Source of the DNA: an uncultured Patescibacteria group bacterium
Lineage (GTDB): Bacteria > Patescibacteriota > Microgenomatia > UBA1400 > PJMF01
NCBI GenBank assembly: GCA_905478415.1
Contig: CAJQIG010000002.1
Span: 314,699-378,698, forward strand
DNA length: 64,000 nucleotides
Direction: 5' to 3'
Shown here: positions 1-64,000 of the stretch, piece after piece
Layout of the letters: every line of letters begins with the position of its first letter
Position numbering within the stretch: position 1 is the stretch's first letter
The notes under the pieces: generated by a model
The model's input: the letters and a program-made list of their open reading frames with translations, nothing else
Told to the model about the DNA's origin: nothing
Database searches by the model: none
Translations under genes and position numbers: made by a program

Positions 1-189
1 CTCTAACTTTGATTGTTTTGTGATCTGTGGAGAAAGTTTCCACGTGATTGCGGCAATTATATTTTTTATTTTGTTCCTGCTGATCTAATAAAGTAAGAGC
101 CAGAATCTCAGGCTTCTTTTGTTTTTTAAGCTTTTTTAGCCCTGGCATTTTGTCGGGGCTATTTTTTTTAACGAAAAAATACTTATAAA

Positions 190-218
190 TTGACCCATAG
201 TAGTTTTTAAGATACAAT
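190..218 (+). promoter_or_regulatory. sigma70-like promoter (TTGACC-17-TACAAT) upstream of the small membrane protein gene
   Basis: The hexamers TTGACC and TACAAT, with a 17-nt spacer, can be read directly in the sequence. Confidence 0.45.
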
Positions 219-225
219 ACCAGGT

Positions 226-282
226 GTATTTCTTCTGCCGAAGGAGGGTTGTCCTCTTATGCTGCGAGTTCGGAAGAAATAC
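226..282 (+). promoter_or_regulatory. 5' leader hairpin (10+5 bp interrupted stem, about 26-nt loop) enclosing GGAGGG and a 15-codon uORF, upstream of the 310..660 gene
   Basis: The inverted repeat GTATTTCTTC-TG-CCGAA ... TTCGG-AAGAAATAC was seen. ATG 258 starts the uORF MLRVRKKYYFFNRSV and the hairpin begins right after the predicted -10. Confidence 0.3.
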
Positions 283-309
283 TATTTCTTTAACAGGAGC
301 GTGTAAAAA

Positions 310-660
310 ATGTCTCGTTTCAATTTTCACTTCAATGTCAACTTTGCTGAAGTGGCGCGAAACTTGAGCGCCATTATGTTCTTTTTCTTTTTGCCAGGGA
401 TTGTCCTGGCTGTTGGGAGCGGATGGTTGGTCTTTATTCCGTCCCTGATGATGGGTATTGCAGGGGCTGGATTAGCCACACATTTATCTACATTTTGGAT
501 TGGTTTTGTGATTGGGTTCTTGTATTTTGTCGGCTTTGTGGTCGTGTACAAGGCCGAAGTTAACAAAGCCCCAGGGAATGAGGTGAGCGTGGCCACTGTG
601 TTAACGGCTGCCATTTCGGCTACCATCTGGGGAATCGTCATTGGACTGATTTTTCTCTAG
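310..660 (+). CDS. small hydrophobic membrane protein (hypothetical)
   Basis: 116-aa ORF with about three hydrophobic segments. Translational signals are plausible. No family was recognised. Confidence 0.4.
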   Translation: MSRFNFHFNVNFAEVARNLSAIMFFFFLPGIVLAVGSGWLVFIPSLMMGIAGAGLATHLSTFWIGFVIGFLYFVGFVVVYKAEVNKAPGNEVSVATVLTAAISATIWGIVIGLIFL

Positions 661-718
661 AGCACTACTCATAATCCTGTAAAAGTAAATGCCTCACTCA
701 TTTTTGAGTGGGGCATTT

Positions 719-1369
719 TTATGTTTCGAGGTGGATGAATGCTTCTTCAACAACCAGTTGGACATTACAATTGGTTTCCAGCCGTTTTTTTAGTTGTAAG
801 ATTTCTTTCAAGTTTGATGCATGTAGTTGATTGCCTGGTTCTTTCTCCATTTTTTTATGAAGTATCTGTACTAATTCGTTCGCAAGGGTTAGTGCTTCAG
901 TGCGGTCTTTGTACGTTTCAGCTAATTCAATTTTTTTGGGAAGTGTGGCTTCTATAAGTGTGTGGTAGAGATCTTCATTAAAGGTTTGGGAAACAATTTT
1001 CTTTGTTTGTAAAATACATCTTGATTGGATTGTCGGCAAGATAGCATCGAGAGTTTTAGTTACCAGTAGAAATTGGGTATGTGGAGGTGGTTCTTCAACC
1101 AGTTTGAGCAATGCATTTTGGGCGGCTGAGGTAGCAGTATCGATTCCCAACAAGATAAAATAGTGTGGATTTTTGGCTGTAGCAGCAAAGCTAGCTTTTT
1201 CTTGAAGATCTCTAATCTGGGCAATTTTTAGTTTCTCGTTTTCAGTACCTATCCAGGTTATATGAGGATACATTTCGGTGCGACCAAAAGTGGTAAGTAC
1301 ATAGTCTTTAGCTTCTGCAAGCAAGTCGGTAGCGATCAGTAAGTGTGAGGTGAAGTAATTTGGTTTCAT
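719..1369 (-). CDS. holB: DNA polymerase III subunit delta' (clamp-loader, AAA+ lid/sensor region)
   Basis: The motif LLKLVEEPP matches the classic LLKxLEEPP motif of the delta'/tau family. Size is 216 aa. The gene is divergent from pilB. Confidence 0.65.
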   Translation of the reverse strand: MKPNYFTSHLLIATDLLAEAKDYVLTTFGRTEMYPHITWIGTENEKLKIAQIRDLQEKASFAATAKNPHYFILLGIDTATSAAQNALLKLVEEPPPHTQFLLVTKTLDAILPTIQSRCILQTKKIVSQTFNEDLYHTLIEATLPKKIELAETYKDRTEALTLANELVQILHKKMEKEPGNQLHASNLKEILQLKKRLETNCNVQLVVEEAFIHLET

Positions 1370-1432
1370 GTGTTCTTGTGTTGAGCTTATTCTAATAGAA
1401 GTCTATTGTTCTGATGGCTATTTTACTCTATA

Positions 1433-3730
1433 GTGGTTAGTGTACCTATGCAAGATCCTGCCCAAGATCCACAAGCTATGAAGATTCCTGAGAATAAACC
1501 CGTCGGTAGCATGGGAAGTAACTCTGGTGGAATCTCTATTCCTACAAGCGATCCTGTTGCCAGCACCAGCATGAGTACCGGAGGTAGTGTATCTCCAACA
1601 GACCAGACTTTACAAGATGAAGCCCAAGTTGGGACCGAAGATTTATCAGCCGCGGCTGGAGCAGTTGACCAATTGCTCGCCACCGCCGATGAAGGTTCCG
1701 CAGCTCCAGCTGTTTCGGCAGTGCCTGATGCGACTCCCGCCTCCGCTCCTACAACTGAACCAGTAGAAGCTGCACCCGTTGCAGAAGCGCCAACCTCAAC
1801 GTCGACAACAGAAACAATCGAAGTACCCACTGAGTCTGCAGCAACCACAACAACTCCGCCAGCGGCTACTCCAGCTGCAGAAGAATTACCAGCCGATGCA
1901 CCAGTTCCTGCACCAGAGCCTGTTGAAGCCACCGAGACACCAGCTGTAGCACAACCAACTGCTGACAGTGCAACCCCAGCTACTCCAACACCTGGTGGTA
2001 AACCCAACTCAATTTTAGATATTTTGCTTGCAAGTGGTGAGGTAACGGAAGAAGCTTTCAATCAAGTCAGTGTCGAGCACATTAGTAGTGGTACGCCAAT
2101 TGAAAAAATTCTGACAGACAAAAACTATGCTGGTGAAGAGGCAATTACGAAAGCCAAAGCTGAGTTTAATAATGTCCCTTTTATAAAAATTGCTGATACT
2201 GGTACCGATCCTCAAGCGTTAACACAGTTGCCAGAGAGTGTAGCTCGAACCTACAAGATGTTGCCAATCAGTTTCAATAAAGCTGATAATCACATGGTCG
2301 TGGCCATGATCAACCCTTTGGATTTAGCGGCCATTGACTTTGCAGAAAAAAAATCTGGTGTTCGGATTGAAGCTCGGTATGCTATGCCGTCAGAGCTCGA
2401 ACGGACCATGGCTGAGCACTACTCACAGTCGCTTTCGAGTGAAGTTACTGAAGCTCTGCAAGAGACCTCACAAGTTGCCCAATCAAAGCAGAAAAAAGAT
2501 AATTTCTCTGCTCTCTCGGGAGAGACTATTCGTCAGGCTCCAATTACCAAAATTGTCCATACTATCGTTGAGTTTGCTATGAAGGCGTTAGCTTCTGATA
2601 TTCACATTGAACCTCAAGAGGGTCGCACTCGTGTGCGGTATCGTATTGATGGTATTTTGCAAGAAAAATTGATTTTGCCAGCTTCTGTGCATGATGCGGT
2701 GGTTTCAAGAATTAAAATTCTTTCTGATTTAAAGATTGATGAAAAACGTATCCCTCAGGATGGACGGTTCAACTTCCAAAATAATGATCAAGAGGTAGAT
2801 CTGCGTGTGTCTACCCTGCCGACTATTCATGGAGAAAAAATTGTGATGCGTTTGCTCAAGAAAGATCAGTCTGTACCAGATCTTCCTCAACTAGGACTTG
2901 ATGGTTTGGCTCTTAAAAACCTCAATGTAGCTAGTAAAGTGCCGCATGGCATTATTTTAGTTACTGGTCCGACTGGTTCTGGTAAAACGACGACGCTTTA
3001 CTCGGTTCTACACAAGATCAACTCTCCCAAAGTTAATATTATGACGCTCGAAGATCCGGTTGAGTATCAAATGACTGGTGTGAACCAAGTTCAGATTAAT
3101 CCTCAGGCTGGTTTGTCATTTGCTTCAGGACTACGTTCATTTTTGCGACAAGATCCCAATATTATCATGGTGGGAGAAATTCGTGACTCCGAAACGGCTG
3201 AACTTGCGGTGCAGGCAGCCCTGACTGGTCACTTAGTCTTCTCTACCCTCCATACTTCGAGTGCAGCTGGTGCTTTGCCACGTCTGCTCGATATGGGTGC
3301 CGAACCATTTTTACTCGCTTCGTCTATTACACTCGTAATGGCCCAGCGTGTGCTTCGAAAAATAAATGAAAAATATAAAGAAGAATACAAGCCAGAACCG
3401 GCAATAATTGAAGATATCAAAAAAGTCTTGGGTCCTCGCTTTGATGAATGGTGTACACAAAATAAAAAGAAGCCGGAAGATATTATGTTGATGAGAACTA
3501 AAAAAGATCGTCCGCAAACAGAACCAGAGTACCGAGGTCGTGTGGCTATTTTTGAGGTGATGCCGATTAGTGAAGCCATTTCAAAACTTATTTTGGAACG
3601 TCGTCCTTCTTCAGAAATGGAAAAATTAGCTATGTCAGAAGGTATGTTGCTCATGAAGCAAGATGGGTATATTAAGGCCCTCAATGGAGTTACTACAATA
3701 GAAGAGGTAGTACGTGTGGCACAAATCTAG
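1433..3730 (+). CDS. pilB: type IV pilus assembly ATPase PilB (GspE family) with a long disordered N-terminal extension
   Basis: T2SSE N-domain. Walker A GPTGSGKTTTLYS, plus Asp-box, Walker B and His-box regions. Residues 1 to about 195 are low-complexity, rich in A, P, T, S and E. GTG at 1433; an alternative ATG at 1448. Confidence 0.9.
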   Translation: MVSVPMQDPAQDPQAMKIPENKPVGSMGSNSGGISIPTSDPVASTSMSTGGSVSPTDQTLQDEAQVGTEDLSAAAGAVDQLLATADEGSAAPAVSAVPDATPASAPTTEPVEAAPVAEAPTSTSTTETIEVPTESAATTTTPPAATPAAEELPADAPVPAPEPVEATETPAVAQPTADSATPATPTPGGKPNSILDILLASGEVTEEAFNQVSVEHISSGTPIEKILTDKNYAGEEAITKAKAEFNNVPFIKIADTGTDPQALTQLPESVARTYKMLPISFNKADNHMVVAMINPLDLAAIDFAEKKSGVRIEARYAMPSELERTMAEHYSQSLSSEVTEALQETSQVAQSKQKKDNFSALSGETIRQAPITKIVHTIVEFAMKALASDIHIEPQEGRTRVRYRIDGILQEKLILPASVHDAVVSRIKILSDLKIDEKRIPQDGRFNFQNNDQEVDLRVSTLPTIHGEKIVMRLLKKDQSVPDLPQLGLDGLALKNLNVASKVPHGIILVTGPTGSGKTTTLYSVLHKINSPKVNIMTLEDPVEYQMTGVNQVQINPQAGLSFASGLRSFLRQDPNIIMVGEIRDSETAELAVQAALTGHLVFSTLHTSSAAGALPRLLDMGAEPFLLASSITLVMAQRVLRKINEKYKEEYKPEPAIIEDIKKVLGPRFDEWCTQNKKKPEDIMLMRTKKDRPQTEPEYRGRVAIFEVMPISEAISKLILERRPSSEMEKLAMSEGMLLMKQDGYIKALNGVTTIEEVVRVAQI

Positions 3731-3769
3731 TGTGGCTGCACACAACAGTGGTACAGTAAGGAGTAGGAT

Positions 3770-4834
3770 ATGAATATACATGACATTTTACAGTCGCTCG
3801 TAGATCAAGAAGGATCTGACGTTCACATTGTGGTTGGGACACCGCCAGTCTTACGTGTCAATGGTGTTCTCTCTCCTGTTCCAAACTCTCCCATTTTAGG
3901 ACCAAAAGAGTGTGAAGCTCTGATTTATCCGATTTTGACTCAAGAACAAAAGGATTACGTTGGGGTTAATAAAGAACTCGATTTTGGATACCAGTTTAAA
4001 GAACACGGCCGTTTTCGTGTCAATGTGTACCACAGTAAAGGCTCCTTGGCTGCAGCTCTGCGTTTGATTCCAAGTAAAGTTAAGACTCTAGAAGATTTAC
4101 ATCTGCCTGAGATCTTTAAAGATTTTACGATGTTCAAACAGGGACTTGTCCTCATCACTGGTCCAACCGGTGAAGGTAAGTCAACAACCTTAGCGGCCAT
4201 GATTCAACGAATTAATGAAACTCGAGCTGAGCATATTCTCACCATCGAAGACCCAATCGAGTTTATGTACACGCCAGCAAAGAGTGTCATTTCTCAGCGT
4301 GAAATTAACCATGACACTCATGGATGGGATATCGCTCTTAAGTCTGTTCTTCGTGAAGACCCAGATGTAGTTCTGATTGGTGAAATGCGTGACTTTGAAA
4401 CTATTGCCTCGGCTATTACTATTGCCGAAACAGGCCACTTAGTGTTTGCTACTTTGCATACAGCCAGTGCTGCACAAACAATTGACCGTATCATTGACGT
4501 CTTTCCTGCTCATCAGCAAGGACAGGTACGTCAACAGTTAGCAGCCACGCTTAAAGTTGTGGCTTCCCAGCGTTTGCTTCCAAATCCGGCGGGTGGTCGT
4601 GTGGCTGCACTCGAAATTATGGTGGCTAACCCAGCTATTCGGAATCTTATTCGTGAAGCTAAGACTCACCAGATTGATAACGTCATGCAGACGTCTGCTG
4701 GTGACGGAATGGTCTTGATCGAAACTCACCTCCAGCAGCTATTGCAACAAGGTGCTATTACGCAAGCTAGTGCTTTAGAGTATGCTTTTAGAAAAGAAGA
4801 TCTTGAACGATTACTAGGTAAGTCTGCCGCATAA
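3770..4834 (+). CDS. pilT: twitching motility/retraction ATPase PilT
   Basis: 354 aa. Walker A GPTGEGKSTT. PilT-type N-terminus (MNIHDILQ..., HIVVGTPP), and lacks the GspE N-domain. Confidence 0.9.
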   Translation: MNIHDILQSLVDQEGSDVHIVVGTPPVLRVNGVLSPVPNSPILGPKECEALIYPILTQEQKDYVGVNKELDFGYQFKEHGRFRVNVYHSKGSLAAALRLIPSKVKTLEDLHLPEIFKDFTMFKQGLVLITGPTGEGKSTTLAAMIQRINETRAEHILTIEDPIEFMYTPAKSVISQREINHDTHGWDIALKSVLREDPDVVLIGEMRDFETIASAITIAETGHLVFATLHTASAAQTIDRIIDVFPAHQQGQVRQQLAATLKVVASQRLLPNPAGGRVAALEIMVANPAIRNLIREAKTHQIDNVMQTSAGDGMVLIETHLQQLLQQGAITQASALEYAFRKEDLERLLGKSAA

Positions 4835-4836
4835 TT

Positions 4837-6036
4837 ATGCCATTTTTTAAATATACCGCCAAAAACCAGTTTAGCGAAAACGTTACGGGAAAAGTTGAAG
4901 CTCAGAGTATCGATCAGGCTGCTTCCCTTTTGCAAAGTCGTGGACTCTTAGTTATTAAACTTAACCCTTTGACAGAACAGTCTTTTGCTGCCATTAGTAA
5001 TGCCCTTTTTGGGGTTAAGCTTGATGATATTGTGAACTTTACCCGTCAGTTGGCCACTATGATTACAGCTGGTTTGCCGTTGGCTAATGGGTTGTCTATT
5101 TTGGTTCGACAAAGCAAGCCAGAAATGTCACGGCTAGTAGCTACTCTTCTCCAAGATGTTGAAGGTGGTAATACGTTTGCTTCAGCCTTAGAGAAGCATC
5201 CAGAGTTTTCTCGAATTTATGTGCAGTTAGTCCGAGCAGGTGAAGTTGGTGGTGTGCTTGATGATGTGCTCAACCGTTTGGCTGACAACATGGAAAAGCA
5301 GAAAGAATTTCGAGCCAAAACAAAAGGCGCCATGATTTATCCAGTCATTGTGATTATTGCTATGGTCGCGGTTGGTTTTATTATGATGATTTTCGTGATT
5401 CCAAAGCTAACTGAAATGTACAAAGACTTTGGTGCAGAGTTGCCATTACCTACGATGATTTTGATTGGTATCTCTGATTTTATGGTTAAGTTCTGGTACA
5501 TCATGATTGGGGGAGCTGTGGGTGGGTATGTGGCCCTGAACCGTTGGAGAAAAACACCAGTTGGTCGAACGCAGTGGGATCGATATGTTTTGAAAATTCC
5601 CATTTTTGGTATTCTGCGTCAAAAAGTGATTTTGACTGAGTTTGCTCGCACACTCTCCCTCCTCTTGGAGGCTGGTATTTCCTTACTTCAAGCACTTGAA
5701 ATTGTGACTGAAGGTGTCGAGAACCAAATTTATCGAGATGCCCTCAAGCAAGCTACTGACCAAGTCGAAAAAGGTGTTTCTTTGAGTCAGGCACTTTCTC
5801 GTCATGATGAGTTTCCACCGATTCTCCACCAAATGATGAGTGTGGGTGAGGAAACAGGTAAACTGGATGACGTGCTTTTCAAATTAGCTAAGTATTTTGA
5901 GCAAGAAGCTGAGCAGGCTATCAAAAACTTGACCGCCGCTATGGAGCCACTGATTATGGTGGTTTTAGGTGTGGGTGTGGGTGCAATGGTGATTGCGGTC
6001 ATTATGCCAATTTACAACCTGACAAGTCAGTTCTAG
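4837..6036 (+). CDS. pilC: type IV pilus inner-membrane platform protein PilC (GspF family)
   Basis: 399 aa with two GspF-like repeats and three TM segments. It sits immediately after pilT. Confidence 0.85.
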   Translation: MPFFKYTAKNQFSENVTGKVEAQSIDQAASLLQSRGLLVIKLNPLTEQSFAAISNALFGVKLDDIVNFTRQLATMITAGLPLANGLSILVRQSKPEMSRLVATLLQDVEGGNTFASALEKHPEFSRIYVQLVRAGEVGGVLDDVLNRLADNMEKQKEFRAKTKGAMIYPVIVIIAMVAVGFIMMIFVIPKLTEMYKDFGAELPLPTMILIGISDFMVKFWYIMIGGAVGGYVALNRWRKTPVGRTQWDRYVLKIPIFGILRQKVILTEFARTLSLLLEAGISLLQALEIVTEGVENQIYRDALKQATDQVEKGVSLSQALSRHDEFPPILHQMMSVGEETGKLDDVLFKLAKYFEQEAEQAIKNLTAAMEPLIMVVLGVGVGAMVIAVIMPIYNLTSQF

Positions 6037-6343
6037 TTCTTCAGTTTGTATAAAATATAATTTTTCATTAGTAGTAGTGCTGCTTAAACCCGAATAAGAC
6101 ACGAATAAAATAGATCATAAAAATGATTGATTTAGCAAGTAAAATGGAATATGCTGGATTTTAGCAGTCATTGCTCAACACTGCTAGTGTCCGATAAGTG
6201 ATTTTGCAAGGTGTATAGTAGTATCTACTGTGATGGAACTGCTTGTGAATGATACTTGTCAAGAAGGTTCACTTTAGTATAGAGTAAACATACGTATTGT
6301 TTCAAATATATAAAGGAACTAATTAGTTTAGAGGTAAAAAATT

Positions 6344-7021
6344 ATGAAACTGTCCAAAAGACTTCATTCACTTTTAACCTCAGCCCGATCGGCTGCAGGT
6401 TTTACTATGATTGAATTGCTGATCGTGATTTCAATTCTTGGTATTTTAGCAGTCGCTGTGCTTTCAGCTATTAACCCGGTTGAGCAGATCAATAGAGGTC
6501 GTGACACTGGTTCTCGTTCAGATGCTGAACAGCTCCTGAGTGCTATGGATCGTTTTAATGCTTTCCAGGGGTATTATCCTTGGGTCACAAACCCAACAGA
6601 TGTAGATCTTTTGGATGATGGTGCTGGTGGCATGCTGCTTATAGATGATACTTGGATGGTAAGTGGTGCTTCAGCTACAAATGGTGACTGTTCTGTTCTT
6701 CTCAGACTTGGTGATGGTGACAGTGCAGCAGCCGATGCTTGTACTGGTTCACTCGAACTGAAACGATCGTTTACTCAAAGAATTACCGATGCTGGCTATA
6801 ACCCACTCTATGCTTACAACGAAGGTGGACAGGGTGATAGTACCTATGTCTGCTTCACTCCTCAATCTGGAGCTTTTGTTCAAGAAGCTGAAACCCGATG
6901 TCAGGATGATGCCGGAGCTGGACTCCCTGGAGATCTCCAGGCTGTGGCTGCACAGGTATGTGGTGGACACTCACAAGGTGCTGCACCAGATCCAACTAAC
7001 ATGATGATTTGTCTTCCCTAG
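6344..7021 (+). CDS. pilA: type IV pilin (prepilin-type N-terminal cleavage/methylation domain); major pilin candidate
   Basis: Leader ...SARSAAG|FTMIELLIVISILGIL with G-1, F+1 and E+5. Six Cys in the C-terminal part. Preceded by a roughly 300-bp AT-rich region with a good RBS (AGAGGT) and followed by a strong terminator. Confidence 0.75.
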   Translation: MKLSKRLHSLLTSARSAAGFTMIELLIVISILGILAVAVLSAINPVEQINRGRDTGSRSDAEQLLSAMDRFNAFQGYYPWVTNPTDVDLLDDGAGGMLLIDDTWMVSGASATNGDCSVLLRLGDGDSAAADACTGSLELKRSFTQRITDAGYNPLYAYNEGGQGDSTYVCFTPQSGAFVQEAETRCQDDAGAGLPGDLQAVAAQVCGGHSQGAAPDPTNMMICLP

Positions 7022-7047
7022 TTAGTTGTAAATATATGAAACTAATC

Positions 7048-7081
7048 CCAGCCAGGTCGAAAGCCTGGCTGGATTTTTTTA
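7048..7081 (+). terminator. rho-independent terminator after the major pilin gene
   Basis: GC hairpin CCAGCCAGG-TCGAAAG-CCTGGCTGG followed by T8. Confidence 0.7.
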
Positions 7082-7124
7082 TAGTCAATTGAGAGGAGTG
7101 TTCAGTGGTATACTTAGAAACGCT

Positions 7125-7943
7125 ATGACACTCTTGGTCTTTTTGCTTCCGGCCCTTTTCTTCTTTCTACTCGGAATTGTTTTGGGTAGTTTTCTTAATG
7201 TTGTCATTCTGCGCTCCATCCGTGAAGAATCTTGGTTGGGTGGACGTTCCCACTGTGATGTCTGCGAAACAACTATTGCTTGGTACGATAACATTCCCCT
7301 ACTCTCTTATTTAGTACTGCGTGGTAAGTGTAGACACTGTCGAACAGCTATTTCACTTTCACATCCAGTTGTTGAAGGATTAACGGGCCTTTTATTCGTT
7401 TGGTGGTATGCCGGCCTCTTTTTCTTCTTTAAGTTGACCCAAGAACCATTTGTAATTTTGCAGCCACTTTTTTGGCTCCTCGTAGCAGTGTTGTTAGTAA
7501 TTATTTTTTTCACCGATATTTTGGTGTACTTAATTCCTGACAGAATGGTGATTCTGCTTTCAGGCTTAGTGCTGGTGTATTATGTGGCATTGTTACTCGC
7601 TGGCATTATGCAGCCAATGGACTTTTTGTATTCACTGATCAGTATGAGTGTGGCTGTCGCCTTCTTTTATGCGCTTTGGTACTTCACTCAAGGGAGAGGG
7701 TTAGGGTTTGGAGACGTAAAGTTAATTGCTCCGTTGTCCTTGCTGATGGGGTGGCCAGCAACGGTAGTAGGCATCTTTTCAGCTTTTATTTTAGGGGCAG
7801 TTGTGGGTATTTTTCTGATTATTTTAGGGAAAAAGAAACTCAAGCAACCAATGCCGTTTGGTCCGTTTTTAATTATTGGAGCAGTTATTGCCTTGTTGTG
7901 GGGACATGACATTTTTTCGTGGTACTTAGGCTTTTTGTACTAG
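7125..7943 (+). CDS. pilD: prepilin peptidase / N-methyltransferase PilD (peptidase A24)
   Basis: Zinc-binding CDVC...CRHC tetracysteine in the first cytoplasmic loop. Polytopic membrane protein with GFGDVKL-type motifs. The ORF could start at TTG 7089; ATG 7125 is preferred. Confidence 0.8.
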   Translation: MTLLVFLLPALFFFLLGIVLGSFLNVVILRSIREESWLGGRSHCDVCETTIAWYDNIPLLSYLVLRGKCRHCRTAISLSHPVVEGLTGLLFVWWYAGLFFFFKLTQEPFVILQPLFWLLVAVLLVIIFFTDILVYLIPDRMVILLSGLVLVYYVALLLAGIMQPMDFLYSLISMSVAVAFFYALWYFTQGRGLGFGDVKLIAPLSLLMGWPATVVGIFSAFILGAVVGIFLIILGKKKLKQPMPFGPFLIIGAVIALLWGHDIFSWYLGFLY

Positions 7944-7995
7944 GTGCTATTTCAGAGGGGTGACAAGATATCATAAAATCCTGTAGTATAGATCT

Positions 7996-8955
7996 ATGCG
8001 TATTCTGACCTTTTTTGTAAAGATTACCATTATTCTGCTGTTGCTGAGTCTTGGTGTGTTTTTGTTGGCCCGTGAGGCATTACTTCTTTCTGCAGAACAT
8101 ATGGTGAAAAGTTCACTTTCCGAGATGGTGCTGGTTTCAAATAAAGGAAGTTATGCAGCTGCCTGTAGAGCCAAAGGGGTGAGTGATTTTTCGTTAGGAT
8201 CTGGTCCGGTCTTGCAGCTTCGATTCTTAAGTGATCAAGAGTATGTGGTTGAGGTAAACTGTGTGGCCAACTCAATTGATCCAGTACTTATTAATCAACA
8301 AAAGTTACCTCCCTTTGTGACCAAGGGGCAAGGTGGATCAGGATTTACTTTAGAGCCAAGACGAAGTGCTATTCAACTTGATGCTTTTGCCGAACTTGAA
8401 ACAGTTATTGATGAGATTGTTTTCTTTAAACCAACCTTTATTTCCCGCTCGCTGAGCATTGCGGCCGAAGGTGGCGAGATTATAATAGACGATGCTACTC
8501 CACTAGATTATGAGAATGGACCGGTCACCTCTTGCTCAGGATATGGTTATTTCTGTTGTGACGCAGTAGCAGAGCAAGGTGTTGGAGATTCGATCACGGG
8601 TCTTTCTGGTTGTGAGAAGAGTTGTTTTTCTCAATGTGTCAGCCGTCCACTAGTGCTTTCGTTTACTACCAATCCATTTTTTGAGTTTACCTCTCGCTCG
8701 CTGGCTGTGCGTAAGGGAGAGACTATTGAGTTCTCCTACGTTGCAGATGCAGGTAAAGGTAATTCTGTAACTGGTACGATTGAGTTTGGCGATGGCGAAA
8801 GTGAGTCTGTGTCGTCAGACACTGGCACAGTCGTACATAAATATGCTTGTGCTATGGCTCAGTGTAGCTATACAGCTCGAATTACGCTAGTTGATAACTG
8901 GGGAGTTGACTCGTCAGATACAGAAGTGAGCAGTATTAAGATTACTGTTCAGTAA
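7996..8955 (+). CDS. membrane-anchored secreted protein with a C-terminal PKD-like domain (hypothetical; pilus-associated?)
   Basis: N-terminal TM/signal anchor. The C-terminal ...TGTIEFGDGESE..HKY..G.Y.ARITLVDNWG is a PKD-domain-like pattern. Cys-rich middle region. Located between pilD and the minor pilins. Confidence 0.45.
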   Translation: MRILTFFVKITIILLLLSLGVFLLAREALLLSAEHMVKSSLSEMVLVSNKGSYAAACRAKGVSDFSLGSGPVLQLRFLSDQEYVVEVNCVANSIDPVLINQQKLPPFVTKGQGGSGFTLEPRRSAIQLDAFAELETVIDEIVFFKPTFISRSLSIAAEGGEIIIDDATPLDYENGPVTSCSGYGYFCCDAVAEQGVGDSITGLSGCEKSCFSQCVSRPLVLSFTTNPFFEFTSRSLAVRKGETIEFSYVADAGKGNSVTGTIEFGDGESESVSSDTGTVVHKYACAMAQCSYTARITLVDNWGVDSSDTEVSSIKITVQ

Positions 8956-9027
8956 GAGCTGATCGCTTGCTTTTTGAGGGTGTATCTGCCTAGAATAAGA
9001 AGAAAAAGTATAACAAAGGAAACTACT

Positions 9028-9453
9028 ATGCTAAAGAAAAATATGCGAGGTTTTACCCTACTAGAGCTACTAGTAGTTATCTCCATCATTGGTATCTTGA
9101 TTGCCATCAGTGCGGCTGCATTTACGAATGCGCAGCAAAAGGCTCGTAACGCTAAGCGGCAAGGTGATGTTAGTGCCATGTCGAAAGCATTTGAACAGTA
9201 CTACTCTATTAATGCCAGTAGTTATGGTGCCAACTGTACTGCTATGGCAGGTTCTATGTCTGGTGGTTCTCTCCCAACTGACCCTAAAGGCGGTTGGACT
9301 TCATACTCATGTACCAGTACTGGTGGTGTGACCAATACTTACTGTGTCTGTGCTCGCCTTGAACCAGCAGGAAATACCGATGGCAACTCAGGAGCAGCTT
9401 GTTCAGGTTTGGGTAGTGCCGGTGAATACTTTTGCCTAGTACAACAACAATAA
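9028..9453 (+). CDS. prepilin-type minor pilin / pseudopilin
   Basis: MLKKNMRG|FTLLELLVVISIIGIL leader with E+5. RBS AAGGAAA. ATG 9028 preferred over the upstream ORF start. Confidence 0.7.
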   Translation: MLKKNMRGFTLLELLVVISIIGILIAISAAAFTNAQQKARNAKRQGDVSAMSKAFEQYYSINASSYGANCTAMAGSMSGGSLPTDPKGGWTSYSCTSTGGVTNTYCVCARLEPAGNTDGNSGAACSGLGSAGEYFCLVQQQ

Positions 9454-9470
9454 CCAAGAAAGTGGAACGT

Positions 9471-9884
9471 ATGAAAAAAAGAAACAATGCAGGTTTTACC
9501 CTAGTCGAGTTACTAGTGGTTGCAACCATTCTGATTGTCTTAACCACGATTGGCTTGATGAGTTTCCGCAACGCTGGTCAAAATTCGCGCGATGGTAAAC
9601 GTAAGTCTGATATAGAGTCAGTCCGCCAAGCGTTGGTGTTGCAGCGATCAGATACTGGAACCTATCCATCGGGAGCCTATTCGGCAGTTGTATCTGCTTT
9701 GATTACCGCTGATTACCTGACTGCACCTGCTCCAACAGATCCAAAAAATACCAGTCCATTTACTTATACGTATAGTTTAGCTGGTTCTGATTTCTGCTTG
9801 TGTGCTAATCAAATGGAAAATTCTGCCAATGCTAACGCTAATACTTGTGGACCAGCTGGTTCATATTGTGTAGAAAATCCGTAA
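9471..9884 (+). CDS. prepilin-type minor pilin
   Basis: MKKRNNAG|FTLVELLVVATIL leader. Confidence 0.7.
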   Translation: MKKRNNAGFTLVELLVVATILIVLTTIGLMSFRNAGQNSRDGKRKSDIESVRQALVLQRSDTGTYPSGAYSAVVSALITADYLTAPAPTDPKNTSPFTYTYSLAGSDFCLCANQMENSANANANTCGPAGSYCVENP

Positions 9885-9921
9885 ACGACTTGTTTTGTAC
9901 GAGATGCCTGAAAGCTGCCCT

Positions 9922-10449
9922 ATGAGAGTATCAACACTGAGACAAAAAGGTTTCACTTTAATCGAGATGATTATAACGGTCTCGATTATGTTGGTGATTT
10001 TAGGTGGATCCATAGCTGCTTTTATTAACTTTAACGATAAACAAGTGGTCCAAGCTACAGCTAGCGAAGTTAAACAGGTGCTCAAGTCCGCCCGGACGAA
10101 AGCTCGAGTTAGGGACAATACTGATCAGGCTGGCGGATGTGTGCTTCAGGGATATAAAGTTGAGACAAATGGTTCGAGCATTGAGACAAAGCTGCTGTGT
10201 GGTCCGGGTAAGTTCTCAATTACGGAGGGTCAAAATAGGGATACCTACCAAGTTCCTACCGGAATAACAGTGACGGCTATGGATATTTCTTTTTATACGC
10301 TTCTTGGTTCTGCAGAAGTGACTGTGCCAGCTGATAATATCATTCGTATTAATGGTGGAAGTAAATATTATCGTTTTGAAATTCAAGGGACAGGAGAAAT
10401 TTCTGAGGGCTGTTTTGTAAATGGCCCAGCAAGTGATACATGCCTATGA
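9922..10449 (+). CDS. prepilin-type minor pilin
   Basis: MRVSTLRQKG|FTLIEMIITVSIM leader. Ends with TGA, overlapping the next gene. Confidence 0.65.
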   Translation: MRVSTLRQKGFTLIEMIITVSIMLVILGGSIAAFINFNDKQVVQATASEVKQVLKSARTKARVRDNTDQAGGCVLQGYKVETNGSSIETKLLCGPGKFSITEGQNRDTYQVPTGITVTAMDISFYTLLGSAEVTVPADNIIRINGGSKYYRFEIQGTGEISEGCFVNGPASDTCL

Positions 10450-10931
10450 AAAAGCTAGTGACTACTCTTCTGAAGAAGTGCCAAAAACAACGTGGATCCA
10501 CGCTGATTGAGTTGTTGATAGCCACTATGGTTGTGGGGACGGTGATCACCGCGGTAGCCGCTGGAGTGACTCGTTCTGTCAAGAATAACAGTGAGGCCCA
10601 ATACCGAGAAATTGCAACGGTTTTGGCCCAACAAGGAGTTGAAATGTTTAGAAGTGAACGAAATAATTTAGGATGGGTTACGTTTCATAATGATATCGTG
10701 GCGGGGACCTACTGTATTCCAGCTGGAGCCGATGAGTTAGGTGATTTATCGACAGATTTGGTTAACTGTGCGGTTACTGAATCTAATTTTGATTTTAACA
10801 GGCAAGTAGTCTTGACTAAAACTAGTGGTGCAGACCCTGGCGTGACGTTAGAAGTGACCGTGCAGTGGGATCGAAGATCTGGTTCTATGAGTGATGTCAA
10901 AGTGACGCAGACGTTCAAGGATTACGAATAA
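10446..10931 (+). CDS. prepilin-type minor pilin (G|S variant)
   Basis: MKKLVTTLLKKCQKQRG|STLIELLIATMVVG with E+5 conserved. Confidence 0.55.
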   Translation: MKKLVTTLLKKCQKQRGSTLIELLIATMVVGTVITAVAAGVTRSVKNNSEAQYREIATVLAQQGVEMFRSERNNLGWVTFHNDIVAGTYCIPAGADELGDLSTDLVNCAVTESNFDFNRQVVLTKTSGADPGVTLEVTVQWDRRSGSMSDVKVTQTFKDYE

Positions 10932-10942
10932 TTTTTTTGAAG

Positions 10943-11491
10943 TTAATTTCTAAGTGAGACAATTGTGGAGAAATGTTGTGTTGATTCTTCGGCCGAAGTA
11001 TTGTTGACCGATGGAATAACTTTATTTAAATCAAAGTCAATTTTTACAGAACGACCTCCACTAACTGATTCTGTGCAACTAAATTGTAGGTTTTCTGCTT
11101 CTACTTCATCTGAGGTAATGTACATACCACTATTAGAAGCGATTTTAGTGCTCGTGCCATTTAATTCGAGAAAGAACTCCGTTTGTCCTCCATCGAGAGA
11201 TTCGAGTTTGATTTTATCCATGCTTGCTTGGCAGATTTGTGTGTCAGAATTTTCAACAACTTGATATGAATTCCTAAGTAAGAATTCCATCTGAGAGAGT
11301 GCGTACGACCCTTCGATTTTGAGGGTATTTTTAGTGTTAGTGCGGGCATTTGTGACCAAGAAGGTCATGAACATAGCTGAAACAGTCAGACTGAGGATGA
11401 CCATCAGGCTAGTGACAATCATCAGCTCAATCAGGGTAAAACCCTGGTTTTTAGCAGTTTTAAGAGTTCTTGAAGCATTGTTTAGAGGCAT
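10943..11491 (-). CDS. prepilin-type minor pilin (convergent with the previous four)
   Basis: MPLNNASRTLKTAKNQG|FTLIELMIVTSLMV leader. The ORF extends to a TTG at 11527; ATG 11491 preferred. It directly follows the NDT-RHH gene at 11530..12114 on the same strand. Confidence 0.6.
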   Translation of the reverse strand: MPLNNASRTLKTAKNQGFTLIELMIVTSLMVILSLTVSAMFMTFLVTNARTNTKNTLKIEGSYALSQMEFLLRNSYQVVENSDTQICQASMDKIKLESLDGGQTEFFLELNGTSTKIASNSGMYITSDEVEAENLQFSCTESVSGGRSVKIDFDLNKVIPSVNNTSAEESTQHFSTIVSLRN

Positions 11492-11529
11492 AGAGGCACC
11501 ATTTGTTACTTGTGTATCTATCTGCAATT

Positions 11530-12114
11530 CTACTCTATTTTGAAACGTGATTCTAGGTGGGTGTTTTTTTGTTGAATAGCTTCATCAATGAGATCTCGGA
11601 TGAGAGTGGATTTAGGCTTTTTTTGCTGGTGTGAGAGTTCCTCCAGAAAATGATTCTGTTTTGCTGTTATAAAAAAATTGAAACGCATGTTTAACTGTTC
11701 TTTTGAAAAAGCGAGAGCTTCTTTAACCATGTATTCTAAGTTGTCATTGTTATATTCAATTATTTGAATTAATTCATCATCAATGCCTCTAAATACAAAT
11801 GGAATTGATGTTTTATTTTCTTCCATCAAGATAATTACTGGTTTCTTCATTGCCATTGCGAATGAGAGTTCATAACCTGCATTAATATCACTCTCTGTGA
11901 TTTCATAGATGATTACATCAGCTTTTTTCATCCATGTAACAAATTTCTTTCTAAATTTTATTGATTCTTTAACTGATTCATTTTTTATTTCATTAATAGT
12001 TCTATTTAAATAATGATTAGTAATTAACTTGTGATCTGACGTAGATATACTATTGATAATTTTTTTATAGTTTTCAATATTACCATTTACTACTGCTGCG
12101 AAGTGAACAAACAT
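11530..12114 (-). CDS. NDT-like (nucleoside 2-deoxyribosyltransferase-fold) domain fused to a C-terminal ribbon-helix-helix DNA-binding domain (paralog A)
   Basis: N-terminus KKADVIIYEITESDINAGYELSFAMAMKKPVIIL resembles the NDT/DNPH1 family (...D.GT.fElGyA...gKPV) with the catalytic Glu aligned in GYEL. C-terminus MRFNFFITAKQNHFLEELSHQQKKPKSTLIRDLIDEAI has an RHH/CopG-like beta-alpha-alpha pattern. The gene is AT-rich. Confidence 0.5.
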   Translation of the reverse strand: MFVHFAAVVNGNIENYKKIINSISTSDHKLITNHYLNRTINEIKNESVKESIKFRKKFVTWMKKADVIIYEITESDINAGYELSFAMAMKKPVIILMEENKTSIPFVFRGIDDELIQIIEYNNDNLEYMVKEALAFSKEQLNMRFNFFITAKQNHFLEELSHQQKKPKSTLIRDLIDEAIQQKNTHLESRFKIE

Positions 12115-12177
12115 GATTATTTCAATATAATTAATTAAATATAGCGCATTATAAGACTATTTTGAGAAACTATAAAT

Positions 12178-12213
12178 GTGTAATTTTCACACCTTGATTA
12201 TAAGTGGTATAAT
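12178..12213 (+). promoter_or_regulatory. divergent promoter/operator region: imperfect palindrome GTGTAATTTTCACAC adjoining an extended -10 (TGgTATAAT) for the PNP-like gene
   Basis: Palindrome at 12178-12192 and TGGTATAAT at 12205-12213. A TATAAT on the opposite strand at 12148-12153 serves paralog A. Confidence 0.35.
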
Positions 12214-12286
12214 AGCATGCCTCTAGTTTGTAAAATTATGAGCTATAAATTATTAATAAGACTTGGTGTTAGAAGTATCTTTGTAT

Positions 12287-13339
12287 ATGAATCTGGAAAT
12301 TGAAAAAATTCTTCACAGAAAAAGGAACAAACCTTTTGTAATTACTAACTTGACGATGCACAGTATGGATGCGTCAGTGTTTGAGTATATAGAAATGAAG
12401 ATGCACCAAAAACTGAGAATGGACGTGAGTGGCTACAAAGAAGTTGTAGTTGTGGGAATGTATGACCGTTCGTGTGAAATTTCAGACCATGAGAAAACCG
12501 GTAAGTTAACAAACTGGCAACGTCCAACGGTAGAAGTGGTTGATGATGTGCTCATTCTCAAGTGCTTTCCTGGAAAAGACTATGTTGCTCACTATGCTTC
12601 TCTGGTAGCATCGTATTTTGCTCTCAAAGGACTTCCTTTCGATAACGTTAGTTTTGTGATTCCAACAGAACAAGAGTGTTGGGATGCAGTCTATGCTCTG
12701 CCATTAGATGTCATTGAAAAATCGGATGCTATTGTTGTAGGTTCTGGTTTATTCAACATTGCTGGTGAAACTGTCTTATGGCAAGGGAATGATGAGTTTT
12801 TGTGGGCATCAGAAGTGTTAGAGAATGGTAAGAAAATTTCGTATGCTATTTTTCAGTTTAGTTTTTGGGGAGATATTCTTTACAGAATCATTCATGTACT
12901 TGCAGAGCTTGGACACACCCAAGCAATTTTTACAGCTAAGATTGGTGGCATTGACGATCAGATTATTCCAAATGATACGCTTGCAACCGGAAGCTTGACT
13001 TCTATTAATGGAGAAATAGTCAAGTGGGATAATATTTTTGAAGCAGTACAATCAGAAAAATTACTGGTTGGAACTCACGTTAATTCGCATTCGGTGTTGC
13101 TTGAAACAAAAGACTGGGTTCGCTTATTCTCCACTTTCACCTTTGTTGATTCGGAAGTTGGGTACTTTGCAAAAGCTGCCAAAGAAGCAGACTTAGCTTT
13201 TGGATACCTTCACTTTGTTTCAAACAACTTATCAAAAATATTTAGTGAGGATTTGTCAAATGAAAGATCTGAAGTAGTTATCAAAAAAAGAAGTGTCCTC
13301 AATAGTGAAATTGGAAAGATTATAAAGAAGACGATATAA
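12287..13339 (+). CDS. PNP/UDP phosphorylase-family (nucleoside phosphorylase / nucleosidase fold) protein with an N-terminal extension of about 55 aa
   Basis: Aligns to MTA/SAH nucleosidase (Pfs): [32 protein letters not shown] ~ [39 protein letters not shown] ~ [16 protein letters not shown]...[31 protein letters not shown] ~ GLIVSGDAFING...[31 protein letters not shown]. The second Glu is conserved; the catalytic Asp position reads Asn. The ORF could start at TTG 12263. Confidence 0.5.
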   Translation: [350 protein letters not shown]

Positions 13340-13354
13340 GGGAACTAGAACAAT

Positions 13355-13918
13355 ATGAAAATTCACTTTGGCGCAGCCGTAGATGGCGATAAAAAAGATT
13401 ACCAAAAAATTTATGAAGTTATTGAAAAACTAGGTCATAGTGTAGTTACTGATCATTATTTAACAAGGAAAATAGAAGACATCAATAACGAAACCCCATC
13501 GGAAGCAGAGCTCTATGCAAAACGTTCGATGAGATGGATAAAAAACGCTGATGTAGTCTTGTTTGAAACTACTAAAGCTGATGTGAGTGTTGGATACGAG
13601 TTAGCAGTTGCAGTCAATCTGCATAAACCTGTGGTGGTTATGTATCACAACGAAAAAGGTCGTGCTCCAAACAGTATTAAAGGTGTCGAGTCCGAAAAAC
13701 TTCAAATTACTGGATATGATGATGAAACACTTGCAGAAATTTTAGATATCTCTCTCGAGAATGCGCATGATTCATCTGATGTTCGTTTTAATTTTTTCAT
13801 TTCTCCTGCTATTGGAAACTACCTCGATTGGATTGCCAAAAACAAAAAGATTCCTCGATCGGTATATCTGAGAACTTTAATTCAGAATGATATGGAAGCA
13901 AACGAAGAGTATCGATAG
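13355..13918 (+). CDS. NDT-like domain fused to a C-terminal ribbon-helix-helix domain (paralog B)
   Basis: About 40% identical to paralog A along the whole length: HFGAAVDG, KNADVVLFETTKADVSVGYELAVAVNLHKPVVVM, VRFNFFISPAIGNYLDWIAKNKKIPRSVYLRTLI. RBS AAGGGAA. Confidence 0.5.
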   Translation: MKIHFGAAVDGDKKDYQKIYEVIEKLGHSVVTDHYLTRKIEDINNETPSEAELYAKRSMRWIKNADVVLFETTKADVSVGYELAVAVNLHKPVVVMYHNEKGRAPNSIKGVESEKLQITGYDDETLAEILDISLENAHDSSDVRFNFFISPAIGNYLDWIAKNKKIPRSVYLRTLIQNDMEANEEYR

Positions 13919-13991
13919 CTCAAAAGCTCTCTTTTCCAAACCCTTTTTATCTTCTCTCCCCTCTTGCTTCGTGCCATAGTTTTACTGTACT

Positions 13992-14792
13992 ATGGAGCAT
14001 AGAGTTATGCTAAAAAAAACTTATACTTCTCAATCAGGACAAGTAGCCGTTATTGTCTTGCTAATCATGGTCGTGTTATTGACCATTGGTTTATCACTAG
14101 CGACACGGACTACCCAAGAACTTTTTCTTTCTGACCAACAGGCAGAAAGTTCTCGTGTCTTTAATGCCGCGGAGTCTGGTATCGAGAAGGCTCTAAGCGA
14201 CGTGCAAGTTGGCACGGGAAATCTCTCCGTGGACAACGTTGATGTAGCCTACTCTGTTCAGGGCAGTAGTGTATTGGAAACTCGAGTTACGGAAGGCATG
14301 AGTGTGCATCTTGATTTAACTGGTTACACTGGTGATGTCACGTTCGAATGGGCAGAAGAAGGATCTTGTGGATCCAGAGCTTCATTAATTGCCGTTATTT
14401 ATTACGATGATGCTGGAGAAATTAAATCTAAAAGTGTGCCGTTTGGCCCTGCCTGTGACAGTCGTCTAGACAACTTTGCAGATGGCCTCTTGTTAGGAGG
14501 CTCTCCTTATTATCATCGATACACACTTTCGACCACGTATCCAGACACACAAGTCAACCATATTCCAGCAAATACTCTTTTCATGAGAGTTAAGCCTGTC
14601 TACGCAGATACCGATTTGTTAATTAGTGGTGGCATCAGTTTCCCAACCCAACACCACACGATTAGTTCGACAGCTACCTACACTGGTGGGAATGAAGAGC
14701 GAAGTATCGAAGTATCACGAACGTTACCTGCTGGACCATCGTATATGGATTATGCCTTGTATTCAGGAGGAGCAATAACCCAGAATCCATAA
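13992..14792 (+). CDS. PilX-like pilus assembly protein (PilX N-terminal domain)
   Basis: N-terminus QSGQVAVIVLLIMVVLLTIGLSLATRTTQELFLSDQQAESSRVFNAAESGIEKAL matches the PilX_N pattern (Q.G.AL.v.L..l.vl...G......T......S.....A...AEAG.E.A). Sits upstream of pilMNO. Confidence 0.5.
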   Translation: MEHRVMLKKTYTSQSGQVAVIVLLIMVVLLTIGLSLATRTTQELFLSDQQAESSRVFNAAESGIEKALSDVQVGTGNLSVDNVDVAYSVQGSSVLETRVTEGMSVHLDLTGYTGDVTFEWAEEGSCGSRASLIAVIYYDDAGEIKSKSVPFGPACDSRLDNFADGLLLGGSPYYHRYTLSTTYPDTQVNHIPANTLFMRVKPVYADTDLLISGGISFPTQHHTISSTATYTGGNEERSIEVSRTLPAGPSYMDYALYSGGAITQNP

Positions 14793-14837
14793 ACTTGTAA
14801 CAATAGAGCAAATATAAAGAGTAAGAAAGCCTGCCCA

Positions 14838-15845
14838 ATGTCTACACTCGCACTTGATATCGGAACATATAGTATAAAAGCTGTCGCTGGAAAAGCTGGT
14901 CCAAAGCCAACTATTGAGCGTGTGGCCGAAGTTTTCAATACGGCTGGTATTGCTGTTCCAACTGACGATGTCAGCCAAGATAAGCTCATCAACCTTTTAG
15001 AATCAGTCATTGTAGATAACGATCTGCCTCGTACTGATGTTCGGCTCTCTCTGCCAGAATCTGTAATCTCAACAAAAGTAATCGAAATTCCTCCGCTCAG
15101 TGACGCCGAGTTAGCTTCTGCCATTGGCTGGCAAGCTGAACAACATATCCCTATTCCACCAGAGGAACTAGCTTTGGAATACCAAGTTCTCTATCGTCCA
15201 CCTAAAAAGGAAAAAAAGCCAATGCGGATCCTTTTAGTTGGTGCCAGAAAACAAGTTATTGATCGATATGTAGATATGTTCCATGTACTGGGTATCGAGC
15301 CATCATTACTTGAAACTCAAATTATTTCGGTCATGAGATCTCTGGTTTTTACCCCCGAGGATCCCAACACTATGGTTGTACATATTGGAGCTTCAAACAT
15401 GAATATGGGGCTTGTCAAAGGCGGTGAACTGCAGTTTGTGACTACACATATGAATGGTGGCCAGTTACTCACTAAAGCCTTAGAGCAAGGCGTGGGTCTT
15501 GATCAAACACAAGCTGAAAAATATAAGCGCACTTACGGTTTGGATGAATCACAATTCCAAGGTAAAGTGCAGGCTGCCTTATTACCAGCACTTAAAGTGC
15601 TCGTAACTGAAGTAAAGAAATCAGTTCAGTTTTTCGTGACAAAGTATCCACAAGAATCAGTACAAAGGATTGTGCTTTCTGGAGGAACGGCAACGCTTCC
15701 TCATTTAGTACAGTACATCACGCAGGAACTGGGAACCGAAGTTTTAGTTGCAGCTCCTTTTACTGGCGTGAATGGTCAAATTCCCGAAACTATTAATCAA
15801 CCAGCCATGAGTGTTTGTATGGGACTCATGCTCAGAGAAGTATAA
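14838..15845 (+). CDS. pilM: type IV pilus assembly protein PilM (actin-like ATPase)
   Basis: N-terminus LALDIGTYSIKAV. 335 aa with the FtsA/PilM fold pattern, followed by pilN and pilO. Confidence 0.85.
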   Translation: MSTLALDIGTYSIKAVAGKAGPKPTIERVAEVFNTAGIAVPTDDVSQDKLINLLESVIVDNDLPRTDVRLSLPESVISTKVIEIPPLSDAELASAIGWQAEQHIPIPPEELALEYQVLYRPPKKEKKPMRILLVGARKQVIDRYVDMFHVLGIEPSLLETQIISVMRSLVFTPEDPNTMVVHIGASNMNMGLVKGGELQFVTTHMNGGQLLTKALEQGVGLDQTQAEKYKRTYGLDESQFQGKVQAALLPALKVLVTEVKKSVQFFVTKYPQESVQRIVLSGGTATLPHLVQYITQELGTEVLVAAPFTGVNGQIPETINQPAMSVCMGLMLREV

Positions 15846-15849
15846 TTGT

Positions 15850-16482
15850 ATGGCTCGATCTATTAACTTTGTTGCCAACCGTAGAAAGCGTCTCACCTCA
15901 CAACAAAAACAGGATGAGAAGTTGTTTGGGTACTCTGTTATTGGCATTATTCTTGTCTTTGTTTTTTTCTTAATTGCAATTGGTATTAGATTCTTTGCTG
16001 TTTTTCAGGTTAAGGCTATGGAGGAACAGCAGGCAAATACTAGAAAAGCTATTCAGGCTCAAGAAAGTGTCGAGAAAGAATATAATATTTTTGCCCATAA
16101 GCTCCGAGCCTTATCCGACCTATTTGGAAAACGACAAAATAAACAGGAAGCTTTAGTTTATTTTTCTCAGGTTTTTGGACCACAGATTATTATTAGCGAA
16201 ATTGACTACTCGGCAGCAGAAGATGATATTGTTTCTTTCACTCTCACTGCTCCAAGTATTTTTGACCTGGAAAATGTTTTTACTATTTTAGACTCTGATG
16301 ATGTTAGTGAAAAATATGCCAAAATTGAACGAAGTAGCCTCGGCAGAGGTGATTCTGGCTCGTACTCAATTAAGTTAACCATTGTTTTGGGTGAATCAAC
16401 TGTTTTGGAGGAAGCAGCTGCGGCTCTCCCAGAAGAAGATTCAGTACAAGAAGCATTTGGTAAGGCACTACTGAATAATTAA
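15850..16482 (+). CDS. pilN: PilN-like bitopic pilus assembly protein
   Basis: Single TM (VIGIILVFVFFLIAIGIRFF) then a coiled coil. Positioned after pilM. Confidence 0.65.
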   Translation: MARSINFVANRRKRLTSQQKQDEKLFGYSVIGIILVFVFFLIAIGIRFFAVFQVKAMEEQQANTRKAIQAQESVEKEYNIFAHKLRALSDLFGKRQNKQEALVYFSQVFGPQIIISEIDYSAAEDDIVSFTLTAPSIFDLENVFTILDSDDVSEKYAKIERSSLGRGDSGSYSIKLTIVLGESTVLEEAAAALPEEDSVQEAFGKALLNN

Positions 16483-16485
16483 ATT

Positions 16486-17439
16486 ATGGCAAGCACACGA
16501 AAAAAACAGTTTAACTATAAAATCATTTGGATTACACGCCGAAAGTTGGTGTACTCTGTTGGCTTGGTTGCCTTGGCAATTTTACTCTTAGTATTTGCCT
16601 TTTATCCTCAAGTAAAAGAATCACTGGCTCTACAAAGTAAGTACAAAAAGGAACAGCCAAAGCTTCAAAAATTGCAAGCCAAGCTTACTGACTTACAAAC
16701 TATTGATTCTACCACTGAGTATGCACAAGCAGATGTGGTCCGGGCGGCGCTGCCATCAAACAAACCATTACTAGAGTTTTTAACCAGTTTAAATAGTATT
16801 GCCGTGGCCAGTAACATTGCTGTTAAAGATTTTGCTCTTTCACCAGGCTCAATTGCAACTGATAGCGCCGAGGCCGCAACAAATAAAAAATCCAAAAATG
16901 CAGATAATGTTGACACGTTAGATCTTGAAATTGAGATTGAGGGCACTTTCGATCAACTGCAGCAATTTCTGCTTGATATCGAAAAAATCTCACCATTTAC
17001 GACTATTACGCAACTTTCACTCGGTAAAGGGACTTCGGCAGCTGATAGAAGTACTGATCGAATAATTGGTGCAAAGCTGAGTACCAGTACCTACTTCTTC
17101 ACCCAGTCCATTAAGGCTACTGTTGATGCTCCACTCCCAAAGTTGACAGCTACTGATCGCAATGTTCTTACTGCCTTGAGTGATTTTCAAGAGTACGATT
17201 TGCCAGAACAAACAGAAATCTTGGGAGGCGTTGCTGACCCATTTGGCATTAACAAACTAGAAATACTGAACCAGTTTGGTGACTCATTGTCTCCGCTTCC
17301 TCAAAGTAGTGGCCCTTCTCTGCTCCAAACTCGGTTAGAGACACCGCCAGACGATGCAACTGCGGTTACGCCAGATACGGCACCAGCACCTTCAGAACAG
17401 CAGGCAGACGAAGCTCCTCCAACATTTGCTACAGAGTAA
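16486..17439 (+). CDS. pilO: PilO-like bitopic pilus assembly protein with a low-complexity C-terminal tail
   Basis: TM (VYSVGLVALAILLLVFAF), a coiled coil, and a C-terminal P/A/T-rich tail. Confidence 0.6.
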   Translation: MASTRKKQFNYKIIWITRRKLVYSVGLVALAILLLVFAFYPQVKESLALQSKYKKEQPKLQKLQAKLTDLQTIDSTTEYAQADVVRAALPSNKPLLEFLTSLNSIAVASNIAVKDFALSPGSIATDSAEAATNKKSKNADNVDTLDLEIEIEGTFDQLQQFLLDIEKISPFTTITQLSLGKGTSAADRSTDRIIGAKLSTSTYFFTQSIKATVDAPLPKLTATDRNVLTALSDFQEYDLPEQTEILGGVADPFGINKLEILNQFGDSLSPLPQSSGPSLLQTRLETPPDDATAVTPDTAPAPSEQQADEAPPTFATE

Positions 17440-17465
17440 CGGCACGTGCGCCCCTATTTTTTGCT

Positions 17466-17500
17466 ACAAAAAAGGCCAGGCTGAAAGCCTGGCCTTCCTA
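17466..17500. terminator. bidirectional rho-independent terminator (serves the minus-strand KH/rpsP operon)
   Basis: AGGCCAGGC-TGAA-AGCCTGGCCT hairpin with an A6 run before it and T-rich sequence after on the minus strand. Confidence 0.7.
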
Positions 17501-17514
17501 GTAATTTCAATGTT

Positions 17515-17766
17515 TTAAGCGTTCTCTTCTTTATCACCATCATCGATGTTAATGTAGGCATGAATACCTTCTTTAACAGCTCTGATTTTACCAATATTGC
17601 GAATTGACTGGATAACTGAGCCACCTTTACCGATGACACGACCAATATCCTCTTGATTGACGTGAATGGTAAAGACCATTCCTCGGTCATCTTCAGATTC
17701 GACAACGTTTACATCTTCAGGATGTTGGACTAAATGAATAAGAATATACTCAATAAGATTTTTCAT
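17515..17766 (-). CDS. KH-domain RNA-binding protein (YlqC/UPF0109 family)
   Basis: GRVIGKGG KH motif. 83 aa. Lies downstream of rpsP as in many bacteria. Confidence 0.75.
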   Translation of the reverse strand: MKNLIEYILIHLVQHPEDVNVVESEDDRGMVFTIHVNQEDIGRVIGKGGSVIQSIRNIGKIRAVKEGIHAYINIDDGDKEENA

Positions 17767-17807
17767 GGTTAGAAACTTTCTATTAGTACGTACTACTGGT
17801 AGTACTT

Positions 17808-18233
17808 TTACGCAGCAGGTTCTGCAACTACTTCTTCAGCGACTTCAGGGGTTTTTTCTGGGGTTTCTGCAACGACAGGAGCTTCAGCTTTAGCTGTTGC
17901 TTTCTCTTTTTTTGCAGCTGCCTTTTCCTCTTCAGCTAGAGCAAGTTTAGCTTTAGCTTTTTTAGAAGGTTTAGCCTTCTTTGGAGGGAATGGAGTTCCA
18001 GATTCAAAGCGTTTAGCTAATTCTGCAACGGTGTCAGTTGGCTGTGCACCTTTGGTGAGCCAAGCTTTGTATTCCTTCATGTCAATTTGAAGCAGTTTTG
18101 GTGTTTGTGTTGGTGCGTAGTGTCCAAGAAGTGCGGTGTAAGCACCGTCTCTTTTTGAACGAGCTTCGTTTACAACAATACGATAGTGTGGCTGATTCTT
18201 TTTTCCGAATCGAGCGAGTTTGATCTTAAGCAT
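17808..18233 (-). CDS. rpsP: 30S ribosomal protein S16 with a Lys/Ala-rich C-terminal extension
   Basis: MLKIKLARFGKKNQPHYRIVV... matches the bS16 N-terminus. Confidence 0.85.
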   Translation of the reverse strand: MLKIKLARFGKKNQPHYRIVVNEARSKRDGAYTALLGHYAPTQTPKLLQIDMKEYKAWLTKGAQPTDTVAELAKRFESGTPFPPKKAKPSKKAKAKLALAEEEKAAAKKEKATAKAEAPVVAETPEKTPEVAEEVVAEPAA

Positions 18234-18399
18234 AGGTATCTTTTTTTCGAATGTTTACTACTGGTGAACTTGTTTGACGAGTTCCTTTGTTGACTGAGCA
18301 TGTCCTGTAGCCAAGTAGAGATGTAACTACAGAACCCAAATTATACGGCACTTTCTTATTTTTCTCAAGTAGAAGGATTTTTTTATAAAAGCAACAGGC

Positions 18400-19068
18400 T
18401 TACTCTGCGTCTGGATATTTTTTAAGCGCTTTTTCAGCTGCGTTTTGTTGGGCACGTTGTTTGCTCGTACCGGTTCCACGGGCGACGACTTTGTCTCCTA
18501 CGACGACTTGGATAGTGAATTCCTTGTCATGGTCAGGGCCAACTTCGGTTATAACTTGGTAATCTGGGGTCTCAAAGCCGAGGGCTTGCACAATTTCTTG
18601 CAAGTGACTCTTTGGGTCCTTGTAGAGTTTATTTTCTAGGATGAGGTCAATTTCAGTAAAGAGTTCTGCATGTAAAAAAGTACTGACTACTTCTATGCCT
18701 TGGTCAAGATAGAGAGCGCCGATAACGGCTTCCATAGTGTCAGCTAAGAGGCCAATGTTAGTTCGGCCACCAGTTGCTTCCTCGCCTCGACTCATGAACA
18801 GAGCCTCTCCGAGGCCCAATTTAGTAGCAATTTTTGCTAGAGTTGTGGTTTTAACGAGAGCACTTCGATAAGCAGTTAAGGTGCCTTCTGGTTTTTTTGG
18901 AAATTTATTGAATAAAAATTCGGTGGTAATTACTTCCAGGACAGCATCACCTAGAAACTCGAGTCGTTCGTTCGATTCTTCGGCTGAAGAATTTTTTTCA
19001 TTCAGGGCGCTTCGATGAGTCAAAGCTTTTGTTAAGAGATCAGTATTTTTGAAATCAGGAATATTCAT
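18400..19068 (-). CDS. rnc: ribonuclease III
   Basis: ERLEFLGDAVLE RNase III signature and a C-terminal dsRBD. Confidence 0.9.
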   Translation of the reverse strand: MNIPDFKNTDLLTKALTHRSALNEKNSSAEESNERLEFLGDAVLEVITTEFLFNKFPKKPEGTLTAYRSALVKTTTLAKIATKLGLGEALFMSRGEEATGGRTNIGLLADTMEAVIGALYLDQGIEVVSTFLHAELFTEIDLILENKLYKDPKSHLQEIVQALGFETPDYQVITEVGPDHDKEFTIQVVVGDKVVARGTGTSKQRAQQNAAEKALKKYPDAE

Positions 19069-19081
19069 AGTTTTTCCCCTG

Positions 19082-19351
19082 TTATCCTAGTTCGATTTCT
19101 TCACAAACTACGACGCTGAGTTCTCGTACCGTTTCTACGCTCTCCTCTTCCTCAATTTCGGCCGCATTGAGACTAGTGCCAAGCTTGGCATTGATTACCT
19201 TAGTGAGGCGCAAAAGTTCACCATCTACGATCTCTAGTTCATCCTCCAAATGCATATCTGGTTGAATTTCTTCGATATCGTTACCTGTTTCTTCTGAGAT
19301 GATTTCTCTAATTTTCTGTAATGTGGCTGTGTAAAGTTCTTCATTAATCAT
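19082..19351 (-). CDS. small acidic acyl-carrier-protein-like protein (Ser->Glu at the presumed phosphopantetheine site)
   Basis: About 89 aa and highly acidic, sitting upstream of rnc as acpA does in Bacillus. ...HLEDELEIVDGELL aligns loosely to ...DLGADSLDTVELV with E in place of S. ATG 19351 preferred over the poly-Lys extension of the ORF. Confidence 0.35.
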   Translation of the reverse strand: MINEELYTATLQKIREIISEETGNDIEEIQPDMHLEDELEIVDGELLRLTKVINAKLGTSLNAAEIEEEESVETVRELSVVVCEEIELG

Positions 19352-19784
19352 TGGCTGCTTCCTCAACTGGTTCTTTCGACGGTGTTTTTTCTTCTTTTTT
19401 TTCTTCCTCCTCAGTAAAGCCATCTGGGAGTAATAGTGTAGCTAAGACGCCATTTACAAAGCGAGAAGATGATTCACTGCCAAACTCTTTGGCCATTTCG
19501 ACTGCTTCATTAATTAAAACTTTTTTTGGTGTGTCTTTGTGTTCTGATTCAAACACAATGATACGCATAATGGCTAGATCAACTCGATTAATTTGGTCGA
19601 GTGGCCGTTCCGGTGCGACTGATTGAATTTGGGCATCGAGTTCATCAAGAACGTGCAACAGTTTATACACTGTTGAATCTGGATCTTTTTCGGTTAAGCA
19701 AATTTGGCGATTCTCTTCGCTAAAAGTGCACGCGAAAAGATCTTGCATGATTTTAATGCGTTTTTGATGTCGATGATCAGACAT
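19344..19784 (-). CDS. nusB: transcription antitermination factor NusB
   Basis: 146 aa with a NusB-like helical pattern (..RVDLAIMRIIVFE.., FVNGVLATL). Confidence 0.75.
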   Translation of the reverse strand: MSDHRHQKRIKIMQDLFACTFSEENRQICLTEKDPDSTVYKLLHVLDELDAQIQSVAPERPLDQINRVDLAIMRIIVFESEHKDTPKKVLINEAVEMAKEFGSESSSRFVNGVLATLLLPDGFTEEEEKKEEKTPSKEPVEEAAND

Positions 19785-19795
19785 ACGAGTTTCCG

Positions 19796-19957
19796 TTATT
19801 TTTTGATACCTACTTTTTTAAGGATATCATTAACGAGCGACTGTTTGTGAAGTGGAACGCTAGCCATGTTTGTGTCTTTGGTAAGTTTTGGCTTATTTCC
19901 TCGACGACGCTTGCCTCGTTCAACGCTGGTAACTTTATTCTTTGGTAGTGCTCCCAT
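19796..19957 (-). CDS. rpmF: 50S ribosomal protein L32 (bL32), a 53-aa ORF below the ORF-track cutoff
   Basis: Hand translation gives MGALPKNKVTSVERGKRRRGNKPKLTKDTNMASVPLHKQSLVNDILKKVGIKK. The N-terminus resembles bL32 (MAVPKRKTSKSRRDMRRSH...). Confidence 0.45.
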   Translation of the reverse strand: MGALPKNKVTSVERGKRRRGNKPKLTKDTNMASVPLHKQSLVNDILKKVGIKK

Positions 19958-20113
19958 GGGTGCCTTTCTTCTCTTCTGTAGTGCGGTTGTGTGACCGCCA
20001 GTTTTTTGATTTCACTAAAAAGTATACCACTACGAGTGGTAGAAGGTGTGATAGTATCACTAGTTGGGGTAAAAGGCAAGATGCCTATCTGGCTGTTTTC
20101 ATTGTGAGAAGGG

Positions 20114-22111
20114 TCAATTTGCTAGTGGTGTCTTTGATTTTTCTCTCTGAGATGAAAAAAGTGGCGTCCACTCTGGTGGTAAGGTATCAAATGTGGTTTT
20201 AGCTGTGGCAATCAACTCCAGATTTGCCCAATCGGCAAACTGTAAGTCAGAAAATCCGTGTTGCGTAGTGCCAAACAGGTTACCCGAACCACGGTTGGTA
20301 AGATCAAGCTCTGCCAGTTTTAGTCCATTATTCTCTTTACAAAAGGCTTCAAGTCGCTCTTTACTACTGGCATTTGCCGAAGGACTGAACAAGAGGCAGT
20401 ACCCTTGTTGGCCGGCACGGCCGACTCGGCCACGCAACTGGTGTAAGCTAGCGAGACCAAATCGATCTGCAGATTCAATAACAATAGTACTGGCTTTGGG
20501 TAAGTCGAGTCCAACTTCAACCATTGGAGTGGTGACCAGAATATCAATGGTTTGAGAGTAGAGCCTTTCAATAGTTTCGTTCTGTTCCCCTTTCTTTAAT
20601 CGACCATGGAGGAGTCCCACCTCAACATTGGGAAAGTGTTGCTGGGTAAATCGAGATACTTCTTCGAAGGTTGTAGTTGCAGAAGCAACCTTTTCAAAGG
20701 CGAGATGTTCAGACGGATCAATAAAAGGACAGACAATAATGGCTTGCGAAGTTGTTTCCTGGATTTGTTCTGCGAGCCAGTTCCAAGAATCACTTCTCTT
20801 TTTTTCAGGCACAAGCCACGTTCTGGTGGGCTTACGACCAGCAGGCATTTGATCGATAATGCTTAAACTTAAGTGAGAAAAGATAGTTAACATCAAACTT
20901 CGAGGAATAGGTGTAGCAGACATTGTCAAAATATGTGGCATGTATTCGAGCGAAAGAGCCTTTGATCGTTGGGTGACTCCAAATCGATGCTGTTCGTCAT
21001 AGATAACTAGTGCAGGAGCAATATTCTCGAGGCGGTTGATCACGGCATGAGTGCCTACAAAAAGTGTTGGTTGCGTGGGAGTTGCTAAGACTTTTTTGCC
21101 CCCAGTAATAAGTTCAATGTGTAAGTTGGGGAAGAGTTTAGCAAAGGTCTCGGCGTGTTGAGTCGCAAGGATTTTAGTTGGAGCCACAATAGCACTACTT
21201 CTCCCCTGCTCTGCGAACAAGTTGCAGGCAATGCCGGCAACGACCGTTTTTCCCGAACCCACATCTCCAATTAAGAGTCGGTTCATGGGTTCTGAAGAGC
21301 TGATGTCGGTGAGGATCTCAGTTGTGGCTCGATGTTGTGCATCAGTGAGCGTAAAGGGAATGCTGTCAGGAATGGCATCAGATATGTTGGCTGGGATGGT
21401 ACAGGTATGGGCTGTATGTAGTGTTCGCCACTCAGCTTTAATTTTCTTTGAGGTGTGAATCAAAGCCAGTAGTTCTTCGACTGCTAAGCGTTCTCTCGAG
21501 AGAATGACATGGTCCTGAGTAGTTGGAAAGTGGACCTCTTCAAATGCTTCTTTTAGCAACGTGTCTTTAATAGACAAATCTTGCTTGAGGGTCAGATGGT
21601 CAAGAATTTCTTTTAAAACTCTGCGCTGTGTACCTTGGGCCAATGGAATGGTGGTGCTATAGAGCGGTACCAACCTATTTGTATGGAGTGTTTCTTTGTC
21701 ATCTCCAGATTTAGTATGGGCACGCTCGATTGTTGGTTGAGCAATGCTTTTATACTTGGCGCTATATTTGCCACTGATGTAGTACTCTTCTCCCTCTTTT
21801 ATATTTGAGATGACGTGAGGATTATTGAACCATTGGAGTTTTACACTACCGGTCTCATCGGTAGCTTTGGCAGACTGCATGCTGCGGCGACCTTTATAGA
21901 AATTTCGGGCAGCTGAGAGGATGGCTTTCGTTGTGATTAGTTTTTCGGGCTCAAGATCGGCAATGGCCACAGTTTGTGAACGGTCTTCATATCTGAGGGG
22001 AACTGCGAGCAGTAAATCTTGAACGGTTGTGTAACCACGCTTGGCAAGTTTTGCGCTGAGCGCGTCACCAATGCCCTTCACTTGATCGAGATAGGTCGTC
22101 AAAAAATACAT
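20114..22111 (-). CDS. recG: ATP-dependent DNA helicase RecG
   Basis: Wedge domain plus SF2 helicase: GDVGSGKTVVA, DEQHRFGV, and a C-terminal RecG pattern. Confidence 0.9.
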   Translation of the reverse strand: MYFLTTYLDQVKGIGDALSAKLAKRGYTTVQDLLLAVPLRYEDRSQTVAIADLEPEKLITTKAILSAARNFYKGRRSMQSAKATDETGSVKLQWFNNPHVISNIKEGEEYYISGKYSAKYKSIAQPTIERAHTKSGDDKETLHTNRLVPLYSTTIPLAQGTQRRVLKEILDHLTLKQDLSIKDTLLKEAFEEVHFPTTQDHVILSRERLAVEELLALIHTSKKIKAEWRTLHTAHTCTIPANISDAIPDSIPFTLTDAQHRATTEILTDISSSEPMNRLLIGDVGSGKTVVAGIACNLFAEQGRSSAIVAPTKILATQHAETFAKLFPNLHIELITGGKKVLATPTQPTLFVGTHAVINRLENIAPALVIYDEQHRFGVTQRSKALSLEYMPHILTMSATPIPRSLMLTIFSHLSLSIIDQMPAGRKPTRTWLVPEKKRSDSWNWLAEQIQETTSQAIIVCPFIDPSEHLAFEKVASATTTFEEVSRFTQQHFPNVEVGLLHGRLKKGEQNETIERLYSQTIDILVTTPMVEVGLDLPKASTIVIESADRFGLASLHQLRGRVGRAGQQGYCLLFSPSANASSKERLEAFCKENNGLKLAELDLTNRGSGNLFGTTQHGFSDLQFADWANLELIATAKTTFDTLPPEWTPLFSSQREKSKTPLAN

Positions 22112-22132
22112 AGCGGTAGTATGGCACGGATC

Positions 22133-22237
22133 TTAGATAAGGTACAGTAATCCACCAGCAAAGCTGCTGACAATCATAGCTAGGATAGCGATGACCACAA
22201 AGACGTTGATAATTATTTTTTTGGTAGCTTTTTTCAT
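22133..22237 (-). CDS. predicted 34-aa single-TM peptide between tyrS and recG
   Basis: Hand translation gives MKKATKKIIINVFVVIAILAMIVSSFAGGLLYLI. It is tightly packed, 17 nt after tyrS and 21 nt before recG. No strong SD. Confidence 0.25.
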   Translation of the reverse strand: MKKATKKIIINVFVVIAILAMIVSSFAGGLLYLI

Positions 22238-22254
22238 GAGCGTGTTTTCTAGTA

Positions 22255-23481
22255 TTACAGAATAACTTTAAAGAATTTTCGTTTTCCTATTCGAATTGTG
22301 GTGAGATCGTGACTATCATTTGTAATTTGCATAGTTTCGTTGATATCTGTTGGTTTAGTAGACAGCTGAGAAGTATCTCCATAGTAAAACTCAACGGCGC
22401 CTTGTTCAATCAAGCGGCGAATTTGGCTATTACTTTCTTCTGGCAGGCAGGCTTTGACAGCATCAAAAATTGTTCGAGATTCAGCCAGAGAAATTTCTGG
22501 AATTTCTTCTGGAATTTGCTTGTTTTGAACAGTGTCTTCAAAATGTTTTGCAGCTATCTCAGCGTCTTCGGCAGAGCTGTACATCTCAGTAATAGTGAAA
22601 GCTAGTTTTTTCTTGAATGTCATGGGATTTTCGCCGTTTGCAATCGCTTCCTCCATTTTTGAAATTTCAGAAGTTTCTAGGTTTGTGAGAACGTCGAAGT
22701 ATTCGATAATCATTTCATCAGCCACTGACATCAGTTTTCCATACATATCAATTGGTTCATCGATAAGGGCAATAAAGTTGCCATAGGATTTGCTCATTTT
22801 TCTGCCATCGGTACCATTAATAAGCGGTGTTGAGAGCACCCATTTTTCTTTGTTATTGTACTGTTTTTGAAGGGTGCGTCCCATCAACATGTTAAACGTT
22901 TGGTCTGTGCCGCCAATTTCGAGGTCCACATCCATGACCACTGAGTCATATCCTTGCAGAAGTGGGTAGATAATTTCATGCCCGTGAATCGGCTTGCCAG
23001 CTTTGAGGCGCTCTTGGAACATATCTCGTTCCATAAGTTGTTGAACTGTGGTTTTGGCCATCAATTTAACCATGTCGGCGTAGTTGAGTTTGTCGAGCCA
23101 GTCGCCATTGTAGCGAATCTCAATTTTTGAAAAATCAAGCACTTTACTGGCCTGTTCTTTCCAAGTTTTAAAATTTTCTTTAATTTGTTCATCAGTGAGT
23201 TCTGGGCGAGTTGAGTCTTTTCCCGTTGGATCTCCAATGCGCACGGTGCCACTGCCGATCAGCAAGATAACCTCATGACCAAGTTCTGCAAATTGTTGCA
23301 GTTTTCTCAGGACTACACTGTGACCAAGTGTTAGGAGAGATCCAGTAGGATCAATGCCGAGATAGACACGAATTTTGCGTTCGGTCATGAGCTTTTCAAG
23401 TGAGTCTGTAGCGGGGAGAACCTCGGCGACTCCTCGTGTCAGGATTGCTTTGAGTGGTGGTGTAGTGTGTGGCTGTTCCAT
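22255..23481 (-). CDS. tyrS: tyrosyl-tRNA synthetase
   Basis: Class I HIGH-like region GIDPTGSLLTLGHSV, KMSKS, and a C-terminal S4-like domain. 408 aa. Confidence 0.85.
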   Translation of the reverse strand: MEQPHTTPPLKAILTRGVAEVLPATDSLEKLMTERKIRVYLGIDPTGSLLTLGHSVVLRKLQQFAELGHEVILLIGSGTVRIGDPTGKDSTRPELTDEQIKENFKTWKEQASKVLDFSKIEIRYNGDWLDKLNYADMVKLMAKTTVQQLMERDMFQERLKAGKPIHGHEIIYPLLQGYDSVVMDVDLEIGGTDQTFNMLMGRTLQKQYNNKEKWVLSTPLINGTDGRKMSKSYGNFIALIDEPIDMYGKLMSVADEMIIEYFDVLTNLETSEISKMEEAIANGENPMTFKKKLAFTITEMYSSAEDAEIAAKHFEDTVQNKQIPEEIPEISLAESRTIFDAVKACLPEESNSQIRRLIEQGAVEFYYGDTSQLSTKPTDINETMQITNDSHDLTTIRIGKRKFFKVIL

Positions 23482-23513
23482 AGTGGATTTTATTGTAGCA
23501 TTTCTAGGAGTAA

Positions 23514-23786
23514 TTATTTCTGAACTTTTCGAGCACCCTGCATAATGGCTGTAAATACTTTTTCGGTGTGATCAAGATTTAAACCATGCAGTTTTGCGAG
23601 TCCTCGCACCTGGGTAATCACGGCATGCTCTCGTTCGTAGTCTCTGACGGCAATGCCGGCTTTCTTTTTAAGCTCACCAATTTTTTTTGCAGCTTGGGTT
23701 CGCTTCGCAAGAAGGATGACTATTTTTTCATTTAGAGCATCAATCTTTTCACGTTTTTTTTCAATACCAGTTGTAGTTGGTAGCAC
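23514..23786 (-). CDS. chorismate mutase (AroQ class)
   Basis: KREKIDALNEKIVILLAKRTQAAKKIGELKK...YEREHAVI matches the AroQ helical signature. GTG start 23786 has RBS AAGGGAG 6 nt upstream. The ORF-track ATG at 23819 lies inside a hairpin. Confidence 0.65.
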   Translation of the reverse strand: MLPTTTGIEKKREKIDALNEKIVILLAKRTQAAKKIGELKKKAGIAVRDYEREHAVITQVRGLAKLHGLNLDHTEKVFTAIMQGARKVQK

Positions 23787-23803
23787 AGCTATCTCCCTTC
23801 TGT

Positions 23804-23840
23804 AATAAAAAAACCCCATATAGGTGGGGCTGTTTTTTTA
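23804..23840 (-). promoter_or_regulatory. terminator-like hairpin plus U-tract inside the chorismate mutase-tyrS leader (possible attenuator)
   Basis: On the minus strand: A-run, CCCCA-CCTATA-TGGGG, then T7, ending about 14 nt before the RBS. Confidence 0.3.
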
Positions 23841-23983
23841 ATCTGTTTTTACATGCAGTACACAACCCCCAGTCATTTTTGTGGTTGATAGAAGTAATAA
23901 TTGCATGTTGAAAACTTCATTATGTTGATTATTGTATCACACCGATCTCCTGCAACTTTTGTTCATGATATAATTACGCACTT

Positions 23984-25405
23984 ATGGCGATGACACCGGA
24001 AAAAATTCAACTTATTAGAGAAACTCAGTACGAACCATTTCGAGCGCAAATGGATCATCTTGAAGAAATTATTTCGTCTGATCACGATAACTGGTGGTTT
24101 AGAACCATGCTCTTTTTAGGTCGGTTACAGCGAGCAGCTGTGACTACGCCAGAACAGTTCCCTGAAGGAATGTTGCAGTTTGTGGAGCAGATGGTACAGC
24201 AAGTTCAGAGTAGATTGGCTGACGAAGTCGGTGCAGAAGGAGACCCCGTTGTACGTGCGCATGAAGTAGTGTTAGATATTTCGGACAGAATGCCATCTGT
24301 AGAAACACGAGAACATGAAGCAGTCACCGTTATGACCAAACCACTGGAGGAATTGGTGGCAGAACATCCTCAATTAGAGTTTTCAACCTGGGAAAAAAAT
24401 GGGCAAACTCGTCGGGCATTGACCATTTTTGACACAAAAGGTGCCGGTCATTGTTTTCCTCTTCCAGATGAAGATACTCTTTTTCACAAAGGAGGGTTTC
24501 CGAGAGTGCTTTTAAAGCTTATGGTGGGAGCTGACCCTGCTTTAATTGATGCAGAGTTACCACCAAATGATTTTGATATTATTGCTCTCAAAACAACTAA
24601 AAATATTGAAGAAAAAGCAGCAGTTTTGTCTGTAGATCCAGATGGAATTGAGTATGTATCTCAGTTGCAGTTTGACCGACTCTTTCTTGAGCGGGATATT
24701 GATTTAAATATGGCAGTGGTTGGAACTGATGCGTTTTATTTTTCTGAACAAGCACTTGCCGCTGCTAAGTCAGGAAAAATAAGAGTTATGTCTGCTCACC
24801 GTGGTATTTATGGCACGGAATTTTTTTACTATGATGGACAACCACTTCTAAAAAATAGAGGCCTGATGCGGCTGTTAAAAACAGTAGCAGATGGTAAGGC
24901 AACACATTTCGATTTCACTCCGCTAAATGAACAGATTTCCTTTGGTATTTATTGGTTAGTGCTCTTTAGAAAGTATCTCAGTAAAGATGATGGGGCTGCA
25001 CATCTTGATAGACTTTATTTTCTGGCACAGAAAACACAGCAACTTCCCGAGGGTGCTCAAAATATTATTGAAGTTATAGATGTCATTCACGCGAAGTACT
25101 CATTTTTTGATTTTAATCAGGGTGCTTTAGATGAAGTTGGTGTTACTCGGTGGTTAGGAAAAAAACTTATTCGACAAGTTGATATGACCTATCGTCATAT
25201 GAATACCATTCCTAACGAAATGACCATGGATCGTAGTGAAGGTGATACTATTCCCTACACTGTTTCACTTGATGGTTATGTTCCAGACCCAGAGCGGGTT
25301 GCATGGATACAGAGCCAGCTTAGTCCGTTGCTAGCTCGTTGTCGAAGACGCACCCGTGCATATAAAGAGGTCGCGAGTGAATCTTTTGAAGACACAGACG
25401 ACTAG
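23984..25405 (+). CDS. hypothetical protein (473 aa)
   Basis: Long intact ORF with no confident family assignment. Confidence 0.4.
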   Translation: MAMTPEKIQLIRETQYEPFRAQMDHLEEIISSDHDNWWFRTMLFLGRLQRAAVTTPEQFPEGMLQFVEQMVQQVQSRLADEVGAEGDPVVRAHEVVLDISDRMPSVETREHEAVTVMTKPLEELVAEHPQLEFSTWEKNGQTRRALTIFDTKGAGHCFPLPDEDTLFHKGGFPRVLLKLMVGADPALIDAELPPNDFDIIALKTTKNIEEKAAVLSVDPDGIEYVSQLQFDRLFLERDIDLNMAVVGTDAFYFSEQALAAAKSGKIRVMSAHRGIYGTEFFYYDGQPLLKNRGLMRLLKTVADGKATHFDFTPLNEQISFGIYWLVLFRKYLSKDDGAAHLDRLYFLAQKTQQLPEGAQNIIEVIDVIHAKYSFFDFNQGALDEVGVTRWLGKKLIRQVDMTYRHMNTIPNEMTMDRSEGDTIPYTVSLDGYVPDPERVAWIQSQLSPLLARCRRRTRAYKEVASESFEDTDD

Positions 25406-25596
25406 TAGTTAGCAGTCATAATGGTACAATAGTCTGTATGTACAAACAGTTACTTGATCGTTTGACCGCTTTCGTACAAAAAACTCGAGTTTTTGTGGTC
25501 ATGCACCATGCTCGCTTTATCCTCTCACATCCTAAAATTGCTCGGTACGAACAGCTACTTCTGCAAAAACTACAAATAGTGTTTAATGAGGGCACT

Positions 25597-28284
25597 ATGT
25601 TTGTCCGTCGAAAACGCCGAGCGCGCTCCAGATTAGAAGCTTCAAAAGGAAGTGCTGAAGATAGAAAACTTCTCTATTTTAAACTACTACGTTTTGCTGC
25701 CATTGGATCATTGGTGGGAGTAGTCTTACTGATTATTCTTTTTTTTGGTGCTGTAGCCTGGTTTAGCAAAGAGTTGCCACAACCTGGTGAAGTTGTTCGA
25801 AGACAAGGATTTAGTACTAAAATTTTTGATCGTAATGGTGTGTTGCTCTATGACTTATTTGATGAAGAACGTCGCAACCCCGTTGCCACAGAAGAAATTC
25901 CTGAACAATTGAGGCAAGCTGTAGTGGCAATCGAGGATAAAGATTTCTACAATCATGGTGGGTTTGATTTCATGACCCTGATCCGTATTCCGTATAACGC
26001 TGTTTTTAAACAGCGTGTTATTGGTGGCTCAACCTTGACTCAGCAACTCGTTAAGAATGCACTCCTGACTAACGAACGGAGTGTTTCACGCAAGTTCAAA
26101 GAGTTAGTTCTCTCTTTACAACTTGAGCGCAAATTTACTAAAGATGAAATTCTGACCATGTATCTCAATGAGGCTCCCTATGGTGGAACTGCTTGGGGAG
26201 TTGGAACTGCTGCCGAAATTTACTTTAATAAACCGGTTTCGGAACTGAGTTTAGTTGAATCAGCTATCTTGGCTGGATTACCACAACGGCCTTCGGCCTA
26301 CTCTCCCTACATTGGTAAAACTGATGATGACGGCGAGCCACTTTGGAAGGTTCGTACTAAGGGAGTGCTCCGGCGAATGCTCGAAGATAAATACATTACC
26401 GACTTAGCTTACGAGCAAGCCATTGGAGATCTTGAAAATGTTGAGTTTGAGCGGGCTGCAGTTGATATTAAGGCACCTCACTTTGTCTTTTATGTGCAGG
26501 CACAACTTGAGGAGCTATTAGGAGAAGATGTGGTTAACGCTGGTGGCTTTACGGTTACCACCTCACTTGATTGGGAAGTCCAAGAGAAGGCTCAGCAGAT
26601 TGTAAAAGAGGAAATTGATGATGTTGAGGACTTAAATATTACGAATGGTGCTGCGCTGGTCATTGCTCCACAGACGGGTGAAATTATTTCGATGGTTGGT
26701 AGCCGGGATTATAACAATGATGACATTGGTGGCCAATTTAACGTGGTGGTCGATGGGCTTCGTCAGCCGGGTTCCTCAATTAAGCCGATTACGTATTTAA
26801 CCTTATTTCAACATGGCTATAGCCCTGCGAGTGTGATTGCAGATGTGCCAACAACCTTTCAACAAAATGACAACATTGATCCGTATGAACCTAAAAACTA
26901 CGATGGTAAGTTTAGAGGTCCTGTTTCAGTAAGAAGTAGTCTGGGTAGTTCTTTAAATATCCCTGCAGTTAAAGCTTTGGCTACTGTTGGTGTCGAAGCC
27001 TTTTTACAACAGTCGTACAACATGGGACTGGTAACGCTTGAGCCAACGAAAGAAAATATGACTCGGTTTGGTTTAGCTGCTACTCTGGGTGGAGCCGATG
27101 TGCACATGATTGAGTTGGTATCTGCATACAGTGCCTTTGCGAATGGTGGTCAACGAGTTGAGCCAGTCTCAATTCTGAAAATTGAAGATCCAGATGGAAA
27201 AATAGTTTTTGAGCATCGACACTTAGAAGGTGCTCAGGTTATGACTCCTCAAGAAGCCTTCTTAATCAATAACGTTTTGTCTGACAACTCTGCACGCCTC
27301 TTAGCCTTTGGTGCAAATTCGCTGCTTAATGTGAACGGTGGTGTGGCGGTCAAAACCGGAACTACTAATGATCAGCGCGATAACTGGGCTATTGGATGGT
27401 CAAAAGACGTGATTGTGGGTACCTGGGTTGGAAACAATGACAATAGTAAGATGAAGGCTGTGGCTTCTGGTGTTTCTGGAGCTTCCCCTATTTGGCGACG
27501 AATTATTCTAGATGTGTTGGGACGTGATGAGTATGAATCTGAAGTTTGGGAAGTGCCGAGTGGTGTTGAAAAAATTAAGGTTGATCAAATTTCTGGGTAC
27601 CCAGAACATGACGAGTTTCCTTCGCGAGAAGATTACTTTATTTCGGGCACGGTCCCCAGTATTCCAGATCCAATTCATCGGTATGTAGAGCTCTGTAAAG
27701 GTGAGCGCAAGTTAGCTACAGATGCTCGAATTCGCCGTAATGATTATGATAAAGAAGAGTTTATTGTTCTTCAGGAAGAAGATCCCTACAGTGAAGATGG
27801 TAAAAACCGTTGGCAGGAAGCTATTTTGGCATGGATTGAGGGCCAGGATGATAGTCGCTACAAAGTTCCAACCGAGTACTGTGGAGATCAAAATGAAATT
27901 TACTTAAGCCTTAAAGATCCCGACGACAAAAATACCTATGACACTGAGGACATTAAAGTCAGAATCGAATCTGAGTCGAACGATGGTATCGAAAAAATCG
28001 AGATCTACGTCAACGACGAACTCCGTGAAACGATTAATGATCGTCGCTACGAAGGTACGTTGAAGCTGAGTGCTGGTCGTTACACAGTCCAAGCAAAAGC
28101 TTACAGCAAGTCTGGTAAAGAAGCCGAGACAGGAAAACATCGTATTGGTACTGGTGGGGTCAGTTGGGAGGAGCCAAAGCCAAGTCCTACCCCGACACCA
28201 ACGCCAAGCCCGACACCGAGTCCAACGCCTATTGTGTTGCCAAGCCCTACTCCTCTCGTATCGCCAGATCCAAGTGGGATTTAA
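25597..28284 (+). CDS. class A penicillin-binding protein (PBP1A: transglycosylase + transpeptidase) with a C-terminal Ig-like/PT-linker extension
   Basis: GT51 motifs (EDKDFYNHGGFD, GGSTLTQQLVKN). TP motifs SSIKP, SLN, KTGTT. C-terminus PSPTPTPTPSPTPSPTP. ATG 25597 with RBS GAGGG preferred; the ORF runs from 25438. Confidence 0.85.
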   Translation: MFVRRKRRARSRLEASKGSAEDRKLLYFKLLRFAAIGSLVGVVLLIILFFGAVAWFSKELPQPGEVVRRQGFSTKIFDRNGVLLYDLFDEERRNPVATEEIPEQLRQAVVAIEDKDFYNHGGFDFMTLIRIPYNAVFKQRVIGGSTLTQQLVKNALLTNERSVSRKFKELVLSLQLERKFTKDEILTMYLNEAPYGGTAWGVGTAAEIYFNKPVSELSLVESAILAGLPQRPSAYSPYIGKTDDDGEPLWKVRTKGVLRRMLEDKYITDLAYEQAIGDLENVEFERAAVDIKAPHFVFYVQAQLEELLGEDVVNAGGFTVTTSLDWEVQEKAQQIVKEEIDDVEDLNITNGAALVIAPQTGEIISMVGSRDYNNDDIGGQFNVVVDGLRQPGSSIKPITYLTLFQHGYSPASVIADVPTTFQQNDNIDPYEPKNYDGKFRGPVSVRSSLGSSLNIPAVKALATVGVEAFLQQSYNMGLVTLEPTKENMTRFGLAATLGGADVHMIELVSAYSAFANGGQRVEPVSILKIEDPDGKIVFEHRHLEGAQVMTPQEAFLINNVLSDNSARLLAFGANSLLNVNGGVAVKTGTTNDQRDNWAIGWSKDVIVGTWVGNNDNSKMKAVASGVSGASPIWRRIILDVLGRDEYESEVWEVPSGVEKIKVDQISGYPEHDEFPSREDYFISGTVPSIPDPIHRYVELCKGERKLATDARIRRNDYDKEEFIVLQEEDPYSEDGKNRWQEAILAWIEGQDDSRYKVPTEYCGDQNEIYLSLKDPDDKNTYDTEDIKVRIESESNDGIEKIEIYVNDELRETINDRRYEGTLKLSAGRYTVQAKAYSKSGKEAETGKHRIGTGGVSWEEPKPSPTPTPTPSPTPSPTPIVLPSPTPLVSPDPSGI

Positions 28285-28310
28285 TGGCTTACATTTTTTG
28301 AAAAAGATAG

Positions 28311-28343
28311 TAAAAAGCCCGCTTCTCCGAAGCGGGCTTTTCA
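28311..28343. terminator. bidirectional terminator between PBP1A and the convergent membrane protein gene
   Basis: AAGCCCGCTTC-TCCG-AAGCGGGCTT hairpin with A/T runs on both sides. Confidence 0.6.
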
Positions 28344-28367
28344 TGTTCAGAGGAAGGTCGGGGGAAA

Positions 28368-28937
28368 CTAAATGGCGCCACTTAGACGGGGGGGATTTTC
28401 GGGGTTGGTGTAATAAACCAAGTAGCAAATTACGCCAAAAGAGGCGAAAATGATTGCTACTGGAATTGTAATCCAACCAGCCATGGCAAATAATGCGCCG
28501 AAGGCGAAAGTTCCCAGACCTAGCCAGTGAGCCAGGAAAAGAGGTAAGCTGGGCTTCCAGTCTCGTTCGCTGTCAATCTGCATTACGCTATCAGTTTGAA
28601 AGGTATAGCTGCCGAATTTGATGGCTTCAATAGCTACATAAGCAAAAACACCAACATAAGCAAAAACAATTGCTAGTGTCAGCATTTCAGCTACCAAAGA
28701 AAGCGACGCTGCTGCCAAAAATGCACCCAAAACAAATTGAGTATGGAAGTTTTTTAGAAGGTTCTTTTCTGTCAAAAACTCTTCGGCAACTCCAACGCCA
28801 CCCAACATCAGCAACAGCGCGGCAGCTGGTGTTAATAGGTGGACGATCGGGGTGGTTAACCCCAAGAAAAATGCTAAGGCGAAGCCGATCATGCCGGCCA
28901 GCAAACGGAATAAATTCGTTGCTTGTTTACGATTCAT
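28368..28937 (-). CDS. hypothetical polytopic membrane protein
   Basis: 189 aa, about five TM segments. Confidence 0.4.
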   Translation of the reverse strand: MNRKQATNLFRLLAGMIGFALAFFLGLTTPIVHLLTPAAALLLMLGGVGVAEEFLTEKNLLKNFHTQFVLGAFLAAASLSLVAEMLTLAIVFAYVGVFAYVAIEAIKFGSYTFQTDSVMQIDSERDWKPSLPLFLAHWLGLGTFAFGALFAMAGWITIPVAIIFASFGVICYLVYYTNPENPPRLSGAI

Positions 28938-28992
28938 ATTATCCTCACTTTGTTAGTTCTCCAATTTAAGAAGGTTAATTTTCTGCTGCAGG

Positions 28993-29043
28993 AGATAAAC
29001 AGCTCAAAACCCTCTATCAAAAGGTACTTTGAGCTGTTTATCT
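28993..29043. repeat. perfect 16-bp inverted repeat (AGATAAACAGCTCAAA / TTTGAGCTGTTTATCT) with a 19-nt spacer
   Basis: Seen directly. It lies in the intergenic region between two minus-strand genes and has no adjacent T-run. Confidence 0.5.
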
Positions 29044-29155
29044 AACTACAGTTCTCTGAACATGTTAAAGAATGACACTATATCTTTTGTATAGAAAAGC
29101 ACAGTGTACTGAAGTAAGTATATCAAAAAATATCATATTTGTCAATGTTATGGGC

Positions 29156-30433
29156 TTAGTATGATTGATAAGAGAGTAAAAAGAAGAGAGACAATAAAAT
29201 ACCACTCTGAAGTGTGAGCAAATAGTGGTCAAGGAAGGCAATGGGAGACAACACCAGGAATAGGAGTATCCACTCTGGTTGAGTGCGTTTCCAAAGCAAA
29301 AATCCACATACAAGCAGCGCAAAACCAAGCAGGCCTGTCTCTGCTAGCCAGAGAACAAGCACATTGTGAGCAGGTTGTACAAATCGCACGACTTCTCTGG
29401 TATCTGCATAGGATTCGACATGGGGGGTAAAGTTTTTTAAGCCGACTCCAAGTAGTGGCCGGTCAAGAAACATTTTGATACCAGCCGTATTGAGGTATTT
29501 TCGGCGAACCAGTGATGGTGATGAGCCAGAGAAAGGCAACCAGGTACTGACCACAATGATGCCAGCCAGTATGCCAACCAACATACCTTGAGGAATTTTC
29601 TTGAAGTACTTTCTTCCAAAAAGAATACTTAGTCCAAGTGCAAATGTCAGCCAGGCACTGATAGATTGTGTCAGGAAGAGTGCCACGCTGGCTACAATAA
29701 ATGTCAGTAGCAGCGAGATTTTTAGGCCTTCTCTGCTCTGTTTTCGATAGAATGGAATAAGTAGCAGTAAACTTAAACTGAGGAAGCCAGCTAACACATT
29801 GGGATGAGCGGTTGTTCCATATGGTAAAACTCGTTCGATGCCTCCAAGTGTTGTTTTTGCCAATCCAGCAAAGTTTGAAAGGTCTGTTTCTCCAAGGAAT
29901 AGGTAGCTGGCTACAGATTGTTGCGTCAGGTACTGCATGATCCCCACCAGGCTTTGAAAAAGCAGTGTGCTTGCTAAAACCAGATAGGTAACCGAAGAAC
30001 GAAGAAGCTCCCGTTTTTGCCACAGTACGTATGCCAAGAGAGCTATTTTTATCCAGGAGATTACTTCCCAGAAAGCAATTATGGTATTTCCGGCAGAAAG
30101 TTGTCGGACTCCAATACCAAGTGCAAGGAGCACGGTCAGCACGAGCAATGTCACCGGTGTTTTTTTAGGAACAAGAACGGATTGTACATACGATACAGCC
30201 CTATGCCACCATGATTGACTGCGGGTATACCAAGCTACGCTATCTTCGATCGCAAACAAGATCAGCAGGGCAAAAATAATACCATCGCTGGCATGGAACT
30301 TGGGTAAAAGGTAATCAATCCTGAGGCCATGCACCCGGGAACCAACTTCACTAACTACATAAAACAAGTTACTGGGTATCAAAAAAATCAGCAGTGCAAT
30401 CAAAACTTGGTATAGTGGGCGAAGTTGTTTCAC
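29156..30433 (-). CDS. O-antigen ligase (Wzy_C) family membrane protein
   Basis: About ten TM segments. The Wzy_C-like motif VQPAHNVLVLWLAETGLLGF is present. Confidence 0.5.
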   Translation of the reverse strand: MKQLRPLYQVLIALLIFLIPSNLFYVVSEVGSRVHGLRIDYLLPKFHASDGIIFALLILFAIEDSVAWYTRSQSWWHRAVSYVQSVLVPKKTPVTLLVLTVLLALGIGVRQLSAGNTIIAFWEVISWIKIALLAYVLWQKRELLRSSVTYLVLASTLLFQSLVGIMQYLTQQSVASYLFLGETDLSNFAGLAKTTLGGIERVLPYGTTAHPNVLAGFLSLSLLLLIPFYRKQSREGLKISLLLTFIVASVALFLTQSISAWLTFALGLSILFGRKYFKKIPQGMLVGILAGIIVVSTWLPFSGSSPSLVRRKYLNTAGIKMFLDRPLLGVGLKNFTPHVESYADTREVVRFVQPAHNVLVLWLAETGLLGFALLVCGFLLWKRTQPEWILLFLVLSPIAFLDHYLLTLQSGILLSLFFLLSYQSY

Positions 30434-30477
30434 AACCTTAGTATACCTGACTCATATTTTTGTCGCGAAAGTAAAAA

Positions 30478-32463
30478 CTAGACAGAACCCACCAAGGTAC
30501 CTGCATGAAGATCTGTAATAGTTGCGACTACTTTTTTTCTGATTGGTTCGATCTCTTCAGAAGAAAGGTTCTGATCTGGACTCCAGTAGGAAATTCCAAA
30601 CGTATAGTTTTGTTTGTATTGGTCTTTCAGTTCAACGCTTTTGACAAGCCCATCAGCTTTTTTAAGTGATGCAAGTACCTCTCCTATCAATGTTTTCTTT
30701 GGCAGGGTAAAGGTCAGGTCCTCTTTGAGTTCTGCAGTCTTAGGAATACTTTGATAGATTGGGTGTGAGGCCGCAATTTTGAGTAGTTGTGACATCTGCA
30801 CTTCGAGGGCGGTGTGACCTGAAGTTAGGTGCAAGACTTTCCCCAAAAGTGTCTCTCCGACCCAGATTTCAGCTTGTTGGGCTACGGTAGTGCTGTCGTG
30901 TTCTCCCAATGGTTTGACGGCGATACCCTCGATAAAAAGCTGTCGGAGTAATTGCTCAAATGCTCCTCTGACCTGGCGATACTCATCGCTACTGACCAAG
31001 GTTAGCATGAGATCTTGTTCTGGTAATTGTCTTGGGAGTGGATGGTAGACATGGGCAATTTCGAACACACTCATCTGCTCTTCTTGTTTATTTTGAGCAA
31101 TAATTTCTTCGAGTGATGGTACCAGTGAACGGCGCAGGTAGACTCGGTCGTCAGTTAGTGGGTTTTGGAGTTTGAGGTGGCCATCACGAGGTTGTCCGGA
31201 TTCAAGTGCAATTTCTTCGCTGACCATAGAGTACGAATAGATTTCTTGCCAACCAATGTTAGCTAGGTACTGTTTGATGGTACGTTCGATGGTGTAGTTT
31301 ACGTCACTTGGTTTTGTGACCGGAATAGGAGTGTCCATGAGGGTACTTGGCAGATTGTGGTAGCCGTAGATCCGGGCAATTTCTTCAATCACATCAGCAG
31401 GAATGGTGATATCAGGACGGAACGTTGGTGGTGTGACGGTGAGCATGCTGCCAGCAACTTTGACCTGGCAACCGAGTGTTTCGAGTATTGAGGTAATTCG
31501 GTCAGTCTTAATTTCTAGACCCAAGTAGTCGGTGACTCTCTGGAGTGGCAGAGAAACAGGTTGTGGCTCGCGCTGCCCAGGAAATTCGTCATAAATAGGG
31601 CTGGCGATCTTAGCTCCGCAGAGCTCTCGGTAGAGTTCAATGCCACGGATAAGGACATCTTCAGCCAGGTTTGGATCAACATTTTTTTCCATCAATTGGG
31701 CAGCTGTCGTTCGAATAGCATGAGTCATGCTGGCAAAACGAACTTTTTTAGCTTTGATTGATTCGAGCAAGAGCAAGACATTTTGAGTTGAGTCATCGAT
31801 TGAAGTGTTAGCAGTTCCTTTGATGGAGGGCAGATCAATAATTCTTCCCTCTCCATTTTTAAAGACTACTTCTCCGCCGACTGTCTCGAATACATTGCCG
31901 TCAAGAGTAGTAAATGTTTCACCTTTTTTGGCTTCAGAGATAATAATTTCTCCGCCAGTTTTCATCAGTTTATCGTAATCGAAGGCATGGCAGGGGTGGC
32001 CAAGTTCATGCGTTACATAGTTGGTAATATCAATGGCCGCATCATGAATATTTTGGTCAGTTTGGAGGAGGCGTTTGCCCATCCACTCTGGAGTTGAATT
32101 TCGTTTTACTCCTTGTAAGACGACGCAAATGATTCGTTTTGAAAGGTCGGGGTCATTGACAATTTTTGGAAGCGGTAGCTCGGTTACCTCTGGCTGAAGG
32201 TCCTGCAAAAGTTGCTGGGGTTTCAGTGTAGCCGAGATGCCAAATTGCTCGAGAATGACAGCGGCTTCGCGGGCGATACCGCGGACAGACATGCTATCGA
32301 CCCGATTAGTCGTGACTTCGATGTCGTAGACTTTATCGCCTTCAGTGTCATAAATGCGTTCGATAGATGGTCCGCAGAGTGAGACATTCTCTTGAATGGT
32401 CTTTGGATCAGCATCGGTTGCTAAGTGTTCTTTGAGCCAGGTGTGGGGAATAAGGATGTTCAT
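30478..32463 (-). CDS. pheT: phenylalanyl-tRNA synthetase beta subunit
   Basis: 661 aa with B3/4 and B5 domains, in operon with pheS. Confidence 0.85.
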   Translation of the reverse strand: MNILIPHTWLKEHLATDADPKTIQENVSLCGPSIERIYDTEGDKVYDIEVTTNRVDSMSVRGIAREAAVILEQFGISATLKPQQLLQDLQPEVTELPLPKIVNDPDLSKRIICVVLQGVKRNSTPEWMGKRLLQTDQNIHDAAIDITNYVTHELGHPCHAFDYDKLMKTGGEIIISEAKKGETFTTLDGNVFETVGGEVVFKNGEGRIIDLPSIKGTANTSIDDSTQNVLLLLESIKAKKVRFASMTHAIRTTAAQLMEKNVDPNLAEDVLIRGIELYRELCGAKIASPIYDEFPGQREPQPVSLPLQRVTDYLGLEIKTDRITSILETLGCQVKVAGSMLTVTPPTFRPDITIPADVIEEIARIYGYHNLPSTLMDTPIPVTKPSDVNYTIERTIKQYLANIGWQEIYSYSMVSEEIALESGQPRDGHLKLQNPLTDDRVYLRRSLVPSLEEIIAQNKQEEQMSVFEIAHVYHPLPRQLPEQDLMLTLVSSDEYRQVRGAFEQLLRQLFIEGIAVKPLGEHDSTTVAQQAEIWVGETLLGKVLHLTSGHTALEVQMSQLLKIAASHPIYQSIPKTAELKEDLTFTLPKKTLIGEVLASLKKADGLVKSVELKDQYKQNYTFGISYWSPDQNLSSEEIEPIRKKVVATITDLHAGTLVGSV

Positions 32464-32486
32464 AATTTTTTCTGTGTAGGTAGTTT

Positions 32487-33557
32487 TTAAAATTGGGTTA
32501 GGAATCGAAGGTCCCCGCTATAGAGTAAGCGGATGTCGTCCAGGTTAAGACCTTCTTTTAAGGTGTAGGTTCTTTCGACTCCCCAGCCAAAGGCAAAGCC
32601 AGTATATTCATCTGGATCAATGCCACCAGCTTTGAGAACGTTAGGATGGACCATGCCGGCTCCACCAACTTCGTGCCAACCAGATTTGCAGAAGCGACAT
32701 TTTTGTTCTTCTTTTGTATCTAAGTAGCCAGTGCCATGGCAGATGTGGCATGAAAAGTCGACTTCGAAGGATGGTTCAGTAAACTGAAAATGGAACGGTC
32801 GGATACGAGACTTTGTGCCTGGTCCGTAGAATTGTTCGGCAAAGTAATCGAGTGTGCCTTTGAGGTGTTGAATGGTGATGCCTTTATCGACAACTAGGCC
32901 TTCAAACTGGTGGAACATTTGGGTATGGGTTGCATCCTGTTGACGTCGGTAGCATCGGGCGATATTAATCATGCGGATGGGTGGTTTTGAGTTAAGTCGT
33001 TCCATCTCACGGACTTGTCCGTTAGAAGTGTGGGTAGTTAAAACCATTTTGCCCATTTTTTCGTCTGTGGGGGCATCGACAAAGAACGTTTCCCACTCAT
33101 CTCGAGCAGGGTGGCTTTTTGGCATGTTGAGGGCTTCGAAGACGTACCAGTCCCAGTCAACTTCTGGATAGCGCACTCTGGTGAAACCAATTTGTTCAAA
33201 AATATGGGTAATTTCTTCCATGGCTTGAGAAACGGGGTGCATGTGGCCAAGTTTTGGTTTGACTCCTGGAGCGGTGAGGTCAACCCAGCTTTGCGTAGTT
33301 GTGGTTTGGGTGGCAAGGGCTGATTCGATCAGCGATTCAAGTTGGGTCTTTGTGTCGTTGAGGACTGCACCGATTTCTTTTTTTTCGGTACGGGGGATAT
33401 CTTTTATTTGTTGACTTAGTGCTTTGAAGTGGCCTTTTTTTCCTAAATAGGCTGTTTTGAGTTCAGTAATTTCTTGGTTTGTTTCTGCTTTTGTAAGTGC
33501 TTCTTGAAGATTTTTAACAACTTCTTGAAGTTTGTTTGTGTATTCGGTTGCTGTCAT
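32487..33557 (-). CDS. pheS: phenylalanyl-tRNA synthetase alpha subunit
   Basis: Class II motifs (FRPSYFPFTEP-like FHFQFTEPSFEVD, GMVHPNVL, GFAFGWGVER). A CxxC..CxxC knuckle is present, as in Bacillus PheS. Confidence 0.9.
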   Translation of the reverse strand: MTATEYTNKLQEVVKNLQEALTKAETNQEITELKTAYLGKKGHFKALSQQIKDIPRTEKKEIGAVLNDTKTQLESLIESALATQTTTTQSWVDLTAPGVKPKLGHMHPVSQAMEEITHIFEQIGFTRVRYPEVDWDWYVFEALNMPKSHPARDEWETFFVDAPTDEKMGKMVLTTHTSNGQVREMERLNSKPPIRMINIARCYRRQQDATHTQMFHQFEGLVVDKGITIQHLKGTLDYFAEQFYGPGTKSRIRPFHFQFTEPSFEVDFSCHICHGTGYLDTKEEQKCRFCKSGWHEVGGAGMVHPNVLKAGGIDPDEYTGFAFGWGVERTYTLKEGLNLDDIRLLYSGDLRFLTQF

Positions 33558-33623
33558 AGTTCCTTTATTCTACCCTATTTCTTATTGACGTGTTGTTGAG
33601 TTCGGCGTTATATTTGTTCCTAA

Positions 33624-33662
33624 TAAAAAACCCCGCTGAGTGCGGGGTTTCTAGTTTTTATT
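33624..33662. terminator. terminator after rplT
   Basis: CCCCGC-TGAGT-GCGGGG hairpin with A6 before and T-runs after on both strands. Confidence 0.65.
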
Positions 33663-33673
33663 TTTTGATTCGT

Positions 33674-34030
33674 TTACCCACGCACTTTTGTAACAATGCT
33701 TTTAAAAGTGGTAAAGTCTGCGATAGCAATTTCAGATAACATTTTACGGTTAAGTTCGATGTTGCCTTTTTTGATCAGATTCATGAAACGTGAGTAGTTC
33801 AAAGTTCCTTCTGAGGCTTCTTTGACTGCAGCACTGATACGGAGAATCCAAAGTTTGCGCATGTCTCGCTTGCGAAGTTTTCTTCCAATGTAAGCATATT
33901 GACCGGAGTGAAGTACAGCTTCTTTCGCTCTTTTGTAGAGTCGGCTATTAGCACCACGGAAACCCTTGGCGAGTTTTAAAATTTTATTATGTCTTCTTCG
34001 GCGAGTAACGCCTGTTTTAGCTCTTGGCAT
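33674..34030 (-). CDS. rplT: 50S ribosomal protein L20
   Basis: The N-terminus MPRAKTGVTRRRRHNKILKLAKGFRG matches L20. Confidence 0.9.
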   Translation of the reverse strand: MPRAKTGVTRRRRHNKILKLAKGFRGANSRLYKRAKEAVLHSGQYAYIGRKLRKRDMRKLWILRISAAVKEASEGTLNYSRFMNLIKKGNIELNRKMLSEIAIADFTTFKSIVTKVRG

Positions 34031-34042
34031 GGTATCTTTCTC

Positions 34043-34258
34043 TTATGCAATTCCAAGCATGCGCTTGATTTTTCTAGCCCACTTGCCAGTGACTTCGACT
34101 GGAACGCGGTAAGCTCTAATAGCTTTTTTACTTTTAGTACGACGACGATGTCTCATGTTTTGTGAACGTCTCAGCACCTTACCGGTAGCTGTGATTTTAA
34201 ATCGTTTGGCTACGCCAGAACGAGTCTTTTGTTTCATCTTAGTTTTTACTTTTTGCAT
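34043..34258 (-). CDS. rpmI: 50S ribosomal protein L35
   Basis: MQKVKTKMKQKTRSGVAKRFKITATGKV matches L35. Confidence 0.85.
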   Translation of the reverse strand: MQKVKTKMKQKTRSGVAKRFKITATGKVLRRSQNMRHRRRTKSKKAIRAYRVPVEVTGKWARKIKRMLGIA

Positions 34259-34269
34259 CTCGACCTCTC

Positions 34270-34809
34270 TTATTTTTTCAATGGCATAAGTTGCGCCATG
34301 AGCTTTTTGCCCATCATTTTTGGTTGTAGTTCTACTGTGGCTTTATCGGCTGTTGCCTCAATTACCTTTTCGAACATAGCATATCCAAATTCTTTTTTAG
34401 TAATAGCACGTCCCTTGAATTGAAGCGTCAGGCGAACCTTATCTCCTTTTTCAAGAAACTTCTTGACTTTGTTTAAACGTGCTTCGAAGTCACCATCACC
34501 CATAAATGGAGTAAATCTGACTTCCTTTAAGTCCTGAGACTTAGCTTTTTTTCTGTTTTTAGCTTCTTTTTGCTGCTGCTGATACTTATATTTTGCCAAG
34601 TCAATAATTTTGACAATGGGTGGATTAGTACTTTCACTAATCAAAACTAAGTCTTTGCCTGCTGCTCGGGCCTTGAGTAAAGCTTCTGCTTTAGTCATGA
34701 CACCTAACATATCTTTTGTTTCTGTTAACACTCGGACCTCGATTGCTCGAATTCGCTCATTAGCCGTAATTCGATTTTTACTCGAGTAATATGATTTGTT
34801 ATTTCGCAC
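34270..34809 (-). CDS. infC: translation initiation factor IF-3
   Basis: INERIRAIEVRV plus C-terminal domain motifs. Likely a non-AUG start inside the ORF, as is usual for infC. Confidence 0.85.
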   Translation of the reverse strand: MRNNKSYYSSKNRITANERIRAIEVRVLTETKDMLGVMTKAEALLKARAAGKDLVLISESTNPPIVKIIDLAKYKYQQQQKEAKNRKKAKSQDLKEVRFTPFMGDGDFEARLNKVKKFLEKGDKVRLTLQFKGRAITKKEFGYAMFEKVIEATADKATVELQPKMMGKKLMAQLMPLKK

Positions 34810-34967
34810 GTGTATGTGTTCTTCTTTCCGATGTTTGTTACTAAAAAACTTCTACAAACAGACTTGTATTCTACCTCAACTTACTAAAAAAGCAAAAGGC
34901 GCTTTTTGCAGAGCTTGAATTATAGCATTTTTTCTAGGGGAAGTGAAGTGTTGGCTTGAGGAAGAAC

Positions 34968-35558
34968 TCATTGAGACTGCTGATCTGTTGAACCAAAGTA
35001 CTCACTCAAAGCTCTCAGCAGAGTACTCTCGAGCAGAGCAGCTCTTGTTACTGGTGTTTCCGAATCTTTAGTCAAAAATGCATGCGGGTCGGTGCCATCG
35101 ACGTCAGGGTTCATTTCGGCAATAACTGAACCAACCGTGTGTTGTTCAAATCCTCTGTTTTGGGCTTCTTCAACATAGTGGTTAGGAAAAATAACTCCCT
35201 CAGAAACTTGCGTAACAACGGTTTCAAGATCAGGATCGGAAACCATAACGACAGCTTTATCTTCCCAGCCTTTTTTTGTCTGGAAAATGCCACTTTCGAT
35301 ACTAATAACTAACTGAATAATGTTTGGAGATACACCTGCCTCTGACAAGGCCGACAAGATACTGAGGATTCTGTTATATGCCCCCTGCTCTGCTTCATCA
35401 TTAACCGGTTGTTCATTAACTCCAGATTGTGATGAATAGCCCTGGATAGTTGTTTCTGCATTTGGATATAGGGTATTCAGTGCGGCTTCAACGGCTCCAA
35501 GTTTGTGTTTGCTTTTGGAAGTAACTGCTACGCTGAGAGTAATTTTTTCGGTGTTCAT
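34968..35558 (-). CDS. non-canonical purine NTP phosphatase, YjjX/DUF84 (inosine/xanthosine triphosphatase) family
   Basis: SQSGVNEQPVNDEAEQGAYNRI ~ YjjX [27 protein letters not shown] ~ IEAGID. The overall length of about 190 aa fits. Confidence 0.5.
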   Translation of the reverse strand: MNTEKITLSVAVTSKSKHKLGAVEAALNTLYPNAETTIQGYSSQSGVNEQPVNDEAEQGAYNRILSILSALSEAGVSPNIIQLVISIESGIFQTKKGWEDKAVVMVSDPDLETVVTQVSEGVIFPNHYVEEAQNRGFEQHTVGSVIAEMNPDVDGTDPHAFLTKDSETPVTRAALLESTLLRALSEYFGSTDQQSQ

Positions 35559-35595
35559 AGTTGGGACAGTATAGTATATTTTTTTGCAAAGTCGA

Positions 35596-35655
35596 GAGGA
35601 CTTCTGGCTTGCTGTGAGGTGCTCGTGTTGGAGGTAGGTAAGACTAGATCCTCAT
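35596..35655. repeat. copy A of a roughly 60-bp GC-rich repeat (GCAAAGTCGAGAGGRCTTCTSGCTYGCT...GAGRTGCTCGTGYTGGAGG)
   Basis: Aligns with copy B at 36607-36675. It sits about 38 nt upstream of the YjjX-like start, ahead of a TATACT box. Confidence 0.6.
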
Positions 35656-36543
35656 TGGGTTTTTTGCTGTTAGGTATATGTCTAAGTGGTTTTTTTGTCC
35701 CTTAGCTTTTTCTGCAGCTTGGTAGATAATTTGTTTTGCAAGATTGACAACGTCTACAGGGTAAATACCAGTTTTGTCGGTATATGCTCCTAAGACGCCA
35801 TGTTGTGTTTGAGCACTTTGTTGTAATAGCTCCAAAACTTGAGAGTGATCCGCATCTTCAAATTCACTTAAAGCTGCAAGCTTAGGTCCCATCTCTGTAG
35901 TTAAGACTTTTAATGCCTCGATGAGTTGATCTGATTTTTCATCTATTTTAGCAATTTCCTTAACTTGATCCTCACTTAATGATTCTAGTTCGTTTAGCTC
36001 ATACTTAAGTCCAGAAATAATTGCTTCTTCGCTGTCTTTTTCTTCAGACAGGTCAGCAAAAGATGCTTGTTCTTGAGATCTTGGAGTGAAGCCTGCATCT
36101 TCATAAGTAACGACAGCTTCAAGTTTTCTTTGCCAATCTTTTTCATAATATGCGAGTAACTCTTCTGTGGTTGCTCCTCTATGGATTCCTGATACTCCGA
36201 GTGCTCGTTGGCAGGCTTCGACCTTTTCTTCGTTACTGTTGTGTTGTACAAAAAGTACTTCAGCTTGGTAGGCAGTAACTAACGATAGATATGCTTCATA
36301 CATTTTTTGTGCGTTTGAAGATGGTTCCATACCCTTGTCTTTCAGAGGCGCCAGTTGAGTATCTAGCTCCGCAGCTTTTTGAGTGTGTGGTTCAATTTTT
36401 TCAGTAAGGGTATCTTTTTGAGTTGCAACAAGTTCATTTCCTTTTTGAAGGTAATTGGTGGTTTCAGCTGATGGTGATTGTTCTGTTATTTTCTGCTGAC
36501 CAAATGCTGTTGAGATTTTATTGATAAGGGAGTGCTCGTTCAT
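35644..36543 (-). CDS. hypothetical acidic/coiled-coil protein
   Basis: 299-aa intact ORF, no family recognised, flanked by the two repeat copies. Confidence 0.4.
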   Translation of the reverse strand: MNEHSLINKISTAFGQQKITEQSPSAETTNYLQKGNELVATQKDTLTEKIEPHTQKAAELDTQLAPLKDKGMEPSSNAQKMYEAYLSLVTAYQAEVLFVQHNSNEEKVEACQRALGVSGIHRGATTEELLAYYEKDWQRKLEAVVTYEDAGFTPRSQEQASFADLSEEKDSEEAIISGLKYELNELESLSEDQVKEIAKIDEKSDQLIEALKVLTTEMGPKLAALSEFEDADHSQVLELLQQSAQTQHGVLGAYTDKTGIYPVDVVNLAKQIIYQAAEKAKGQKNHLDIYLTAKNPMRI

Positions 36544-36606
36544 GTTGTATATCTTTGAAGGTGGTTACTACTATAAACTGAGCATATCACACTGCAATTA
36601 TAATAA

Positions 36607-36675
36607 GCAAAGTCGAGAGGGCTTCTCGCTCGCTCTGCTCGCTGCGAGATGCTCGTGCTGGAGGCTGGGTTATCT
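36607..36675. repeat. copy B of the GC-rich repeat
   Basis: Same core as copy A with an 8-nt indel. About 64 nt upstream of the 35644..36543 gene start, ahead of a TATAAT box. Confidence 0.6.
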
Positions 36676-36725
36676 GTAACTCGCATGGCGAGCCTGAGGT
36701 TGGTGTTGCCGCCCCAATTCACACA

Positions 36726-36756
36726 TAAAAAAACACCTGAATAGGTGTCTTTTTAT
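36726..36756. terminator. bidirectional terminator downstream of tRNA-Val
   Basis: ACACCTG-AAT-AGGTGT hairpin flanked by A7 and T5. Confidence 0.6.
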
Positions 36757-36759
36757 GTG

Positions 36760-36833
36760 TGAACTCGAGAGGACTCGAACCTCTGACCTCTTCGATGTCA
36801 ACGAAGCACTCTAACCAACTGAGCTACGAGTTC
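36760..36833 (-). tRNA. tRNA-Val (anticodon GAC)
   Basis: Reverse complement folds as a cloverleaf: acceptor GAACUCG/CGAGUUC, anticodon stem CUUCG/CGAAG with loop UUGACAU, T-loop GGUUCGAGUCC. No encoded CCA. Confidence 0.85.
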
Positions 36834-36895
36834 AAATGTGTATTTTTTATGATAAAAGGTGCAACCTAAGTGAATACGCCGAATTATACCAGACG

Positions 36896-37564
36896 CTAGT
36901 TGCCAGAGTAAACAGTAGATCGTTCGTGATGCATCATGTCGAAAACAGTTTTGGTTTGCTCGTGTCCAGCACCACCAATTTTAAGTCCAGCGCTACCCTT
37001 ACTCTTTTTCTTCTGTTTAGCATGAAATTGAGTGGCCCAAGTGCGTGCACTTTTGACTTTTTGTCTCAGGAGCATGATGAATGAACGTAGGTTTCTAAAA
37101 AAGTTGAGGTAGTATTTACCGGTTAGACCAGGGCTAGCAATTTCTTCCATGACTGCGAGTTCAACCTCTTTTTCGAACTTAGCTACATCTTTGACGAGCA
37201 TTTTAAGTTCGTGTCGAAGGGATTCGATCTCTTTTTTGACTTCTTTTTCTCGGGCATCGTAGACAGCAGTCATGTCAACGGGGTTGACTTGATCATGCAG
37301 CTTTTTACGAAGGGCATCTTTTTTACGTTGTTTTTCGAGATTCTCAAGTTGTTTTTTTTGCCAATCAGCATTTTGAGGTCCCGCTTCGTCGCCAAAGGAA
37401 CCACCTGAGCGGGCTAAGGCTTCACTAAAGGGATTAAGTGGATTGGTAGTATCTTGCTGTGAGCCACGAGGTTTTTCAGTTTCGGCCAGGGCCCGAGCAA
37501 AGGGATTAACACCCGACTGCTGTGGGTGTGAAGTTCGAGCTGACTTTTGTGTTCCGGCTTTCAT
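36896..37564 (-). CDS. hypothetical basic/coiled-coil protein
   Basis: 222-aa intact ORF, no family recognised. Confidence 0.4.
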   Translation of the reverse strand: MKAGTQKSARTSHPQQSGVNPFARALAETEKPRGSQQDTTNPLNPFSEALARSGGSFGDEAGPQNADWQKKQLENLEKQRKKDALRKKLHDQVNPVDMTAVYDAREKEVKKEIESLRHELKMLVKDVAKFEKEVELAVMEEIASPGLTGKYYLNFFRNLRSFIMLLRQKVKSARTWATQFHAKQKKKSKGSAGLKIGGAGHEQTKTVFDMMHHERSTVYSGN

Positions 37565-37695
37565 TTTTCCTCAATATGTAGTGGTTGTTATGATACACCA
37601 CTCTGTCAATCTAGTACTAGAGTACTTAATTTACAGATTATAGGCCTACTTGAGGAAAAAGTCAAGAGGATCTTAGAGAAGAAGCTCAGAGATTG

Positions 37696-38664
37696 TTACT
37701 TTACTGAAAGGAGGTAGTCAGCCACTCGTTGTCGAAGCAGTGTCTCGATCAGCATAGATTGGTATCTTGGATCAGATTTTTGTTGTTCCTGAAGTTTTTT
37801 ATCAGCGGTTCTGCCAATGACTTCATCAACATCTGCCTGGCCAACGGTAATTTTTTCGGCTTCAGCGATAGCGCTGATAATAAAGGTTGCTTGGAGGCGT
37901 CCGAGTGCTCCGGCTGCTAATTCGGTAGACAGTTGCTCGAAGGTCATGTTCCGGTGTTTGAGAAAGTCTGCGAACTCGATATTCATTTGTTTAAGTCGCT
38001 GGGCAACATTTTCAAGATCATAGCGAGTTTCTTCTTTGACGAGGAGTTCTGGAATTTCTGGTTTGATGTGATCAATTAACTCTTTATAGATAACTTGGAG
38101 GCGGTGCTCTCTTTTTTGTTGATCTGTAATTTCATGAGCGTGATCGTGCTTCTCTTTTTTAGCTTTGGCTTCTTTGACGTGTTTTTCAAGGTCTTTTGCT
38201 TGTTGTTTTAACTCGGTTTCAGCTGTTTTGAGTGCTTTTTTGGCCACGGCCTTATACCCTTTGAGGTTAATGACTGGTTTTTCGGCAATATGAACTTCGA
38301 GTGTCCAATCCTCACCTTTTTTGAGAGAAATAGGATTAAATTCTGGATAGGTTAATGGTTGTTTACCTTCTTTTTCGATGAGCGCTTTGTAAGCATCTGG
38401 AACACAGACTTCAAGAGCTTCTTGAATAATACGGTCTTCACCAAGCATCTTTTCGGCTACATCAACGGGAACTTTCCCTTTGCGGAAACCACTTGTTTTT
38501 AAATCTTTTGAAAGTTTAGCAACGGTCTTTTTGTAGGCAGCAGCAGCAGTTTTTTTATCTATAGTTAGTGTTAGAACTGTATTTTTTCCGATTAAGGCTT
38601 TTTCAGTTTTTTCAGCCTTAGCCGCTGTTTTTTTTGTGTTGGTGGTGGTTTTAGTATCTGTCAT
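37696..38664 (-). CDS. tig: trigger factor (short form)
   Basis: N-terminal ribosome-binding motif GFRKGKVP plus a C-terminal arm-domain pattern. 322 aa. Confidence 0.65.
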   Translation of the reverse strand: MTDTKTTTNTKKTAAKAEKTEKALIGKNTVLTLTIDKKTAAAAYKKTVAKLSKDLKTSGFRKGKVPVDVAEKMLGEDRIIQEALEVCVPDAYKALIEKEGKQPLTYPEFNPISLKKGEDWTLEVHIAEKPVINLKGYKAVAKKALKTAETELKQQAKDLEKHVKEAKAKKEKHDHAHEITDQQKREHRLQVIYKELIDHIKPEIPELLVKEETRYDLENVAQRLKQMNIEFADFLKHRNMTFEQLSTELAAGALGRLQATFIISAIAEAEKITVGQADVDEVIGRTADKKLQEQQKSDPRYQSMLIETLLRQRVADYLLSVK

Positions 38665-38808
38665 AGGGGGATATTATAACGCATCTTCGAATGTTTGGGG
38701 TTTTAATTTAGTTGATATGTGGGTTTTTGCCTATGAGTAGGTGAAAAAATAACTCAGACATGATATACTCTCGTTTTGGTTAAAGATACTTTAGATAAAG
38801 GAGTACGC

Positions 38809-39627
38809 ATGTCACAAAAAACAATTCTGCATCATATCGATGATTATGTAGCTGGAGGACTCGAATTCGCTGAAATCGATACTCGGCTGTATCAGAACAT
38901 TAATGACCCTGAAGCTGTTTTTATTCATGACCTTTCTGTTCCTTCTCTTGATACGGTGGCGCTGGGATTTGTAACTTCACAACTTGCAAATGCACCTTTT
39001 GATGGCCGAATGGTTATCTATGGCAATTGCGCCCCTCGTCGAACTTCCGAAAAAGCTCAAAAAAATAACATTGATCATGGAATTAAGTATGCCAAGCTCA
39101 AAAATGGTGTCGAGATTATTAATGTATGGTCTGAATCTGCCTTTGGATTTGTGAAAAATGACATTGTCGAGTTTAGAGATCTCAACTGTCCCAACTCTGG
39201 TTCTCAGTTTCGCTCACGCGACTTTTTTCCAGTTGTTGTAGCTCAAATTGTCAATGGTGACTACTCTGCTTTAGGAGCTGAACTTAATGTTGACGATATC
39301 CCTGAAATTCCAAACAACACGGTCTCTTGGACTGATGGCTTTGGAAATGTGAAGACGACCATGCGAAAATCAGACCTTGAAAAGATGGATTTGCATCCTG
39401 GCGACAAGGTGCAGGTCATCATGAATGGTGTTTCTATGTTAGGAGTTGTCTCTATTGGTGGCTTCCAGGTTGATCGAGGAGTTTTAGCAATTAATGCTGG
39501 CTCATCTGGGTATGATAATCCTTTTATTGAATTGTTTTTACGGGTACATAAAATTTCTGAAAAAACTGCTGCAGTTCGATTTGGATATCCAACTGGGGGC
39601 ACAGAGTTTGAAATTAAACCGTTATAA
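38809..39627 (+). CDS. hypothetical protein, possibly SAM hydroxide adenosyltransferase (DUF62) family
   Basis: ALGFVTSQLANAPFDGRMVIYGNCAPRRT and DGFGNVKTT resemble DUF62 patterns (AA..L...A..FP.GTV.V.VVDPGVG..R and DRFGNLITNI). Weak. ATG 38809 with RBS AAGGAG. Confidence 0.3.
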   Translation: MSQKTILHHIDDYVAGGLEFAEIDTRLYQNINDPEAVFIHDLSVPSLDTVALGFVTSQLANAPFDGRMVIYGNCAPRRTSEKAQKNNIDHGIKYAKLKNGVEIINVWSESAFGFVKNDIVEFRDLNCPNSGSQFRSRDFFPVVVAQIVNGDYSALGAELNVDDIPEIPNNTVSWTDGFGNVKTTMRKSDLEKMDLHPGDKVQVIMNGVSMLGVVSIGGFQVDRGVLAINAGSSGYDNPFIELFLRVHKISEKTAAVRFGYPTGGTEFEIKPL

Positions 39628-39722
39628 GTTTGTACAGAGTACATTGAAGAGGCTGCTCTCTTGAGGGCAGCCTTTTTTACTGCTTGCTCATTGGTTTTGA
39701 TTATTGTTACTATGGGTTCACT

Positions 39723-40331
39723 ATGAAAAAAACCCTACCCACCCTCCTTTTAGTAGTCTTTTTGCTTCAGTTGGCACAACTGCCTGCTTTAGCCATGGAG
39801 ATAGTTGTATCAGATTCTGGATCAATTTCTTTTTACAATGATCAAGTGCTAGGCCGAGAAGATCGTGGACAAGAGGATCGCGAGGATGAAAAAGAAAATG
39901 AACGAGAACGTGAAGAAGAGAACGAGCGTGAGGATGAAAGTGAAAACGAACGAGAACGTGAAAAGCAGGAAGATCATGAGAGGGAGTATGTTCGAGACGC
40001 TCGTCCAAGTACCACTGTGCCTCGATCGACCAATACACAGATGAGAGTATCCACTGACAAGCAAAGAATTAATGTCCGTCTTGAGGATAAAGAGGACTCA
40101 ATTCGGATGGATACCGGTAAAGTTGACCTCAGAACTGAGCGAAAAGCAACGACTGATCGTCTCAAAGTTGAAGCTTCTTCTGAGCTTAAAGATCGAGCTA
40201 TAGAACGAAAAGAAGTCAGACAAGAAAATATTGAAGAGAGAAAAGAAGTGAGATCAGAGGCAGCAGAGAAAGCCCGAGAAGAACGACGTGAGCGAAAAGA
40301 AGAAAAAATTGAAATTCAAAGTGAACGCTGA
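39723..40331 (+). CDS. secreted, highly charged (E/R/D-rich) low-complexity protein, terminated by TGA
   Basis: Signal peptide MKKTLPTLLLVVFLLQLAQLPALA, then EDREDEKENEREREEENEREDESENEREREKQEDHEREY... ER/EK-rich. Confidence 0.5.
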   Translation: MKKTLPTLLLVVFLLQLAQLPALAMEIVVSDSGSISFYNDQVLGREDRGQEDREDEKENEREREEENEREDESENEREREKQEDHEREYVRDARPSTTVPRSTNTQMRVSTDKQRINVRLEDKEDSIRMDTGKVDLRTERKATTDRLKVEASSELKDRAIERKEVRQENIEERKEVRSEAAEKAREERRERKEEKIEIQSER

Positions 40332-40736
40332 GCCGATGGAACGACTGAGTTTCAGTTTGAGTCTCGAAATGTAAAGGCCAACCTTAAAAATGCTGAATTT
40401 GTTCTCGACCCAGAGACTAATGAAGTTACTGTAATTGGACCAAATGGCCAAGAAAAAGTCCTCTCACATTTGCCAGATCAAGCAATTGAGAGAATGACGG
40501 CCAAAGGTTTCTTTGATAATATCCCAGGAGTTCTTCCTGAAGATGTCGAACTAGAGCTCGAGACTCGTGAAGATGGACGTGTAGTCTACTCAACAGTTGT
40601 TGAGAAAGAAGAAAAGCTTCTTGGTTTCTTCACTCGAAAAGTAGATACAAAACTAGAAATGGATGACGAAACTGGCGAAGTCACTGAAACTAGAGTTCAA
40701 AACAGATCCTTTTTAGGTCGACTGCTTGGATTCTAA
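40332..40736 (+). other. in-frame continuation of the preceding gene beyond a single TGA (readthrough, pseudogene or sequencing error); contains the ORF-track ORF 40470..40736
   Basis: Codons 40332-40469 were hand-translated (ADGTTEFQFESRNVKANLKNAEFVLDPETNEVTVIGPNGQEKVLSH) with no stop. They are in frame with both the upstream gene and the TTG-initiated downstream ORF, which has no SD of its own. Confidence 0.5.
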
Positions 40737-40754
40737 AAAGATAGAGGAAAAAAT

Positions 40755-40788
40755 GAAAGCCCGCTCCGAATGAAGCGGGCTTTTTTTG
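40755..40788. terminator. bidirectional terminator (after the charged-protein gene on +, and after tRNA-Cys on -)
   Basis: AAGCCCGCT-CCGAATGA-AGCGGGCTT hairpin followed by T7. Confidence 0.7.
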
Positions 40789-40791
40789 TTG

Positions 40792-40865
40792 AGGCACGGA
40801 TGGGATTCGAACCCACGAACGAAGGTTTTGCAGACCTCGCCATTAGACCACTCTGGTACCGCGCC
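40792..40865 (-). tRNA. tRNA-Cys (anticodon GCA)
   Basis: Reverse complement: acceptor GGCGCGG, anticodon loop CUGCAAA, T-loop GGGUUCGAAUCCC, discriminator U. Extended -10 TGTATAAT lies just upstream. Confidence 0.85.
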
Positions 40866-40925
40866 AAGATGTCTGTGTGACATTATACAAGGAAATAAGG
40901 TTTTTTGAAGGCAGGTAATAGAAAA

Positions 40926-40960
40926 GAAAAAAGCCACCAATGAATGGTGGCTTTTTGTTT
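40926..40960. terminator. bidirectional terminator after the minus-strand gene 40977..41510
   Basis: GCCACCA-ATGAA-TGGTGGC hairpin with A6 and T5 runs. Confidence 0.65.
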
Positions 40961-40976
40961 TGTTTGTTCATCGCAT

Positions 40977-41510
40977 TTAAAATTTGAACAAATGCTTCAC
41001 AAAATCGCGATTGATCACAAGAAATGCAATTGTATCGATATGTTCTGTAAACAAAGGGAATTCTTCCCCTGTATTTACCATTGCAAACCGATACTTTTTG
41101 GTTGGTCCAACTCCCAACGATACATAAAGTATAGGGGTTTCATTATCAACTTTCCCCAAATATTTGAATTCAGTCCCAGTAGGCAGGTCTAAATTAAACG
41201 CACCTCTGAGAGGAATTTCAATAGCCGTGAGATGGGCAACCCATTCTTGAGTGATCGGAGGGCTATAGGTGAGAATAAAATTCTTTGTTCCTTTATCAGG
41301 TTGCAGAATCGAAACCTCTTGGTTTTGATTCTGCAAGTTAGTCTCAATTTGAAAAGTAAAAAAATCAGTACCTAAACCTTGATCAACAACCCGTACGTAC
41401 AGGCACGGGATGGCATTAATCCACCTGACGCAAAGTGGTGCAGACTGCACCGGTAGGCGCAAGGTGAATAGTGCTTCCTCGGGCAACGGATATTTCCAAA
41501 CTTGGTTCAT
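40977..41510 (-). CDS. hypothetical protein
   Basis: ATG 41510 is preceded by a strong RBS AAAGGAGG. 177 aa. No family recognised. Confidence 0.45.
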   Translation of the reverse strand: MNQVWKYPLPEEALFTLRLPVQSAPLCVRWINAIPCLYVRVVDQGLGTDFFTFQIETNLQNQNQEVSILQPDKGTKNFILTYSPPITQEWVAHLTAIEIPLRGAFNLDLPTGTEFKYLGKVDNETPILYVSLGVGPTKKYRFAMVNTGEEFPLFTEHIDTIAFLVINRDFVKHLFKF

Positions 41511-41692
41511 GAGAGAACCTCCTTTTGTTGTGTGAACGAACAGCAATCTTTTATAAAATATCTGTTTTGCGCTTGAAAACAGTTGTTTATTGAAAGCAGG
41601 GGTATTTTACCATATGTTATGGGATAGTGTTAGTCAGAATGGAACTTTTAACGTCCGCCTTTGACATTTCCTTGGTATAATGGAGCCTCGTT

Positions 41693-42853
41693 ATGAAAGC
41701 AAAAAAAACCTATTACATCCATACCTTTGGTTGTCAGTCCAATAAGTCAGACAGTGAACGAATTGCTGGCGACTATGCTGCCAGAGGCTACAGTGAAGCC
41801 AAAAGCTGGCAAGAGTGCGATGACCTGATTGTGAATACTTGTGCTATTCGACAGCGGGCAGAACATAGGGCCCGTGGGTTTCTCCATGGGGTGGTGGTTC
41901 ACTTTCATAAGTTAGGCAAGCAGCGACCAAAAATTATTTTAACTGGATGTATGGTGCATCATGGCTACGACAAGTTGTATAAAATGATGCCGATGGTCGA
42001 TGAGATTTTGCCGATTAATGAAGTTGGTTTTAATCAGGCCGCGATTCGTAAAGATAAAAAGCATGCCTGGATTCCAATTTCAACAGGTTGTAACTCGTTT
42101 TGTACGTACTGTATTGTCCCCTACTCTCGTGGTCGTGAGCAGTCACGCCCGTTTGAAGAGATTATGCAAGAAGTTGAGCGTTTGGTGGCCGAAGGCTACA
42201 GTGAAATTACGCTTTTAGGAATGAATGTAAACTCGTGGGGACTCGAAAAGGTTGGTATCGGGTTTCGAAAAATGATGATGGAACATCAAGAGTTTACTCG
42301 AGAAGATTTGCCTTCAAACCAATCTCAATACTTAACTCCCGAAGGTATTCCCCCATTTGTAAAGTTGCTTCGGGCTGTAACGGCGTTTGATGAAATAGTC
42401 AAAGTTCGATTTATGAGTAGTAACCCTTGGGACTTCCATGAAGAGTTGATTGCAGAAGTGGGAAAGAATAAAAAAATTGATCGCTATGTTCACTTGCCGG
42501 TTCAATCTGGCAGTGACGCAGTTTTGTATCGTATGAATCGTGGGTATACTCGCCAACAGTACCTTGATATTGTGACTAAACTGCGGACAGCAGATCCCGA
42601 AATTGTGATTGGCACTGACATTATCGTTGGTTTTCCTGGTGAGACTGACGAAGAGTTTGCGGACACGGTTGATTTAGCTAAACAAGTTGATTGGAAAGTT
42701 GGGTTTGTGGCTATGTATTCTCCACGGCCAGGTACCGCGAGCTGGAAGCTATATGCAGACGATATTCCTCACAAAGTTAAGAAAAAACGATGGGAAATTC
42801 TTGATCAAATTATCAACAAAGATAACTTGCAAGAGCGCCCTATTGTGGTGTAA
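41693..42853 (+). CDS. radical-SAM methylthiotransferase (MiaB/RimO-like)
   Basis: UPF0004 N-domain (YYIHTFGCQSNKSDSERIAG) and radical SAM CNSFCTYC. 386 aa, so the TRAM domain may be short or absent. Adjacent to miaA. Confidence 0.7.
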   Translation: MKAKKTYYIHTFGCQSNKSDSERIAGDYAARGYSEAKSWQECDDLIVNTCAIRQRAEHRARGFLHGVVVHFHKLGKQRPKIILTGCMVHHGYDKLYKMMPMVDEILPINEVGFNQAAIRKDKKHAWIPISTGCNSFCTYCIVPYSRGREQSRPFEEIMQEVERLVAEGYSEITLLGMNVNSWGLEKVGIGFRKMMMEHQEFTREDLPSNQSQYLTPEGIPPFVKLLRAVTAFDEIVKVRFMSSNPWDFHEELIAEVGKNKKIDRYVHLPVQSGSDAVLYRMNRGYTRQQYLDIVTKLRTADPEIVIGTDIIVGFPGETDEEFADTVDLAKQVDWKVGFVAMYSPRPGTASWKLYADDIPHKVKKKRWEILDQIINKDNLQERPIVV

Positions 42854-42862
42854 CGAGTCTCT

Positions 42863-43819
42863 ATGAAACATCCACTGTTAAGTATCATTGGCACTACCGC
42901 GACTGGAAAGACATCGCTGGCTTTGGAGCTTGCAAACCAGGTTCTTGCTGATGGTTTATATTCTGGGGTCGATATAATTTCAGTAGATTCTCGTCAGGTA
43001 TATGCCAATTTACCTATCCTTTCTGGGGCTGATGTGCCCGCTGGTTTTATAAGAACCATGTCAGAATCTGAGTATCCTCAACCATTGTATGCGAAGCCAG
43101 AGTCTTCGATTTTCTTGCATGGGGTATCGATTCTAAATGCTGATGAAGAGTGGTCTGTAGCCCAGTTTCAAGCATTCGCACTACAAATTTTAGCTGTTTC
43201 TTTACAGAAAAATCACTTGCCTATTCTTGTTGGAGGTACTGGTCTATATCACCAACAGCTTTTTTTAGATGATCCGCACTTACTCATTCCTCCCAATGAC
43301 GCTTGGCGTGCAGAGGCGGCTACGTTGTCTTTAGTAGAATTACAAACTAAGTTGAAACTGATGAATCCTGAGAAATATAAGGCTTTAAATAACTCTGATC
43401 TTCATAATCCACGCAGATTACAGCGTGCTATTGAAATCTCGCTCGCTGACGTTCCAGTTTTTCCTGAGTGGCAACGGGATGTAGCTACAGAGTATCAACA
43501 GCAGTTTGTGGGTTTGTCACTTCATTTAGAAATTCTAGAGCAACGCATTAAAGATCGGATTGAAAAGCGACTGGCACAAGGTGTTATAGATGAATGCACT
43601 CATTTTTTAGAAAACTATACTGATACAACTTTAGCTCACTCTACCTTGGGTTTGGCTTCTCTTTCGAGCTACATCCAAGGAACAACAACTAGTGATCAGC
43701 TCAAAGAAAGTTGGTTGCTGGAAGAGTTGCAATACGCCAAACGACAGCAAGTGTGGTGGAAAAAACAGTCGAATATCTTGTGGTACGATGCACAACAACT
43801 CGAGGGTATTGCCGAGTGA
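42863..43819 (+). CDS. miaA: tRNA dimethylallyltransferase
   Basis: P-loop GTTATGKTSLALELA and an IPPT-family pattern. Confidence 0.85.
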   Translation: MKHPLLSIIGTTATGKTSLALELANQVLADGLYSGVDIISVDSRQVYANLPILSGADVPAGFIRTMSESEYPQPLYAKPESSIFLHGVSILNADEEWSVAQFQAFALQILAVSLQKNHLPILVGGTGLYHQQLFLDDPHLLIPPNDAWRAEAATLSLVELQTKLKLMNPEKYKALNNSDLHNPRRLQRAIEISLADVPVFPEWQRDVATEYQQQFVGLSLHLEILEQRIKDRIEKRLAQGVIDECTHFLENYTDTTLAHSTLGLASLSSYIQGTTTSDQLKESWLLEELQYAKRQQVWWKKQSNILWYDAQQLEGIAE

Positions 43820-43850
43820 CTTCCCCAAACTCCTCCTGTATACTAAAGTC

Positions 43851-44864
43851 ATGTTCTCATACTTTAAAGACAAACACACGGTATCTATAGATCCAGTTTC
43901 TTTTCTCTATATTTTAGGAATTATCATCACGCTGTTTTTTTTAGTTAAGATTGAGCCAATTTTAGTGCTACTCATGCTGGCATTTATCATTACCGTTGCC
44001 GTGAATCCATTAGTAGTCATTCTGCAGAAAAAGGTAAAAGCTCCGAAACCAGTTGCTATCGCACTTTCATATCTTTTTATCATTATTGTAGGTATTTCGT
44101 TTGTGGGGTTAATTATTCCTCCGCTCGCAGCTCAGTTTATTGGATTTATAAATAATATTTCATTACCTGGTTTTGAAAAATACTTTAAAGAAATTAACTT
44201 TACCTTGCAAGAAGTTAGCCAGTTAGTGCAACAGATGAGTGAGTCAGCTTCAGTCGCACTGAGTATTATTACCTCAACTTTTAACGGTATTTTTACTTTT
44301 ATGACCGTGTTTGTACTTTCGTTCTACTTGATGCTCGAACGTGATACCTTGCACAAGAAAGCCTATTGGTTTACTCAAGATACAAAAATTGTGAAGCAAG
44401 TTGCAGAGTTTATTGACCAAGCGGAAGAGCAACTTGGAGGTTGGGTTCGGGGTCAATTATTATTGATGCTAGCTGTAGGAGTAGTTACCTTTATTGGATT
44501 GACTATTTTGAGGGTTCCTTATGCTTTGCCTTTAGCATTGACCGCTGGTTTGCTTGAAATTTTGCCAAACTTAGGTCCAACCATAGCTGCAGTTCCAGCA
44601 ATTGCAATTGCAACCATTACTTTTGGTCCAGTGAGTGGTTTATTAACTCTTTTGTTCTATATTATTGTGCAACAACTGGAAAATAATATCCTTGTTCCTA
44701 AGATTATGGCAGTAAATGCACATGTGAGCCCAATTGTAGCTATAGTAGCTATTCTTATTGGTTTAGAATTGGCTGGCATTGTTGGTGCATTCCTGGCGAT
44801 TCCTGTGTATATTGTGATCAGACTTGTATACGCTACATTTTTTTATAAGCCCCGAAAAAAATAA
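43851..44864 (+). CDS. AI-2E family transporter (UPF0118/PerM-like)
   Basis: Eight TM segments and C-terminal conserved LPNLGPTIAAVPAI...ILVPKIM. ATG 43851 preferred; the longer ORF overlaps miaA. Confidence 0.65.
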   Translation: MFSYFKDKHTVSIDPVSFLYILGIIITLFFLVKIEPILVLLMLAFIITVAVNPLVVILQKKVKAPKPVAIALSYLFIIIVGISFVGLIIPPLAAQFIGFINNISLPGFEKYFKEINFTLQEVSQLVQQMSESASVALSIITSTFNGIFTFMTVFVLSFYLMLERDTLHKKAYWFTQDTKIVKQVAEFIDQAEEQLGGWVRGQLLLMLAVGVVTFIGLTILRVPYALPLALTAGLLEILPNLGPTIAAVPAIAIATITFGPVSGLLTLLFYIIVQQLENNILVPKIMAVNAHVSPIVAIVAILIGLELAGIVGAFLAIPVYIVIRLVYATFFYKPRKK

Positions 44865-44930
44865 GTTTTTTTGTTAGTACGCTTTTTGTTCCCTCGAGAC
44901 ATATTTCTCAGTTAGAGGTATACTATGCCT

Positions 44931-45284
44931 AACTGCAAAGACCAGGTAATGGCTGGCACGCTTGCGTGTCAGAGGAAAGTCCGGACAGCTGAACAGAGGG
45001 TGTTACACGAAATTTTTGGATTTCCAAAAGCCAAGTGTAAGATTTCACTTTGTGAAAGACAGTTAGAGCAACAGTGACGAGTCGGGTGGCGCCGAATGAA
45101 ACGACCAAGCTACTGGGTGTGCGTATACCAACTTTGGTATACGAGCGGCAATCCTCCCTGCTGCAACTGGCGAACTTCACCGTATTGGATCTGTTCTCGA
45201 GTCTCTTCGTGAGACCGGTGATAAAGTCCCAGGCATAGATAGATCATTACCATATACAGAATCCGGCTTATGGTCTTTGCAGTT
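44931..45284 (+). ncRNA. rnpB: RNase P RNA (bacterial type A-like)
   Basis: Conserved CAGAGGAAAGUCCGGAC (P4 5' strand) and ACAGAAUCCGGCUUAUGGUC (P4 3' strand). P1 pairing AACUGCAAAGACCA / UGGUCUUUGCAGUU. Followed by a hairpin and T7 at about 45312-45352. Confidence 0.8.
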
Positions 45285-45374
45285 ACAAAAAAATGCGCAA
45301 GAAGGCTTGGTAGTGTACAATGAGTAGAACACCAGTTTTTTTACATCATTGGTGAAGCTAGTCTGAAAGGAAGT

Positions 45375-46058
45375 ATGTATCAATCATTTATAACTTCGGT
45401 CCAACTGTTTGCATCTGAGACGCTGGTGTCTCTAGCAGACTATATTCCCTCAATTTTAGGTGCATTGTTGCTGTTAATTGTCGGTTCCTTTTTTGCAAAT
45501 GCGCTTCGTGGCATAGTGGTGAAACTGTTTGAATCCCTGCATGTTTCGAAAGCAGTCAAGAATACTCCAATCGAACACTTTCTCCAAAATGCTGAGATTA
45601 AACCAAAGCTAGAAGTGCTGGTTGGTAGTGTAGTGTATTGGTTGGTCATGTTAGTTATCTTGCAGTCTGTTGTTGCAATTTTAGGACTGACTTCTTTGTC
45701 TGTGTTACTGGCCACCGTTTTATCATATATACCTCGAGTAATTGCAGCAGTGGTAGTTCTCTTCTTTGGAGTCTTATTAGCAGGCTTAGTTGAGTCTGTC
45801 ATTAAAGGCGCGCTCAAGACAATTGATTCTGGTACTTCTCGATTATTTAGTAAGGTTGCAAGCTATTTAGTGGTCACTGTTACCGTGATGGCTTCTATCT
45901 CCGAACTAGGGATCGCTAACGAATTTATCCTGATTTTATTTGTCGGGTTTGTTATTGCGCTCTCTCTTGGATTTGGATTAGCATTAGGACTTGGAGGACA
46001 GGATCTTGTTAAAGATCTTCTGAAGGAATGGTACAAAAAAACTAAAAAAGGCGAGTAA
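45375..46058 (+). CDS. hypothetical membrane protein (TM-helix repeat)
   Basis: 227 aa with multiple TM segments and RBS AGGAAG. Confidence 0.4.
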   Translation: MYQSFITSVQLFASETLVSLADYIPSILGALLLLIVGSFFANALRGIVVKLFESLHVSKAVKNTPIEHFLQNAEIKPKLEVLVGSVVYWLVMLVILQSVVAILGLTSLSVLLATVLSYIPRVIAAVVVLFFGVLLAGLVESVIKGALKTIDSGTSRLFSKVASYLVVTVTVMASISELGIANEFILILFVGFVIALSLGFGLALGLGGQDLVKDLLKEWYKKTKKGE

Positions 46059-46064
46059 TAGTCC

Positions 46065-46847
46065 ATGACTTTGTTCCAAGCACTTTTTCTGGGTTTAACT
46101 CAGGGATTGACTGAGTTTCTTCCGGTTTCAAGTTCTGGTCACCTAGCTTTGTCTCAGTATTTCTTTGGCATAACTGAGAGTTCACTTTCGTTTGATGTGT
46201 TTTTACATTTTTCTACGCTCTTGGCTGTAGTACTTTTCTTTTGGAAGCGAATAGTTGCTTTGAAGGTTAAAGACCTATGGCTTATTGCAATGAGTGCCAT
46301 TCCAGCAGCTGTAATTGGATTAGTAGCCAAAGAAAGTATCGAGAGCTTTTTCTCTTCTCTGCCACTTGTTCTTGTAACTCTCTTTGTAACAGGTCTGATT
46401 AATTTGAGTGTGGCTTCTGTATTAAAGAAGCGTGAAACGTTAGCAGACGCGACCGAAGCATTGACTCCGAAAAAATCATTTTTTGTGGGCTTATTTCAAG
46501 CAGTTGCTTTATTACCAGGTATTTCTCGATCTGGGTCAACAGTATTTGGTGGAGTCTTAGCTAAACTGCCTCGTCGTGAAGCTTTTGAGTTTTCTTTTTT
46601 GATGAGCATTCCAATTATTTTTGGAGGCAGTATGTTACAGCTCTTTGATGTGTATCAAGCTGATCAACTTGCTACTATTGATTTGGGTTTGTTTCTAACA
46701 GGTGGTGTAGCTGCATTTTTGGCAGGTATTATTAGTTTACAAGTTTTCAAATACGTAATCGAAAAGGCAAAACTTGAGTGGTTTGGGTGGTACTGTATTT
46801 CACTTGTAGTTTTTGTAGTGCTTTTTGAAATGGTTCCACGCTTGTAA
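46065..46847 (+). CDS. uppP: undecaprenyl-diphosphate phosphatase
   Basis: N-terminal GLTEFLPVSSSGHL signature. Confidence 0.9.
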   Translation: MTLFQALFLGLTQGLTEFLPVSSSGHLALSQYFFGITESSLSFDVFLHFSTLLAVVLFFWKRIVALKVKDLWLIAMSAIPAAVIGLVAKESIESFFSSLPLVLVTLFVTGLINLSVASVLKKRETLADATEALTPKKSFFVGLFQAVALLPGISRSGSTVFGGVLAKLPRREAFEFSFLMSIPIIFGGSMLQLFDVYQADQLATIDLGLFLTGGVAAFLAGIISLQVFKYVIEKAKLEWFGWYCISLVVFVVLFEMVPRL

Positions 46848-46858
46848 CATTGTCTCAC

Positions 46859-47476
46859 CTATTTTTTTCCAAAATGAGCAACTACAATACATTTGTAGTT
46901 GGGGTCTTCGACGCTGTCACAATCAATAGCTAAGCCTATATCTGTATAGACAGAATCAAGCATTTGTTTATTATGTGTTTCGCTTTTAAGCCATGCCTGG
47001 AAAATGTCCCACTCACTGCCAATATTGAACGCTAAATTTTCACCTGCTTTTTGATATTGATAGCCTGCCACTTGGATGAAGTGCCAAGTTGATTGTTGGT
47101 CGGGATCTTCGTGTCGGAAGTACTCTTTTTCAATCATGTCCGAAAGTTTCAGTTGAGCTGATGCTTCCAACTGTGCATTTGGTTGTAATTTTGGCAGATT
47201 GAAATTTTCTCGGTGGGCATTGATGAGCAAGTAAAGTTTTGATGCCGAGAGTGAGTACTGAGTTTTTCCAAGCACTTGTGCTGTTTCTGCTGATGCCTCA
47301 GGGCTTGAAAGAGGCTCTACTGCAATTTCTGTGGAAGTATCCATTGGACGAGCTACAGTCTCCTTTTGCTGAGTTGTGGCAGCTGTGTAGATAAAGAAAA
47401 ATGAAGTTACCAACAGTACCGAGAAGATAACAGTAAAGAACAGTAATATTGGTTTAGCCCATACAGGAATCTTCAT
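46859..47476 (-). CDS. secreted CAP/SCP (PR-1-like, YkwD-like) domain protein
   Basis: TM/signal segment then LINAHRENFNLP..., GENLAFN, WLKSETHNKQML and VVAHFG-type CAP motifs. ATG 47476 is 7 nt after the comM stop. Confidence 0.55.
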   Translation of the reverse strand: MKIPVWAKPILLFFTVIFSVLLVTSFFFIYTAATTQQKETVARPMDTSTEIAVEPLSSPEASAETAQVLGKTQYSLSASKLYLLINAHRENFNLPKLQPNAQLEASAQLKLSDMIEKEYFRHEDPDQQSTWHFIQVAGYQYQKAGENLAFNIGSEWDIFQAWLKSETHNKQMLDSVYTDIGLAIDCDSVEDPNYKCIVVAHFGKK

Positions 47477-47483
47477 TGTGTTG

Positions 47484-48872
47484 CTATTGTATGCGAAACT
47501 GTAGTGCTTCCGCAATGTGGTCTGCCAAAATACTCTTTTTCCCATCGAGGAGAGCAATTGTTTGGGCCACTTTTTTACAGTTATGATATCTTCTAGCTGA
47601 AAGATAGAGTTTACTATTTGCTTTATAGAGGAGTTTTGAGGCTGCATCGCTCAGTGGCAGGAAAAGCTGTGAAGTGGGTGCTGTTTTTTTATGTTGGGTG
47701 AGTTGTGCTGAGGTGCGAGCCACGTCTTTCTTGAGTTGATCGAGAGTTGCTTCAGAAAAATTTTGATGAGTGTTTTGAAGTTCCTCAGGAGAAAGAGCGG
47801 GCACATACACCTGAAGCGAAAAGCGATCCTTTAATGGGCCATCAATTTTTTTTGAGTATAGGTTGAGTTGGTGGCGAGTGCAGGTGCAGGTTTTTTTTGT
47901 GGAGTTTTTAAAACCACACTGGCAGGGGTTCATGGCTGCAAGTAGAGTGAAGTCACACGGAGCTGGTTTTGAGGCTGTAAGAGAAAGAATCGTAGCTTCC
48001 ATTGGTTGTCGAAGGGCCACAAGGTTTTTTTTTGAAAATTCGGGCAGTTCATCTAAAAATAAGATACCACTGTGTGCTAGTGAGAGTTCTCCTGGTTGTG
48101 AGGACCTCTCTGTTCCAATGAGGGTTGTTTGAGAACAACTCTGGTGTGGAGCACGAAATGGCGCGGTTGGGGGAAGTAATTCCTTTGCTGCCTGTGCAAG
48201 CATAGTTTTTCCATTTCCCGGTGGCCCAATCATCAACAGGTGATGTTTGCCAGCCACGGCAATGCTCAGGGCACGCTTGGCGATGGCTTGACCTTTAACT
48301 GTAGTAAAGCTGGGGGAGTTTTTCTGATTTTTCTGATCTGAAGGGGTAAATGTGGGTAGCGGTGTTTGGGACCGACAATGTTGCATATAGTTGGCAACTG
48401 ATTCGAGTGGATGTAAGGTGACGCCTTGTATTTGGCTCAATTCTACATAGTTTTCTTGGGGGATGACAAAGTTAGTATAGCCTTGAGTTTGGGCAAATAA
48501 AATGAGTTTTGAAGCATTGGCTATTTTTTTTAGTGATCCGTCGAGAGACAGCTCTCCTAGATAGATGGTTTTGTTGTTTTCTTCTAGCGCAACTCCCAGT
48601 AACTTGAGAAGTCCAACGGCGATTGCAAATTCGAGGGTACTGCCGCTTTTTTTCAATTCTGCAGGTGCTAAGTTAATTACCACTCGCTTATGTGGCAATC
48701 GAATGCCAGCTTGCGTGAGTACGGTGGTAATTCTTTCTCGAGACTCACTCACTGTTTTGGAAGCCAGTCCGATGATCACAAACTTTGGTAGGCCGCCACT
48801 GGCGGTAATTTCTACATCGGTGATGTGGAGGGTTTGACCCGTGGTGCTGACACTGTGGGTTCGAGAAAACAT
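47484..48872 (-). CDS. comM: YifB/ComM family Mg-chelatase-like AAA+ ATPase
   Basis: Lon-like N-domain, then AAA+ (GPPGNGKTMLA), then a C-terminal ChlI domain. Confidence 0.85.
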   Translation of the reverse strand: MFSRTHSVSTTGQTLHITDVEITASGGLPKFVIIGLASKTVSESRERITTVLTQAGIRLPHKRVVINLAPAELKKSGSTLEFAIAVGLLKLLGVALEENNKTIYLGELSLDGSLKKIANASKLILFAQTQGYTNFVIPQENYVELSQIQGVTLHPLESVANYMQHCRSQTPLPTFTPSDQKNQKNSPSFTTVKGQAIAKRALSIAVAGKHHLLMIGPPGNGKTMLAQAAKELLPPTAPFRAPHQSCSQTTLIGTERSSQPGELSLAHSGILFLDELPEFSKKNLVALRQPMEATILSLTASKPAPCDFTLLAAMNPCQCGFKNSTKKTCTCTRHQLNLYSKKIDGPLKDRFSLQVYVPALSPEELQNTHQNFSEATLDQLKKDVARTSAQLTQHKKTAPTSQLFLPLSDAASKLLYKANSKLYLSARRYHNCKKVAQTIALLDGKKSILADHIAEALQFRIQ

Positions 48873-48925
48873 GGTTTTAGTATAGAGAAGCATTCTGACA
48901 AGAAGCGTGTAAGCAAGCTTAGATC

Positions 48926-48953
48926 TTGAAATTATAGGTCTAAATGATATAAT
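48926..48953 (+). promoter_or_regulatory. sigma70-like promoter TTGAAA-16-TATAAT
   Basis: Seen directly. It precedes RBS GAGGAG and ATG 49053. Confidence 0.45.
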
Positions 48954-49052
48954 CTAACCTAGAATTTCGCAGCTTATCTATTTTTTTGCAGATGTAGCGT
49001 GCGAAGTTCTCGTACGTTAACACTGCATATATTTTTTGAGGAGAAACACCAA

Positions 49053-49493
49053 ATGACGTTTTTTCTAAAGTATTGGCCCAAAGTTGGGGCCGCAATTACT
49101 GGCACACTGATCATTGGTGCAGCCTTGTTTTTATTGGCTGTGATCGGTCATGTATCTTTGATCCCTGTAACATTCGTGAGCTCTTTGCCAATGGCAAAGG
49201 TGCTGACACTGTTGATTGCAGGCGCAATTGTGTATCTGTTTTTCATTGTTTTTGAGAAAGTCTTTATGGCTATTGGTTGTGGAGGTGATCTAGTTGCTTT
49301 AGTGGGTTTCCCGATTTCTATTTTAGGGTTGGGATATTTAGCACCAGGATTTTTATTTACTTTCACAGCACATTGGCTTTGGCAGGTTCTTTGGAGCATT
49401 TTGATTGCCAGTGCGGTTCATTACTCGGCTGCCATGTGGCGGCCGAAGGTGAAGATTGTAATTACTCGCACCCAAACATTTCAAAAAAAATAA
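49053..49493 (+). CDS. hypothetical membrane protein
   Basis: 146 aa, four TM segments. Confidence 0.4.
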   Translation: MTFFLKYWPKVGAAITGTLIIGAALFLLAVIGHVSLIPVTFVSSLPMAKVLTLLIAGAIVYLFFIVFEKVFMAIGCGGDLVALVGFPISILGLGYLAPGFLFTFTAHWLWQVLWSILIASAVHYSAAMWRPKVKIVITRTQTFQKK

Positions 49494-49505
49494 TATGCAG
49501 TGAGA

Positions 49506-49533
49506 AAGGGCGGCCTGAGGCCGCTCTTTTTGC
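49506..49533 (+). terminator. rho-independent terminator (+)
   Basis: GGGCGGCC-TGA-GGCCGCTC followed by T5. Confidence 0.6.
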
Positions 49534-49544
49534 TTTAAACAAGA

Positions 49545-49575
49545 AAAAGACCAGGTCTAAAACCTGGTCTTCATT
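49545..49575. terminator. hairpin AGACCAGGT-CTAAA-ACCTGGTCT between convergent genes
   Basis: Perfect 9-bp stem, A/T flanks. Confidence 0.4.
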
Positions 49576-49585
49576 AAATGAACAG

Positions 49586-49622
49586 TTCAGAAAATAAAAG
49601 GCGGCTCTCAGAGCCGCCTTTC
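49586..49622 (-). terminator. rho-independent terminator for gap (-)
   Basis: AAGGCGGCTC-TGA-GAGCCGCCTT then TTTTATTTT on the minus strand. Confidence 0.65.
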
Positions 49623-49644
49623 TAATTAAAAAAATGTACTTTTT

Positions 49645-50688
49645 TTATCCTACCTTTGCCACCTGCTCAATCAGGCGATTACAGTAGCCCCATTCGTTAT
49701 CGTACCAGCTAATTACTTTGAGTAAATTGCCTCCGACAACATTAGTGAGTGAAAGGTCTACAATCGAGGATTCACTTCGTCCCACAATATCTGAAGAAAC
49801 TAAATCTTCGTGAGAAGCAGCTAAGATTCCTTGCCATTCTGGCTTCTGAGCTTCTTCCTCAAACATTGCATTGACCTCTTCGGGTGTGACATCTCGTTTG
49901 GTGACCATGACGATATCAGAAAGTGAGCCAACTGGAGTTGGTACACGAACGGCTAGCCCGTCGAAGGAGCCTCTAATTTCCGGAATGATTTCAGTTGTAG
50001 CGATCGCGGCTCCTGTGCTGGTTGGAATGATGTTCTCGGCTGCACTGCGAGCACGTCGCATGTCTCGGTGTGAGTTATCCTGCGTATTTTGATCATCAGT
50101 GTAGGAATGGATGGTGGTGAGGAACGCTTTTTCGATTCCATAGTGCTGAGAGATCAACTTAATAACCGGTGCCACGCAGTTGGTTGTACAAGATGCATTT
50201 GAAAAGACATGTGTTTTTTTCTCAAAGTTGTTAACACCCATCACACTAGTGCTGACCTGTCCACCTTTTGAAGGTGCACTGATAATGACATTTTTTGCAC
50301 CGCCCTCAAAGTGTTGAGCTGCTTTTTCTTCGGTTGTGAAAACACCAGTACTGTCGATTACTACATCCACACCATACTTGCCCCAAGGAATAAGTTTTGG
50401 ATCACGTTGGGCAGTGACGACAATGCGGCGGTCACCAATTTTGATGTTGCCAAGGACTGGATTACTGTTAGAAACATCAGCTTTAGACTGCTCTCTTTCG
50501 ATAGTAATTTCTTCGCCAAAGACACCATAGTTAGAATCATACTTTAGGAGGTGCACCCATTGTTCGATATCCATCGATCCAGAAGTATTGATCAACGTCA
50601 GCTGGCTCTCTTCGCGATGATTTTTCCACCAAACTCTGAGGCTGGTTCTACCAATTCTGCCGAAGCCATTAATACCAAATGTTTTCAT
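49645..50688 (-). CDS. gap: glyceraldehyde-3-phosphate dehydrogenase
   Basis: GINGFGRIGR and the active site SNASCTTNCVAP. RBS AAAGGAAC. Confidence 0.9.
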   Translation of the reverse strand: MKTFGINGFGRIGRTSLRVWWKNHREESQLTLINTSGSMDIEQWVHLLKYDSNYGVFGEEITIEREQSKADVSNSNPVLGNIKIGDRRIVVTAQRDPKLIPWGKYGVDVVIDSTGVFTTEEKAAQHFEGGAKNVIISAPSKGGQVSTSVMGVNNFEKKTHVFSNASCTTNCVAPVIKLISQHYGIEKAFLTTIHSYTDDQNTQDNSHRDMRRARSAAENIIPTSTGAAIATTEIIPEIRGSFDGLAVRVPTPVGSLSDIVMVTKRDVTPEEVNAMFEEEAQKPEWQGILAASHEDLVSSDIVGRSESSIVDLSLTNVVGGNLLKVISWYDNEWGYCNRLIEQVAKVG

Positions 50689-50906
50689 AGGTTCCTTTCG
50701 TGTCACCGTATGCATATCAGTGCGACACCATAGTCAGTATAACGCACCTTTTTTCTTCAGAGAAGGGAAAGAACTATAAAAACTACTATTTGCAATTAGC
50801 AGAGGGACTATTAGAGTGATAAAAAGAGCCGGATGCTGTTTTTTACGCTGCACCCGGCTAAATTGATTCTCTTATATACTATTTGAGTATCTTTGATATG
50901 TTTTGA

Positions 50907-51647
50907 CTATGCCATTTCTGTACTGACTTCGTTAGAAACGTAGGTGCCAATGTCTTCACCTTCGACCGCATTGATGAGGTTATCACCATTGAAGAGTTCG
51001 AAGACCATGACTGGCATATTGTTATCTTTCGACATGGCTAGAGCGGCAGTATCCATAACTTGCACACCATCCATCTCGATTGCATCTTTGAAACTAATTG
51101 TTTTATAGCGTTTGGCGTCGTCGTGTTGAGCTGGGTCTTTGTCATAGATACCATCAACTTTGGTAGCTTTCATGAGCACATCACACTTGAGTTCGAGTGC
51201 ATGGAGTGATGCTCCAGTATCGGTGGTGACGTAAGGAACACCTGTTCCAGCTCCGAGGATAACGACTCTGCCCTTTTCCATGTGGCGGATAGCTTTTCGG
51301 CGAACGAAACTTTCGGCAACGGCCGGCATTTGGAGTGCAGATTGCAGACGAGTGGGAACGCCGACTTTTTCGAGTGCGTCCTGAAGGGCAAGGCCGTTCA
51401 TAACGGTGGCCATCATGCCCATGTAGTCAGCGGTGGCTCGATCGATACCATTTTTTGATCCTGCAATTCCGCGGAAGATGTTGCCTCCGCCGATCACAAC
51501 AGCGATCTCAATATGACGAGTATAAATTTCTTTGATTTTTTCTGCGACGGCGAGTGCCGATTGTGGATCGATTCCATACGGACGATCTCCAAGCATTGAT
51601 TCCCCTCCAACTTTGAGTAGAATTCGCTTAAAACGTGGTGATGCCAT
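50907..51647 (-). CDS. pyrH: uridylate kinase
   Basis: KRILLKVGGE and a UMPK pattern. RBS GGAGGAAAG. Confidence 0.85.
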   Translation of the reverse strand: MASPRFKRILLKVGGESMLGDRPYGIDPQSALAVAEKIKEIYTRHIEIAVVIGGGNIFRGIAGSKNGIDRATADYMGMMATVMNGLALQDALEKVGVPTRLQSALQMPAVAESFVRRKAIRHMEKGRVVILGAGTGVPYVTTDTGASLHALELKCDVLMKATKVDGIYDKDPAQHDDAKRYKTISFKDAIEMDGVQVMDTAALAMSKDNNMPVMVFELFNGDNLINAVEGEDIGTYVSNEVSTEMA

Positions 51648-51697
51648 ACTTTCCTCCTTTTTGTTAAAAAAAACCCAACACTGTGGCTGGGTATGCA

Positions 51698-52729
51698 TTA
51701 TATATGTAGTTTAGCCTTAAGTCTAAGCCACTTCCAGCGAAGTGTGTCTGCAAATTGAAATATTCCGTAGAGTTGTGGGTTGGTGACAAGATCGTAGGTT
51801 CCTAAAAATTCGACGAGGTTTCCTCCATATCCCTTTTTGAATTTGTGAAAGCCGTACCAAGAACTTTTCTTGTTTGGTTCAGGTCCTAAGCTTCCCCACA
51901 TATCAAAATGAGTACAGCCGTTGTCTTTGCCAAAACGAATCATTTCCCACATTAAGAGATTGCTTGCCATAACGTCACGATGTTCTCTGCGACTGGCGCC
52001 ATAGGGGTAGTACAGCACGCCATTGTGGATGAACATAATCCAAGAGACCAAGATGTTGCCTTGGTAGACGGCGTTAAAAATTCGCATCATACCCGTGTCG
52101 CCTAGTTTTGCGTACATATTTTTGAAATATGTTTCGTTATGTGCGTAAAATCCTTGACGAGATGTTGTTTCCTTGAGAATTTCGAGGTACTGTTCGAGTC
52201 CTTCTTGGCTGGTGTTTTCGAATATTTGGACACCTTTTTTGACAGCCAGATTGACGTTGTAGCGGGTTTTGCTTTTTAAGTTTTCGAATAATTTTTCTTC
52301 CGAAGGTTTGAGGTCAAGCAGGAAGGAATGTTTGGTAAAGAGTGCTCTGCCTGGTTGGGCGCCATTTTCGAGTAGAAATTTATGAATGTGAGAGTGAGCT
52401 GAAGGGGTACCAACTTTTTGAGCAATATTGGGTTCCATCTTGATAAAGAGCGCGTTGTTATTTTGAGCAAGTTCTTTGAGTGCAGAAATTTGGTTGCCAT
52501 CAGGCATATCTCCTTTTGGGAAGTAGCCAGCATTTTGACCAAGAACTGGAATTGGGTGAAAGGTAACTTGGAGGCCTTTTTTGATGGTGCCATTTTCAAA
52601 GAACCCAAGCCGCTCAACTTTGACGCCCGTTTCTTTGCGGAACTCACCCCACTCCCAGGTTTGGAGTGGATGGTTAACCACAGCGTTGTAGAGGTCTTTT
52701 TCTTCGGGGCGAATTTCTCGGATAATCAT
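51698..52729 (-). CDS. FemAB-family peptidoglycan bridge-forming aminoacyltransferase
   Basis: 343 aa, GNAT-like tandem pattern resembling FemX (weak motif-level evidence). Confidence 0.5.
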   Translation of the reverse strand: MIIREIRPEEKDLYNAVVNHPLQTWEWGEFRKETGVKVERLGFFENGTIKKGLQVTFHPIPVLGQNAGYFPKGDMPDGNQISALKELAQNNNALFIKMEPNIAQKVGTPSAHSHIHKFLLENGAQPGRALFTKHSFLLDLKPSEEKLFENLKSKTRYNVNLAVKKGVQIFENTSQEGLEQYLEILKETTSRQGFYAHNETYFKNMYAKLGDTGMMRIFNAVYQGNILVSWIMFIHNGVLYYPYGASRREHRDVMASNLLMWEMIRFGKDNGCTHFDMWGSLGPEPNKKSSWYGFHKFKKGYGGNLVEFLGTYDLVTNPQLYGIFQFADTLRWKWLRLKAKLHI

Positions 52730-52786
52730 GCTACCCGTTATTATATAAATAATAAGTAGAGATAGCTAGTGATGATCTGAAACTTT

Positions 52787-54751
52787 TTAGAAGTCGATAA
52801 GGGCATCGATATCAATTTCCCCACTCAGGACTCCTTCGACCATATCGTCATCGACGGGAACCACGCGACGTTTCTCGGTGTAGCCTGACTTTGAGTTTTG
52901 TTGCTGTGGTGAGTTCGAAGAATAATAGTTGGTTTTAGATTTGTAGCTGGTAGAGCCGCCACCAAAAAATTCCATCAGGGTTGGGGTGATGTCACTAATA
53001 AAGCGACTGCGGATGGCGCTGGTGGTGTTGCCATATTGAAAACGACTGCGGGCGTGAGTCAGATATAGTTTTTGTTTAGCTCGAGTGATACCAACATAAC
53101 AAAGGCGGCGCTCTTCTTCCATTTGTTCAGCGTCAAAAAGTGAGCGGGAATGTGGCAGTAGTCCATCTTCCATGCCGGCCATGCAGACAACTGAAAATTC
53201 AAGTCCTTTGGCAGCGTGGAGACTCATCAGATTGACGCTATTTTCTTCTTTAGCGATGGCATCCATCAGATAGTCATTTTGAATCAGGGCAACATTTTCT
53301 AAAAATTGATGTGGAGTTTCAAATTGCGTGGCTACATTTAAAAGTTCCTGAATATTTCCCAGCCGTTGCATGTTTTCTTCAGTTTCTTTTGCATACTTAG
53401 ATTGGTAGTCAGTCACTTCCAGAATTGTTTTGAGGAGTTCGGCTGCTGGTTGGGCAGTTAGTTCTTCTGGATTTTGTTTTTCGTTCCATTTAGTAAGTGT
53501 AGCCAGCCGACGTTTGCCCAGTTTCTCAGCGCGAGTTTTACTGACGCTGTCATTTTGATTGAGCACATATCTCAGATAGGCAATGATGTCTTTGACTTCA
53601 GTTCGTTCATAAAATTTTGTACCGCCGATAAGGCGATACGGAATGCCTGCATTAATAAGGGCTTCTTCAAACTCGCGAGACTGCGCATTGGTGCGATACA
53701 AAATTGCCATGTCTGTATACTCAATTTGTTTTTTTCGATTGTCTCTAATGTAGGAGACGACTGTTTTTGCCTCTTCTCTGCCCCCATCGGCTTCAAAGCA
53801 AGTAATCAATTCGCCAGCTTCTTTTTCTGTCCACAGTTTCAAAATAGGATGAGAAGTATTGAGAGAAATAACGTCTGTAGCAGCGTCTAAGATATTTTGT
53901 TTTGAACGATAATTTTGTTCGAGACGGTACTCAGTGATACCGCCGAAGTCTTTTTTCAGCTGCATCATGTTTTTATAGTTGGCACCGCGCCAAGCATAGA
54001 TACTTTGACTAAAGTCACCAACCACATAGATATTATTTTGTGGGGCGGCTAAAATTTTTGAAAGTTGGTATTGAACGGTATTGGTATCCTGGTACTCATC
54101 GATAAGAACGTGGAGGAAAAGCCGCTGATATTTTTCTCTGATAGTGGCGTTGTTTTGTAAAAGTTTGAGGGTTTTTAAAAGTAGGTCGTCAAAGTCAACT
54201 GCCTGGGCTTTAATCAGTTCGGCTTCATAAATAGTGTAGAGTTTGGCTACAAAAGTTTGGAAGGCTCCGGTTGCAAATTCGTGATACTCTTTGGGACTGA
54301 CAATTTCATTTTTGGCATTTGAGATTGCAGCAAGAGCTGCTTTTGGATTGAACTCGGCTTTATCAAAACCATGACTTTTATAAATATTTTTTACCAGTTG
54401 GTGTTGGTCATTGGCGTCATAGATAACAAAGTTGGGATCGAGACCGATGTAGTGGCCATCAATTCTGAGTATTTTGGCGCAGAGGCTGTGAAAGGTACCT
54501 GAATACGGTAGCCGACTACCCGTTGCTTGTTGGATTCGGTCTTTAATTTCACCAGCGGCTTTGTTAGTAAAAGTAACTACTAAAATTTGATGTGGTTGAA
54601 TGCCTTTTTCTTCGATTAACCAAGCCACACGTGTGGTGAGGACCGTGGTTTTTCCAGACCCTGCACCTGCCAAAACCATAGCGGGACCTTCTTTGTGGAG
54701 GACTGCTTGTTGTTGTTCTGGATTGAGGTGATCTATAAGCGTGCTAGACAT
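52787..54751 (-). CDS. pcrA: ATP-dependent DNA helicase PcrA/UvrD
   Basis: VLAGAGSGKTTVLT, TFTNKAAGEIKDRI, DEYQDTN, and a C-terminal UvrD pattern. Confidence 0.85.
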   Translation of the reverse strand: MSSTLIDHLNPEQQQAVLHKEGPAMVLAGAGSGKTTVLTTRVAWLIEEKGIQPHQILVVTFTNKAAGEIKDRIQQATGSRLPYSGTFHSLCAKILRIDGHYIGLDPNFVIYDANDQHQLVKNIYKSHGFDKAEFNPKAALAAISNAKNEIVSPKEYHEFATGAFQTFVAKLYTIYEAELIKAQAVDFDDLLLKTLKLLQNNATIREKYQRLFLHVLIDEYQDTNTVQYQLSKILAAPQNNIYVVGDFSQSIYAWRGANYKNMMQLKKDFGGITEYRLEQNYRSKQNILDAATDVISLNTSHPILKLWTEKEAGELITCFEADGGREEAKTVVSYIRDNRKKQIEYTDMAILYRTNAQSREFEEALINAGIPYRLIGGTKFYERTEVKDIIAYLRYVLNQNDSVSKTRAEKLGKRRLATLTKWNEKQNPEELTAQPAAELLKTILEVTDYQSKYAKETEENMQRLGNIQELLNVATQFETPHQFLENVALIQNDYLMDAIAKEENSVNLMSLHAAKGLEFSVVCMAGMEDGLLPHSRSLFDAEQMEEERRLCYVGITRAKQKLYLTHARSRFQYGNTTSAIRSRFISDITPTLMEFFGGGSTSYKSKTNYYSSNSPQQQNSKSGYTEKRRVVPVDDDMVEGVLSGEIDIDALIDF

Positions 54752-54905
54752 GACGAAACACATACTAGCATGAGTTGGAGGGATTGTTGAGGATGGGTTT
54801 TGATTAACAGTAATATAGTACAAAAAATAAAAAGAGAGGTCAGTGTAAAAAATAATTTCACTATTACTATTACCCAGCTCTTTTGCCTGGTATAATAAGT
54901 TTCTT

Positions 54906-56108
54906 GTGTTAAAAAAAGATGCGCAACATTTCTACAAAAACAACCTGCGGTGGCTCTATGCGATAGAGTTTTTTAGTTCGCTCTATTTTTTAATTCCTGT
55001 CTGGGTATCGATGGAGTTACAGCACATTTCGTTGTCTCAACTCACCTTGGTTGAAGTAATTATCTTTGGAAGTCAGTTGTTGCTCGAGTTGCCAACGGGA
55101 GCATTTGCTGATTTATTGGGGAAACGTCCAACTGTATTTTTGGGAAACCTGATCACCGCTCTAGGGATGGTCGCTTTTGGGTTTGCAACCTCATTTGAAA
55201 CATTTATTGTCAGTGCCAGCTTAATCGGTCTTGGCGCAGCTTTAACTTCCGGTGCTAAGGAAGCACTTTTGTATGACACGCTCAAGCAAGTTGGTAAAGA
55301 GGATACTTTTGATGATGTAGCTAGTCGACAAAATGTGGTTTTCCAATCGGGAATGGCTGTTGCCACATTACTAGGTGGTTTTTTGTGGATGGTAGATTAT
55401 AAATTGCCTGCGGTCTTAAGTGGGGTGGGTGTTTTTATTAGTGCGCTGCTGACCTTACTTGTCATTGAACCTTCAATTGATACAGAAACATTTACTCTAA
55501 AAAACTACATCAAACAGACGAAAGAAGGATTTGGAGAAGTTTTTAAAACAGTTTACAGTACTAAGCTTTCTCTTTTTTATGCGTTGGTGGGCGGGATTAC
55601 CTTTTCGGCCAGTGTGGTATTTTCAAAATTAGTCTTTGTTGAGATGGCGTACACAGAATCTCAAATGGGTGTCTTTTTTGCCACTGCTCGAATTTTTAAT
55701 AGTTTGTTGTTGTTCTGGCTTATCTCCAAAACGAAACTACTTTCATTTAAGAAGGCAGTGTTTCTTTTTGCTGTGTTAGTTCCAGTAGTGTTTTTGCCCG
55801 GTTTACTATTTAACAAATTTTTAGTTATTCCCTTTGTGTTAAGTATGATGTGGTTGGGTTCTGCCAGATGGGTGTTGTTGGGGAAGTATACAAATAAGGT
55901 TTTTTCTTCAAAAAATAGAGCTACGGCTATTTCATCTTTAAGTATGATGGTTGGATTGTTATATATTGGTATTATGTTAGTTTCTGGACCAATAATGGAG
56001 TATTTTGGCGGAGTTACCGTATTGATTTCACTGATTGGTTTGTTAAGTTTGATAACCATCCTCCCAATGGGAGTCTCACTTGCCTCTCAGTCCCCTTCTC
56101 AAGAATAA
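54906..56108 (+). CDS. MFS transporter
   Basis: 12 TM segments with MFS loop motifs. Confidence 0.65.
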   Translation: MLKKDAQHFYKNNLRWLYAIEFFSSLYFLIPVWVSMELQHISLSQLTLVEVIIFGSQLLLELPTGAFADLLGKRPTVFLGNLITALGMVAFGFATSFETFIVSASLIGLGAALTSGAKEALLYDTLKQVGKEDTFDDVASRQNVVFQSGMAVATLLGGFLWMVDYKLPAVLSGVGVFISALLTLLVIEPSIDTETFTLKNYIKQTKEGFGEVFKTVYSTKLSLFYALVGGITFSASVVFSKLVFVEMAYTESQMGVFFATARIFNSLLLFWLISKTKLLSFKKAVFLFAVLVPVVFLPGLLFNKFLVIPFVLSMMWLGSARWVLLGKYTNKVFSSKNRATAISSLSMMVGLLYIGIMLVSGPIMEYFGGVTVLISLIGLLSLITILPMGVSLASQSPSQE

Positions 56109-56130
56109 CCTTTTCGTTTATGATGAGGGC

Positions 56131-56817
56131 ATGAAAAAACTTGTCATTGCTAACTGGAAGTCACACAAAAATCTCACTACAATTGAAGAATGGATGGATG
56201 TTTTCATCAGTAAATTGGGCAAAAGCCTGATCCCGGGGAAGGTTGACATTTCAATCGCTCCTTCTGCTCCATTCCTATCACCTGTTGCCAATGATCTTGA
56301 TCATGGAGTCACGATATCTTCACAAGATGTCAGCCCATTTCCACCCGGAAAATATACGGGTGCAAGCAATGCCAAACAGTTGGCAAGCTTGGGAGTGAAG
56401 TATGCGATAGTGGGTCACAGCGAGCGTCGTCGGTACTTTCATGAAGATCATGCAGTTGTTGCCAATAAAGTTACACAATGTCTTGAAGCTGGAATTACGC
56501 CAGTTGTGTGTGTCGATGACGAATATATTGCAGCTCAAGCAGCGGCTATTACCCCAGAAGAGGCTGGTCGTTGTGTTGTCGCCTACGAAGCCCTCTCAGC
56601 AATTGGAACGGGGAATAACATGGACGTAGCTCATGTGGCAGAAGTCACTGCCGACATTAAAGAATTATTTGGTCCAGTTCCTGTGTTATACGGTGGAAGT
56701 GTTTCAGCTGAGAATGTGGCTGAGTACAAAGCTGTTTCAGATGGTTGGCTGGTTGGTACGGCTTCGCTAGAAGTCGACGATTTTATGGCTCTTGTTACTG
56801 TTGTGGCAGGTTTTTAA
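56131..56817 (+). CDS. tpiA: triosephosphate isomerase
   Basis: IANWKSHK, VGHSERR and a C-terminal GGS motif. Confidence 0.85.
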   Translation: MKKLVIANWKSHKNLTTIEEWMDVFISKLGKSLIPGKVDISIAPSAPFLSPVANDLDHGVTISSQDVSPFPPGKYTGASNAKQLASLGVKYAIVGHSERRRYFHEDHAVVANKVTQCLEAGITPVVCVDDEYIAAQAAAITPEEAGRCVVAYEALSAIGTGNNMDVAHVAEVTADIKELFGPVPVLYGGSVSAENVAEYKAVSDGWLVGTASLEVDDFMALVTVVAGF

Positions 56818-57208
56818 GCTAATGGTAGTAGAACAAGCTGCTTTCGATTTGAAAGATTCTCGACCAGTTGTTAAAACTCGCGACCAAGCTGACCCTGCGT
56901 TTTTGGCAGAAATCTTTGCTATAAATCCCCAATTTTTTAGAGAAGACCAAAGAGCTGACGTGATAGAGCTGGAGGAAATTGAGGCACGGTTGCCTCTCGA
57001 AAAAAAGACGCTCATGGATTTGAAAAACAACCTTTTCGTCGAAGGTGAATTAATTGGTGTTGGCGGTACATTTCAACCTTTCTCTAAAGATAAAAATGCA
57101 AACCTAATTACAATACAAGAGGATATGCTCAGTGGTCTAGAAATAAGAATTACTTTTTTAAAAAGGGTAATAAAAAACAGACAAGAAATTTTAGATGCAG
57201 CTGTGTAA
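56792..57208 (+). CDS. hypothetical protein
   Basis: 138-aa ORF. The start is uncertain and no family was recognised. Confidence 0.3.
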   Translation: MLLLWQVFKLMVVEQAAFDLKDSRPVVKTRDQADPAFLAEIFAINPQFFREDQRADVIELEEIEARLPLEKKTLMDLKNNLFVEGELIGVGGTFQPFSKDKNANLITIQEDMLSGLEIRITFLKRVIKNRQEILDAAV

Positions 57209-57211
57209 TCT

Positions 57212-58996
57212 TTAGCGAATTCGTTCAAATATGGTGTAGTTTGGCGTTGCTTTTACAGCTCTGTACCCTTCTTTGAAGAGGTCACTTGAAGAATCAAAAT
57301 GGTCTTTTTCGAATGGTCCAAGAACGATGTAGCTGACATTGTACCGGTCTAAAATGTCGGTGTACTGAGGGTTGGCATATAACAATTGTATATCTCTTTC
57401 CTGATCGTAGTAGTCATAGCCATGGGTCCAAAGCCAACCAGTGTAGGTGGCGACGGCTTGTCGACCTGTTAAGTTAAAGAGCCACTGATTGTGGTAGGTG
57501 CCAGTCATCCAGATACTGTCAGGGCTGGTGTTTGTCTTTGTCCATTCTACTAATTCAATTTCTTCGGCTGAATACATTTGAAAGCTTTGTTCTTTCGAAA
57601 GCAGTGCCCGATAGGTATCTAAGAAACCGGAAAAGGTAATAAAGACCAACGTCAGTACAACCAAGGGTTTGAGCAGCCAGTGTTTCTTCCATAGAAATAG
57701 TAAAAAGATAGCGGTTAAGTATGAAAATCCTAGTGATGCCCAGACTAAAATTTTAGTGTTGTCCCAGACAAATGGTTGAAACAAAAACAGGTTTACGAGC
57801 ACAAAAAGCACAAAGAATGGTATATAGGTAAGAAACGTTGCTCGTTTTTGTTTTGACTGTACTATTTCGACAACGAACCCAAAAAAGCTCAAAAGAGGAA
57901 CAATAGTCCAGTTTTTAAACCAAAATGAAAGGAGTGTCTCGTCAGGATAGTCATTCCCCGCATACCAACCCGGATACCACTTAATAAATGAGCCAGAAAT
58001 ATTACTTTGGATAAATATTTTAATCAGTGGCAGTGCAATCACAGCCACAATACCTACAAAGGTGAGCCAAGAGACACTTTTTTCTTTAAGATTCTGCCAG
58101 TTTTTACTGGTAACTAGATCAGCAAGCATCCAGAAAAATAGAATTACAAATAAGGCTAAAAATGAATGAGTGTGAATAATGGGCATGACTCCCAAAATAG
58201 CAGCCGTTGCAAAGAATAGTGTCGAATTTTTAGTTGGAGTTGGTGGCACAAAACGTTTCAAGAAAGTGATTTTTTTCGACACTTTTTTGACGATCATTTG
58301 CCAGCGCGATTCTTTTTCTTGTGAGAATTTGAATATAAAAGTGAGCAAGAGTAACGCGATTGGAAATCCAACAGTAAACGCCCTTTGGGGTATGACCATA
58401 CTATTGATAACAGAAATCCATCGGTAATGCTTATCTTCTATATTGGTGTATTTTCGTGGAGGAGTAAGGGCAGTTTCAATTTGGTTGGGGCTTTCGGCAA
58501 TATCAGAAAAATAGTACATGAAGCCACTACCACCATTCAGCAAAAAGATGATGCTTGCCAGAATGGCTATGGCACCAGATTTCGATAGCAGTTTGTAGAA
58601 CACAAACAGTGTTACCACCAATAAAAAAGAAAATAAGAAACTCGGCAAAATGAAGGCCATAAAAAAATTAAAGTTGAGCCGAATTAAGATTGCTGAAAGC
58701 ATATCCGCTACAAACGGATAACTAAACGGTGCATCAAGTAAAAAAGGACTAGAATCAAGAATCAATCCTCTTTCAGCCATAGCAGAACCCATGGTGAAGT
58801 GGGCTGCCCAGTCACCCCAAAGGTTGATGTGTTGTGCAGAAATACCACCGACTTCGTTGGTGACAAATGAGTTTGACCAAAAGATAAAGAAGTAAAGAAG
58901 CCATGCTAAAAAATAACAGATGAGAGCTGCGTATTTCAGGAAGGACCAAAAGTAAGATCCATTGAGTGAACGATTATTCTTCCACCAGTGTTGCAT
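57212..58996 (-). CDS. large polytopic membrane protein (possible GT-C-type glycosyltransferase)
   Basis: 594 aa, more than 12 TM segments plus a C-terminal soluble domain. Low-confidence family assignment. Confidence 0.35.
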   Translation of the reverse strand: MQHWWKNNRSLNGSYFWSFLKYAALICYFLAWLLYFFIFWSNSFVTNEVGGISAQHINLWGDWAAHFTMGSAMAERGLILDSSPFLLDAPFSYPFVADMLSAILIRLNFNFFMAFILPSFLFSFLLVVTLFVFYKLLSKSGAIAILASIIFLLNGGSGFMYYFSDIAESPNQIETALTPPRKYTNIEDKHYRWISVINSMVIPQRAFTVGFPIALLLLTFIFKFSQEKESRWQMIVKKVSKKITFLKRFVPPTPTKNSTLFFATAAILGVMPIIHTHSFLALFVILFFWMLADLVTSKNWQNLKEKSVSWLTFVGIVAVIALPLIKIFIQSNISGSFIKWYPGWYAGNDYPDETLLSFWFKNWTIVPLLSFFGFVVEIVQSKQKRATFLTYIPFFVLFVLVNLFLFQPFVWDNTKILVWASLGFSYLTAIFLLFLWKKHWLLKPLVVLTLVFITFSGFLDTYRALLSKEQSFQMYSAEEIELVEWTKTNTSPDSIWMTGTYHNQWLFNLTGRQAVATYTGWLWTHGYDYYDQERDIQLLYANPQYTDILDRYNVSYIVLGPFEKDHFDSSSDLFKEGYRAVKATPNYTIFERIR

Positions 58997-59900
58997 ACTC
59001 TTTGCTCACCCATCCGTTTTTACTTTCAAAAGATATTTTATACCAACCATTAATTTCCTCGTTTAAGTATGAGTACTTGGTACCAACTTCTGCCATTCCA
59101 ATTTCGGTTCCATTCGAACCAGGATTATTTCTGACTCTCAGGACCTCTTTACCATCTTGGAAAAAATTAGTAGCGGTAATGGTCACAAACTGTGCTGGTT
59201 GGGGGGTTCCTAATTTCGTAGTAGCACTGCCTGAAGCAGTAACTTGATCAGTTGCTGGTAGTGGGGAAGCCGAGGGAGTTGCCTCACTTTCAACAGGGAC
59301 TGGAGTCGTGGGTGATTTGGTGACGGTTGGGTCTAGTTTTGCCAGCTTGACACTAATGACCATTCGATATCCAGCGGCGACCTCGATAGAGTGACTTTGC
59401 GTTTCGTACGAAGGCAGTGTAATCTCATATTCGAGCTGTCCTGGTTGGACATCAGTGATTGTTACTGGTGAAAATTCTTTTTCTCTACCTTGCAGAGTAA
59501 TAATGGCCCCATCAGGAATGGTAATGAAAGATACTTCGGAGGTTTTTTTAGAGTTAATTTCTTCCATCTCGTAGATAACGCCCCCCATTTGTTCTGGACG
59601 AGTTGCACTTTTCCAGGTGAGAACGGTGAGGACACCTGGATTAAGAGCAACTTCTGTTTCGTACGGCAAGTATTCGGGATCTTCAGGTTCAATTCTAATG
59701 GTGTGTGTGCCAGCTACCAGCTGTTTTTCGATGAGAGGAGTTTTGTTGAGATACTGCCCGTCAATAAATACTGAACTAGGAATATCGTGTGTGATAACCT
59801 GAAGTCCAGCTTTCTGTTCTTTTTTAAGTGAACAGCCGCTGAGGAGAAGTGGTGCGATTAAAAAAACCAGCACCGCCATGATAAACCGCTTCGTATTCAT
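58974..59900 (-). CDS. lipoprotein with PEGA domains and a C-terminal SH3b domain
   Basis: Lipobox LLLSGCS. PEGA-like IDGQYLNKTP...GTHTIRIEPE..Y. C-terminal SH3b-like LRVRNNPGSNGTEIG...NGWYKI. Confidence 0.5.
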   Translation of the reverse strand: MNTKRFIMAVLVFLIAPLLLSGCSLKKEQKAGLQVITHDIPSSVFIDGQYLNKTPLIEKQLVAGTHTIRIEPEDPEYLPYETEVALNPGVLTVLTWKSATRPEQMGGVIYEMEEINSKKTSEVSFITIPDGAIITLQGREKEFSPVTITDVQPGQLEYEITLPSYETQSHSIEVAAGYRMVISVKLAKLDPTVTKSPTTPVPVESEATPSASPLPATDQVTASGSATTKLGTPQPAQFVTITATNFFQDGKEVLRVRNNPGSNGTEIGMAEVGTKYSYLNEEINGWYKISFESKNGWVSKEYATLVEE

Positions 59901-59921
59901 GAGTTTAGTGTACCATGAGTT

Positions 59922-62390
59922 CTAGGCTTTTTTAGAAGTGAGTGGCTTCACTTTTTGAGCTAACGCCTTTTCGAGCACTTCACTTACATGTGCTAATGGA
60001 ATAAAGGTAACGTCTGCTTTGACACTATCTGGAATTTCGACAAGATCTCGCTCATTATCTTTTGGAATCAGCACGGTTGTACTGCCAGCTTGATGAGCAG
60101 CAATGCTTTTTTCTTTGAGTCCACCAATGCGGAGAATATTACCTCTCAGTGTCACTTCTCCAGTCATAGCAATATCTTTATGGACAGGAATATCTGTGAA
60201 GGCCGAAACAATGGCGGTAGTCATAGTCACACCAGCTGAGGGGCCATCTTTTGGAACAGCTCCTTCTGGGACATGGATATGAACATCTGTATTTGCCAGT
60301 TTTTTATCACTAATTCCCAGTTCGGCAGAATGTGCTTTGACATAGGTGAGCGCTGTTTGGGCAGATTCTTGCATGACTTTTCCGAGTTTACCAGTGAGCT
60401 GAACTTTGCCTTTTCCTGGAGTCAAGGCAACTTCTATAAAGAGGACGTCGCCACCAACACTTGTCCAAGCTAGTCCTGTAGATTGGCCAACAACGCTTTC
60501 TTTAGATTTAAGTGGTGGGTCAAATCTTTCTGGACCTAAGTACTCTTTGAGTTGTGGAGGCGTAACTTCAACAGTATTCTTTTCTGTTTCGACAATGGTA
60601 CGAGCTACTTTACGAGCCACTTTGCCAAGTGTTTTTTCGAGTGAACGAACTCCTGCTTCTTTGGTATAGCGAGAAATAATAGTTTTGATAATAGCATCAG
60701 GAATTGTAATATTCTTCTTGGTAAGTCCGTTAGCAGCTATTGTTTTTGACAATAAATGTCGTGTTCCAATTTCAAATTTTTCATCTTCTGTGTAGCCGCT
60801 GTATCGGATAATTTCTAAACGATCTCTCAAAGCTGGCGGAATAGTTGCCATTGTATTAGCCGTAGTTATAAAAATTACTTGAGAAAGGTCGAAAGCCATA
60901 TCTAAGTAGTGGTCTTCAAACGAATTATTTTGTTCCGGGTCCAGTGCTTCGAGCAGAGCCGAAGAAGGATCACCGCGGAAATCGTTACCGAGCTTGTCAA
61001 TTTCATCGAGCATAAAAATTGGATTCATGCTGCCGGCTTGTTTCATGCCATTGATAATTTTTCCAGGCATAGCGCCGACATAGGTACGTCGATGTCCACG
61101 AATTTCAGCTTCATCACGCACACCACCAAGAGAAATTTTAACAAACTCTCGACCAAGTGCTTCAGCGATTGAGCGGCCAATACTGGTTTTACCGACACCG
61201 GGAGGACCGACAAAACAGATAATTGTTGGGACTGACTGATCTTCTTTTTGTTTATTTCGTTCCTTTAAGTCCATAACAGCCATGTATTCAAAGATACGAT
61301 CTTTGACGTCTTTGAGGCCATAGTGGTTCTTTTCAAGAATTTCTTCAGCTTTTTTTAGATTAATTTTGCTTTTGTTGTATTTTCCCCAAGGAAGTTCGAA
61401 CACAGTATCGAGCCAACTTCTGACATAACCTGATTCTGGATTATTGGGCGACATCTGTCGCATTTTTTTAATCTCTTTTTTCACTTTTTTCTGGAGATCC
61501 TTAGGAAGTTTGAGACGCTTGAGTTTTGTTTCGTAACTGCTGGCCGCTTCTTCTTCATCATCAATATCGCCGAGCTCCTTTTGAATAGTCTTGAGACGTT
61601 CACGCAAGATGCTCTCTCGCATGTGCTTGTCGAACGTTTCTTGGGTTTTGTGGACCACGTCTTTCTCAATTTCGAGCACTTTAATCTCGTGAGCTAAATG
61701 TTCAATCACTTTTCGAATTCTCTCTTTAATCGAAAGTTCTTCAAGCAAAAGTTGTTTTTCTTTTGTTTTGATAGATAACGTACTAGCAATTTGGTCGACC
61801 AGTTCTCCATTGGTGACGCCCCCCATCAGCTTCATAAAGTTGAGGAACTCAACTGATTTGCCCATGTGTACTGATTTTCTAAATTCTTTTTGAAGATGCG
61901 CAACCAGAGCTTTCATCTCTTCATCATTTGTTTCAACTTCTCTAATTCGTTCAATTTCGACTACAATTCGAGGAAAGGTCGAAACATACTTCACTATTTT
62001 GACACGACCAACTCCACGAACAAGTGCGTTTGTAGCATCTTCTGCGTCCAGTGTTTTTTCGACAACGGCTAAAGTTCCGATCTCATAGAGATCCTTGGGT
62101 TCAGGTGCATTTACGCTGGCATCTTTTTGGGTAATCAGGACCACATATTTTGGTTTGTTACCAGGAAGATCTTTAATGGCATTGAGTGACAACTGTCGGC
62201 CAAATCCTAAGACAGATTCGGTGCTTGGAAATAAGACCCCTTCTCTGACTGGAACAGCGGGAAGCGTTAAAATTCGAGGTTTGTTTAAAGATTTTTTCCG
62301 TACTCCTTCGAGGGAGGTTGTAAAACTATCTGAAAGTTTACTCTTCTGGGGACTGACTGGTGTTTTTTTTGGTTTCTTTGCATCTGTCAT
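59922..62390 (-). CDS. lon: ATP-dependent Lon protease
   Basis: LON N-domain, AAA+ GPPGVGKTS, and the protease Ser in PKDGPSAG. Confidence 0.9.
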
Positions 62391-62543
62391 AGATTAGCAT
62401 TCTAAAGTTTTGACTGCTAAAAATCAAGAGGGAAATGGTTTTTTCTTTTTTTATCTACCAGGCAAAGATAGGACAGTAAAAAGAATCTTTCCTGAACAAA
62501 AAAGTATGTTACAATATATTCCTGTTTAAAGACAGGTTAAAGT

Positions 62544-62617
62544 GGGTGTATAGCTCAGTTGGTTAGAGCGCAGTCCTGATAAGACTGAGGTCCATCGTTC
62601 GAATCGATGTACACCCA
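62544..62617 (+). tRNA. tRNA-Ile (anticodon GAU)
   Basis: Acceptor GGGUGUA, anticodon stem-loop CAGUC-CUGAUAA-GACUG, T-loop CGUUCGAAUCG. Followed by a terminator at 62633-62656. Confidence 0.85.
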
Positions 62618-62656
62618 CATCTATTTGAAGACATCACCGAAAGGTGGTTTTTTTTA

Positions 62657-63568
62657 TTAATATGGCTCTGGACCAGAGAAATCGCCAGTAATATCTTCAT
62701 ATTTACCGACAAAGTAGCCATGAGTCAGACTGGTAATCATTCGACGTGCGGCTCGAATTTCTTTGTGCTCCATTTCTTCAAGGGATTTCTGTACTAAACT
62801 CGATGTATCAATAGGTTCTCCAATGTGGACGACTACTTTTTGTGAAGTTGGCGATGGTTCTGTCTCTTCTTGAAGAGTTTCAGCTTCTAGTTCTAGTTGC
62901 TTTTTATTCTTTTCTGGTGGCATCAGTGATTCATTTCCCTCTAGGTAGACAGGGACAATGGGAACTTTCCCTTCTGTCATGAGGACTAACAACCCAAGTC
63001 CAGTTTTAAATTCTCTCTGTGACATTGGTCTTTTTCCATCTCGGCTTCGAGTCCCTTCTGGGTACAGAACTGGCATTTCTCCGGCCAAAGCTCTCTCAGC
63101 TGCTTGTTCTAGATCAAAAAATGCTTGCTCGCTACTATGACGGTCTATGGGAAGAATTCTGACAGCGGCTGGGCTAAAAATTTTTCTTTTGAATACAACC
63201 AGGGTGTTTTTGAGTTTTACTAAGTTTGTGTCATCCTCAGCATGTACTGCTGCTTCCCAGTAATCCGCTGCCGCAATAAAGAATAACAATTTTCGGAATT
63301 CTTTTTCAAATGCATCTCTGACCAAAATAGTGTCTGGGTGTCCATTGTGAGGAGCCACCACAATAATTGCACCTGAACCTTTCAATTTTTGAAGATTCTC
63401 GTGTCCTTCTATAGAAATATCAGCAGTTCGAACGGCAGGTTGTGTTAGTTTCAAAATTGGACTTAAAAAGTTGCGAATACCCTCCCCTACTTTTGTAGCA
63501 GGTTTGAGTTTTCGAGTTTTTAACTCGGTGGTATCAGTAGTGGTGAGTGTTTCTTTTAATCGTGACAT
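62657..63568 (-). CDS. lysophospholipid acyltransferase (PlsC-like, LPLAT family)
   Basis: HX4D motif (HNGHPD) and PEGTRS motif (YPEGTRSRDGK). Confidence 0.6.
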   Translation of the reverse strand: MSRLKETLTTTDTTELKTRKLKPATKVGEGIRNFLSPILKLTQPAVRTADISIEGHENLQKLKGSGAIIVVAPHNGHPDTILVRDAFEKEFRKLLFFIAAADYWEAAVHAEDDTNLVKLKNTLVVFKRKIFSPAAVRILPIDRHSSEQAFFDLEQAAERALAGEMPVLYPEGTRSRDGKRPMSQREFKTGLGLLVLMTEGKVPIVPVYLEGNESLMPPEKNKKQLELEAETLQEETEPSPTSQKVVVHIGEPIDTSSLVQKSLEEMEHKEIRAARRMITSLTHGYFVGKYEDITGDFSGPEPY

Positions 63569-63734
63569 CAGGAGTGTATTGTAGCATCCCTTTTTTGAAT
63601 ACTCACAATTAGCAGTTGATCAATATGACTGCTAAGTATTGAATGATGCTATTTTTTCCGCTGCATCAGATTAAACATGATAGTAATAGATGTGTTTGTA
63701 TATGTTTTGATATATTTATATATCCTCAAACATG

Positions 63735-64000
63735 CTAAGAATCAAGCAATGCTTTTGCACTTTGAGCAACTCGAGTTTGGTTTGAAAGTTTCTGAGGATT
63801 ATCTTGTCCTTCATACACGGTCTGCTCAAGGTGACCATAATGATTACCCGAAATAAGTAGCAGCATTTCGGCAAGAGCTTCTTTGTGTTCGTCTTCGAGT
63901 TCTGGATCTTCAAGCAGTTCCCACAGGGCAAATTGGTGTTTGAGCACATCGTCATTTTTAGCGATGACAATTTTGACTTTTTCTTTTAGCGTTGTTGCCA
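63735..64000 (-). CDS. C-terminal part of a gene whose 5' end lies beyond the window (hypothetical)
   Basis: The frame stays open from 64000 down to the stop at 63735. Confidence 0.3.
   Translation of the reverse strand, partial: ATTLKEKVKIVIAKNDDVLKHQFALWELLEDPELEDEHKEALAEMLLLISGNHYGHLEQTVYEGQDNPQKLSNQTRVAQSAKALLDS

Follow-up and report, generated by a model that had tools for sequence, protein, structure and literature searches.

Genes A and C of the analysed locus encode ~190-aa proteins in which a DNPH1/Rcl-like N-terminal domain is followed by a ribbon-helix-helix (RHH)-like C-terminal tail, and together they represent an undescribed family of Patescibacteria, found mainly in Microgenomates, Pacebacteria and Woesebacteria. 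We give an even chance to the reading in which both are enzyme-derived, ligand-sensing RHH regulators and gene B, located between them, encodes the partner enzyme of C. A literature search returned no paper on an NDT/DNPH1-RHH fusion, nor on such a fusion tied to the pili of Patescibacteria. The window referred to below is the whole stretch of DNA that was analysed (64,000 nucleotides).

Organisation of the locus

The three open reading frames described in the earlier note were found at the coordinates listed in Table 1, and its type IV pilus (T4P) setting was likewise confirmed: the trio is located between the minor-pilin block and the genes for PilX-like, PilM, PilN and PilO proteins, within a complete T4P locus. 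C starts 15 nt past the end of B, for which an alternative TTG start is present at 12263, and A leads a gene pair on the minus strand, the pilin-like gene following after 2 nt. NCBIfam gave no family match for the trio proteins, and an Rfam scan of positions 10800–15000 returned only a chance snoRNA match, but neither a riboswitch nor another RNA element.

Table 1 Features of the locus, in window coordinates
Feature	Position	Strand	Remarks
Pilin-like gene	10943..11527	-	carries the N_methyl motif; next gene after A
Gene A, DNPH1-like + RHH protein, 194 aa	11530..12114	-	ORF
RHH-like tail of A	11566..11691	-	~residues 142–183; strand MRFNFFIT; not pil-type
DNPH1/NDT-like domain of A	11704..12114	-	~residues 1–137
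Divergent intergenic region A–B	12115..12286	.	GC 0.24
Promoter-like site	12176..12148	-	A–B region; back-to-back with 12186..12213
Inverted repeat TGTGTAATTTTCACA	12177..12191		A–B region
Promoter-like TTCACA-16-TATAAT with TG	12186..12213	+	A–B region
Gene B, NP-I fold (PNP/MTAP/MTAN-like), 350 aa	12287..13339	+	ORF; fold from AF2 model
Gene C, DNPH1-like + RHH protein, 187 aa	13355..13918	+	ORF
DNPH1-like domain of C	13355..13765	+	residues 1–137
RHH tail of C, 'pil type' (DVRFNFFISPAIGNYLDWIAKNKKIPRSVYLRTLIQNDMEAN)	13778..13903	+	
C-rich box fused to -35-like TTGC, then -10-like TACTAT	13958..13993	+	C-to-X266 spacer; candidate promoter of the PilX-like-pilMNO operon and candidate operator
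X266, PilX_N-like protein	13992..14792	+	N-terminal transmembrane segment; true start probably ATG at 14007
pilM	14838..15845	+	
pilN-like	15850..16482	+	
pilO-like	16486..17439	+	

DNPH1-like N-terminal domain

A and C are paralogues, as had been proposed (34% identity over 176 aa, E = 3e-44), and the NDT-like fold attributed to their N-terminal part was supported by sequence and structure comparisons. Pfam PF05014 matched C with 34.1 bits (cut-off 28.8) and A with 28.0 bits, slightly under the cut-off. The family profile matched DNPH1/Rcl structures with E = 5.5e-21, covering residues 3–135, and the best 50 Foldseek matches of an AF2 model of the DNPH1-RHH protein (pLDDT 88) were all DNPH1/Rcl (TM 0.66–0.88, target-normalised), with 0.76–0.88 for the match to DNPH1. 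PDB structures of the DNPH1 mutants D80A and Y24F were among the matches.

A and C both keep the Glu of the 'GYEL' motif, which aligns with the nucleophile of DNPH1. In C, His4, Ser58 and Glu82 stand where DNPH1 has Tyr, Asp and Glu; A has His in place of the Tyr and Phe58 in place of the Asp, and across the family the Asp-equivalent position is variable and mainly hydrophobic. The catalytic Tyr/Asp pair of DNPH1 (rat Y13/D69; human Y24/D80) and its 5'-phosphate-binding Ser residues are not retained; in C, Asp76 corresponds to S87, and the conserved Pro105 to S117. Conservation of the catalytic Glu, as suggested earlier, holds for A and C themselves but is no feature of the family, in which the residue is missing from 56 of 130 surveyed members (43%; replaced by L, V, I, Q and similar residues). 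It is retained in 57–82% of members, A and C included, so that enzymatic activity may persist; it is replaced in 12 of 23 pil-linked copies and also missing from the same-slot genes of the near relatives L001, L008, L009 and L158. Since the Glu is replaced in these 56 members and the Asp equivalent is unconserved, catalysis appears to be dispensable, a pattern that would fit enzyme-derived sensor domains; some members of the family may still be catalytic.

Gene B

The PNP-like fold predicted for B was borne out by modelling. The AF2 model (pLDDT 95.2) matched MTAP, MTAN, PNP and UP in Foldseek, with 664 PDB matches at E ≤ 1e-3 and MTAP 1je1 as the best (E = 1.9e-12, TM 0.70, target-normalised); the Pfam score alone is sub-threshold (PNP_UDP_1, PF01048: E = 0.081, 12.7 bits, cut-off 25.1), and a sequence search of B against the PDB gave no match. 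An N-terminal extension of ~95 aa is present, in which H40, R61, E69, K70, K73, N76 and R79 are invariant. In weak alignments, the invariant E290 may correspond to the ribose-binding Glu of the 'EME' motif, and Asn313 to the general acid Asp197 of MTAN. B is lineage-specific and nucleoside-phosphorylase-like, and its many invariant polar residues make it a probable enzyme.

B was found next to a gene of the C family only in near relatives of the window (7 examined loci, one duplicate included); in L010 and L088 the two genes are divergently oriented, and no second paralogue is present. One B homologue was located inside a toxin-antitoxin (TA)/methylase island of a Pseudomonadota MAG. The ~270-aa partner of the actinomycete B was considered as a relative of A/C and rejected, being unrelated and without a Pfam match; the 272-aa neighbour in L090 was in turn unrelated to this partner.

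Family size and gene neighbourhoods

The A/C family comprised 289 clusters (50% identity, E ≤ 1e-30), with members nearly all of 185–195 aa, end-to-end matches and a fixed architecture. Its members occur in several copies, often in tandem, with arrays reaching 4–6 genes, and the duplication seen in the trio is not peculiar to this locus. Among 130 family genes, 60 directly follow an enzyme gene and 23 another family member. The upstream enzymes (methyltransferase, radical SAM, PfkB kinase, dCMP deaminase, TK-like, UPRT-like and B) are nucleoside, nucleotide or SAM enzymes, and the N-domain subfamilies track them; the slot of B is taken in other loci by a methyltransferase, dCMP deaminase, UPRT-like or GFO oxidoreductase gene. 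Further contexts of the family are RecR/rSAM/RmlC, PfkB and CysRS. Fusions of PfkB with PF05014 have been described (PMC13082051).

Gene A is very AT-rich (GC 0.29), and its slot is replaced between close relatives: the gene at the same position in L001 is 31% identical, compared with 73% for the adjacent pilin gene. With B beside C only in near relatives, the A slot replaced and the neighbours varying, the three genes are not conserved as a unit, and the three-gene module of the earlier note was abandoned.

The tail is near-invariant, compared with N-domains that are 25–40% identical. About half of the codons for identical tail residues show synonymous differences, and the constraint therefore acts on the protein, not on the DNA. 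The RHH tail is under the strongest selection and by far better conserved than the enzyme-like domain, the least conserved part of these proteins. Gene conversion or concerted evolution of the tails inside a genome was rejected, with identities of 0.58–0.63 within the same locus and 0.63–0.64 between loci; saturated synonymous sites also rule it out.

The retained Glu in A and C, the strong DNPH1 match of the family, the neighbouring dCMP deaminase, TK-like, UPRT-like, PfkB and NP-I enzymes, and the dependence of Patescibacteria on salvage would all suit a different role, in which A and C are active (deoxy)nucleotide or nucleoside N-glycosidases or transferases that salvage nucleosides from imported DNA together with B and other neighbours, the RHH tail serving for autoregulation or tethering only. 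They would then be 'trigger enzymes' like PutA. We consider this unlikely, given His and Ser/Phe at the DNPH1 Tyr/Asp positions, Pro at the Ser117 equivalent, the absence of the Glu from 43% of the family, same-slot genes of L001, L008, L009 and L158 included, and the low conservation of the enzyme-like domain.

Linkage to the PilX-like-pilMNO operon

A family copy stands directly before 27% of PilX-like-pilMNO operons, or 38% if nearby copies are counted. Of 56 informative X266-pilMNO operons, 35 (62%) have no family member within ~4 kb, and any pil role is therefore facultative. The linkage of family gene, X266 and pilMNO persists when the upstream neighbour changes, and in L076 the family gene shares a 4-nt overlap with the first of 7 pilin genes. 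The tail type, moreover, tracks the downstream pil operon: among pairs with N-domain identity below 0.40, tail identity was 0.62 for two pil-linked copies, 0.52 for a pil-linked and another copy, and 0.47 for two other copies. One distinctive tail is common to pil-linked copies across at least five N-domain subfamilies with differing upstream genes; L158 and C, for instance, are 90% identical in the tail and 28% in the N-domain.

A conserved promoter of the C-rich-box/TTGC kind was found in the spacer of 17/39 loci with C upstream and 0/49 loci without, for a box that was defined post hoc and is confounded by phylogeny. Its covariation with the tail type was marginal (p = 0.05). As a regulon signal in the window the box was discarded (16 matches, 17.5 expected).

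These data also bear on the proposal that A and C regulate their own cassettes only and that the position before pilX-like/pilMNO reflects inherited synteny or an insertion hot spot. The 62% of operons without a family member, the many copies in unrelated contexts (RecR/rSAM/RmlC, PfkB, CysRS) and the separate promoter of X266 would be expected on this proposal; the specific tail of pil-linked copies in at least five N-domain subfamilies, the translational coupling of family gene and pilin gene in L076, and the correlation of the box promoter with the presence of C would not, and we hold it to be distinctly unlikely.

RHH-like tail and operator searches

The RHH assignment made earlier was upheld in part, by model topology and by matches of family tails, whereas Pfam RHH families gave no match for the window proteins or their tails. 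RHH_1, RHH_3 and NikA-like were each matched by 4–5 of 22 family C-terminal segments (best E 2.2e-4, 1.8e-3 and 9.8e-5, respectively). When the tail profile was compared with the PDB, the top matches were RHH proteins (AvtR, E 0.12; CopG, E 1.1), the CopG match being aligned in full-length register. In the AF2 model, an extended segment (141–150) is followed by two helices (151–163 and 168–182), and this strand-helix-helix topology, together with a strand of alternating polar and hydrophobic residues and a G/P-x-S/T turn ahead of helix 2, as in the motifs RFNFFIS and IPRS, corresponds to the RHH pattern. A direct profile match to Arc, Mnt and CopG sequences was insignificant. Co-resident paralogues carry the same putative DNA-reading strand RFNFFIS, which predicts cross-talk, unusual for paralogous regulators.

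No operator was demonstrated by k-mer, dyad or footprinting searches, the outcomes of which were negative or weak. Repeats in both intergenic regions were AT-rich low-information pairs only, 6–8-mer enrichment upstream of family genes yielded -10-like words only, footprinting against L001, L008 and L009 revealed no conserved block outside the promoter in the A–B region, and a gapped dyad search gave nothing exceeding 7/101 regions. The dyad TGTG-N-CACA (8/101 vs 7/431 regions) was rejected as post hoc and unenriched in the window.

The searches without result and the almost invariant tail of co-resident paralogues could also be explained if the tail bound another conserved partner (for instance DNA entering at the pilus platform, an RNA or a protein) and the family acted as an adaptor. 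We regard this as improbable, as pattern and topology are typical of RHH, the best profile matches are DNA binders of the CopG, AvtR and NikA type, and no membrane or pilus-interaction motif is present.

Defence or toxin-antitoxin function

The other suggestion of the earlier note, a nucleotide-depleting defence or TA module, taken here as NDT/TIR-like and PNP-fold effectors under an RHH antitoxin-like controller, has very little probability: PADLOC gave no match for A or B, B and C had no tblastn match among 50,697 phage records, the genes hold fixed positions in T4P/housekeeping gene order in many genomes, many members lack the effector residue, and partner sensor, cyclase and toxin are all absent. 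In its favour are the AT-richness and rapid turnover of A, the B homologue in the TA/methylase island, and sub-threshold PADLOC similarities of C (ThsB TIR-like, E 6e-4; PD-T4-4_A, E 2e-4), weak TIR-like matches that are expected from the known NDT/TIR fold relationship. With their pilus and housekeeping neighbours, the genes do not belong to Thoeris ThsB, CBASS Cap17, Detocs DtcC or PD-T4-4, and partners such as methyltransferase, radical SAM, kinase, deaminase and NP-I enzymes set the family apart from type II TA systems.

Proposed model

The regulatory reading of the earlier note is retained in modified form, as a DNPH1-derived sensor with RHH tail, and for the family we infer DNA binding, ligand sensing and a regulatory target. 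A and C would be ~190-aa one-component regulators, in which the DNPH1/Rcl-derived domain would serve as a dimerising module that binds a small molecule (nucleoside or nucleotide) and the C-terminal Arc/CopG-type RHH would bind DNA. A family gene typically closes a short cassette of enzyme and DNPH1-RHH genes, and a copy with the pil-type tail stands directly before the candidate PilX-like-pilMNO promoter. In the window, B and C may be co-transcribed from the promoter at 12186–12213, and C may act at the C-rich-box promoter (13958–13993), by which nucleoside status would be coupled to the expression of the pilus alignment subcomplex. A is a second paralogue with rapid turnover and would lead the divergent transcript that includes the pilin-like gene.

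More tentatively, and with the odds rather against it, these elements may be joined in a single picture: a lineage-specific, expanded and modular family of DNPH1-RHH regulators with interchangeable sensing heads for nucleosides, nucleotides or SAM by-products, each going with a particular enzyme; a pil-type tail gating the PilX-like-pilMNO promoter; and B as a new NP-I family that would also be used in actinomycete 7-deazapurine clusters. If true, the pilus and DNA-uptake machinery would be tied to nucleoside supply in organisms unable to make nucleotides. Type IV pili are central to the epibiotic lifestyle and DNA uptake of Patescibacteria, whose regulation is, to our knowledge, almost unexplored. 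A widespread DNPH1-RHH family before pilMNO or after nucleoside or SAM enzymes offers a concrete, testable regulatory handle; several hundred clusters of 'hypothetical protein' gain an identity, and B is flagged as a possible new NP-I enzyme family.

Comparison with known systems

DNPH1/Rcl is homologous to the N-terminal 135 residues of A and C, the structural D66/E71/G80/K91-P92 motif being common to both, but neither DNPH1 nor the NDTs carry the C-terminal RHH. B has its fold in common with the NP-I enzymes (DeoD PNP, MTAP, MTAN), from which it differs by the lack of a significant sequence match and by its N-terminal extension. Enzyme-derived one-component regulators are well known, and the A/C family is not a new kind of system. 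NrtR, a regulator composed of a Nudix-hydrolase-derived sensor and a winged HTH, follows the same logic: an enzyme fold with partly degraded catalytic residues is reused as a sensor of nucleotide metabolites, fused to a DNA-binding domain and encoded beside metabolic genes. In A and C, however, the putative sensor is DNPH1-like rather than Nudix, and the DNA-binding domain would be a C-terminal RHH rather than a wHTH. HicB-type antitoxins also place a globular, neutralising N-domain ahead of a C-terminal RHH and are encoded after the partner gene; the partners of the A/C family, in contrast, are ordinary metabolic enzymes, its positions are fixed among housekeeping genes, and no TA or PADLOC model is matched. 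Regulators of the NikR/PutA/MetJ type likewise join an RHH and a ligand-binding or enzyme domain in a single polypeptide and oligomerise via this second domain, which is also predicted for A and C; NikR and PutA, however, carry the RHH at the N-terminus, and their partner domains (ACT-like and proline dehydrogenase) are unrelated to DNPH1.

Genes A, B and C and their setting

The three neighbouring ORFs of the earlier note, A, B and C, were confirmed and lie within a complete type IV pilus (T4P) cluster, in the order PilB, PilT, PilC, pilin, PilD, minor pilins, A, B, C, X266 (a PilX_N-like gene), PilM/N/O. A and C are paralogues (34% identity across 176 aa, E = 3e-44), and B is separated from C by 15 nt.

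Coordinates of genes A–C and of promoter-like and repeat features
Feature	Coordinates	Strand	Remarks
A	11530..12114	-	ORF
B	12287..13339	+	ORF; alternative TTG start 12263
C	13355..13918	+	ORF
Promoter-like site	12186-12213	+	A|B region; TTCACA-16-TATAAT with extended TG
Promoter-like site	12176-12148	-	A|B region; back-to-back with + site
Inverted repeat	12177-12191		TGTGTAATTTTCACA; between/over -35 elements of the divergent promoter-like sites
Candidate C-rich-box promoter	13958-13993		C->X266 spacer; CCCCTCTTGCT...TACTAT

The A slot turns over among relatives: window A shares 31% identity with its counterpart at the compared locus L001 and 27% with that at L008, whereas the next-door pilin gene is 73% and C 71% identical. 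The GC content of A is 0.29 versus 0.42 for the window. A is a strong compositional outlier (0.29 at window 11530-12114; 0.30 and 0.33 for the slot genes at L001 5222-5800 and L008 6263-6832; loci approximately 0.40-0.42) and the subfamily of the slot gene is not constant among close relatives (27-31% identity), which suggests replacement or very fast divergence at this slot.

The DNPH1-like domain

An NDT-like N-terminal domain, as proposed earlier, was supported for both proteins. PF05014 (Nuc_deoxyrib_tr) scored 34.1 bits for C, above the Pfam cut-off of 28.8, and 28.0 bits for A, slightly under it; a 44-sequence family profile matched DNPH1/Rcl structures at E = 5.5e-21 (residues 3-135), classical NDT and a TIR at 0.01 only; and the AF2 model of C (pLDDT 88) was superposed on DNPH1 with target-normalised TM values of 0.76-0.88.

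The nucleophile Glu is kept in A and C, but it is no constant feature of the family of approximately 190-aa A/C homologues. L, V, I, Q or similar stand in its place in 22 of 122 close homologues, and it is lost from 56 of 130 family genes in the GTDB loci survey, from 12 of 23 pil-linked copies (family genes at the X266-pilMNO operon), and from the A-slot genes of L001, L008 and L009 and the C-slot gene of L158. The DNPH1 catalytic Tyr corresponds to His4, the catalytic Asp to Ser58 in C and Phe58 in A (a position variable family-wide), and Ser117 to a conserved Pro. That Glu-bearing members, A and C included, are still active glycosidases or transferases carrying a regulatory tail is the main rival explanation and agrees with the retained Glu; given the repeated losses elsewhere, it is considered unlikely. 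The fixed two-domain architecture, the strongest constraint on the tail and the repeated loss of catalytic residues in the head argue instead for enzyme-derived one-component regulators.

The probable RHH tail

Neither window protein has a Pfam RHH match; the RHH domain of the earlier note is accepted as probable from three other lines: at its C-terminal end the model shows an extended stretch (141-150) and then helices 151-163 and 168-182; a tail-only profile searched against the PDB found RHH proteins as best matches (AvtR 0.12; CopG 1.1, aligned end to end); and 4-5 of 22 family tails match each of RHH_1 (2.2e-4), RHH_3 (1.8e-3) and NikA-like (9.8e-5). From this we infer DNA binding by the tail.

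In contrast to the catalytic positions of the head, the tail is near-invariant. Tails of co-resident paralogues are not homogenised and about half of the codons for identical tail residues differ synonymously, which indicates long-term purifying selection on the protein. Among pairs with N-domain identity below 40%, tail identity was 62% for pil-pil, 52% for pil-versus-other and 47% for other-other comparisons (Mann-Whitney p ~3e-44, pairs being non-independent). Pil-linked copies share the motif ...SPxIGNYLDWISKxKKIPRSVYLRNLIExDME..., mostly PRA in other copies, and this tail type spans N-domain subfamilies, Glu-bearing and Glu-less alike. At L158, where the slot holds a methyltransferase gene followed by a family gene and X266 is 66% identical to that of the window, the family protein is 28% identical to C in the N-domain and 90% in the tail.

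Family genes occur in multiple copies, and their tandem arrays reach 4-6 genes (L030 5211-9109, L035 5069-7388, L060 526-2856; also L023 8001-10535). Copies further along an array have altered RHH strands (RFN[LM][LM]LS, RFTFFVT, KFSFVLS), with the changes at positions expected to face DNA.

Gene B

The PNP-like fold was borne out by the model of B (pLDDT 95.2, pTM 0.93), which matches MTAP, MTAN, PNP, uridine phosphorylase and AMP nucleosidase (best E = 1.9e-12); the Pfam match to PNP_UDP_1 was faint (E = 0.081) and no sequence relative was found in the PDB. The N-terminal 95 or so residues are unmatched in any of these structures. Detectable homologues number 66, scattered through Patescibacteria, a few actinomycetes, one Pseudomonadota MAG and fungi. 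In 40 B-family sequences 31 positions are invariant, many charged or polar and several within the N-terminal extension, and B is probably an enzyme. In a weak alignment (E = 0.13) to E. coli MTAN, invariant E290 coincides with the Glu that binds ribose, and Asn313 with the Asp that serves as general acid.

In Nocardiopsis/Streptomyces, a homologue (37-41% identical) lies in the conserved operon QueD(PTPS)-QueE(radical SAM)-FolE(GTP cyclohydrolase I)-[270-274 aa]-B-[thymidylate-kinase-like] (L006 5344-10731, L089 1739-7046), with mobile-element or biosynthetic genes on either side. In these genera the setting suggests that the homologue has a role with unusual purine (7-deazaguanine-type) nucleosides, and speaks for an uncharacterised NP-I enzyme of 7-deazapurine nucleoside or DNA-modification pathways. 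The 270-274-aa protein has no Pfam match; its Asp-containing motifs DNGVF, ILPDV and SVDxAAP may recall TGT/DpdA. In the Pseudomonadota MAG (L090 5204-13211), the homologue lies amid HicAB, RelE/MqsA-like, FRG-domain, N6/N4 methylase and DUF6602 genes, an island-like context unlike that in Patescibacteria.

Family distribution and pil linkage

Full-length C homologues of about 190 aa, 'hypothetical' in their sources, number in the hundreds in Pacebacteria, Microgenomates, Woesebacteria and other Patescibacteria. With clusters formed at 50% identity, an exhaustive HMM search gave 289 of them at E<=1e-30, rising to 1370 when the limit was set at E<=1e-10; of the top 150, nearly all were 185-195 aa and aligned end to end. 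Rare lengths are P0209 (401 aa), matched by the profile in two stretches and possibly a tandem fusion, and P0269 (324 aa), with an additional ~120-aa C-terminal region. Across L008-L087, many contigs whose gene content is plainly of Patescibacteria type carry the title 'uncultured Pseudomonadales', with Bathyarchaeia, Methylococcaceae or Limisphaerales on single contigs; these labels probably reflect errors of taxonomy or binning in public records.

Eighty GTDB loci were annotated with HMMs made from the window's own proteins. B was found only beside C's closest relatives, and at L010 and L088 the two genes diverge and a second paralogue is absent; together with the turnover of the A slot, this dissolves the proposed three-gene system as a unit. 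Of the 130 family genes, 60 lie directly behind an identified enzyme gene (same strand, gap <150 nt) and 23 behind another family member. The partners comprise five SAM-methyltransferase families, radical-SAM proteins, PfkB kinases, dCMP/cytidine deaminase, a thymidine-kinase-like P-loop protein, a UPRTase-like protein and B. In a neighbour-joining tree of N-domains each subfamily has its own partner enzyme, window C falling in the B-partnered one. PfkB-PF05014 fusions, reported in a preprint (PMC13082051) that places them in purine salvage, link those two domain families independently.

The order C -> X266 -> PilM -> PilN -> PilO recurs in about 30 of the 80 loci with varying upstream genes, and at L076 a family gene and the first of seven pilin genes share 4 nt. 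In a reverse test starting from PilM on metagenome contigs, a family gene was directly upstream in 15 of 56 informative X266-pilMNO loci and nearby or divergent in 6; the other 35 had none within ~4 kb, RecG being their commonest upstream gene. The pil linkage is far above chance, yet facultative and lineage-dependent. A second conserved position, DnaX-YbaB-RecR-(radical SAM)-family gene(s)-201 aa-CysRS, or with RmlC on the opposite strand, occurs in >20 loci (e.g. L021/L003 7001-8745).

Promoters and candidate operators

In the C->X266 spacers of many loci, a C-rich box is fused to a -35-like TTGC, with an extended -10 following 17-18 nt on (e.g. CTCCCATTGCA...GGTATTATT). Where a family gene lies directly upstream, the box precedes X266 in 17 of 39 loci; where none does, in 0 of 49 (p ~8e-8, for a pattern set post hoc and phylogenetically non-independent loci). 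It is not enriched within the window, and its covariation with tail type is marginal (p = 0.05). TGTG-N-CACA repeats resembling the inverted repeat of the A|B region, found near promoters (L029, L037, L086, L018, L026; 8/101 versus 7/431 upstream regions), are a weak, post hoc signal; other operator searches failed, and no Rfam element was present. In the window (13958-14010), the -10-like TACTAT overlaps the first X266 ATG (13992), and X266 homologues and the public gene call (261 aa) begin at ATG 14007, which is probably the real start and would leave hardly any 5' leader or none.

Interpretation

Our reading, to which we give about an even chance, is that A and C are RHH regulators that sense a ligand, with B as the enzyme paired with C and the X266-pilMNO promoter as the probable target of C. 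That the heads vary with the enzyme encoded upstream, and the tail type with the operon that follows, argues for such enzyme-derived one-component regulators; the regulatory half of the earlier note thus survives for A and C, but not as a three-gene unit. Regulation of the family's own cassette only, with incidental pil adjacency, would fit the facultative linkage, and in view of the pil-type tail and the C-rich box appears rather improbable. A defence or toxin-antitoxin module, the other earlier suggestion, is highly improbable: PADLOC and phage records gave no positive evidence for it, and it is at odds both with genes that keep fixed places among housekeeping genes and with the fact that the residue that would act as effector is lost.

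The family is sizeable, adjoins a machine central to Patescibacteria biology and is directly testable. In the literature we found neither a DNPH1/NDT-RHH fusion described nor one linked to Patescibacteria pili, and NCBIfam and PADLOC have no model for the family. It is a new domain combination inside a well-known regulator class, for which NrtR, as an enzyme-derived one-component regulator, is the nearest analogue in logic.
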